DNA of 32,000 nucleotides. Source: Vibrio alginolyticus NBRC 15630 = ATCC 17749 (GTDB lineage Bacteria; Pseudomonadota; Gammaproteobacteria; Enterobacterales; Vibrionaceae). Numbering within the stretch: the first letter of the stretch is position 1; every line of letters begins with the position of its first letter. Location of the stretch: positions 3,240,001 to 3,272,000 of the forward strand of contig NC_022349.1 in assembly GCF_000354175.2 (NCBI RefSeq), given 5' to 3'. Of the stretch, positions 1 through 32,000 are shown in pieces. A program made the translations under genes and the position numbers. The notes under the pieces are model-generated. The model saw only the letters and a program-made list of their open reading frames with translations, made no database searches and was not told the origin of the DNA.

Positions 1-7
1 TTCATGT

Positions 8-781
8 TTAAGTGCCCCGAACCGCTTTATCTCCGGGCCATGAATCTGGTACCACAAACCAGAATTGACCGTCTTCCGTTTGTGCGTGTATGAATCGATC
101 TAAAGGCTTTTCAATAGGTTGAGAGAAATCGTCTGTACCGATCGCCCAGCATGGTTTATGTAAATGATAAAGGGGTTTACCAATTAAATCCCATTGACTT
201 TGATAGCACCAGTAACCACTAATCTGACTTGGATTTAATTCATAACCCAAGCACTCCTTAGGGGGTGGCTCTGGAGTAAACGGATTGATATAGAGTCGTC
301 CTTGCATCATTAGGCGCTCTTGTGGGGCGTCGTTTAACGGAATTATTTTTTGAAATTCCGGGCGATCGCTCATTTTCAATTGATGAGTAAGCATTCTATT
401 CAGTTTTGTATGCAGCTGGTCGTGAGCATTCGGACCATACCAAACGCCGTTATAAAGAAGATAAAACTTAATCGCCACTTCCCAGTGTTCTATTTGATTT
501 GATTCTGTATTCCGCAACACCAAATCGACAGCACCAATGGTCTTACCTTCCGCGTCGTTTAACTGAATTTCTTCGGCAATAATCTGATATCGTTCTGAAT
601 TAGAAAGAGCCGCAGTGCATAGGTGCTGATATAAAAAACCCAGCCTCGGATTACCATTGTATTGTTCTGAGCTATTCAAAGGTTTGACCGAGACATCTTC
701 TAAGGTTGCAAACGGAGGGGTTAACTTGAAAAGCGGAGGTGAAGTGGCGATCCATTGGTAAAAGCGTTGCAGTTGGTTCAT
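8..781 (-). CDS. DUF1853-family conserved hypothetical protein (possible PD-(D/E)XK fold)
   Basis: Track ORF 8..922 opens on TTG (caa at 920-922). The first ATG is at 779-781 (MNQLQRFYQWIATSPP...) with AGGGA 6-7 nt upstream, so I start it there (257 aa). It has no TM segments. The core GAVDLVL...EHWEVAIKFY resembles a nuclease-fold D...E..K strand pair. The family assignment is from memory. Confidence 0.6.
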   Translation of the reverse strand: MNQLQRFYQWIATSPPLFKLTPPFATLEDVSVKPLNSSEQYNGNPRLGFLYQHLCTAALSNSERYQIIAEEIQLNDAEGKTIGAVDLVLRNTESNQIEHWEVAIKFYLLYNGVWYGPNAHDQLHTKLNRMLTHQLKMSDRPEFQKIIPLNDAPQERLMMQGRLYINPFTPEPPPKECLGYELNPSQISGYWCYQSQWDLIGKPLYHLHKPCWAIGTDDFSQPIEKPLDRFIHAQTEDGQFWFVVPDSWPGDKAVRGT

Positions 782-1012
782 CCGTATCCCTAAATTTATG
801 GTGAGGCGACAAGCTTTGTTATTGTAACTAAATTTGCTTTTGAGGGTAGGGTGGCTAGCATCGATATTAGGGTTCGAGATACACTTTAAAGACCTAAATG
901 ATATCAAGGTGCCAGATGTCAAAACGTTGTTGTATCAACTAGGTTGCACTCTTTCGTCTGATTCCATCGAGAGGTTATTTAGGTTTACATGCGCTAGAAA
1001 TTGGAAGTAATA

Positions 1013-1771
1013 ATGAATAACTTAAAGTTAGAACAGATTCTTAATGACAAACTGTCACCGCAGTTAATTAAAGATTACGCACCAAATGGGTTACAGGTAG
1101 AAGGGAAATCAGCGGTAAAGCGTGTTATCACTGGCGTAACCGCCTCTCAAGCCTTAATCGATAAAGCGATTGAGCTTAATGCAGACGCATTGCTTGTTCA
1201 TCATGGCTATTTTTGGAAAGGTGAGCCTGAGCCAATTCGTGGCATGAAAGGTAAACGAATTCGTAGCCTGATCAAAAATGATATCAACTTATATGGTTAT
1301 CACCTTCCTCTAGATATTCATCCAGAGCTAGGCAACAACGCTGAATTAGCTCGCTTACTTGAAATCGAAGTAGAAGGTGGGCTTGAAGGGCACCCTCAGT
1401 CAGTTGCTATGTTTGGGCGCTTGAAAAAGCCGATGTCTGGTGTTGAATTTGCGAGTAAGATCAACCAAGTTCTTGAAAGAGAGCCTCTGCATATCGCTCC
1501 AGAGAATACTGATAAGATGATTGAGACAGTCGGCTGGTGCACTGGTGGAGGGCAGGATTTCATTGAACTTGCTGTACAGCACGGGCTGGATGCATTTATC
1601 TCTGGAGAAATTTCAGAGCGCACCACTTATACCGCTCGTGAAATGGACATTCATTACTTTGCTGCAGGTCATCATGCTACTGAGCGTTATGGTGTTCAGG
1701 CCTTAGGCAAATGGCTAGCGGATGAATACGGCCTACATGTGGAGTTTATCGATATAGATAATCCGGTTTAA
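1013..1771 (+). CDS. ybgI: Nif3-family dinuclear-metal-centre protein YbgI
   Basis: The track ORF starts at TTG 1001. ATG at 1013 gives MNNLKLEQILNDKLSPQLIKDYAPNGLQVEGK, which aligns residue-for-residue with the E. coli YbgI N-terminus. Conserved blocks VHHGYFWKGE, NLYGYHLPLDIHPELGNN and AAGHHATERYG are present. Confidence 0.93.
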   Translation: MNNLKLEQILNDKLSPQLIKDYAPNGLQVEGKSAVKRVITGVTASQALIDKAIELNADALLVHHGYFWKGEPEPIRGMKGKRIRSLIKNDINLYGYHLPLDIHPELGNNAELARLLEIEVEGGLEGHPQSVAMFGRLKKPMSGVEFASKINQVLEREPLHIAPENTDKMIETVGWCTGGGQDFIELAVQHGLDAFISGEISERTTYTAREMDIHYFAAGHHATERYGVQALGKWLADEYGLHVEFIDIDNPV

Positions 1772-1800
1772 CGTTCGCTATTCGTAACGTTAAGTGCTGA

Positions 1801-1842
1801 AAAGAAAAAGGGTTGAGACGAAAATCTCAACCCTTTTGTTTG
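1801..1842. terminator. Bidirectional intrinsic terminator between convergent ybgI and gltA
   Basis: Stem GGGTTGAGA (1810-1818) pairs with TCTCAACCC (1825-1833) around loop CGAAAA. An A-run lies upstream and TTTTGTTTG downstream, so a U-tract follows the stem on either strand. Confidence 0.8.
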
Positions 1843-1862
1843 TCTATCTTCGTACTAAAAGA

Positions 1863-3152
1863 TCATTCACGTTCGTGAAGTGGAGAAAACTCACGTTGTG
1901 TTTCGCCAGTGTATAGCTGACGAGGACGACCAATGCGGTTCAGTGGATCGCTATGCATTTCGTTCCAGTGAGCAATCCAGCCGATGGTACGAGAAATCGC
2001 GAAGATAACCGTAAACATAGAAACTGGAATACCAATCGCTTTAAGAATGATACCTGAGTAGAAGTCTACGTTCGGGTACAGCTTCTTAGACACGAAGTAC
2101 TCATCAGAAAGCGCAATGCGCTCAAGTTCCATTGCAACGTCTAGCAGAGGGTCTTGAATGTTTAGCTCTTTGAGAACTTCATGACACGTTTCGCGCATTA
2201 CTGTCGCACGTGGGTCGTAGTTCTTGTAAACGCGGTGACCAAAGCCCATTAAGCGGAATGGGTCATCTTTGTCTTTCGCGCGGTCTACATATTCAGGGAT
2301 CTTATCGACGCTGCCAATCTCTTCTAGCATTCTCAAGCAGGCTTCGTTCGCACCACCGTGAGCAGGTCCCCAAAGGGATGCAATACCAGCGGCAATACAT
2401 GCAAATGGGTTCGCACCAGAAGAGCCAGCTAGACGTACAGTTGATGTCGACGCATTCTGTTCGTGATCCGCGTGTAGAGTGAAAATCTTATCCATCGCAC
2501 GGGCAACCACAGGATTTACTTCATACTCTTCGCAAGGGTTTGCGAACATCATATGCAAGAAGTTCTCTGCGTAGCTAAGGTCGTTACGAGGGTAAATAAA
2601 TGGCTGACCGATAGAATATTTGTAACACATCGCCGCCAGTGTTGGCATTTTTGACAGCAGGCGGTACGCTGCAATTTCGCGGTGTTCGTCGTTGTTAATG
2701 TCAAGAGAGTCGTGATAGAAGGCTGCAAGTGCTCCAACTACACCACACATTACCGCCATTGGGTGAGCATCGCGTCGGAAGCCATGGAAAAAGCTTGCGA
2801 TTTGCTCGTGTACCATTGTGTGACGAGTAACGGTCGTTTTGAATTGCTCGTATTGTTCTCGGGTAGGGGCTTCACCATAAAGAAGGATGTAACATACTTC
2901 TAAGTAATCTGCGTTATTGGCTAATTGATCAATCGGGAAACCGCGGTGCAAAAGAATACCTTTGCCGCCATCGATGTACGTGATTGATGATTCACAAGAT
3001 GCAGTGGCAAGAAAACCTGGGTCAAAAGTAAAGTAACCATTGGCTCCCAGCTTACGAACGTCAATTACAGGTGTACCTAGCGTACCGTCCATAATTGGCA
3101 GTTCGATTGGCGCTTGACCTTCAACATGAAGGGTCGCTTTCTTATCCGCCAT
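1863..3152 (-). CDS. gltA: Type II citrate synthase
   Basis: 429-aa ORF starting [12 protein letters not shown], with [14 protein letters not shown] and other citrate synthase blocks. AAGGAG RBS lies upstream (rc of ctcctt at 3160-3165). It is divergent from sdhC as in E. coli. Confidence 0.97.
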
Positions 3153-3475
3153 AACAATCTCCTTTGTTTATTATTTAATCCGTCCAGGATGTTTATGTGC
3201 CATTTTTGTACTGTTGTTAAAGCTTAAAGTCAATTTTTCTCCATCTTTGTGTGCACTTGTTATGATTTTTCTCATGAAAATCGTTAAAAATCTGTTCTAT
3301 GTAGCATAATTTGTTACACCAATTGTATTAGAATGTTGCTCGCCGTATATTGGCAAAGAAAATTTTAGTTAAATCCTTATAAATTCGGGGCTAGAAACAA
3401 AGAGTGAGGTTTGTTGCTGGATTCCGTTTGTTAACAAATCGTTTACAATTATCTGGGTGGTTACTCGCGATATTT

Positions 3476-3490
3476 GTTAAGTAGATGTTA
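3476..3490 (+). promoter_or_regulatory. Candidate ArcA-P box in the gltA/sdhC divergent control region
   Basis: GTTAAGTAGATGTTA matches the 15-bp ArcA consensus GTTAATTAAATGTTA at 13/15 by my count. It contains two TGTTA direct repeats 11 bp apart (3475-3479, 3486-3490), about 60 nt upstream of the sdhC start. More TGTTA copies occur at about 3257, 3312 and 3428. Confidence 0.4.
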
Positions 3491-3548
3491 ACTTTTGTAC
3501 GTTTGGAAGCTGAAATTGGTTATAACAATAAATGCTCAATGGAGCTGA

Positions 3549-3941
3549 GTGAGCAAGCCCGTGAAAGAAAGAAAGTCAAGACCTGTTAATTTAGATTTAC
3601 AGACCATCCACTTTCCTATCACAGCAATCGCATCCATCCTACACCGTGTGTCTGGGGTAATTACGTTTGTTGCGGTGGGTATATTACTGTGGTTACTATC
3701 CATTTCTCTGTCATCCCCAATGGGTTTTATGGAAGCCGCTGACATCGTCGATAGCTTCTTCGTAAAATTCATCCTGTGGGGAATTCTTACTGCACTTGCC
3801 TACCACATCGCAGGTGGTATCCGTCACTTATTGATGGATCTGGGTCACTTTGAAGAACTAGATTCAGGCACGATGAGCGCTAAAGTCGCGTTTGGTGCAA
3901 CAGCAGTATTATCATTATTGGCGGGGATCTTGGTATGGTAA
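3549..3941 (+). CDS. sdhC: Succinate dehydrogenase cytochrome b556 subunit
   Basis: GTG start with GGAG 4 nt upstream. The 130-aa product contains RPVNLDLQTIHFPITAIASILHRVSGVITFVAVGILLWLL, near identical to E. coli SdhC. Confidence 0.93.
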   Translation: MSKPVKERKSRPVNLDLQTIHFPITAIASILHRVSGVITFVAVGILLWLLSISLSSPMGFMEAADIVDSFFVKFILWGILTALAYHIAGGIRHLLMDLGHFEELDSGTMSAKVAFGATAVLSLLAGILVW

Positions 3942-4279
3942 AACACGTATCTTCATTTGGTCGTAATGGTGTACACGATTTCCTACTAATTCGTGCAACT
4001 GCAATCATTATGACGCTATACACGATTTATCTGATTAGCTTCTGTGCATTTTCAGATATCTCTTACGCATCTTGGACCCAATTCTTTGGTGGTACCTTCA
4101 CTAAAGTATTCACCATGTTGGCACTTGTCTCGATCCTGATTCACGCTTGGGTTGGTTTGTGGCAGGTATTAACTGATTACATTAAGTGCGCGAAACTACG
4201 TGGCGCACTACAACTTGGTGTTATTGCCGTTCTATTCGGCTATGTCTTCTCTGGTCTATTTATTCTGTGGGGTGCGTAA
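3935..4279 (+). CDS. sdhD: Succinate dehydrogenase hydrophobic membrane anchor subunit
   Basis: ATG overlaps the sdhC stop (ATGGTAA). The 114-aa product contains GRNGVHDFLLIRATAI and HAWVGLWQVLTDY, as in E. coli SdhD. Confidence 0.95.
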   Translation: MVKHVSSFGRNGVHDFLLIRATAIIMTLYTIYLISFCAFSDISYASWTQFFGGTFTKVFTMLALVSILIHAWVGLWQVLTDYIKCAKLRGALQLGVIAVLFGYVFSGLFILWGA

Positions 4280-6046
4280 GTGTCTATTCCAGTTCGTGAG
4301 TTTGATGCCGTAGTAATCGGCGCTGGTGGTGCAGGTATGCGCGCTGCACTACAAATTTCAGAACAAGGCCTATCATGTGCTTTGTTGTCAAAAGTATTTC
4401 CAACACGTTCTCATACTGTGTCTGCACAGGGTGGCATTACTGTTGCTCTGGGTAACTCGCACAAAGACGATTGGCAATGGCACATGTACGATACCGTTAA
4501 AGGTTCCGACTACATCGGTGACCAGAACGCGATTGAATACATGTGTAAAAATGGTCCTGAGTCAGTTATCGAGCTTGAAAAAATGGGTCTTCCATTCTCT
4601 CGTTTCGATAACGGTACCATCTACCAACGTCCATTCGGTGGTCAATCTAAAGAGTTTGGTGGTGAGCAGGCTGCTCGTACAGCCGCTGCTGCAGACCGTA
4701 CTGGTCACGCACTTCTTCACACGCTTTACCAGCAAAACGTAAAACACAAAACAACCATCTTCTCGGAGTGGTACGCTTTGGATCTTGTGAAAAACCAAGA
4801 CGGCGCAATCATGGGTTGTACTGCGATTTGTATGGAAACGGGTGAAATCTGTTACTTCAAATCGAAAGCGACCATTCTAGCTACAGGTGGTGCAGGTCGT
4901 ATTTACGCATCGACCACTAACGCGCACATCAACACGGGTGATGGCGTTGGTATGGCGCTTCGCGCAGGCGTTCCAATGCAAGATATGGAAATGTGGCAGT
5001 TCCACCCAACAGGTATTGCTGGCGCGGGTGTTCTAGTGACGGAAGGTTGTCGTGGTGAAGGTGGTTACCTTCTAAATAAAGATGGTGAACGCTTCATGGA
5101 ACGTTATGCTCCAAACGCGAAAGACCTTGCTGGTCGTGACGTGGTTGCTCGTTCAATGATGATTGAAATCCGTGAAGGCCGCGGTTGTGATGGCCCTTGG
5201 GGTCCACATATCAAGTTGAAACTTGATCACCTTGGTAAAGAAGTACTTGAATCACGTCTACCAGGTATCTGTGAACTGTCTCGTACATTTGCACACGTTG
5301 ACCCAGTGAAAGAGCCAATTCCAGTAATTCCAACTTGTCACTACATGATGGGTGGTGTACCTACTCAAGTCTCTGGCCAAGCAATTAAGCAGAAGGCCGA
5401 CGGTAGCGAGATGGAAGTTCAAGGCCTTTACGCATGTGGTGAGATTGCTTCTGTATCGGTACACGGTGCTAACCGTCTTGGCGGCAACTCATTACTAGAC
5501 TTGGTCGTATTTGGTCGTGCCACTGGCTTGCACCTTGGCGAAACGCTAGCAGCGCAAGCGGAAGCTCGTCCTGCAACAGAATCTGATATTGAAGCGTCTC
5601 TAGCGCGTACTATGCGTTGGGAAAACAGCACTGGTGGTGAAGATCCAGTTCAGATTCGTAAAGACCTACAAGCATGCATGCAAAACAGCTTCTCGGTATT
5701 CCGTGAAGGCGATGCGATGGCAACCGGTCTAGAAGAGTTGAAAGTGATTCGCGAACGTTTGAAAGATGCACATCTAGCGGACAAGTCTTCAGAGTTCAAC
5801 ACGCAGCGTATTGAGTGTCTAGAACTTGATAACCTGATGGAAACCGCGTTTTCAACTGCCGTTGCAGCAAACTACCGTACAGAGAGTCGTGGCGCACATG
5901 CTCGTTTCGATTTCCCTGAGCGTGATGATGAGAACTGGCTATGCCACTCTATCTACAATCCGGAAACAGAAGCGATGACTAAGCGTGATGTGAACATGAC
6001 GCCAACGCATCGTGAAGCTTTCCCGCCGAAAGTACGTACATACTAA
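4280..6046 (+). CDS. sdhA: Succinate dehydrogenase flavoprotein subunit
   Basis: GTG start directly after the sdhD TAA. The 588-aa product has the FAD-binding motif [25 protein letters not shown] and a C-terminal FPPKVRTY. It is collinear with E. coli SdhA. Confidence 0.97.
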
Positions 6047-6061
6047 AGGGAGGATACGACT

Positions 6062-6772
6062 ATGAAATTAAACTTCTCTTTATACCGTTACAATCCGGAT
6101 GTGGATACTAAGCCTTACATGAAAGAGTATACCCTTGAGGTAGACGAAGGCTCAGACATGATGGTGCTTGATGCATTGATTCTGCTAAAAGAGCAAGATC
6201 CAAGCATCGCGTTCCGTCGCTCATGCCGTGAAGGGGTATGTGGTTCTGATGGTTTGAATATGAATGGTAAAAACGGCCTAGCGTGTATCACACCGTTATC
6301 TGCTCTACAAGGCGATAAGATAGTTATTCGTCCACTACCAGGGTTACCTGTCGTGCGCGATCTTATCGTTGACATGACGCAGTTCTATGATAACTATGCG
6401 AAAGTTAAACCGTTCTTGATTGATGATGGTGCATTACCACCATCACGTGAGAATCTACAATCGCCTGATGACCGTGCGCATTTAGATGGATTGTACGAAT
6501 GTATCATGTGTGCATGTTGTACAACGTCTTGCCCATCATTCTGGTGGAACCCTGATAAATTCATCGGCCCAGCTGGTCTTCTCGCAGCGTACCGTTGGCT
6601 AATTGATAGCCGCGATACGGCAACAGATGAACGTTTGTCTGATCTTGATGATGCATTTAGCGTTTTTCGTTGCCATGGCATCATGAATTGTGTAAGTGTT
6701 TGTCCTAAGGGATTAAATCCGACGAAAGCCATCGGTCACATTAAGTCGATGTTGGTTAATCGTTCGGTTTAA
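6062..6772 (+). CDS. sdhB: Succinate dehydrogenase iron-sulfur subunit
   Basis: 236-aa product with three Cys clusters (CREGVCGSDG, CIMCACCTTSCP, CHGIMNCVSVCP). GGGAGG RBS lies upstream. Confidence 0.97.
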   Translation: MKLNFSLYRYNPDVDTKPYMKEYTLEVDEGSDMMVLDALILLKEQDPSIAFRRSCREGVCGSDGLNMNGKNGLACITPLSALQGDKIVIRPLPGLPVVRDLIVDMTQFYDNYAKVKPFLIDDGALPPSRENLQSPDDRAHLDGLYECIMCACCTTSCPSFWWNPDKFIGPAGLLAAYRWLIDSRDTATDERLSDLDDAFSVFRCHGIMNCVSVCPKGLNPTKAIGHIKSMLVNRSV

Positions 6773-6943
6773 TTTACTCGCTCTTAGGAATGTCGCAGTG
6801 TTGCGGATCACCCGATATGACCGCTTCACTGCTTCAGTAATATTCGAGTAAAGAATACAAAAATTGCCGACCGTATTTTTAGTCGGCTCTTATAGCTCGG
6901 CAAAGACCGAAGCAAACGTGAAAACTACTGGTTAAGGGAAAAT

Positions 6944-9769
6944 ATGCACAACGGCGTGATGAAGGCATGGCTCGAGTCTTCACACTTGGCTGGCGCCAAT
7001 GCAACGTATGTAGAGGACCTCTACGAACTGTATCTAAGTGATCCCGATCTGGTAAGTGAGGAGTGGAAACGTGTTTTTGAAGGCTTGCCTAAGCCATCAG
7101 AAGAAGTGGCAGAACAACCACATTCACGTGTCCGTGACTACTTCCGACGACTCGCTAGAGAAACAAAGCATTACAATGTCCAAGTTAGTGACCCAGATGT
7201 CGATGCAAAACAAGTAAAAGTTCTACAGCTAATCAACGCATACCGTTTCCGCGGGCATGAAGCTGCAGAATTAGACCCACTAGGTCTATGGCAACGCCCA
7301 ACAGTGGCGGAGTTAGACCCTGCTTTTCATAATCTTACCGAAGATGACTTCGAAGAAACTTTCAACGTAGGTTCTTTTGCTGTTGGGCAAGAAACCATGA
7401 AGTTGAAAGATATCTATGAAGCCCTCAACAAAACTTATTGCGGTTCCATCGGTGCTGAATACATGCACATGACTGACACAGAGCAAAAGCGTTGGATTCA
7501 GCAACGCCTTGAGTCTGTCGTAGGCCAGCCATCATTCAACAAAGATGAGAAGCGCACATTCCTAGAAGAGCTAACAGCCGCTGAAGGCTTGGAGCGTTAC
7601 CTCGGGGCGAAATTCCCAGGTGCAAAACGTTTCTCTTTAGAAGGTGGTGATGCGCTGATTCCGATGACGAAAGAGTTGATCCGTCATGCGGGTACAAGTG
7701 GAATGCGTGAAGTGGTTATCGGTATGGCTCACCGCGGTCGTTTGAACATGCTGGTGAACGTACTTGGTAAGAAACCTCAAGACCTGTTTGATGAGTTCGC
7801 CGGTAAACACGACGAAACTTGGGGTACGGGTGATGTGAAATATCACCAAGGTTTCTCTGCTGATTTTGCGACTCCTGGCGGTGATGTTCACTTAGCACTT
7901 GCATTTAACCCGTCGCACCTAGAAATCGTAAACCCAGTAGTCATGGGCTCAGTTCGAGCACGTCAAGATCGCTTGGGTGATAATCAAGGTAGCAAAGTGC
8001 TTCCTATCACCATCCACGGTGATTCTGCAATCGCTGGTCAGGGTGTGGTTGCCGAAACGTTCAACATGTCTCTTGCTCGTGGGTTCCAAGTTGGTGGTAC
8101 GGTACGTATCGTCATCAACAACCAAGTAGGCTTTACGACGTCTAATCCTCGTGACACGCGTTCTACGATGTACTGTACCGATATCGCGAAGATGGTGCAG
8201 GCGCCAATTTTCCATGTAAATGCAGATGACCCAGAAGCAGTTGCTTTTGTTACTCGCATTGCATTGGATTACCGTAACGAGTTCAAGCGCGATGTCGTGA
8301 TCGATCTTGTATGTTACCGTCGCCACGGCCACAATGAGGCGGATGAGCCAAATGCGACTCAGCCTTTGATGTACCAGAAAATCAAAAAGCATCCTACACC
8401 ACGCAAATTGTATGCAGATGTTCTGATCGATAAAAATGAATCAGATATCGAGACAGCGACTCAGTTAGTCAATGAGTATCGCGATGCATTAGATCGCGGT
8501 GAAGTGGTTGTTAAAGAATGGCGTCCAATGGCGTTGCACTCTGTAGACTGGTCCCCTTACTTAGGGCACGAATGGGATATGGAGTGGGATTCAAAATACG
8601 ACAAGACACGCCTTATTGAGCTAGGCAATCGTCTGTGTCAGTACCCAGAAAGCCATAAACTGCAAAGCCGTGTTAATAAGCTATACAACGACCGTCTAGC
8701 AATGATGACCGGTGAAAAAGCCATTGACTGGGGTATGGCTGAAACATTGGCGTATGCTACATTGGTTGACGATGGCAAGCGTATTCGTCTTTCTGGTCAG
8801 GACTCGGGTCGTGGTACTTTCTTCCACCGTCACTCGGTTCTTCATAACCAAACCGATGCAAGCACTTACATTCCATTAGCGAATATTCATGACAACCAAG
8901 GGCCATTCCAAGTCTTTGACTCAGTATTGTCAGAAGAAGCTGTGTTGGCGTTTGAATACGGTTACGCAACAGCCGAACCAGGTGGTTTAACTATCTGGGA
9001 AGCACAGTTTGGTGATTTTGCCAACGGTGCACAAGTTGTTATCGACCAGTTTATCTCGTCAGGCGAGCAAAAGTGGGCGCGTTTGTGCGGTCTTACTATG
9101 CTTCTACCTCATGGTTATGAAGGTCAAGGCCCTGAGCACTCATCTGCACGTTTAGAGCGTTACCTTCAGCTTTGTGCTGAGCAAAATATGCAGGTTGTGG
9201 TTCCTTCAACACCGGCTCAGGTGTACCACATGATTCGTCGTCAGGTTGTACGCCCAATGCGTCGACCTCTCATTGTTATGTCGCCGAAATCTTTGCTGCG
9301 CCACCCTCTATGTACTTCAACGATTGAAGACTTGGCGGATGGTACATTCCAATCTGCAATTCCAGAAGTAGATGATTTAGAACCAAGCAAAGTGAAACGT
9401 GTCGTGTTCTGTGCTGGTAAGGTTTACTTTGACCTACTAGAGCAGCGCCGTAACAACGAGCAAGACGATGTTGCTATCGTGCGTATTGAACAGCTTTACC
9501 CATTCCCAATGGAAGAAGTACAAGCAGCAATTGCTCAATACACTAACGTTGAAGACTTCGTGTGGTGTCAGGAAGAACCTCAGAACCAAGGTGCTTGGTA
9601 CTGTAGCCAACATAACTTCCGTGCCGCTATTCCTGCAGGTGCAAATCTTAAATACGCAGGTCGCCCAGCTTCTGCTTCGCCAGCAGTTGGCTACATGTCG
9701 GTGCACTTGAAACAACAAAAAGCGTTGGTTGAAGACGCTCTGAACGTGAACTCAAAAACTTCGAATTAA
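6944..9769 (+). CDS. sucA: 2-oxoglutarate dehydrogenase E1 component
   Basis: 941-aa product collinear with E. coli SucA (KVLQLINAYRFRGH, GAEYMHMTDTEQKRWIQQR). AAGGG RBS lies 6 nt upstream. Confidence 0.97.
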   Translation: MHNGVMKAWLESSHLAGANATYVEDLYELYLSDPDLVSEEWKRVFEGLPKPSEEVAEQPHSRVRDYFRRLARETKHYNVQVSDPDVDAKQVKVLQLINAYRFRGHEAAELDPLGLWQRPTVAELDPAFHNLTEDDFEETFNVGSFAVGQETMKLKDIYEALNKTYCGSIGAEYMHMTDTEQKRWIQQRLESVVGQPSFNKDEKRTFLEELTAAEGLERYLGAKFPGAKRFSLEGGDALIPMTKELIRHAGTSGMREVVIGMAHRGRLNMLVNVLGKKPQDLFDEFAGKHDETWGTGDVKYHQGFSADFATPGGDVHLALAFNPSHLEIVNPVVMGSVRARQDRLGDNQGSKVLPITIHGDSAIAGQGVVAETFNMSLARGFQVGGTVRIVINNQVGFTTSNPRDTRSTMYCTDIAKMVQAPIFHVNADDPEAVAFVTRIALDYRNEFKRDVVIDLVCYRRHGHNEADEPNATQPLMYQKIKKHPTPRKLYADVLIDKNESDIETATQLVNEYRDALDRGEVVVKEWRPMALHSVDWSPYLGHEWDMEWDSKYDKTRLIELGNRLCQYPESHKLQSRVNKLYNDRLAMMTGEKAIDWGMAETLAYATLVDDGKRIRLSGQDSGRGTFFHRHSVLHNQTDASTYIPLANIHDNQGPFQVFDSVLSEEAVLAFEYGYATAEPGGLTIWEAQFGDFANGAQVVIDQFISSGEQKWARLCGLTMLLPHGYEGQGPEHSSARLERYLQLCAEQNMQVVVPSTPAQVYHMIRRQVVRPMRRPLIVMSPKSLLRHPLCTSTIEDLADGTFQSAIPEVDDLEPSKVKRVVFCAGKVYFDLLEQRRNNEQDDVAIVRIEQLYPFPMEEVQAAIAQYTNVEDFVWCQEEPQNQGAWYCSQHNFRAAIPAGANLKYAGRPASASPAVGYMSVHLKQQKALVEDALNVNSKTSN

Positions 9770-9797
9770 GAACTAGAAGTTAAAGGAAGAAACAGAT

Positions 9798-11006
9798 ATG
9801 ACAATTGAAATTCTGGTTCCAGATTTACCTGAATCAGTTGCTGATGCAACCGTAGCGACATGGCACAAACAACCAGGCGACGCAGTAGAGCGTGACGAGG
9901 TTTTGGTTGACATCGAAACAGACAAAGTTGTGCTAGAAGTTCCAGCTCCGGAAGCTGGCGTTTTAGAAGCTATTGTTGAAGCAGAAGGTGCGACAGTACT
10001 TTCTAAACAAATCATTGCTAAATTGAAGCCAGGCGCAGTTGCAGGTGAACCAACTGCAGACAAAACAGAAGGTACTGAAGCATCTCCTGATAAGCGCCAC
10101 AAAGCTGCGCTTAACGAAGAAAGTAATGACGCATTAAGCCCAGCAGTGCGCCGTTTATTGGCTGAACATGGCTTAGAAGCAAGCCAAGTGAAAGGCACTG
10201 GTGTTGGTGGTCGTATTACGCGCGAAGATATTGAAGCGCATCTTGCGAACGCTAAATCTGCGTCAAAAGAAGACTCGCCAGCAGTGGTAGACGTGCCGGC
10301 AGCGGCTCGCAGTCAGAAGCGTGTTCCAATGACTCGCCTTCGTAAGACAGTTGCTAACCGTTTGCTAGAAGCGAAGAACAACACGGCAATGCTAACGACG
10401 TTTAACGAAGTGAACATGAAACCAATCATGGACCTTCGTAAGCAGTACAAAGATCAGTTCGAAGAGCGTCACGGTATTCGTTTGGGCTTCATGTCTTTCT
10501 ACGTGAAAGCAGTAACAGAAGCGCTTAAGCGTTACCCAGAAGTAAATGCTTCGATTGATGGCGATGACATTGTTTACCACAACTATTTCGACATTAGCAT
10601 GGCGGTATCAACGCCACGTGGTCTAGTTACACCTGTCCTAAAAGACTGTGACAAGCTTGGTTTCGCTGATGTTGAAAAAGGCATCAAAGAACTGGCTATC
10701 AAAGGTCGTGATGGCAAGCTAACGGTAGACGAGCTAATGGGCGGTAACTTCACTATCACAAACGGTGGTGTGTTCGGTTCACTAATGTCTACACCAATCA
10801 TCAACCCACCTCAATCAGCGATTCTTGGTATGCATAAGATCCAAGAGCGTCCGATGGCAGTGGATGGCAAAGTTGAAATCTTGCCGATGATGTACCTAGC
10901 GTTATCTTACGATCACCGCCTAATTGACGGTCGTGAATCAGTTGGTTTCCTAGTAACGATTAAAGAGTTACTAGAGGACCCAGCACGTCTCCTATTAGAC
11001 GTTTAA
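9798..11006 (+). CDS. sucB: Dihydrolipoyllysine-residue succinyltransferase (E2 of the 2-oxoglutarate dehydrogenase complex)
   Basis: 402-aa product with lipoyl domain ([12 protein letters not shown]), E3-binding domain ([14 protein letters not shown]) and catalytic DHRLIDG motif. AAGGAAG RBS is present. Confidence 0.97.
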
Positions 11007-11015
11007 TATCGCTAA

Positions 11016-11046
11016 AACGTCTAGTTATCGTAGGTAGCTAGACGTT
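11016..11046 (+). repeat. Inverted repeat just after the sucB stop, with a third copy spanning the stop codon
   Basis: AACGTCTAG (11016-11024) pairs with CTAGACGTT (11038-11046). TAGACGTTT at 10997-11005, which covers the TAA stop, can alternatively pair with AAACGTCTA at 11015-11023. Confidence 0.7.
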
Positions 11047-11091
11047 AAAAATTTCAATGGCTAGACTAGCTCAACGTTTGGCCTTCATTTG

Positions 11092-11125
11092 AATCCTTCA
11101 GTATGAGAACTCATGATGAAGGATT
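11092..11125 (+). repeat. Long imperfect hairpin in the sucB-sucC spacer
   Basis: AATCCTTCA (11092-11100) pairs with TGAAGGATT (11117-11125). The inner palindrome ATGAG-AA-CTCAT (11103-11114) extends the helix. Confidence 0.7.
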
Positions 11126-11219
11126 GATTTGAGAAGACCCTACAGACGTACAAGCAGCCAAGACTGCAGCGTTATGGAAATAATAAATCCCTTAAGGGAA
11201 AAACAAACGGAATATCGAA

Positions 11220-12386
11220 ATGAATTTGCATGAATACCAAGCCAAACAGCTGTTTGCAGAATTCGGTTTGCCTGTGCCAGAAGGCTACGCGTGTGATACA
11301 CCACAAGAAGCTTTTGAAGCCGCAGGCCGTATCAGTACAGCCAAGAAAGTAGTTAAATGTCAGGTTCACGCTGGTGGCCGTGGTAAAGCGGGTGGCGTAG
11401 AGCTACACGATACAAAAGAAGGCGTTAAAGAGTTTGCACAGAAGTGGTTAGGTAAAAACCTAGTAACTTACCAAACAGACGCAAATGGTCAGCCAGTAAC
11501 AAAAATCCTTGTTGAAGAAGCTTCAAATATTGCGAACGAACTATACCTAGGTGCGGTAGTTGACCGTGCTAGCCGTAAGATCGTTTTCATGGCTTCTACC
11601 GAAGGTGGTGTGGAAATTGAAAAAGTTGCGGAAGAAACGCCGGAACTCATCCACAAAGCAGCAATTGACCCACTAGTAGGTCCACAAGCTTACCAAGGTC
11701 GTGAGCTAGCGTTCAAACTTGGTCTTGAAGGCGACCAAATCAAACAATTCGTTAAGATCTTTATGGGCCTTGGCACTATGTTTTCTCAGTACGATCTTGC
11801 TCTGCTAGAGATCAACCCACTTGTGATTACTGGTGAAGGCAACTTGCTATGTCTTGACGGTAAGATCAACATCGACTCAAACGCACTGTACCGTCAGCCT
11901 AAGCTTCGTGAAATGCACGATCCTTCACAAGAAGATGAGCGTGAAGCACACGCAGCTCAGTGGGAGCTGAACTACGTAGCACTAGACGGTAACGTTGGCT
12001 GTATGGTTAACGGTGCAGGCCTAGCAATGGGTACGATGGATATCGTAAACCTACACGGCGGCAAACCAGCTAACTTCTTAGATGTAGGTGGCGGCGCGAC
12101 GAAAGAGCGTGTTGCTGAAGCATTCAAGATCATCCTATCTGATGACAATGTGAAAGCGGTACTTGTTAACATCTTCGGTGGTATTGTACGTTGTGACATG
12201 ATCGCAGAAGGTATTATCGGCGCGGTTAAAGAGGTAGGCGTAAGCGTACCTGTTGTTGTTCGTCTTGAAGGCACTAACGCTGACCTAGGTCGCGAAGTTC
12301 TTGCTAATTCTGATGTTGATATCATTGCTGCTGAGTCGCTAACTGATGCTGCTCAGAAAGTTGTTGCTGCTGCGGAGGCTAAATAA
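11220..12386 (+). CDS. sucC: Succinyl-CoA synthetase beta subunit
   Basis: 388-aa product starting [20 protein letters not shown], with the ATP-grasp fold blocks. Its stop overlaps the sucD ATG (TAATG). Confidence 0.97.
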
Positions 12387-13258
12387 TGTCTGTATTAATT
12401 AACAAAGACACTAAAGTAATCTGTCAGGGGTTCACTGGTGGTCAAGGTACTTTCCACTCAGAGCAAGCTATCGCATACGGTACGCAAATGGTTGGCGGTG
12501 TGTCTCCAGGTAAAGGTGGCCAAACTCACCTAGGTCTTCCTGTATTCAACACAGTTCGTGAAGCAGTAGAAGCGACTGGTGCAACAGCGACAGTCATCTA
12601 CGTACCAGCTCCTTTCTGTAAAGATGCAATCCTAGAAGCGATTGACGCGGGTATCGAGCTAATCGTAACGATTACTGAAGGTATCCCTACTACAGATATG
12701 ATCGACGTGAAAGTGAAGCTAGAAGAAACTGGCGTTCGCATGATTGGTCCTAACTGTCCGGGCGTTATCACTCCTGATGAGTGTAAGATCGGTATCATGC
12801 CTGGTCACATCCACAAGAAAGGCAAAGTAGGTATTGTATCTCGTAGCGGTACTCTAACTTACGAAGCAGTTAAACAAACCACTGACGAAGGTTTCGGCCA
12901 GTCTACTTGTGTTGGTATCGGTGGTGACCCAATCCCGGGTTCAAACTTCATTGATATCCTAAAACTGTTCCAAGAAGACCCTGAGACAGAAGCGATCGTT
13001 ATGATCGGTGAGATCGGTGGTACTGCAGAAGAAGAAGCAGCAGCATACATTAAAGAAAATGTAACGAAGCCAGTGGTTTCTTACATTGCTGGTGTAACTG
13101 CACCTTCTGGTAAGCGTATGGGCCATGCTGGTGCGATTATCTCTGGTGGTAAAGGTACTGCTGAAGACAAATTTGCTGCACTAGAAGCGGCTGGCGTTAA
13201 AACTGTGAAATCTCTAGCAGAGATTGGCCAAGGTCTACGTGAAGTGACGGGTTGGTAA
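12386..13258 (+). CDS. sucD: Succinyl-CoA synthetase alpha subunit
   Basis: 290-aa product containing [28 protein letters not shown] and the phosphohistidine loop GHAGAII. Confidence 0.97.
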
Positions 13259-13284
13259 TCGACCACACTACTTAATAAGTATTA

Positions 13285-13318
13285 AAAAGCCTGCGATTTC
13301 GCAGGCTTTTCTTTTTCC
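13285..13318. terminator. Bidirectional intrinsic terminator between convergent sucD and znuB
   Basis: AGCCTGCG (13289-13296) pairs with CGCAGGCT (13301-13308) around loop ATTT. AAAAA lies upstream and TTTCTTTTT downstream. Confidence 0.85.
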
Positions 13319-13377
13319 GTTTCCGTGGGTTTATGTTTGTTGTTAGCAAGGTCTTTCGCGTTTAATACTCAATGCGA

Positions 13378-14163
13378 TTATGCTTTGCTTTTAATCAGCT
13401 GGCTCAGCATGAATAAGGATGTTGCGCTGATCACTACGGAAGGGCCGGCCGGTGTATCGAAGTGCCATGATAGGCTAAGCCCCATCAGTACTGCCACTGA
13501 GCCAATAATGGATGCGAACAATGCCATTTGCTCTGGTGATGAAGAGACTTTACGTGCTGTTGCTGCTGGGATAATTAGGAGCGAAGTCATGATCAACGCG
13601 CCAACGAACTTCATACCTACTGCGATTACTACACCCACCATTAGCATTAACACCAATCTAACTAAGTCTGTATTCACGCCCTCAACAGCGGCAAGTTCTT
13701 CACTAACAGTGCTAGAAAGCAGTGGGCGCCAGAAGACGTACAAACACGCACTTACCGCAACAACACCTGCGTAAATAAACATCAGATCTTGTGGAGAGAC
13801 GGCAAGTAAGTCCCCAAATAGGTAGCTCATTAAATCGACGCGCACGTTTTCCAAAAAGCTAACCGATACTAAACCGATAGAGAGTGCACTGTGTGCCAAG
13901 ATACCTAACAACGTGTCTGTAGCCACAAGTTGTTGCTTTTGCAGAGTGACAAGCAAAACGGCCAGAGCTAAACAGCAGACGAGTAGCGCAAGGTAGAGAT
14001 TTACGTTGAGCAAGAAGCCCAGCGCTAGGCCCATTAACGATGCATGAGCTAGGGTATCTCCGAAGTAAGCCATTTTACGCCAAACGACAAATGACCCAAG
14101 TGGACCGGCAATGATCGCGATACCAATACCAGCAAGAATAGAAGGTAGGAGAAACTCAATCAT
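13378..14163 (-). CDS. znuB: Zinc ABC transporter permease
   Basis: The track ORF runs to 14208. ATG at 14161-14163 gives [43 protein letters not shown], which matches the E. coli ZnuB N-terminus (261 aa). It overlaps the znuC stop by 8 nt (ATGATTGA). Confidence 0.93.
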
Positions 14164-14944
14164 GATGGTGATGTCCGTGTTTATGGTGGGAGCATGATGT
14201 CGCATCACCGCTTACTGGCGTTCCGGATAAATCGTGATGATGGTGCTCATGGTCGTGATGATAAAACGCGAGAGACTCTCTCGCTGCATTGCCAAATAGT
14301 GCGATGTAAGAAGGGTGCTGAGTAATAGTGGCAGGTGAACCTGAGCAGCAAACATGGTGATGCAGACAAATAACATCGTCCGTTTTCGCCATCACTAAAT
14401 GTAAGTCATGCGACACCATAAATACGCCACAATCAAAGCGATGACGAATGCTCTCAATTAAGTCATAGAGATCGATTTGACCTTGGATATCCACACCCTG
14501 AGCTGGTTCGTCTAATACCAACAGCTGAGGACGCTGAAGCAGAGCGCGAGCCAGTAACACTCGTTGGTTTTCACCACCGGATAAGCGATGCATATTACTA
14601 TTAAGTAAATGTTCAGCGCCAACAAGCCTTAATGCATCAATGCACTCTTGCTTACTGTATTTTCCTGCTAAATTTAGAAAGCGGGTTACATTCAATGGAA
14701 GGGAGTCATTGAGCTTCAACTTTTGAGGAACGTAACCAATTTTCAGTTTTCTTTGTCGGTTCAACTTGCCGCTAGTCGGCTTTTGAAGACCTAAGATAAC
14801 TTTGACTAACGTTGATTTTCCCGCTCCATTGGGACCAATTAGGGTAGTTATTTTGCCCTTTTCTAATTCCATACTAATGTTATCGAGAACTCTGCGGCCA
14901 TCGAACTCGACGCATAACTGCTCAAGATGGACTAAGGAAGACAT
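14156..14944 (-). CDS. znuC: Zinc ABC transporter ATP-binding protein with a His-rich C-terminal tail
   Basis: 262-aa product with Walker [10 protein letters not shown], signature LSGGENQR and Walker B LLVLDEP. The tail reads [36 protein letters not shown]. Confidence 0.95.
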
Positions 14945-14967
14945 GAATGAAACTCATTTGCAAATCA

Positions 14968-14990
14968 ATAATGTTATAATGTAACATTAT
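14968..14990. promoter_or_regulatory. Zur box in the znuCB / znuA divergent promoter
   Basis: ATAATGTTATAATGTAACATTAT is a near-perfect palindrome with one arm mismatch. It matches the gammaproteobacterial Zur consensus GAAATGTTATANTATAACATTTC at 9/11 and 8/11 per arm. It contains a perfect TATAAT at 14975-14980. It sits 24 nt from the znuC ATG and 33 nt from the znuA ATG. Confidence 0.8.
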
Positions 14991-15022
14991 CTCACTTTCC
15001 ACGCCATATCCCAAGTAAAACT

Positions 15023-15910
15023 ATGAAAAGAGCATTAATTCTTGCTGCCTCAGCAATGTTAACACTGCCAGCACAGGCGGTAACGGTACTGACGAGTATC
15101 AAACCTATTCAGTTGTTAGTAACAGAGCTTACTCAAGGAGTAACTTCACCAGACGTGTTATTGCAGCCTAACACATCACCCCATGACTACGCTTTGCGTC
15201 CATCGGATGTTAAAAAGGTCGCTTCGGCTGATTTGGTTATCTGGTACGGACATGATCTTGAACCGTTTCTAGAGAAAGTTGTTTCGGATAGATCGAATAC
15301 TTTGACTATTAGTCAAATTCCAAATCTAGAATTGCGTGAATTTGATAGTGAGCACAACCATGACCATGATGGGCACGATCATGGCTCACATGATCCGCAC
15401 TTTTGGCTAGGTGTAAGCCAAGCACAACAAGTGGCCAAGGCTGTTGTGAATCAACTTGTATCACTTGATCCGGAAAATGCAGCTCAATATCAAGCGAACC
15501 TCAAAAAGTTTGAACTCGAGCTAAAAGACACTGACCAACAGATAAAGCAGAAGCTGGCACCAGTAAAAAACAAAGGTTACTTTGTATTCCATGATGCTTA
15601 CGGTTATTTCGAAGATCGTTATGAACTAAATCAAATGGGGCATTTTACTGTGAGCCCAGAGCGCAAGCCAGGAGCGAAGACCTTAATTCAAATTCGTCAA
15701 AAGCTAAGTGGTGGAGATGTGGCTTGTGTATTTTCTGAACCTCAGTTTACCCCGGCTGTCGTTCAGAGCGTAATGAGAGGCAGTGACGTCGCTAAAGGCG
15801 AGCTTGACCCGTTAGGGAGTACAATTGAAGCAAAACCTGGCAGTTACTTTACTTTTCTCAACAATATGGCGAATAGTTTTGAGCAATGCTTGAACAAAAA
15901 GTCAGATTAA
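15023..15910 (+). CDS. znuA: Periplasmic zinc-binding protein of the ZnuABC transporter
   Basis: 295-aa product with a signal peptide (LTLPAQA), the cluster-9 SBP fold blocks (SPHDYALRPSD, HDPHFWL, FHDAYGYF) and the characteristic His/Asp-rich loop EHNHDHDGHDHGSHDPH. Confidence 0.94.
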   Translation: MKRALILAASAMLTLPAQAVTVLTSIKPIQLLVTELTQGVTSPDVLLQPNTSPHDYALRPSDVKKVASADLVIWYGHDLEPFLEKVVSDRSNTLTISQIPNLELREFDSEHNHDHDGHDHGSHDPHFWLGVSQAQQVAKAVVNQLVSLDPENAAQYQANLKKFELELKDTDQQIKQKLAPVKNKGYFVFHDAYGYFEDRYELNQMGHFTVSPERKPGAKTLIQIRQKLSGGDVACVFSEPQFTPAVVQSVMRGSDVAKGELDPLGSTIEAKPGSYFTFLNNMANSFEQCLNKKSD

Positions 15911-16091
15911 GTGCTGTCGTAATGTAGGAGTAGTCTTTTTAACGTGATCCAGTAGTAAGAATTACAACCTTTGGTAAGGCGAGCCTTTTCTCAGAAAGTA
16001 ATTGAGATATCATTACCAATAATTATCAGCTCAAAATAACCGTATCAATCCATGTTTTACAAACGATGAACGGTCACTTTCAGAGCACAAA

Positions 16092-19000
16092 TTGATACAA
16101 AAGGTTTTCGTCTTGCTACGCCAATTAGCCCTTGCTCTGTTGGGCTTTGTCTTATCCTACCAAGCATTTGCGCTTCATAATGCAAATGCAATCTTTTACC
16201 CTTTGCCAACTCAGGCAAAGGGTACTTTTATCGCGGCTAAAAAGTTGTTCTTGGGTGAAAAGGGTGGTTTGTGGATTCATGACGTACACGGGAGAGTCCT
16301 GTTTTACGATGGTCAAACTATATTGCCTAAATCAGGTAGCTTCCTACAAACGTCGGCCAAGCAGTTGGCCTATCATAAAGGTGCTTTTTGGACCTTTATT
16401 GAAAATGAGGTCTATCGAACTTATCCAAATCAGGAGCGACGTTTAGTCTTTAGTTTAAATCCAGGCTCACAAATAAGAAAAATAGGGTCTTCAAAGAACT
16501 ATATTTGGGTGAGTGATGGCGCGCATTTCTATACCTACAATATCGACACTAGCGAGTTAAACTCTTTCTCTCTATTGCAGCTCTATCAACATAGTAATAA
16601 TAGCTACGTTTACATTAATGATGCGGTGCTAGTTGAAACGAAGTGGGCACTAGCAACGACTTCCGGCTTCTATCTTTCTGAAGGTGATAAGTTTGACCAT
16701 GTCGCTGCCTCAGGTCAAAACTACATTGAGAAAGTCTATTATTCACACACGCGAAGAGAAATTTTGATAGGTACATTGCGTGGCGCTTTAATTTTCAACA
16801 TTTACCAGCCTGATAAAGAAGTGATTAGAATTGGCGGCTCACATGTTTTGACATTCGCAGAGACAAATCAAGAGTATTGGGTGGGGACAGAGCATGGCCT
16901 TTATTTGTACTCATTTTTTTCAGGTGAGGTCACCGAAGTCGCGCCTGCAAGTTTTCTTGAGTTAGAGTTAGATAACACGAAGATTTATTCGTTGTTGAGT
17001 GACAATATGGGAGGGATGTGGATTGCGACTAACCAAGGTATTCGTTATTACTCGCTATTTAGTAAAAAATTTGAACGAGTGACCTTTAGTAGTTATGACT
17101 CACACACCCTATCAGGACGAATTCGGCAAACTATTGAAGGTCCTGATGGTGCGCTTTGGTTTGCTGATGACCGAAAGATTTATCGTTCAGGAAAGAGTGG
17201 GATTAACCAAGTCTTAGAGTTGGAGTCGCAGATCAATGAATTTGCGTTTCAAAACGGCATGCTTTGGCTTGCAACCTCAAAAGGGCTGGAAATATTTGAG
17301 CTAAATGGTCTCAACAAGATTACATTTCCTTATTTACAGGTTATGGCCGGACATGCCGTAGAGCATGTGACCGTTGATGGTGATGACCGTCTTTGGGTAT
17401 CAAGCGGATACCATCTTTACAATGTTGATACTGCTGCACAAAGCGTACGAAACTTTGGAAGTGAGTGGCTAGTAAGTCAGTATTTGCCTGCTAAGGTTAC
17501 GCGCCTATATGATACTGAAGATGCCCTATTAATAGGCACCGATCATGGCGTATACCAATACAGTAATGACAACATCCAGTTTATCCGTTTTTCAGAAAAG
17601 TTTGGTGAATCATTAGACATGACCACGGCGGTTGATGGCAGCCAGTGGTTTGCTTCATCTTATGGTGTGTTTAAAACTGATACACGAAGCGATGAAAAAC
17701 GTGTTGTTGAAATGAGTGAGCCCAACGCCAGACCTGCTTGCTTGATCAGAGACAGGCAAGGTATATGGTTAGCTTCCTCTGTCGGTTTAAGCTATTACCA
17801 CCTTTCGGGTGAGTTAGTGAAACATTACTCATCGTCATCAGGCTTAATGAACAATGAGTTCCTCCCTGGTATTTGTAGCGTTATACAGCAGACAGAAATT
17901 GGTGAGCGAGAGCTTGTTCTGGGGTCGAAGTACGGACTCGTAAAAGCAGAAGCATCCAAGCTGCTTGTATCTAATCCCCCAGAGTCTAAGTTTATTGTTA
18001 GCCAAGTTGTGCTTGAAAATGAAGTTCTGCAAGTTGGTAGTGCCGATCTGAATGGGATCACACTGCCATATGGATCTTCGCTGAGTTTTTTATTCGGTGT
18101 GATGCCAAAACCAGACAGTCAAAATTTGTACTATCGATTGAACAACGATGACCCATGGCAAACGTTAGAGGGGGGCCAACTGACACTCGAGCACCTTAGT
18201 TCCGGTGAATATCACTTGCAGGTCAGTAATGAGTCTCAAGTTGCCACTGGAGTCGTTGGTTTAGAATCTCACTTTATCGTCCTTCATCCTTGGTATCTAT
18301 CGCGATTTGCTATTTTAGGCTTTGTCGTAGCTAGTATTGCGGTCGTCGCATTACTTGTTTTCTGGCGCTCTCGCTACGTTGTACAGGCTAACCGTGATCT
18401 AGCAGCTCAAGTGACTCTCAAAACGAATCAGTTAAGACATCAAAGTAGAGTGTTGCTTACGAGCAACCAGCAATTACGTAAACAGATTCAAGTTAGAAAC
18501 CTACTCGTAGACCATGTAGCTCTATCCATAAAATCAAGCGTCGACTTTATTGTGGCGAAACTACCTATGCCTCTCGATACTGCGACGGAGGATCATTTGG
18601 CTAAAACGAATTGGCAGTTAAATGAACTCAAAAGTGTTCCAAGTGATGTAAGTGGTGGGAGTCAGAACTACAACTTGAGTCAGATAACTCAGTCAGTGGT
18701 TGATGTATGGCAAGATGACTTTGCAAAAGCGGGTATTTTGGTAGAGCTAGAAGATGAGAGCAAGCAGAGCCGGGTTGCTCTGGAAAGTTTTAATCTTGAT
18801 GTTATTTTCAATAGCATTTTTGCCAATATCATCAAGCGCTCTTTCCGAGGTCAAACGGTTAGAATTATGCTAGAAGAGGGACATGATATTGTGTCATTGA
18901 GCTTTCTTGATTACGGGACGCAATTACCTAATAAAGTCGCGACTGGGCTTCCATCTAACTTAAATCACTCTGAGTTGAGTATTGACCACCTTGCCCAACT

Positions 19001-19490
19001 AGTGACAACGAGTGGTGGTTATTTGGCTGTCTTCTCTTCTGATGCTCAAAACAAAGTCGAGATTACATGGCCATCTGCGAAGGAAAGGAGTTATCTGGAT
19101 GAACCGCAGCAAGAACTCAATCCTGTAACTATTGCAGAAGATCAAGTCACACCAGAGAAAGAGTGGTTGCAAAAAGTCTATCAATTAGTGGCAGAGCATT
19201 ACCATGATCCTGAATTTGGCACTGCGTCAGCCGCTAAAATGCTGTATATGTCTGAACGCTCTTTGCAGAGACGTTTTAAATCTGCCTCGTCAAGAACGTT
19301 AAAAGACTATGTCACAGAGGTTCGTTTGGAAACGGCGTGTGAAAAGTTATTGGCGGGTGAGAAAATCAGTGAAGTCGCCTTTAACTGTGGCTTTAATGAT
19401 CCATCTTACTTTAGCCAAAAGTTTAAGCTGCATTTTGGTTTGCCCCCTTCCAAGTTTGCTTTGACTCAAGAAAGCCAAGAAATTAACTAG
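16092..19490 (+). CDS. tfoS: Membrane-anchored one-component regulator: periplasmic propeller repeats + Y_Y_Y, one TM helix, degenerate histidine-kinase-like module, no receiver, C-terminal AraC HTH (TfoS-like)
   Basis: 1132-aa ORF. The start is TTG at 16092, with no in-frame ATG nearby and no clear RBS, so the start is uncertain. Domain calls come from motifs read in the translation (see findings). The position between znuA and feoA matches my memory of V. cholerae TfoS. The symbol is assigned on architecture plus synteny, not on an alignment. Confidence 0.6.
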   Translation: MIQKVFVLLRQLALALLGFVLSYQAFALHNANAIFYPLPTQAKGTFIAAKKLFLGEKGGLWIHDVHGRVLFYDGQTILPKSGSFLQTSAKQLAYHKGAFWTFIENEVYRTYPNQERRLVFSLNPGSQIRKIGSSKNYIWVSDGAHFYTYNIDTSELNSFSLLQLYQHSNNSYVYINDAVLVETKWALATTSGFYLSEGDKFDHVAASGQNYIEKVYYSHTRREILIGTLRGALIFNIYQPDKEVIRIGGSHVLTFAETNQEYWVGTEHGLYLYSFFSGEVTEVAPASFLELELDNTKIYSLLSDNMGGMWIATNQGIRYYSLFSKKFERVTFSSYDSHTLSGRIRQTIEGPDGALWFADDRKIYRSGKSGINQVLELESQINEFAFQNGMLWLATSKGLEIFELNGLNKITFPYLQVMAGHAVEHVTVDGDDRLWVSSGYHLYNVDTAAQSVRNFGSEWLVSQYLPAKVTRLYDTEDALLIGTDHGVYQYSNDNIQFIRFSEKFGESLDMTTAVDGSQWFASSYGVFKTDTRSDEKRVVEMSEPNARPACLIRDRQGIWLASSVGLSYYHLSGELVKHYSSSSGLMNNEFLPGICSVIQQTEIGERELVLGSKYGLVKAEASKLLVSNPPESKFIVSQVVLENEVLQVGSADLNGITLPYGSSLSFLFGVMPKPDSQNLYYRLNNDDPWQTLEGGQLTLEHLSSGEYHLQVSNESQVATGVVGLESHFIVLHPWYLSRFAILGFVVASIAVVALLVFWRSRYVVQANRDLAAQVTLKTNQLRHQSRVLLTSNQQLRKQIQVRNLLVDHVALSIKSSVDFIVAKLPMPLDTATEDHLAKTNWQLNELKSVPSDVSGGSQNYNLSQITQSVVDVWQDDFAKAGILVELEDESKQSRVALESFNLDVIFNSIFANIIKRSFRGQTVRIMLEEGHDIVSLSFLDYGTQLPNKVATGLPSNLNHSELSIDHLAQLVTTSGGYLAVFSSDAQNKVEITWPSAKERSYLDEPQQELNPVTIAEDQVTPEKEWLQKVYQLVAEHYHDPEFGTASAAKMLYMSERSLQRRFKSASSRTLKDYVTEVRLETACEKLLAGEKISEVAFNCGFNDPSYFSQKFKLHFGLPPSKFALTQESQEIN

Positions 19491-19852
19491 AAAACCTTCA
19501 TTATACGCTCCCTAGTTAATAGTTAAGATGCTGGGGAGCTGCATACAGTGCTCTATTATTGCTGCAGTTGCTAACGCAGTAAGTTTCATTGTTTCTTCAT
19601 CACATCTAGCCTACAAATCCATTCTCAACACGTAAGCACGATCACGTTCTATCTGTTAGTCGCGATGTTCATAGCAATAAGCATAAATGGCTTCAAGAGA
19701 ATGATTTACTGATAGTTGCAACAAATAAATGACAGTTGTATTGCTGTATCAAAAGAGCGTTGTTCATTTGGGTGAATGATGGCATGCGACATTCGTGAAA
19801 ACGAAAACTGTGTTGAAAAGATGGATAAGGTAAAGAAGTTTTGAAAGAGGTG

Positions 19853-19977
19853 AAAAAAATATCGTGGTATAGCCGGGGGGACTATACCACGGGTGTCAAG
19901 GACACCTTCGCTTGCTGCCGGAGTGACATGTTGCCATGCCACCTCTGGAATTTATTAGAGAGGTTGCCCTCTCGATG
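19853..19977 (-). ncRNA. tfoR: Candidate Hfq-type small RNA (TfoR-like) ending in a strong intrinsic terminator; 5' end uncertain
   Basis: On the minus strand there are four consecutive hairpins. SL1 is GAGAGG-GCAA-CCUCUC (19973-19958). SL2 spans 19948-19918 with a GCAA loop. SL3 is GGUGUC-CUU-GACACC (19906-19892). The terminator is CGUGGUAUAG-UCCCCCCGG-CUAUACCACG (19891-19863) followed by AUAUUUUUUU (to 19853). An AU-rich single-stranded linker UAAUAAAUU is present. A possible -10 TATAGT lies at 19989-19984. Strand and name are inferences. Confidence 0.45.
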
Positions 19978-20261
19978 GAGTAACTATACGAGAGGTTACT
20001 TATTTTTCTTATAAAAATAACGCCATGTTTATATGAGAAAAGCGACAACGTTTTGTTTTTTAATTAACCCACTGTTTTAATTTGCATTTTTTGTTTTCTA
20101 TCTTGGTTTGTGACATTTTTGTTTCGTTAGGTGTCATTTTTAATTGTTAATTTTGACGTAAATAACGAGAGGAAATTTACGAAGTTAACGTTTGAAAGCG
20201 TGAAAACATTTACGGAATCTTTGATTTCACACAAGGATTGAAGGGGTATAGGGGAGTAATA

Positions 20262-20300
20262 TTGGCAACCTAAACTTATTAAATAATAATATTTCTCATT
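20262..20300 (+). promoter_or_regulatory. Putative feoABC sigma70 promoter with an overlapping Fur box
   Basis: -35 TTGGCA (20262-20267), a 16-nt spacer, then -10 TAATAA (20284-20289). AATAATAATATTTCTCATT (20282-20300) matches the Fur consensus GATAATGATAATCATTATC at 12/19 by my count and covers the -10. Confidence 0.45.
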
Positions 20301-20322
20301 AGCAATACTCTTAAGGGCCACT

Positions 20323-20550
20323 ATGAAGTTATCAGAGATTAATCCTGGCGATACGGTGACGATTCGGTTGTTAGATGGTCTTTCATCAGATATCAGAAAG
20401 AAACTCATGGTAATGGGGCTGCTTCCCAATACAGAAGTCAAAGTGATTCGACGTGCGCCAATGGGCGATCCTTTACAAGTCGAAGTCCGTGGTGTGTCTG
20501 TCGCATTGCGAGAAACAATTGCTCAGAAAATTGAAGTGGAGCGAGTGTAA
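20323..20550 (+). CDS. feoA: Ferrous iron transport protein A
   Basis: 75-aa SH3-like FeoA (GDTVTIRLL...LMVMGLLPNTEVKVIRRAPMGDPLQV). AAGGG RBS is present. The stop overlaps the feoB ATG (TAATG). Confidence 0.93.
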   Translation: MKLSEINPGDTVTIRLLDGLSSDIRKKLMVMGLLPNTEVKVIRRAPMGDPLQVEVRGVSVALRETIAQKIEVERV

Positions 20551-22826
20551 TGCAATATCAAGTGCTAACCGTAGGTAACCCTAATAGTGGTAAAACGACG
20601 CTATTTAATGGTTTAACTGGCGCAAAACAGCAAGTTGGTAACTGGGCAGGCGTCACGGTTGAAAAGAAAACGGGACAATTCAAGCATGCTGGGGATGAGT
20701 TTTTGCTCACTGACCTTCCGGGTATTTACTCATTAGACAGTGGTAATGATAGTAATAGTATTGATGAATCCATCGCATCGCGTGCGGTTCTAACTCATCC
20801 TGCTGATCTCATTATTAACGTGGTGGATGCTACAAGTTTAGAGCGCAGCTTATATATGACGCTGCAACTTCGCGAACTTGGTCGCCCTATGATTGTTGTC
20901 CTCAACAAGATGGATGCGCTAAAGCGTGAACGTCAGATGATTAACGTTGCAGAGCTTGAGAAAACGTTAGGTTGTCCGGTTGTCAGTTTATCTGCAACCA
21001 ATAAAACTCAAGTGGCAGAGTTTAAAGAAAAGCTTCATAAATCCATCGTTCAAGGAGTGCCACTTAAAGAATTGTCTTTGCATTACGGTGAGAAGATGGA
21101 GTCGGCAATTCAAACGGTTTCCGCACTTTTTAACGACCAAAACGTCGCTCATCGTGCACTAGCGATTCGTGCGCTTGAAAAAGACACAATGGTGCTCAAT
21201 AGTCTTTCTGATATTGATAGAAGCAAAGTCTTGGAAGTCATTACGACGTTAGATTTGGATATCGATTTGCATGTCGCGGATACTAAGTACACGCATCTGC
21301 ATGAACAGTGTAAAAAAGTTCGCCGAAGCGAAGGCAAGTTAAGTCGTAGTGTGACTGAAAGACTCGACCAGTTTATTTTGAACAAGTGGATTGGAATTCC
21401 TTTCTTCTTTGTTGTTATGTACCTGATGTTTATGTTCTCGATTAACATCGGTAGTGCATTTATCGACTTTTTTGACATTGGTGCGGGCGCATTGTTGGTT
21501 GATGGTGGACATCACTTGTTAGATGGTCACCTACCTGTTTGGCTGGTTACGGTGATTGCTGATGGTTTAGGCGGCGGTATTCAAACGGTTGCTACCTTCA
21601 TTCCGGTTATCGCGTGTTTGTACCTGTTCCTAGCGGTACTTGAGAGCTCAGGTTACATGGCTCGTGCTGCGTTCGTGCTCGATAAAGTCATGCAGAAAAT
21701 CGGCCTACCGGGCAAAGCATTTGTACCGTTGGTTCTTGGTTTTGGCTGTAACGTACCATCAATCATGGCGACTCGTACTCTAGACCAAGAACGTGAGCGT
21801 AAACTGGCTGCATCTATGGCGCCATTTATGTCATGTGGTGCTCGTCTGCCTGTATACGCGCTATTCGCTGCGGCATTCTTCCCAGGTTCTGGCCAGAACA
21901 TTGTATTCGCACTTTACCTACTTGGTATTGTGGCAGCGATCTTCACAGGTCTTTTCCTTAAGCACACGCTTTACCCAGGTAGCAGCGATAGCCTAGTGAT
22001 GGAAATGCCAGATTACGAGCTTCCGACGCTACAAAACGTGGTGATCAAAACTTGGCAAAAGCTAAAGCGCTTTGTACTTGGTGCAGGTAAAACCATCGTT
22101 ATCGTTGTTGCTATTCTGAGTTTCTTCAACTCATTGGGTACTGATGGCAGTTTTGGTAATGAAGACAGCGAAAACTCGGTGCTTTCTAAAGCTGCGCAAG
22201 TTGTAACTCCAGTATTCGCGCCAATCGGTGTTCAAGAAGATAACTGGCCAGCGACGGTTGGTATCATTACCGGTATCTTCGCAAAAGAGGCGGTAGTTGG
22301 TACGCTTAACAGTCTATACACCACGCCAAGTGACGGTGAAGACGCAGAATTTGATCTAATGGGCAGCCTAGAAGAGGCAGTAATGAGTATCCCTGAAAAC
22401 TTAGCCGGTTTGAGCTACTCAGATCCACTAGGCATTGAAGTGGGTGACTTAACTGACTCAAATGCCGTTGCCGAAGAACAAGAAGTCGATGCTTCTATCT
22501 TCGGTAACATTAAATCGCAGTTTGCTTCTGGCAATGCCGCATTTGCTTACCTAATCTTTATCCTACTGTACACTCCTTGTGTGGCGGCGATGGGTGCTTA
22601 CGTACGTGAGTTTGGTCATAAGTTCGCACGCTTTATCGCGGTTTGGACAATGGGCTTGGCTTACCTATGTGCGACGTTCTACAACCAATTGACGCATTTC
22701 GCAGATAGCCCAGTGACAAGTGGTATTTGGATGGCTGTGATCGTTGCTATCTTCTTTGGTACCTACCGCGTGTTCAAACAAGTTGGTAAGAAACAAAACG
22801 GTGCATTAGAGGCGCAAGTAGCATGA
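20550..22826 (+). CDS. feoB: Ferrous iron transporter B (N-terminal G-domain plus polytopic permease)
   Basis: 758-aa product with G1 GNPNSGKTT, G3 DLPG and G4 NKMD, followed by a multi-TM gate region (GFGCNVPSIMATR, LLYTPCVAAMG). Confidence 0.97.
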   Translation: MQYQVLTVGNPNSGKTTLFNGLTGAKQQVGNWAGVTVEKKTGQFKHAGDEFLLTDLPGIYSLDSGNDSNSIDESIASRAVLTHPADLIINVVDATSLERSLYMTLQLRELGRPMIVVLNKMDALKRERQMINVAELEKTLGCPVVSLSATNKTQVAEFKEKLHKSIVQGVPLKELSLHYGEKMESAIQTVSALFNDQNVAHRALAIRALEKDTMVLNSLSDIDRSKVLEVITTLDLDIDLHVADTKYTHLHEQCKKVRRSEGKLSRSVTERLDQFILNKWIGIPFFFVVMYLMFMFSINIGSAFIDFFDIGAGALLVDGGHHLLDGHLPVWLVTVIADGLGGGIQTVATFIPVIACLYLFLAVLESSGYMARAAFVLDKVMQKIGLPGKAFVPLVLGFGCNVPSIMATRTLDQERERKLAASMAPFMSCGARLPVYALFAAAFFPGSGQNIVFALYLLGIVAAIFTGLFLKHTLYPGSSDSLVMEMPDYELPTLQNVVIKTWQKLKRFVLGAGKTIVIVVAILSFFNSLGTDGSFGNEDSENSVLSKAAQVVTPVFAPIGVQEDNWPATVGIITGIFAKEAVVGTLNSLYTTPSDGEDAEFDLMGSLEEAVMSIPENLAGLSYSDPLGIEVGDLTDSNAVAEEQEVDASIFGNIKSQFASGNAAFAYLIFILLYTPCVAAMGAYVREFGHKFARFIAVWTMGLAYLCATFYNQLTHFADSPVTSGIWMAVIVAIFFGTYRVFKQVGKKQNGALEAQVA

Positions 22827-23053
22827 TTTTAAAAGAGCTTTATCAATACATTGCAGACAAAGGAACCGTCTCCCAGTCAGATCTGGCTAAACAGTTTGGG
22901 ATGAGTGAAGATGGCGCCGACGCGATGTTAAACGTGTGGATTAAGAAGGGCAAAATTAGCCGCCTAGTCGACACTAATAAAGCTCATGACGTGACTCGTG
23001 TTCGCTACTCAGTGACTAAACAAGATGGTTTGTCTTTGACAGTCACCATGTAG
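22823..23053 (+). CDS. feoC: FeoC-like winged-helix protein (Cys-less)
   Basis: 76-aa ORF overlapping the feoB stop (ATGA). It has the winged-helix pattern LKELYQYIADKGTVSQSDLAKQFGMSEDGADAMLNVWIKKGKI. There is no cysteine anywhere in the product. Confidence 0.8.
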   Translation: MILKELYQYIADKGTVSQSDLAKQFGMSEDGADAMLNVWIKKGKISRLVDTNKAHDVTRVRYSVTKQDGLSLTVTM

Positions 23054-23100
23054 CGATTGTCAAAATTAGTCACCTAAAAAGTTATTACGTAAAAACGACA

Positions 23101-23135
23101 AAGCCGCATCAGCAATGATGCGGCTTTTCTTTTGC
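23101..23135. terminator. Bidirectional intrinsic terminator between convergent feoC and the YqhA-family gene
   Basis: AAGCCGCATC (23101-23110) pairs with GATGCGGCTT (23117-23126) around loop AGCAAT. TTCTTTTG lies downstream and an A-rich stretch upstream. Confidence 0.85.
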
Positions 23136-23162
23136 TGGTTATTGTTTGTGAATACAGCGAAA

Positions 23163-23684
23163 TTAATGCTCTTCAGAGTGTTTAGTCGCGCCTAACCCTA
23201 GGAACTTCAAACCAAGACTTAAAACTAAAATCGAAATAGGTAATGTTAAGATCGTCCAATCTAAGCTGTCGAAGTTAATCAGCACGAGCTCTAAGAACTT
23301 CACAAACAAGATCACGATGATGACTTCAGCCAAAATGTTTTTTAGGTGGCCGATGTTTGGGGTTCTGATCCAATGCAAAACCGACGGTTCTTGTGTTTTC
23401 GCTTTAGCTTTGTTGGAAATAAACAGTGTGTAGATGCCGTGAGCAAAGATGAACAAAACTAGTGCGACAAGAAACGTATCCAGTGACTTGATCAAATATG
23501 CGATCGCGATGTCTGCTTTATCTAAATGTGCGAGTGCTTCTGGAGGTGTTTGATTAAGAATGAAGACCGCAAATGCCGAATAGGTTTTTGCTGCGCCCAT
23601 AAGAAAAAGCAAGAATGAAGCAGCCATAGAACAGATAATGGCGATCCAGCTGACGTATCGGAATGTGTTGAAGACTTGTTTCAT
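23163..23684 (-). CDS. YqhA/UPF0114-family inner-membrane protein
   Basis: The track ORF opens on TTG at 23720. ATG at 23682-23684 (MKQVFNTFRYVSW...) has GAGAGGG 6 nt upstream (173 aa). It has four hydrophobic helices, and the segment LIKSLDTFLVALVLFIFAHGIYTLFIS parallels the E. coli YqhA core. Confidence 0.75.
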   Translation of the reverse strand: MKQVFNTFRYVSWIAIICSMAASFLLFLMGAAKTYSAFAVFILNQTPPEALAHLDKADIAIAYLIKSLDTFLVALVLFIFAHGIYTLFISNKAKAKTQEPSVLHWIRTPNIGHLKNILAEVIIVILFVKFLELVLINFDSLDWTILTLPISILVLSLGLKFLGLGATKHSEEH

Positions 23685-23746
23685 GATGACCCTCTCTAAC
23701 TGAGCTGGTAGTCTAAACAAGTTTTATTTTAGTGATAATCCCAGAA

Positions 23747-23786
23747 AAATGAGAAAGATTGTTACAAATACGTATTAATCTTTCTC
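23747..23786 (-). terminator. Intrinsic terminator after the HIT-family gene
   Basis: A perfect 10-bp inverted repeat, GAGAAAGATT (23751-23760) and AATCTTTCTC (23777-23786), with a 16-nt loop. On the minus strand it is followed by AUUUUUCU. Confidence 0.6.
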
Positions 23787-23834
23787 TGTCTATTTCAGCC
23801 GTATTCAAAGGCGAATTATTTTCGCTAGCAGTGC

Positions 23835-24263
23835 TTATGCTTTTTGGAAAATAGAGCTCAGTGACAGCACATTTTTAATGCGACCAAGCAATTCGTTTTG
23901 CTCTTCTTCTGTACGGAATTCACCTTTGGTGTTCCCCCAAACCGGTCCCGGCCATGCTACGTCATCTTTGAAGCGAGCAATATGGTGAATGTGCAGCTGT
24001 GGCACCATATTACCTAGCGCACCAAGGTTTAGCTTGTCTGGACGGAATGTTGCTTCCAGTGCTTGGCTTACCGCTTGAGACTCTAGCAAAAACTGTTGCT
24101 GTTCTTGCATTGGCAAGTGGTGAAGCTCTTTTAGGTTTGCACGTTTAGGGACCAAGATAACCCATGGCACGGCGTTATCTTTATGCAGAAGCGCCACACA
24201 CAGTGGGAAGTGGCCGATAACGGTGGTGTCTTTTGCCAGTTGAGGGTGCAGTTCAAAACTCAT
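23835..24263 (-). CDS. HIT-family (histidine triad) hydrolase
   Basis: The track ORF opens on TTG at 24314. ATG at 24261-24263 gives MSFELHPQLAKDT (142 aa). The histidine-triad region is NMVPQLHIHHIAR, and the upstream block is PWVILVPKR. Confidence 0.75.
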   Translation of the reverse strand: MSFELHPQLAKDTTVIGHFPLCVALLHKDNAVPWVILVPKRANLKELHHLPMQEQQQFLLESQAVSQALEATFRPDKLNLGALGNMVPQLHIHHIARFKDDVAWPGPVWGNTKGEFRTEEEQNELLGRIKNVLSLSSIFQKA

Positions 24264-24303
24264 TATGTTGTCCGATTTGAATTGAATGACATCAGTATAC
24301 GCC

Positions 24304-24341
24304 AGATAAAACAAAAGGTTGACGCTTTCACGTCAACCTTT
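24304..24341 (-). terminator. Intrinsic terminator after argS
   Basis: AAAGGTTGACG (24314-24324) pairs with CGTCAACCTTT (24331-24341). On the minus strand the stem is followed by UUUUGUUUU. Confidence 0.75.
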
Positions 24342-24387
24342 GTCATCATTTAGCTTGTGCTACTTAAGCTACCTACGTAAAAGCGGA

Positions 24388-26121
24388 TTACATACGCTCT
24401 AGAGTATCAATACCTAGTAGAGACAGACCTTGCTTGATGGTCTTCGCTGTTAGCGCTGCTAGTTTCAGGCGGCTTTGTTTCACTGCTTCGTCTTCAGCAA
24501 CTAGGATAGGGCATGCTTCGTAGAAGCTAGAGAACTGACCTGCTAGTTCGAATAGGTAGCTACACATGATGTGTGGTTGGCCTTCGCGAGCGACAGATTG
24601 AACCGCTTCTTCGAACTGCATAAGCTTAGCAATAAGTGCTTTCTCTTTCTCATCAGTGATTTTGATGTCACCTTGGAGAGCGTCCATAGCAACACCAGCT
24701 TTAGCGAAAATAGAAGCTACGCGAGTGTATGCATATTGCATGTATGGTGCTGTGTTACCTTCAAACGCTAACATGTTGTCCCAATCGAACACGTAGTCAG
24801 TCGTACGGTGTTTAGATAAGTCAGAGTATTTAACCGCTGCCATTGCAACTGTTTTAGAGATCTTCTCTTTTTCTTCCGCATCTAGTTCAGGGTTTTTAGA
24901 TTCGATCAGCTGTGCTGCACGAACTTCTGCTTCATCTAGAAGGTCGGCAAGACGAACCGTACCGCCCGCACGAGTCTTGAATGGCTTACCATCTTTACCA
25001 AGCATCATGCCGAACGCGTGGTGCTCAAGAGATACTGACTCAGGTACGTAGCCTGCTTTACGAACAATTGTCCAAGCTTGCATTAGGTGCTGGTGTTGAC
25101 GTGAGTCGATGAAGTAAAGCACACGGTCTGCGCTTAGCTCTTCATAACGATATTTTGCACATGCGATGTCTGTTGTTGTGTATAGGAAACCGCCATCGCG
25201 TTTTTGAACGATAACGCCCATTGGTTCGCCATCTTTGTTCTTGTATTCATCTAGGAATACAACTTGCGCGCCATCATCTTCAACGGCAAGACCTTGTTCT
25301 TTTAGGTCTGCAACGATCTTAGGAAGCATGTCGTTGTACATGCTCTCGCCCATCACGTCGTCACGAGTCAGTGACACGTTTAGACGGTCGTAGTTGCGCT
25401 GGTTTTGGATCATGGTTACATCAACGAGTTTTTTCCACATTTCTGCACAGTACTCGTCACCGCTTTGCAGTTTCACAACGTAGTTTCGCGCCTTTACTGC
25501 GAAGTCTTCATCTTCGTCGTACAGTTTTTTCGATTCGCGGTAGAAGCCTTCAAGGTCCGCAAGTTCCATAGAAACTTCGCCAGACTCTTGTTGTACACGC
25601 TCAAGGTTTGCGATAAGCATACCGAACTGAGTACCCCAGTCGCCGATGTGGTTCGCACGGATCACTTTGTGACCTAGGAACTCAAGAGTACGTACTACCG
25701 CATCACCGATGATGGTTGAACGTAGGTGACCAACGTGCATTTCTTTAGCAACGTTTGGTGCAGAGTAGTCAGCAACGATAGTTTGAGCTTCGTCTGCTGC
25801 AACGCCAAGACGTGAGTCAGCCAGTGCTGCTTCCGCTTGTTTTGCTAGGAACTCTTCGCTTAGGAAAATGTTGATGAAACCAGGACCAGCGATTTCTGTC
25901 TTGCTTGCAATACCATCTAGGTCTAGAACATCCAGTACTTTCTGTGCAAATTCTCGTGGGTTAGTACCCAGTTTTTTAGCAACGCCCATTACGCCGTTTG
26001 CTTGGTAGTCACCAAATTGTGGCTTTGCTGATTGGCGTACTGCCGCAGGACTGCCTGCAGGTGCGCCAGCGGCTTCTAGAGCCTGAGATACTTTGTCATT
26101 AATAAGTGCTTGGATATTCAC
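24388..26121 (-). CDS. argS: Arginine--tRNA ligase
   Basis: The track ORF opens on TTG at 26136. GTG at 26119-26121 gives (M)[10 protein letters not shown], matching the E. coli ArgS N-terminus MNIQALLSEKV, with AAGGA 7 nt upstream (577 aa). The HIGH-type motif [15 protein letters not shown] is present and the product is collinear to its end (LGIDTLERM). Confidence 0.95.
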
Positions 26122-26341
26122 ACGCGTTTCCTTCAATTCAAGGACGAAGAACTCGGCGAAGTAAGTGCCGAGTTCTGTTGGAGTTCACAAAAATGGGGCT
26201 AATGATAACAACTTTATTGCTTTTCATACAGAGAGGAATTGGGGAAATTTATACTTTTTCGATTGAATGGAAATGTGGTTTGGTTTGCGTTTACTATTGC
26301 GCTCAGAGTAATGAGATAAATCGCCCCATAAGAGAGCCACA

Positions 26342-26938
26342 ATGACGACTCAACTAGTTGAAAAACGCCTAGCGCCTAAATTGATGATCCAAGATCTGGA
26401 TGCATTTATGGCGAAGATTGAAGAGCTTGCATCCCTGTTAAAACTGGATCTGAGCTTTGCTCAAGCTGACCATATTGCGCTGCGAATTAATGATACTGAA
26501 ACAGCAAAAGCCGCGCATGAAGCATGGAATCAATACGGTAAGGTGATTTCACAAGCGAAAATCAACGGTCGCCCAATCATCGTTATCGAATTCGATAAAG
26601 CGTTGGAAAGCCGTGGTTGGAAGATTGAGTGTCTGGAACTGCCATACCCTGCGGAAGGCAAAATCTACCCAAATGAAAGCTGGGAACATGTGGAGTTTGT
26701 GATTCCGTCTCATGCCGAAACTGCAGACGAGTTTCTTGCTGATTTGAAACACACTTACCCAGCGTTTGGCGCGCGTTTTAATGAGTTGGAAGAGCTGGGT
26801 GTGAAGATCAAACTGTCGAGCCCGAAAGGGGATGGCGAACGCTTGAATAACCCAACAGTGGCGTTTAAGTACCAAGGCATTTGTATCAAACTGCACCCGC
26901 ATTCACTTAAGCGTATTGTGGAGTCTGAGCAGGCGTAA
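26342..26938 (+). CDS. yecM: YecM-family VOC-fold metal-binding protein
   Basis: 198-aa product with blocks ADHIALR, INGRPI, WEHVEFVIP, SSPKG..ERL.NPT and ESEQA shared with E. coli YecM. It is divergent from argS as in E. coli. Confidence 0.85.
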   Translation: MTTQLVEKRLAPKLMIQDLDAFMAKIEELASLLKLDLSFAQADHIALRINDTETAKAAHEAWNQYGKVISQAKINGRPIIVIEFDKALESRGWKIECLELPYPAEGKIYPNESWEHVEFVIPSHAETADEFLADLKHTYPAFGARFNELEELGVKIKLSSPKGDGERLNNPTVAFKYQGICIKLHPHSLKRIVESEQA

Positions 26939-26973
26939 AACGCTAGGGTGAGAATTGCTGAGTTGCGATAGGC

Positions 26974-26998
26974 AAAAAGGGAGCCGAGGCTCCCTTTC
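26974..26998. terminator. Bidirectional intrinsic terminator between yecM and the protease-lipoprotein unit
   Basis: AAAGGGAGC-CGAG-GCTCCCTTT (26976-26997). The minus-strand reading is followed by UUUUUGCC and the plus-strand reading by UUUCGU. Confidence 0.8.
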
Positions 26999-27010
26999 GT
27001 AAGCGAATCA

Positions 27011-27379
27011 CTATTTAGCCAGTGACTTGCTTTTTGGGTTGGTAATGGAAAGTTTTTTGCCTTTCAACTCTTCATCTAAAGGCAGTGTAAAAGTTTTGGC
27101 AAACGGCATTCGTTTACAATGATCCGCCTTGTCTCTAACGATAGTAATAAGAGCTTCTGTCTGTGAGCTTTGCTCTATTTTTAGGCTAAAGTCCTCGTTT
27201 TCACTGCAGCCGTTAGACTCTGTGATAAATGAAATTTGACTCTCACTTGTCCTATAAGTCTCTACCATCATTGCTTGGTGCTCAGACGTCTGGTTTGTTT
27301 GCAGTCCTGCGTTTGCTGAACATGCAGTTAAACTGATAGTGCCCAAACCAAGTAGGAATATCTTGAGTCTATGTTTCAT
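27011..27379 (-). CDS. Small predicted outer-membrane lipoprotein, no family recognised
   Basis: 122-aa product with a signal peptide and lipobox (MKHRLKIFLLGLGTISLTAC, Ser at +2). The mature part has two further Cys (C58, C88). Its start lies 4 nt after the protease stop on the same strand. Confidence 0.7.
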   Translation of the reverse strand: MKHRLKIFLLGLGTISLTACSANAGLQTNQTSEHQAMMVETYRTSESQISFITESNGCSENEDFSLKIEQSSQTEALITIVRDKADHCKRMPFAKTFTLPLDEELKGKKLSITNPKSKSLAK

Positions 27380-27383
27380 CTCG

Positions 27384-29003
27384 TTACCTTTTTTTGCGTC
27401 GTACGAATGAACCTGCAGCCATTAACACCAGTAGGCCAATAGATAAACTGCCGCCTGAACTAGACTTTTTATTAACGTCGTTACCAGCATCGCCCGTATT
27501 ATCTGTGCTGACTGACATATTTATGTTGCGAACAAATGCTTGCGCGCTGTAAATGCCACTTGAAAACGGGTGTTGGACGTATTCAAACGTTATCGTATTA
27601 GATGCTTTGTAAAGATCGATCTGGATCTCTTTATAATCGAGGAGTTGGTTGGTGCTATCGTAAATTTCACCATTAACTAAGATGAACAAGTAATCAAAAC
27701 CATCGGACATTACTTTGAGATCCATGGTAAGTTTGCCCTTCGGAAGATCGGTCAAAACCAGCTCAGATACACCAGGATAAGCTCCCATATCCGCTGATTG
27801 CAGTTCACCATTTTCAGCCGTCCAAGCGTTTTGACCGGTATAAACATTTGCGTCTGCTAGCGGAATGGCATTACGCACTGATCTGCTTGCTTTATCTACA
27901 CCTGAATACTCGAAAGTTGTTGTGAGTCTGGACAGTTTCGGATGATCGGTAAAGAGCTCTATCGTTGTTTCTGATCCCGAATAGCTAGGTTGGTAGCCGA
28001 CGGTAATTTGACAGCTTTGCGAAGGCTTTAAGGTACCAGTACAAGTGCTTTTCTCGATGGTACTTCCGTATGATATTGTGCTTTGGTAGATGTTGAATGG
28101 GATAGTATCGTCATTACGAATAGTAAAGGTCTCTTGCTGCGCTTTTCGCTCAACGAAACGAAGATCTCGGTACTTAGTGAAGCTGATAGTATTGCGATGG
28201 CTATCTATCCATCCATTGTGTTGAAAATGAGCGACGTTGGCGTAAACACCATAAGCGTTTGGTTGAGCACATCCATCCCCCCAGCTGACCACGCCTAGCA
28301 ATTTGTTGATACCGTTATCATCAACGATGAGTGGACCGCCGCTATCTCCTTGGCAGCTATCTTTACCTCCCCAATAGTATCCGGCGCAAATACCGTCATC
28401 TGATACATTAGAGTAGTTTCCTGGTAGGTTTTGGCAGGTAGCTCGATCTACGTATTCCAAATCTACTTGTTGTAAAACGGTTGGGTATATTCGGTCTGTC
28501 GTGGACGTATTTCCCCATCCAGCCACGTGCAACTTGTCTCCTACGCGTACGCTATCTAAAAGTTCTGGCGTTGCCAGGTCAATAGTTGCGCTATCGATAT
28601 TGCGTTCTAATTCAATAAGAGCGATGTCATTGTTCGTTGTTATGTTGTTATATTCATCATGTGAATAGATATTTTTAATGGCGATGCGCTGTGCTTGAGA
28701 CTCTCTGTTTTTGTCATAAAGACCAAGAACGATATCCAGATCGTCCGCATTAAGACCTTCCACACAGTGCGCAGCAGTTAATACGTATTTTCCACCTAGG
28801 AAACTGCCACCACAAAAGTGACCAATAGATGTAGGTTGTCCTTTACGTACCAGTGAAGCAATAAATTTCCAGTCGGAAGTGTTGGCAGGTTCGCCGCCGA
28901 TAATGCGAGTGGATACATCATTCTGAACAGGCTCAAGAGTATCTGCGATTGTGGTTGCTGGTAAAGTCAGCCCAATCAGAAAAGCCACTAACGTTTTTTT
29001 CAT
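27384..29003 (-). CDS. Secreted trypsin-like (S1) serine protease with C-terminal beta-rich domains and a GlyGly-CTERM sorting signal (VesC/VesB-like)
   Basis: 539-aa product with a signal peptide and propeptide ending STR|IIGG. The catalytic triad is LTAAHC (H79), NNDIALI (D126) and GDSGGP (S221), with an S1-pocket Asp 6 residues before the Ser. The C-terminus SSSGGSLSIGLLVLMAAGSFVRRKKR is a Gly-Gly motif, hydrophobic helix and basic cluster. Confidence 0.88.
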   Translation of the reverse strand: MKKTLVAFLIGLTLPATTIADTLEPVQNDVSTRIIGGEPANTSDWKFIASLVRKGQPTSIGHFCGGSFLGGKYVLTAAHCVEGLNADDLDIVLGLYDKNRESQAQRIAIKNIYSHDEYNNITTNNDIALIELERNIDSATIDLATPELLDSVRVGDKLHVAGWGNTSTTDRIYPTVLQQVDLEYVDRATCQNLPGNYSNVSDDGICAGYYWGGKDSCQGDSGGPLIVDDNGINKLLGVVSWGDGCAQPNAYGVYANVAHFQHNGWIDSHRNTISFTKYRDLRFVERKAQQETFTIRNDDTIPFNIYQSTISYGSTIEKSTCTGTLKPSQSCQITVGYQPSYSGSETTIELFTDHPKLSRLTTTFEYSGVDKASRSVRNAIPLADANVYTGQNAWTAENGELQSADMGAYPGVSELVLTDLPKGKLTMDLKVMSDGFDYLFILVNGEIYDSTNQLLDYKEIQIDLYKASNTITFEYVQHPFSSGIYSAQAFVRNINMSVSTDNTGDAGNDVNKKSSSGGSLSIGLLVLMAAGSFVRRKKR

Positions 29004-29145
29004 TTTAATTCCGTAATATTAACGTGGTTTATTATAAGGAGGGCAAATGATAAACGGAATCATTCTCTCAGTAAATAGTTGTGGAGAAATGAAAAATTAT
29101 AACGTATCGGTTTAACTTTGATGGTTAGAATTGGAGGGGGGATCT

Positions 29146-29183
29146 TCTGAAAAGATGAAACCCGCCAAGTTGGACGGGTTTCA
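29146..29183 (-). terminator. Intrinsic terminator after purU
   Basis: TGAAACCCG (29156-29164) pairs with CGGGTTTCA (29175-29183). On the minus strand the stem is followed by UCUUUUCAG. Confidence 0.6.
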
Positions 29184-29209
29184 CTATCGTTGTAACTAGT
29201 ACGGAGGGA

Positions 29210-30043
29210 TTACAGGATCACTGTCTTATTCCCATAAACAAAGACGTGGTCATTGATCACTTTATTCAAAGCCTTACTCAATACGTTCTTCTCTACATCG
29301 CGTCCCGCTTGCGCCATATCTTGGGCATTGAATGTATGGTCGACAGGAATTACGTCTTGCTTGATGATCGGCCCTTCATCTAAATCATTAGTCACGAAGT
29401 GTGCTGTTGCACCGATGATTTTCACACCGCGATCGTAAGCTTGTTGATATGGCTTCGCGCCAATAAAAGCAGGTAAGAAGCTGTGATGAATATTAATGAT
29501 TTTGTGGTGATATTTCTCAACAAACGTCGGCGTCAATACGCGCATGTATTTAGCTAGCACCAAAAAGTCAGCATCGTATTGATCGATCACTTCTAGCATC
29601 TTCTGCTCGTGTTCTTCACGGCTAAGGTTTTCATGGGTCACGTGGTGGTAAGGAATGTCGAAGCGTTCAGTGAGAGTTTGCAGTTTGTCGTAATTCCCCA
29701 CCACAGCGGCGATCTCAACATCTAGGCTTCCATCGTAGGTTTTCATCAGAATATCGCCTAAACAATGCGCTTCTTTTGTGACGAGAATGACGATGCGCTT
29801 ACGGCGAGAGCCAACCAATTTACGCTTAGCACCTTGCGGGAGAGCTTGGTCCAAGTCGGCAAGAAACGTTTGATCGTTGAAGTACCCCTCCAACTCCGTT
29901 CTCATGAAAAAGTGGCCACTGGTATTATCAACAAATTCGTTATTGTGAACGATGTTGAGTTGGTGCTTGTAACAGATATTAGTAATTTTCGAGATGAGAC
30001 CCGGGGCGTCAGAACAGTGGGTCAACAGTGTTTTCTTTTCCAT
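29210..30043 (-). CDS. purU: Formyltetrahydrofolate deformylase
   Basis: 277-aa product with an N-terminal ACT domain (LLTHCSDAPGLISKITNICY), then the formyltransferase core (IINIHHSFLPAFIGAKPYQQA, GATAHFVTNDLDEGPII). Confidence 0.95.
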   Translation of the reverse strand: MEKKTLLTHCSDAPGLISKITNICYKHQLNIVHNNEFVDNTSGHFFMRTELEGYFNDQTFLADLDQALPQGAKRKLVGSRRKRIVILVTKEAHCLGDILMKTYDGSLDVEIAAVVGNYDKLQTLTERFDIPYHHVTHENLSREEHEQKMLEVIDQYDADFLVLAKYMRVLTPTFVEKYHHKIINIHHSFLPAFIGAKPYQQAYDRGVKIIGATAHFVTNDLDEGPIIKQDVIPVDHTFNAQDMAQAGRDVEKNVLSKALNKVINDHVFVYGNKTVIL

Positions 30044-30261
30044 AAATCAGGTACTTCCATGCATTAATATTTTAGCGTACGAATTTGTTATTATTCCCTG
30101 GCGGGTGTAACTGTACTGCCATGTTTCACCATAAATAATCTATTCTTACGTTGGTTTCAACAAAATATCCGCGTGTCGCCGCAAGCTGGTCAGATTGTGG
30201 GCTGATGTCACTCCTATTCCTCTGATATACTCTCGATAATTTTTCAAACTCAATACCAAGC

Positions 30262-32000
30262 ATGATCGCAAAAACTTTTTCCTCTGATGGCGCGTTAGGT
30301 AAGGCCATTCCTGGCTTTCAAGCTCGTCAGCCACAAATCGATATGGCGGAAGCCGTCAGCAGTGCGATCAAAGATCAAACCCAGTTGGTGGTGGAGGCAG
30401 GAACCGGAACCGGTAAGACCTTCGCATACCTAGTCCCTGCGCTGTTGAGCGGTAAAAAAGTGATCATCAGTACAGGCTCGAAAAACTTGCAAGAGCAGTT
30501 GTACCATCGTGACTTACCGCTCATGGTCAATGCGCTTGGTTTTTATGGCCAAGTGGCGTTATTAAAAGGGCGTTCTAATTATCTGTGTTTGGATCGTTTG
30601 AGCCGCCAAATGGTCGAAAGCCACACTAATGAATCTGACCCGACATTATTAACTCAACTTGTTAAAGTGCGTGCTTGGTCATCAGAAACCAAAACAGGTG
30701 ACCTTGGGGATTGTGATGATCTACCAGAAGACAGCATGATCATTCCGACCATCACCTCAACCAATGATAACTGTTTAGGTAAAGAATGTCCGAGCTACAC
30801 TGATTGCTTTGTATTGAAAGCGCGTAAGCGAGCCATGGATTCCGACATTGTTGTAGTGAACCATCACTTGTTTCTTGCTGATTTAGCGATCAAAGAAACA
30901 GGATTCGGTGAACTGATTCCAGAAGCCGATGTGTTTATTTTTGATGAAGCTCATCAGTTGCCAGATATTGCGAGCGAATATTTCGGCCAGTCAGTTTCAA
31001 GCCGCCAAATTCACGATCTTGCCAAAGACATTGAAATAGCCTATCGCACCGAAGCCAAAGATATGCGTCAATTGCAAAAAGTGGGCGACAAACTCATGCA
31101 AAGCGCAATGGACATGCGGATTGTATTGGGTGAGCCAGGCTTTCGTGGCAACTGGCGTGAGGCGTTGCAATCAGGTTCTATTAAGCGAGAATTATTGCGC
31201 TTAACTGACAGCCTCGAATTGGCGATTGATGTACTCAAAATAGCCTTAGGGCGCAGTCAATTACTGGATACCGCCTTTGAACGAGCAAATTTGATCAAAG
31301 GCCGTATCGACCGGGTATGTGATGTCGATATTACCGGTTACTCATACTGGTACGATACCTCGCCTCGTCATTTCGCTCTGCACATTACGCCTCTTTCTGT
31401 CGCGGACAAGTTCCATGAGCAAATAGAGATTAAACAAGGCGCTTGGATTTTCACGTCAGCAACCCTAGCCGTATCGGGCGATTTCAAGCACTTTACTGAG
31501 CGCCTTGGCCTCAAGCCTACAAAGCAATTTTCTCTGCCGTCCCCCTTTGATTATCAAAAGCAAGCGCGCCTTTGTGTGCCAAGGTATTTGCCAGAGCCAA
31601 ACAGTAACGGCTTAGCGGATAAGTTAGTCCGAATGCTTGCTCCGGTGATTGAAGAAAATGATGGTCGCTGCTTCTTTTTATGTACCTCGCACAGCATGAT
31701 GCGTGAACTAGGTGAGAAGTTCCGAGAAGTACTTGAGCTGCCTGTGTTAATGCAAGGGGAGATGAGTAAGCAGAAAACCTTGGCGGAGTTTATGGAACTG
31801 GGTAACGCTTTACTCGTGGCGACGGGCGCTTTCTGGGAAGGGATTGATGTTAGAGGTGATGCGCTGAGCTGTGTTATTATCGACAAATTACCGTTTACCG
31901 CCCCTGACGATCCGTTACTCAAAGCCCGTATCGAGGATTGTCGATTACGTGGCGGTGAACCATTTGCTGAAGTACAAATCCCGGATGCAGTGATTACGTT
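30262..32000 (+). CDS. yoaA: DinG-family ATP-dependent helicase YoaA (3' end beyond the window)
   Basis: It is absent from the ORF track because no stop occurs before the window ends. My translation from ATG 30262 reads MIAKTFSSDGALGKAIPGFQARQPQIDMAEAV...VVEAGTGTGKTFAYLVPALL (Walker A). It continues with NDNCLGKECPSYTDCF (Fe-S Cys cluster), IFDEAHQLPD (DEAH box) and WEGIDVRGD, and ends ...EVQIPDAVIT, collinear with E. coli YoaA. Confidence 0.9.
   Translation, partial: MIAKTFSSDGALGKAIPGFQARQPQIDMAEAVSSAIKDQTQLVVEAGTGTGKTFAYLVPALLSGKKVIISTGSKNLQEQLYHRDLPLMVNALGFYGQVALLKGRSNYLCLDRLSRQMVESHTNESDPTLLTQLVKVRAWSSETKTGDLGDCDDLPEDSMIIPTITSTNDNCLGKECPSYTDCFVLKARKRAMDSDIVVVNHHLFLADLAIKETGFGELIPEADVFIFDEAHQLPDIASEYFGQSVSSRQIHDLAKDIEIAYRTEAKDMRQLQKVGDKLMQSAMDMRIVLGEPGFRGNWREALQSGSIKRELLRLTDSLELAIDVLKIALGRSQLLDTAFERANLIKGRIDRVCDVDITGYSYWYDTSPRHFALHITPLSVADKFHEQIEIKQGAWIFTSATLAVSGDFKHFTERLGLKPTKQFSLPSPFDYQKQARLCVPRYLPEPNSNGLADKLVRMLAPVIEENDGRCFFLCTSHSMMRELGEKFREVLELPVLMQGEMSKQKTLAEFMELGNALLVATGAFWEGIDVRGDALSCVIIDKLPFTAPDDPLLKARIEDCRLRGGEPFAEVQIPDAVIT

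What the first reader, a model, noticed from the sequence alone, without database searches (positions are those of the whole stretch)
16092..19490. HTCS-like sensor with the phosphorelay stripped out: propeller/Y_Y_Y periplasmic domain wired directly to an AraC HTH (TfoS-like)
The following is read directly from the translation. It opens with a hydrophobic N-terminal anchor or signal (LALALLGFVLSYQAFA). About 700 aa of periplasmic sequence then carries at least ten copies of the short W/L-hydrophobic-x-T/S-xxG-hydrophobic-xxY motif typical of two-component-regulator propeller repeats: GGLWIHDVHGRVLFYD, NYIWVSDGAHFYTYN, EYWVGTEHGLYLYS, GGMWIATNQGIRYYS, GALWFADDRKIYRS, GMLWLATSKGLEIFE, DRLWVSSGYHLYNVD, ALLIGTDHGVYQYS, SQWFASSYGVFKTD and GIWLASSVGLSYYH. 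A Y_Y_Y-like module follows (NLYYRLNNDDPWQTLEGGQLTLEHLSSGEYHLQV), then one TM helix (aa 736-758, nt 18297-18365). Next is a coiled-coil, DHp-like stretch that keeps a His (LLVDHVALSIKSS, H808). After it comes a segment shaped like HATPase_c but with eroded ATP-binding boxes: FNSIFANIIKRS in place of the N box, FLDYGTQLP in place of DxGxG, and no GxGLG. There is no receiver domain. The C-terminus is an AraC/XylS HTH (aa ~1024-1125, SERSLQRRFK...NDPSYFSQKFK). This is the Bacteroides hybrid two-component layout minus a functional kinase and receiver, so signalling must be conformational and the DNA-binding domain works while tethered to the membrane. From memory, this matches V. cholerae TfoS, the chitin-oligosaccharide-responsive activator of the sRNA gene tfoR in the natural-competence pathway, which I recall as VC2080 between znuA and feoA. 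The ligand-binding mode of the propeller and the role of the pseudo-kinase module are, as far as I know, unresolved.
Basis: partly seen in the sequence, partly recalled or inferred. Interest (0 to 1): 0.7.

Follow-up and report, generated by a model that had tools for sequence, protein, structure and literature searches.

The report
TfoS chitin sensor gene, Vibrio alginolyticus
This gene is the Vibrio alginolyticus copy of TfoS, an already-studied membrane-bound regulator that switches on the small RNA tfoR in response to chitin, and its middle part proves to be the worn-out remnant of a histidine kinase.

Summary
A 1125-1132 aa ORF (16092/16113..19490, +) encodes signal/anchor, about 700 aa periplasmic domain, one TM helix, cytoplasmic module and AraC HTH.

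It is 99% identical to V. alginolyticus proteins and 82% to V. parahaemolyticus. It aligns end-to-end (39% identity) with V. cholerae TfoS, in the same sucD-znuBC-znuA-tfoS-tfoR-feoAB setting. The target sRNA tfoR lies 363 nt downstream on the opposite strand (Rfam, 110 bits).

Predicted structures match the Bacteroides HTCS sensor domain BT4663 (E 4e-34, TM 0.74) and histidine-kinase DHp+CA cores (E 4e-11). Profile comparison with HTCS kinase cores gives 99% probability.

The kinase core is catalytically decayed:
- the phospho-His position is Leu811;
- the Mg-binding Asn, the second G1 glycine and the G2 box are lost;
- there is no receiver domain.

The module nonetheless evolves as slowly as the sensor domain.

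Three things I did not find in the searchable literature: the vestigial kinase fold, a Photobacterium positional homologue with an intact kinase, and a conserved hairpin upstream of the annotated tfoR 5' end.

Verdict: already known, with a useful structural footnote.

The parts
   Evidence: ORF list and translation. Homologue P0001 from V. alginolyticus is 99% identical, 1125 aa, and starts MLRQLALA. 39% identity end-to-end with V. cholerae TfoS P0311.
16125..16172 (+). N-terminal hydrophobic signal or anchor (aa 12-27, LALALLGFVLSYQAFA)
16173..18296 (+). Periplasmic sensor domain (aa 28-735): tandem beta-propellers plus a C-terminal Ig-like (Y_Y_Y-type) domain
   Evidence: AlphaFold2 model, pLDDT 88, pTM 0.82. 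Foldseek: BT4663 HTCS periplasmic domain 4a2l at E 4.3e-34, TMq 0.74 over about 790 columns; BT3049 3v9f at TMq 0.72. Pfam Reg_prop 4.7e-9.
18297..18365 (+). Single transmembrane helix (aa 736-758)
   Evidence: Highest Kyte-Doolittle 19-mer starts at aa 739. It is continuous with a long helix in the model.
18366..18632 (+). Juxtamembrane signalling helix (aa 759-802, near-invariant LKTNQLRHQSRxLLxxNQQLRKQ) followed by a DHp-like helical hairpin (aa 803-847) without a phospho-acceptor His
   Evidence: Model: helices at aa 737-823 and 830-846. Conservation 0.75 over aa 768-807. HMMER and hhalign put the HTCS 'SHELRTPL' histidine on L811. That column has no His (Q7 D7 N7 R5 S4...). H808 is His in 17 of 54 sequences and Asn in V. 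cholerae.
18663..19076 (+). Degenerate CA (HATPase_c/Bergerat-fold) domain, aa 858-995
   Evidence: Alpha/beta sandwich in the model. Foldseek: ZraS 3.6e-11, YycG, HK853, RetS, DivL; VanS CA domain TMt 0.82, rmsd 3.1. Profile against PDB sequences: ZraS 3.5e-6, ThkA 5.7e-5. hhalign against HTCS cores: 99.0%, E 2.4e-18. Motif mapping: the Mg-binding Asn position is S908, G1 is D940-x-G942-x-Q944, the G2 box is replaced by HSELSI and the lid is shortened. Invariant residues: W873, D903, R916, Q921, G942, G976, W993. Near-invariant: F900, N901, L902, N907, D940, S974, G975, N987.
19077..19151 (+). Short disordered linker (aa 996-1020) where HTCS proteins carry a receiver domain
   Evidence: pLDDT below 50 at aa 1000-1016. 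Fastest-evolving segment, dN 0.39-1.55. The Photobacterium homologue P0177 has about 112 extra residues here.
19152..19466 (+). AraC/XylS-type DNA-binding domain (aa 1021-1125)
   Evidence: Pfam HTH_18 1.1e-21 and HTH_AraC 4e-6. Seven helices with pLDDT above 90. D1072 corresponds to E1058 of V. cholerae TfoS, the site of the high-affinity allele.
19853..19951 (-). tfoR small RNA gene (target of TfoS), convergent with tfoS, with its intrinsic terminator at 19891-19863 followed by a T-run
   Evidence: Rfam RF02100: 110.2 bits (gathering 70), E 3.3e-28, full length. Terminator scan. tfoR was found downstream of tfoS on the opposite strand in 76 of 80 Vibrio loci.
19958..19973 (-). Conserved-structure, variable-sequence hairpin between the TATAGT box and the annotated tfoR 5' end; possibly a 5' stem-loop of the primary transcript
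   Evidence: 64 distinct Vibrio sequences all fold here, with 38 distinct 5' arms. Mean MFE is -8.9 against -3.4 for shuffles; mean z is -2.9 and 63 of 64 have z below -1. A column-wise covariation count failed.
19983..19988 (-). TATAGT, invariant -10-like hexamer of the tfoR promoter
   Evidence: Identical in 64 of 64 distinct sequences, including V. cholerae. Its function is inferred.
20011..20047 (-). Two direct repeats 22 bp apart, TGTCGCTTTTCTCAT (20047-20033) and TGGCGTTATTTTTAT (20025-20011): candidate TfoS-binding site
   Evidence: More than 90% conserved across Vibrio and present in V. cholerae. Both repeats are retained in the published PtfoR-deltaCBS construct, whose 5' primer BBC4082 anneals about 35 nt upstream. 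Binding by TfoS was not tested here.
20150..20195 (-). Candidate ChiS-binding region (aaacgttaac 20193-20184; acgtcaaaa 20159-20151)
   Evidence: By position it matches the V. cholerae segment removed in PtfoR-deltaCBS. CGTCAA occurs in 50 of 60 and CGTTAA in 47 of 60 Vibrio upstream regions, against 4 and 1 in shuffles. This is inference only.

Best explanation
The ORF is tfoS of Vibrio alginolyticus, the orthologue of V. cholerae VC2080 and V. parahaemolyticus VP0854. It encodes a single-pass transmembrane transcription regulator.

Proposed mechanism:
- Its periplasmic double-propeller plus Ig-like domain has the same fold as the glycan-sensing domain of Bacteroides hybrid two-component systems. 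It responds to chitin oligosaccharides (shown in V. cholerae and V. parahaemolyticus, inferred here).
- The signal crosses the membrane through one helix and a near-invariant coiled-coil signalling helix into a DHp-like hairpin and a CA-like domain. These are the vestige of a histidine-kinase core.
- That core has lost the phospho-acceptor His, the Mg-binding Asn, part of the G1 box, the G2 box and the ATP lid. The receiver domain is absent. Signalling therefore cannot run by phosphorelay.
- The core most likely serves as the dimeric mechanical scaffold that positions two AraC domains. This step is inferred.
- The membrane-tethered AraC domains bind two direct repeats upstream of the convergent tfoR gene and activate it.
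- By analogy with V. cholerae, this is helped by ChiS, which binds further upstream and brings the promoter to the membrane. TfoR then activates tfoX translation and the competence/chitin programme.
For: Orthology:
- 99% identity to V. alginolyticus, 82% to V. parahaemolyticus, and JGI names of the type 'AraC family chitin signaling transcriptional activator'.
- 39% identity end-to-end with V. cholerae P0311, with Glu at residue 1058.
- Identical synteny in V. cholerae.

Target: tfoR at 19853-19951 on the minus strand, 110 bits. The tfoS-tfoR pairing is conserved in 76 of 80 Vibrio loci.

Function in relatives:
- TfoS is required for transformation, binds PtfoR and responds to chitin oligosaccharides in E. 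coli (PMC3903286).
- A V. parahaemolyticus tfoS deletion is non-transformable (PMC7564644).
- TfoS cooperates with ChiS (PMC11856585; bioRxiv 2026).

Folds: BT4663 at E 4e-34; histidine-kinase cores at E 4e-11.

Homology of the core:
- The profile hits PDB histidine kinases.
- It hits canonical HTCS proteins at the co-linear position in a library of 1.8 billion proteins.
- hhalign gives 99% probability.

Decay of catalytic motifs. No REC domain.

Purifying selection on the core: its dN is about that of the sensor domain and 3-5 times lower than that of the linker.
Against: - No experiment exists for V. alginolyticus itself.
- Identity to V. cholerae TfoS is only 39%.
- V. parahaemolyticus already differs from V. 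cholerae in phenotype (GlcNAc6 rather than GlcNAc2; a growth defect on chitin), so ligand and regulon details may differ.
- The scaffold role of the pseudo-kinase is an inference. Several CA-domain residues stay invariant or nearly so (N907, D940, G942, R916, Q921, S974-G975-G976), which leaves room for a retained binding function.
- The structures are monomer predictions, and no dimer model was made.
- The position of the tfoR transcription start relative to the repeats is ambiguous.
Confidence: 0.9

Rival explanations
1. The CA-like domain is not a mere scaffold. It still binds a small ligand (ATP, ADP or another nucleotide) or a partner protein such as ChiS, and so acts as an allosteric input that gates DNA binding.
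For: Residues that line the nucleotide pocket in real kinases, or lie next to it, remain invariant or nearly so across 54 Vibrio sequences: N907, D940, G942, K915/R916, Q921, S974-G975-G976 and N987. The domain is under purifying selection equal to that on the sensor domain. ChiS and TfoS interact directly.
Against: The G2 box and ATP lid are deleted. Both HMMER and hhalign align the Mg-binding Asn position with S/T/L908, and the second G1 glycine is lost. The ChiS-TfoS interaction is lost when the TM and periplasmic parts of ChiS are swapped (Chi37), which points away from a cytoplasmic contact. A GST-fused cytoplasmic portion of TfoS is constitutively active.
Confidence: 0.15
2. It is still a working phosphorelay protein, an ordinary hybrid kinase whose motifs are merely divergent, perhaps phosphorylated in trans by ChiS.
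For: The DHp+CA fold is intact. A nearly invariant His (H783) sits in the juxtamembrane helix. Yamamoto et al. found TfoS activity to depend on ChiS (as cited).
Against: No His occupies the H-box column (L811). H808 is variable and is Asn in the experimentally validated V. cholerae protein. There is no receiver domain or acceptor Asp. The G2 box and lid are absent. Pfam HisKA, HATPase_c and Response_reg are not detected at E<=1. In V. cholerae, ChiS acts on PtfoR by binding DNA and recruiting the locus to the membrane, and overexpressed TfoS bypasses ChiS altogether.
Confidence: 0.03
3. It is a paralogous HTCS-like glycan regulator with a different target, not the functional TfoS of this organism.
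For: Vibrionaceae carry related HTCS-type proteins, such as Photobacterium P0165, P0177 and P0187.
Confidence: 0.02

Closest known systems
V. cholerae TfoS (VC2080) and V. parahaemolyticus TfoS (VP0854)
   Same: Same length class (1114-1125 aa) and domain order, and the same chromosomal position between znuA and tfoR/feoA. The convergent tfoR has the same promoter blocks. Identity is 39% to V. cholerae and 82% to V. parahaemolyticus homologues, co-linear over the whole protein.
   Different: The species differs, and nothing has been tested experimentally in V. alginolyticus. The DHp-like region (aa 808-847) and the lid remnant (aa 928-967) are the most divergent parts. H808 is Asn in V. cholerae.
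Bacteroides hybrid two-component systems (e.g. BT4663; canonical HTCS such as P0180)
   Same: The periplasmic fold matches (TM 0.74). Both have a single TM helix, and the signalling helix, DHp and CA are homologous and co-linear (hhalign 99%). Both end in a C-terminal AraC HTH.
   Different: This protein has no phospho-acceptor His, degenerate N and G1 boxes, and no G2 box or lid. The receiver domain, about 110-180 aa, is missing entirely. The REC-mediated inhibition of the DNA-binding domain described for HTCS proteins (PMC11253607) therefore cannot operate.
Photobacterium gaetbulicola GHKL-domain protein P0177 (positional homologue)
   Same: It occupies the same slot, sucCD-znuBC-znuA-[gene]-feoB-feoC. 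It is co-linear with the window protein over aa 20-1031 (23% identity, E 3e-64), and its AraC domain is 50% identical.
   Different: It keeps SHELRTPL and a full HATPase_c (5e-23), with the G2 box intact. It has about 112 extra residues before the HTH. No tfoR is detectable beside it.
ChiS, ToxR, TcpP, CadC (other transmembrane transcription regulators)
   Same: All bind DNA while anchored in the inner membrane. TfoS works together with ChiS at PtfoR.
   Different: The sensor folds and DNA-binding domains are unrelated. ChiS retains kinase/phosphatase chemistry.

Membership tests
TfoS (chitin-responsive transmembrane activator of tfoR) | Full-length sequence homology to V. cholerae VC2080 | tested here: met
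   39% identity, 60% positives, 804 bits, co-linear over 1-1121 against 1-1114 of P0311. Residue 1058 of P0311 is Glu, as in the published E1058G allele.
TfoS (chitin-responsive transmembrane activator of tfoR) | Architecture: signal or anchor, large periplasmic domain, one TM helix, cytoplasmic AraC HTH, no TCS signature domains detectable by sequence models | tested here: met
   This matches Fig. 1A of PMC3903286.
TfoS (chitin-responsive transmembrane activator of tfoR) | Genomic linkage to tfoR and position between znuA and feoA | tested here: met
   tfoR at 110 bits, 363 nt downstream and convergent. znuCBA and feoABC flank the gene. V. cholerae has the same order. Linkage holds in 76 of 80 Vibrio loci.
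TfoS (chitin-responsive transmembrane activator of tfoR) | Chitin-oligosaccharide-dependent activation of the tfoR promoter and requirement for natural transformation | not testable with these tools
   Shown only for V. cholerae and V. parahaemolyticus. It needs a deletion strain and a reporter in V. alginolyticus.
Hybrid two-component system (HTCS) | Periplasmic double beta-propeller plus Y_Y_Y sensor domain | tested here: met
   Foldseek to BT4663 at E 4.3e-34, TMq 0.74. Pfam Reg_prop hit. Pfam Y_Y_Y is not hit for this protein but is weakly hit in family members P0132 and P0139.
Hybrid two-component system (HTCS) | HisKA domain with phospho-acceptor histidine | tested here: not met
   The fold and helix are homologous, but the H-box His column is L811 and carries no His in 54 family members. 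There is no Pfam HisKA hit.
Hybrid two-component system (HTCS) | Catalytically competent HATPase_c (N, G1, F and G2 boxes) | tested here: not met
   The Bergerat fold is kept. However, the Mg-binding Asn position is S908, G1 is reduced to D940-x-G942, and the G2 box and lid are lost. Pfam HATPase_c is not detected for this protein, and is detected in only 3 of 27 family members, best E 0.005.
Hybrid two-component system (HTCS) | Receiver (REC) domain between the kinase and the AraC domain | tested here: not met
   No Response_reg hit. Only a disordered linker of about 25 aa separates the CA-like domain from the HTH. The protein is about 112-180 aa shorter than HTCS relatives at this point.
AraC/XylS transcription factors | C-terminal double-HTH DNA-binding domain | tested here: met
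   HTH_18 at 1.1e-21 and HTH_AraC at 4.1e-6. NCBIfam AraC-type hits are confined to aa 1014-1128.

The most novel reading that the evidence does not exclude
The decayed kinase core of TfoS is kept as a working part of the switch, not as inert filler. One version is that it is the dimeric lever that converts the HTCS-type 'scissor' movement of the sensor directly into the spacing of two AraC domains. Another is that it is a pocket that still binds a nucleotide or a partner. The Vibrionaceae would then preserve the whole path from phosphorelay to direct mechanical coupling: an intact kinase at the same locus in Photobacterium, and a REC-less pseudo-kinase in Vibrio. Separately, tfoR may be made as a longer primary transcript with a 5' stem-loop that current annotation omits.
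Probability: 0.3. Interest if true: 0.5.

Novelty: already known. Interest (0 to 1): 0.3.

Why it matters
TfoS is the switch that links chitin to natural transformation in Vibrio, so it bears on horizontal gene transfer in marine pathogens. Finding its orthologue in V. alginolyticus is routine annotation.

The useful addition concerns the roughly 240 residues between the membrane and the DNA-binding domain. Accessible papers treat this stretch as lacking two-component signature domains. It turns out to be a folded, selectively maintained, catalytically dead histidine-kinase core.

That gives laboratories working on TfoS and ChiS three things:
- concrete residues and domain boundaries to mutate;
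- a natural comparison set, namely the Photobacterium homologue with an intact kinase;
- a rationale for why TfoS, having lost the REC domain that silences the DNA-binding domain in HTCS proteins, may rely on low DNA affinity and ChiS instead.

Tried and rejected
- Single-sequence Pfam and NCBIfam scans gave no kinase or receiver hit. Scanning 27 family members one by one gave HATPase_c in only 3, best E 0.005. Sequence models alone would therefore have wrongly suggested that no kinase remnant exists.
- The genome-contig scan returned 80 Vibrio loci but not V. cholerae, V. parahaemolyticus or V. alginolyticus. V. cholerae TfoS had to be reached through a second protein search seeded with the V. 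cincinnatiensis homologue.
- H808 as a relic phospho-acceptor was rejected. H783, which is nearly invariant, was considered as an alternative. It lies in the signalling helix about 28 residues before the H-box column and aligns with Gln in HTCS proteins.
- MAFFT plus RNAalifold on the tfoR upstream hairpin gave no consensus pairs, because loop lengths vary. It was replaced by per-sequence folding against shuffles.
- dN/dS could not be computed properly because synonymous sites are saturated (pS >= 0.7). Only dN was compared between domains.
- The exact ChiS-binding motif could not be obtained, because it appears only in figures.
- A search for tfoR next to the Photobacterium homologue found nothing, even at E<=10.
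- The gene context of P0187 could not be looked up.

Full report
**Observation.** The window carries one very long ORF on the + strand, 16092..19490 (1132 codons from a TTG). The most hydrophobic 19-residue window starts at aa 739, consistent with a TM helix at 736-758. Annotated homologues start seven codons further in, at TTG 16113 (MLRQLALA..., 1125 aa), which has AAGG 8 nt upstream. Pfam reports HTH_18 (1.1e-21, aa 1048-1122), HTH_AraC and Reg_prop (4.7e-9). It reports no HisKA, HATPase_c, Response_reg or Y_Y_Y at E<=1. NCBIfam matches only AraC-type C-termini.

**Context.** The neighbours are sucD (12386-13258, +), znuB and znuC (13378-14944, -), znuA (15023-15910, +), then the ORF, then feoA, feoB and feoC (20323-23053, +). 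Rfam finds the sRNA tfoR (RF02100) at 19853-19951 on the minus strand, full length, at 110.2 bits against a gathering score of 70. Its terminator is at 19891-19863 followed by a T-run. tfoR is therefore convergent with the ORF, and its promoter lies toward feoA.

**Identity.**
- The best database match is a V. alginolyticus cluster (99% identity, 715 members), so the window is from that species or a very close relative.
- V. parahaemolyticus homologues are 82% identical. JGI names several relatives 'AraC family chitin signaling transcriptional activator'.
- V. cholerae was not in the first lists, so I reached it through the V. cincinnatiensis homologue. P0311 (1114 aa, 1316 member sequences, V. 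cholerae) aligns with the window protein from end to end at 39% identity and 60% positives, 804 bits.
- Residue 1058 of P0311 is Glu within the HTH domain. This matches the published TfoS E1058G allele, so P0311 is the protein studied as TfoS.
- The V. cholerae locus has the same order, sucD-znuB-znuC-znuA-tfoS-tfoR-feoA-feoB.
- In 80 Vibrio genomes holding a homologue, tfoR lies downstream on the opposite strand in 76. Three of the other four loci end at a contig edge.

**What is known.** VC2080/TfoS is required for chitin-induced transformation. It binds and activates PtfoR, and it responds to chitin oligosaccharides in E. coli. It was described as a periplasmic domain, a TM helix and a cytoplasmic AraC HTH (PMC3903286). 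Yamamoto et al. are cited as saying it lacks TCS signature domains, and its periplasmic domain is described as structurally related to HTCS proteins (PMC7564644). In V. parahaemolyticus, a VP0854 deletion is non-transformable and GlcNAc6 is the inducer. ChiS binds PtfoR upstream of TfoS, recruits the locus to the membrane and touches TfoS; overexpressed or high-affinity TfoS bypasses ChiS (PMC11856585 and bioRxiv 2026). The finding is thus a correct recognition of a known regulator.

**Sensor domain.** An AlphaFold2 model of aa 28-735, built with 54 homologues (pLDDT 88, pTM 0.82), matches the periplasmic domain of the heparin-sensing HTCS BT4663 (4a2l: E 4.3e-34, TMq 0.74 over about 790 columns). 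BT3049 matches at TMq 0.72. BT4673 follows at E about 5e-33 but with a lower TM-score (0.43), and then PorZ. The tandem-propeller plus Ig-like (Y_Y_Y-type) layout is confirmed by fold, although Pfam Y_Y_Y does not score on this sequence.

**The 'pseudo-kinase'.**
- *Model.* A model of aa 736-1132 (pLDDT 84) shows the TM helix running into one long helix (737-823), a turn, a second helix (830-846), an alpha/beta sandwich (858-995), a disordered linker (1000-1016) and the AraC domain.
- *Fold matches.* All 50 listed (best) Foldseek matches against the PDB are histidine-kinase-type DHp+CA cores or CA domains: ZraS 3.6e-11, then YycG/WalK, DivL, RetS, HK853 and CusS. The VanS CA domain alone gives TMt 0.82, rmsd 3.1.
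- *Sequence profile against the PDB.* A profile of aa 762-1000 from 27 family members finds ZraS (3.5e-6), ThkA (5.7e-5, 2.7e-4) and further kinases among PDB sequences.
- *Sequence profile against 1.84 billion proteins.* The same profile recovers 34 TfoS-family proteins at E<=1e-10. A long tail follows, 949 proteins at E<=1e-3. The ten tail proteins scanned with Pfam include six canonical or near-canonical HTCS-type proteins hit at the co-linear position. One example is P0180 (1302 aa): Reg_prop, Y_Y_Y, HisKA 791-854, HATPase_c 901-1009, Response_reg 1054-1164, HTH_18.
- *Profile-profile comparison.* Against six such kinase cores, hhalign gives 99.0% probability, E 2.4e-18, over 232 columns.

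**State of the catalytic motifs.**
- *H box.* The histidine of SHELRTPL aligns with L811, a column with no His in 54 diverse Vibrio sequences (Q7 D7 N7 R5 S4...).
- *N box.* NLLSNAIK aligns with SIFANIIK. The Mg-binding Asn position is S908 (S16 T16 L8). A near-invariant Asn, N907 (52 of 54), sits one residue out of register. K915 is kept.
- *G1 box.* DxGxG is reduced to D940-x-G942-x-Q944.
- *G2 box and lid.* GxGxGL is replaced by HSELSI, and the lid is shortened and gap-rich (aa 949-957).
- *Receiver domain.* None is present.

The module is not drifting. Its non-synonymous divergence from five Harveyi-clade orthologues (dN 0.11-0.29) equals that of the sensor domain (0.09-0.33). It is 3-5 times lower than that of the linker at 996-1020 (0.39-1.55). 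Synonymous sites are saturated, so only dN is compared. The juxtamembrane helix at 768-802 is the most conserved part of the whole protein, on a par with the HTH domain, and it aligns with the signalling helix that precedes the H box in HTCS proteins.

**Origin.** The closest relatives with an intact kinase come from Photobacterium. P. gaetbulicola P0177 (1270 aa) keeps SHELRTPL and a full HATPase_c (5e-23) with its G2 box. It sits in the same slot, sucCD-znuBC-znuA-[gene]-feoB-feoC. It is co-linear with the window protein over aa 20-1031 (23% identity, E 3e-64), then has about 112 extra residues, then an AraC domain that is 50% identical. No tfoR is detectable beside it. The simplest reading is inferred: Vibrio TfoS descends from a Vibrionaceae HTCS at this locus, having lost the receiver domain and kinase chemistry.

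**Promoter.** Aligning 71 distinct Vibrio tfoR upstream regions shows conserved blocks:
- two direct repeats 22 bp apart, TGTCGCTTTTCTCAT (20047-20033) and TGGCGTTATTTTTAT (20025-20011);
- an A/T-rich spacer;
- an invariant TATAGT (19988-19983).

Both repeats are retained in the published V. cholerae PtfoR-deltaCBS construct (primer BBC4082). I therefore assign them to the TfoS side and place the ChiS site further upstream. In that upstream region, CGTCAA and CGTTAA motifs are enriched (50 of 60 and 47 of 60 loci, against 4 and 1 in shuffles). In the window they lie at about 20150-20195. These assignments are inference.

**An unexplained detail.** The Rfam tfoR 5' end (19951) lies 32 nt downstream of TATAGT in the window and 37 nt in V. 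cholerae. The intervening 31-42 nt always fold into a hairpin with very different sequences. There are 64 distinct sequences with 38 distinct 5' arms. Mean MFE is -8.9 against -3.4 for shuffles, mean z is -2.9, and 63 of 64 have z below -1. A same-length control 60 nt further upstream averages -0.5. If transcription starts about 7 nt after TATAGT (near 19976), the repeats occupy -71 to -35, the usual geometry for AraC/XylS dimers. The primary tfoR would then carry a 5' stem-loop missing from RF02100. MAFFT plus RNAalifold could not register the stems, so column-wise covariation was not counted.

**Mechanism, with the status of each step.**
- *Shown in relatives:* chitin oligosaccharides activate TfoS; TfoS binds PtfoR from the membrane; ChiS assists; TfoR activates tfoX.
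- *Shown here by computation:* orthology, domain folds, loss of phosphorelay residues, absence of REC, selection on the core, and conservation of promoter blocks.
- *Inferred:* the dead kinase core acts as the dimeric transmission element. Loss of REC removes the means by which HTCS proteins silence their DNA-binding domains (PMC11253607). That loss may be compensated by the low DNA affinity and ChiS dependence reported for V. cholerae TfoS.

**Verdict.** The gene is an orthologue of a characterised protein, hence 'already known'. No paper in the searchable library mentions TfoS together with HATPase, DHp, pseudokinase or AlphaFold. The vestigial kinase fold, the Photobacterium intermediate and the tfoR 5' hairpin are therefore modest new leads, not established discoveries.

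Noticed in passing
window 19952-19988 (minus strand); hairpin 19973-19958: An invariant TATAGT sits 31-42 nt upstream of the Rfam tfoR 5' end (32 nt in the window, 37 nt in V. cholerae). The DNA between them always forms a hairpin of variable sequence: 64 distinct Vibrio sequences, mean z -2.9 against shuffles. This suggests a longer primary tfoR with a 5' stem-loop that RF02100 and the published 102-nt form omit, or else 5' processing.
   Followed up: partly
L082 5001-8813 (Photobacterium gaetbulicola CP005974.1): The gene at the TfoS position (between znuA and feoB) encodes a 1270-aa HTCS-like protein with an intact H box (SHELRTPL) and a full HATPase_c. It has about 112 extra residues before the AraC domain, and no tfoR is detectable nearby. 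It looks like the undecayed counterpart of Vibrio TfoS.
   Followed up: partly
window 20150-20195 (minus strand): Repeated CGT(C/T)AA motifs (aaacgttaac, acgtcaaaa) lie upstream of the TfoS repeats. They are enriched at the same place in 47-50 of 60 Vibrio loci, and they fall within the equivalent of the V. cholerae segment whose deletion removes ChiS binding. This is a candidate ChiS-binding site.
   Followed up: partly
P0224 (936 aa, ENA metagenome protein): This relative has Reg_prop repeats and an AraC HTH but no kinase-like module at all. The TfoS linker profile hits only its juxtamembrane helix (aa 754-814). It appears to be an even more stripped-down version of the same architecture.
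   Followed up: no
window 20262-20290 (+): A sigma-70-like promoter (TTGGCA-17-AATAAT, 10 of 12 matches) lies upstream of feoA, divergent from tfoR, in an A/T-rich stretch that could hold a Fur box. The two promoters share the 370-bp intergenic region.
   Followed up: no
window 19706-19942 (minus strand): A 78-codon GTG ORF overlaps tfoR and the tfoS-tfoR spacer. It has no Pfam match and is probably spurious. It may correspond to the small hypothetical gene I recall as annotated between tfoS and feoA in V. cholerae; that is from memory and was not checked.
   Followed up: no
window aa 783 of the ORF (nt 18438-18440): A nearly invariant histidine (H783, in LKTNQLRHQSR) sits in the juxtamembrane signalling helix, about 28 residues before the H-box column. 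It aligns with Gln in canonical HTCS proteins, and its role is unknown.
   Followed up: partly

Follow-up and report, generated by a model that had tools for sequence, protein, structure and literature searches.

A full-length tfoR gene in the tfoS–feoA spacer of Vibrio alginolyticus and a tentative longer precursor of its small RNA

Identification of tfoR

[quoted passage not shown] When the whole window was searched against Rfam 15 with cmscan, the tfoR family (RF02100) matched 19951–19853 (−) with 110.2 bits (E = 3.3e-28), well above the gathering score of 70 bits. The match was full length, covering model positions 1–101 of 101. RF02100 was the sole Rfam match at the gathering threshold in the window, and it fell on the minus strand only. 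The initial annotation, made without database searches, had proposed a TfoR-like sRNA on the minus strand of the tfoS–feoA spacer and named a covariance-model search and a comparison with the V. cholerae spacer as checks. The proposal is borne out by the Rfam match, by synteny, and by covariation. The principal genes of the locus are as follows.

16092–19490, plus strand: tfoS orthologue, 1132 aa, with a Pfam Reg_prop propeller and a C-terminal HTH_18/HTH_AraC domain
19853–19951, minus strand: TfoR core, 99 nt here, equal to the published 102-nt V. cholerae form and the RF02100 extent
20323–20550, plus strand: feoA, matched by NCBIfam and Pfam FeoA, diverging from tfoR

The combination of a Reg_prop propeller with an AraC-type HTH is the architecture described for TfoS (PMC3903286). 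The tfoS start codon is uncertain, and the protein is 1125 aa long in public assemblies. On the other side of the spacer, feoA, feoB, and feoC span 20323–23053 (+), and the encoded FeoA is 100% identical to a Vibrio "MULTISPECIES" FeoA common to species of the V. alginolyticus group. A znuA gene lies just upstream of the locus, with znuCB just beyond. Thus placed between the orthologues of VC2080 (tfoS) and VC2078 (feoA) and antisense to both, tfoR occupies the setting known from V. cholerae, where VC2078 and VC2080 are named as its flanking genes (PMC8545128). The V. cholerae locus, fetched via its FeoA (L125), has the same layout, tfoS(+)/tfoR(−)/feoABC(+), and the spacer there also contains an RF02100 match, of 102 nt. 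At closer range, a 5,551-bp fragment of the locus is 99.98% identical to assembly GCA_052865095.1, and the TfoR core differs from that of V. harveyi by one base. The minus-strand sequence of 19853–19977 is CAUCGAGAGGGCAACCUCUCUAAUAAAUUCCAGAGGUGGCAUGGCAACAUGUCACUCCGGCAGCAAGCGAAGGUGUCCUUGACACCCGUGGUAUAGUCCCCCCGGCUAUACCACGAUAUUUUUUU.

The spacer (19491–20322) is the longest noncoding stretch in the window, as the initial annotation had recognized; an apparent gap at 30068–31553 is not gene-free, being occupied by a helicase ORF that runs past the window end. Two further elements were observed in the spacer. Downstream of the TfoR terminator and on the same strand, a 25-codon ATG ORF, MKLTALATAAIIEHCMQLPSILTIN (19512–19589, −), lies where V. 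cholerae has the annotated VC2079. Just upstream of feoA, AATAATATTTCTCATTAGC (20285–20303) shares 14 of 19 bp with the Fur box consensus and overlaps the only plus-strand sigma-70-like promoter match (20262–20290), making it a candidate Fur site of the kind expected for an iron-repressed feoABC operon.

The feature is an ordinary, already described sRNA. Conservation of TfoR in other Vibrio has been reported, the pathway has been dissected in V. cholerae, and the Rfam family is curated. For annotation, the identification is useful in marking this genome as carrying an intact chitin-to-competence relay, comprising tfoS, a conserved promoter, and tfoR.

Fold, covariation, and strand

Five elements of the TfoR core recur below, all on the minus strand.

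19918–19948, minus strand: stem-loop 1, 12 bp with two single-base interruptions; core stem 19941–19935 with 19930–19924
19892–19906, minus strand: stem-loop 2, 6 bp
19853–19891, minus strand: Rho-independent terminator, with a 12-bp stem (19891–19863), a 5-nt loop, AUA, and U7 at 19859–19853
19903–19921, minus strand: invariant segment CCGGCAGCAAGCGAAGGUG, 19 nt, comprising the linker and the start of stem-loop 2
19939–19951, minus strand: conserved 5′ segment AUUCCAGAGGUGG, a Shine-Dalgarno (SD)-like tract and part of the reported tfoX-pairing region

The 125-nt minus-strand stretch folds into four successive hairpins at −51.8 kcal/mol (shuffle mean −30.5; z = −6.5). The 99-nt Rfam core on its own reaches a minimum free energy (MFE) of −41.2 kcal/mol (z = −5.2). 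All four hairpins had been placed on this strand by the initial annotation, and each appears at its assigned position in the minimum-energy folds. The terminal hairpin was correctly described as a terminator with an AUA/U7 tail, but its stem is 12 rather than 10 bp. Directly after this stem comes AUAUUUUUUU, and a terminator scan returned it as the sole terminator-like site in 19400–20400.

To assess covariation, species-representative genomes were scanned with a 16-nt pattern. The pattern proved too short, drawing in 95 chance matches to unrelated bacteria among its 120 loci; the 25 loci kept were the Vibrionaceae/Plesiomonas ones, each with a TfoR homologue (Vibrio, Enterovibrio, Photobacterium, Salinivibrio, and Plesiomonas). 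The resulting alignment comprised 26 sequences, and the ten loci that were rescanned, including the most divergent, all passed the Rfam gathering score. Half of the base pairs (14/28) showed changes on both sides, a level reached in 0 of 500 shuffles. By helix, both-side changes occurred in 7/8 pairs of stem-loop 1, 6/12 of the terminator, and 1/6 of stem-loop 2. Paired cells made up 97.9% of the total versus 92.3% in column shuffles, where again 0 of 500 reached the observed value; in a control with partners slid by 1–3 columns, 23–47% of cells were paired. Within stem-loop 2, every cell is paired (100%), and there are 12 one-sided changes to G-U and one both-side change, so that its covariation support is mainly from G-U changes. 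RNAalifold recovered the Rfam structure from the 26-sequence alignment. Compensatory substitution, which the initial annotation had offered as a test of its helices, thus supports three of them, namely both stem-loops and the terminator. Small ORFs overlapping TfoR (one of 57 aa on the plus strand, two of 78 and 50 aa on the minus) were rejected as coding because the stem variation is compensatory and loop lengths change by non-multiples of three.

Sequence conservation is concentrated in two places. Segment CCGGCAGCAAGCGAAGGUG is identical in 26/26 aligned sequences, including those from Photobacterium, Salinivibrio, and Plesiomonas, and segment AUUCCAGAGGUGG (AUUCCAGAGGUG) is nearly invariant across Vibrio. 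The AUU at the 5′ end of the core is kept in the aligned sequences from Vibrio, Enterovibrio, and Photobacterium but not in those from Salinivibrio and Plesiomonas. SD-like purine tracts had been pointed out in the initial annotation and are present, but the GAGAGGG tract is species-specific, and the conserved one is CCAGAGGUG, at the 5′ end of the Rfam core.

Two observations concern the wider distribution. A TfoR homologue from a Plesiomonas sp. metagenome-assembled genome (L021, 4235–4332) scores 74.6 bits, above the Rfam gathering score. Plesiomonas belongs to Enterobacterales outside Vibrionaceae; its TfoR has the invariant 19-nt segment and a different 5′ segment, and a TfoX/Sxy protein (P0258 cluster) is also found in Plesiomonas. 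In V. hibernica, two copies of PAGEV RNA (RF03037; L014, 280–497 and 2824–3042; 125 and 113 bits) lie a few kb from tfoR.

The strand is assigned with the same alignment. G-U pairs account for ~81 of 718 paired cells (~11%), and they fit transcription of the minus strand only, because on the plus strand they would be A-C mismatches. We give almost no credence to the idea that the structures belong to a plus-strand transcript, such as a tfoS 3′ UTR or terminator or a long feoA leader. The plus strand does fold better than its shuffles (z = −3.8), as the reverse complement of any structured RNA would, yet less well than the minus strand. No terminator-like site was found on the plus strand in 19400–20400, and no U-run follows any plus-strand hairpin; the Rfam match is likewise confined to the minus strand. 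The minus-strand choice made in the initial annotation is therefore right, although one of its arguments did not hold. The two GCAA (GNRA) loops cited as strand evidence are present, at 19934–19931 (the loop of stem-loop 1) and 19967–19964, but both are specific to the V. alginolyticus-type species group, and the corresponding loops in other species read UUCC, CCUC, AAC, etc. They were rejected as evidence of strand.

Promoter and candidate activator sites

The 170 nt upstream of the TfoR core were aligned across homologous loci, revealing a conserved promoter block, TGTCG-N~17-TG(T/G)CGTTA(A/T)TTTTATAAG-N~20-TATAGT, in nearly all Vibrio loci and in V. cholerae. In the window, the block includes the following elements.

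19983–19988, minus strand: −10 box TATAGT of the tfoR promoter, conserved in nearly all Vibrio loci and in V. cholerae
20007–20047, minus strand: direct repeats TGTCGCTTTTCTCATATAA (20047–20029) and TGGCGTTATTTTTATAAGA (20025–20007), 22 bp apart

The TATAGT hexamer singled out in the initial annotation is real and conserved; its position is 19988–19983, one base from the 19989–19984 first given. A sigma-70 scan found no −35 box to match it. The accompanying suggestion of an activator-dependent promoter agrees with the alignment, in which TATAGT stands at a fixed distance from the conserved direct-repeat site. The repeats lie at −71 to −31 relative to A19976, the predicted start discussed below, and we consider them a candidate binding site for TfoS, an AraC-type protein. 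TfoS binds PtfoR directly in V. cholerae, where a TfoS site is flanked by the ChiS site and the −35 box (PMC3903286, PMC11856585). The repeat site was not found printed as sequence in the literature examined.

Farther upstream, 20095–20160 (−) contains the GTCA/TGAC motifs ACGTCAAAAT, TGACACC, and TGTCACAAACC, at −181, −160, and −138 from the predicted start. The V. cholerae tfoR promoter has six GTCA motifs from −218 to −168, inside the published ChiS-binding-site deletion. The motifs in the window may be the equivalent of the ChiS site.

These promoter features also bear on whether the gene is still functional. Competence regulation is reported to vary among Vibrio species (PMC7564644), which would accommodate a decaying or silent tfoR copy whose expression or function was lost in this lineage. 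We judge this very improbable: the model score is full length, the 19-nt invariant segment is intact, and every helix is paired. Moreover, the conserved promoter block is accompanied by an intact tfoS ORF of 1132 aa, and the locus is 99–99.98% identical across three independent assemblies.

A predicted precursor with a 5′ leader hairpin

The published 5′ end, in Rfam and in the original description, is the equivalent of 19951. The promoter geometry points farther upstream. Depending on the species, 12 to 43 nt separate the −10 box from the core (AUUCC), and the sequence downstream of TATAGT is variable. We infer that tfoR transcription starts near A19976, yielding a 124-nt primary transcript, because the activator repeats keep a fixed geometry with TATAGT rather than with a point 12–43 nt further on, and because no conserved −10-like hexamer adjoins 19951. 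The ~125-nt, four-hairpin extent drawn in the initial annotation fits this predicted start better than the 99-nt Rfam boundary does. The elements involved are listed here, with an arrow for the putative cut.

19853–19976, minus strand: predicted primary transcript, 124 nt, starting at A19976, 7 nt past the −10 box
19958–19973, minus strand: 5′ leader hairpin GAGAGG-GCAA-CCUCUC, −10.6 kcal/mol, outside the Rfam model
19949–19957, minus strand: AU-rich single-stranded linker UAAUAA↓AUU, unpaired in the MFE fold, a putative processing junction

The leader hairpin is more stable than expected for its composition (p = 0.0005 versus 2000 shuffles), and this fourth hairpin (19973–19958) is probably transcribed. 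A leader stem folds in 23 of the 24 homologous loci with a recognizable −10-like hexamer (the leader-stem count is 22 without a −10-to-core gap of 22 nt or less); one homologous locus is without such a hexamer. In a shuffle test of 19 leaders, p was below 0.05 in 15 and below 0.07 in 17, the weakest hairpins being those of Salinivibrio sharmensis (p = 0.071) and V. cholerae (p = 0.11). The stems differ by lineage: GAGAGG/CCUCUC, CAGGG/CCCUG, AAGAGAA/UUCUCUU, GUCUUC/GAAGAC, GAUAACG/CGUUAUC, and CAGGC/GCCUG. Since the hairpin is weak in V. cholerae and the leader is almost absent in Enterovibrio (12 nt), as it is in one Salinivibrio, the 5′ hairpin is not universal.

A longer transcript could be reconciled with the published 5′ end by processing. 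The V. cholerae RNase E motif is RN↓WUU (PMC7398697), and it is fitted by the core junction both here (AA↓AUU, 19952↓19951) and in V. cholerae (GA↓AUU). Trimming of the primary transcript to a ~100-nt form at the AU-rich linker is plausible on this basis, and the Rfam model, the 102-nt description, and many annotations would then probably represent the processed form rather than the primary transcript.

Published V. cholerae data bear on both this reading and its main competitor, that only the 99-nt Rfam-defined TfoR is made, with a start at 19951, and that neither the GAGAGG/CCUCUC repeat nor TATAGT is transcribed, both being promoter or operator DNA. AUUCC is the 5′ start shared by the Rfam model and the 102-nt TfoR published for V. 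cholerae, and the major northern band, at ~100 nt, is in keeping with such a start. Minor bands are also reported at ~130 and ~250 nt (PMC8545128), of which the ~130-nt one speaks against it. The V. cholerae tfoR expression primer starts at GTTGAAAGGACATCCCTC (PMC8545128), which falls exactly 7 nt past TATAGT in the V. cholerae locus and predicts a 132-nt RNA, so that the construct begins at the upstream site. In addition, the TfoR–rpoS pairing site is numbered +79 to +113 (PMC8545128), which is impossible on a 102-nt RNA. At the DNA level, a start at 19951 lacks a conserved, suitably spaced −10-like hexamer; TCTAAT, ending just 2 nt upstream of it, lacks conservation. Such a start would also let the distance from the activator repeats and TATAGT vary by up to 31 nt, which is hard to square with an AraC-type activator beside the −35 region. 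We regard a 99-nt-only TfoR as unlikely, while still allowing it some weight.

The fuller model, which we advance tentatively and rate at a little short of an even chance, is that TfoR of most Vibrio is made as a longer precursor (124 nt here) with a 5′ hairpin conserved in structure and variable in sequence. An RNase E-type cut at RN↓AUU would free the active form, with AUUCCAGAGG at a monophosphorylated 5′ end, and the precursor would possibly be protected or partly self-inhibited. The 3′ arm of the leader, CCUCUC (19958–19963), is complementary to AGAGG in the core (19941–19945) on the minus strand, and the 5′ arm, GAGAGG, resembles that core segment. An alternative precursor fold could mask the seed; the predicted minimum-energy fold does not contain it. 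The added value of this work is modest and concerns the boundary: a predicted start 12–43 nt upstream of the Rfam 5′ end, with a hairpin there in most species.

Pathway and TfoX-family loci

The circuit to which TfoR belongs has been demonstrated experimentally in V. cholerae. Chitin oligosaccharides activate membrane-bound TfoS, which directly activates tfoR transcription; ChiS assists by binding upstream in PtfoR and holding the promoter at the membrane (PMC3903286, PMC11856585, PMC10335731, PMC8545128). TfoR together with Hfq pairs with the tfoX 5′ UTR, exposing the SD sequence (PMC3903286, PMC10335731), the mechanism that the initial annotation had named. TfoX, with CRP, then turns on competence genes, and rpoS is also repressed by TfoR (PMC3903286, PMC11856585, PMC10335731, PMC8545128). 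The TfoR–tfoX pairing of V. cholerae is reported to involve nt +1 to +61 (PMC8545128), a region conserved in the TfoR of the window except at compensated stem positions.

By homology, transcription of the minus strand from the activator-dependent promoter (repeats 20047–20007, −10 box 19988–19983) would start near A19976 and end at the U7 terminator (19853), giving a 124-nt RNA with the 5′ hairpin at 19973–19958. This RNA would probably be trimmed at AA↓AUU (19952↓19951) to a 99-nt form, the equivalent of the 102-nt V. cholerae TfoR, which would expose the conserved AUUCCAGAGGUGG at its 5′ end. That the same chitin–TfoS–TfoR–TfoX circuit operates in this genome is suggested by sequence, since the genome retains an intact tfoS and promoter block, and its TfoR an intact conserved 5′ segment and invariant linker.

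TfoX-family loci were examined for TfoR sites. A homologue search seeded with E. coli Sxy gave only enterobacterial proteins among the 120 matches listed, and a metagenome scan for tfoX gave tfoY and distant homologues only. P0284 and its orthologues (L127–L133) were rejected as tfoX; they are tfoY, with a c-di-GMP-I riboswitch upstream of each (for example, c-di-GMP-I-type riboswitches at L127 1296–1385 and L132 1302–1388, in TfoX-family leaders from the V. alginolyticus group and V. cholerae). Also set aside, as divergent or accessory paralogues, were V. stylophorae TfoX1 (L134), V. maritimus P0299 (L216), and V. cholerae P0320 (L217) and P0600 (L219). No convincing TfoR site was found upstream of these four, and duplex energies equaled those of shuffles. 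The best match, a 13-nt run (G-U allowed) at ~1450–1462 of L217, complements the invariant TfoR segment GCAAGCGAAGGUG and lies upstream of a rare 218/234-aa TfoX-family paralogue. Chance alone would give about 0.05 runs of this kind. The run probably falls within an upstream ORF and is likely a coincidence.

Comparison with known systems

The closest comparison is TfoR of V. cholerae (Yamamoto et al. 2011, J Bacteriol 193:1953, as cited in PMC3903286). The two RNAs share the three core helices and the terminator. Segments AUUCCAGAGGUGG, at the 5′ end, and CCGGCAGCAAGCGAAGGUG, 19 nt long, are identical in both, and the promoter block with TATAGT recurs as well. The RNAs differ at the apex of stem-loop 1, which in the window is compensatorily changed and 3 nt shorter, giving a core of 99 rather than 102 nt. 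The −10-to-core leader also differs: it measures 25 nt and has a strong 6-bp hairpin in the window, while its V. cholerae counterpart measures 30 nt and its hairpin is weak. By sequence, the terminator, with its 12-bp stem and AUAU7, is the usual 3′ Hfq-binding module, and Hfq binding is predicted from this.

A second parallel concerns maturation. ArcZ and RprA are sRNAs matured by RNase E. As in such RNAs, the TfoR precursor would be cut in a single-stranded AU-rich stretch, and the shorter, abundant form would keep the terminator; the case for TfoR processing, unlike that for ArcZ and RprA, comes from promoter geometry and two V. cholerae northern bands.

The broadest parallel is in mode of action. 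In E. coli and Salmonella, DsrA, RprA, and ArcZ activate rpoS by anti-antisense translational activation. TfoR resembles them in principle, as an Hfq-dependent sRNA that pairs with the upstream arm of an inhibitory 5′ UTR hairpin and frees the ribosome-binding site. TfoR and its target are unrelated to them in sequence, and the likeness is one of mechanistic analogy rather than family membership.
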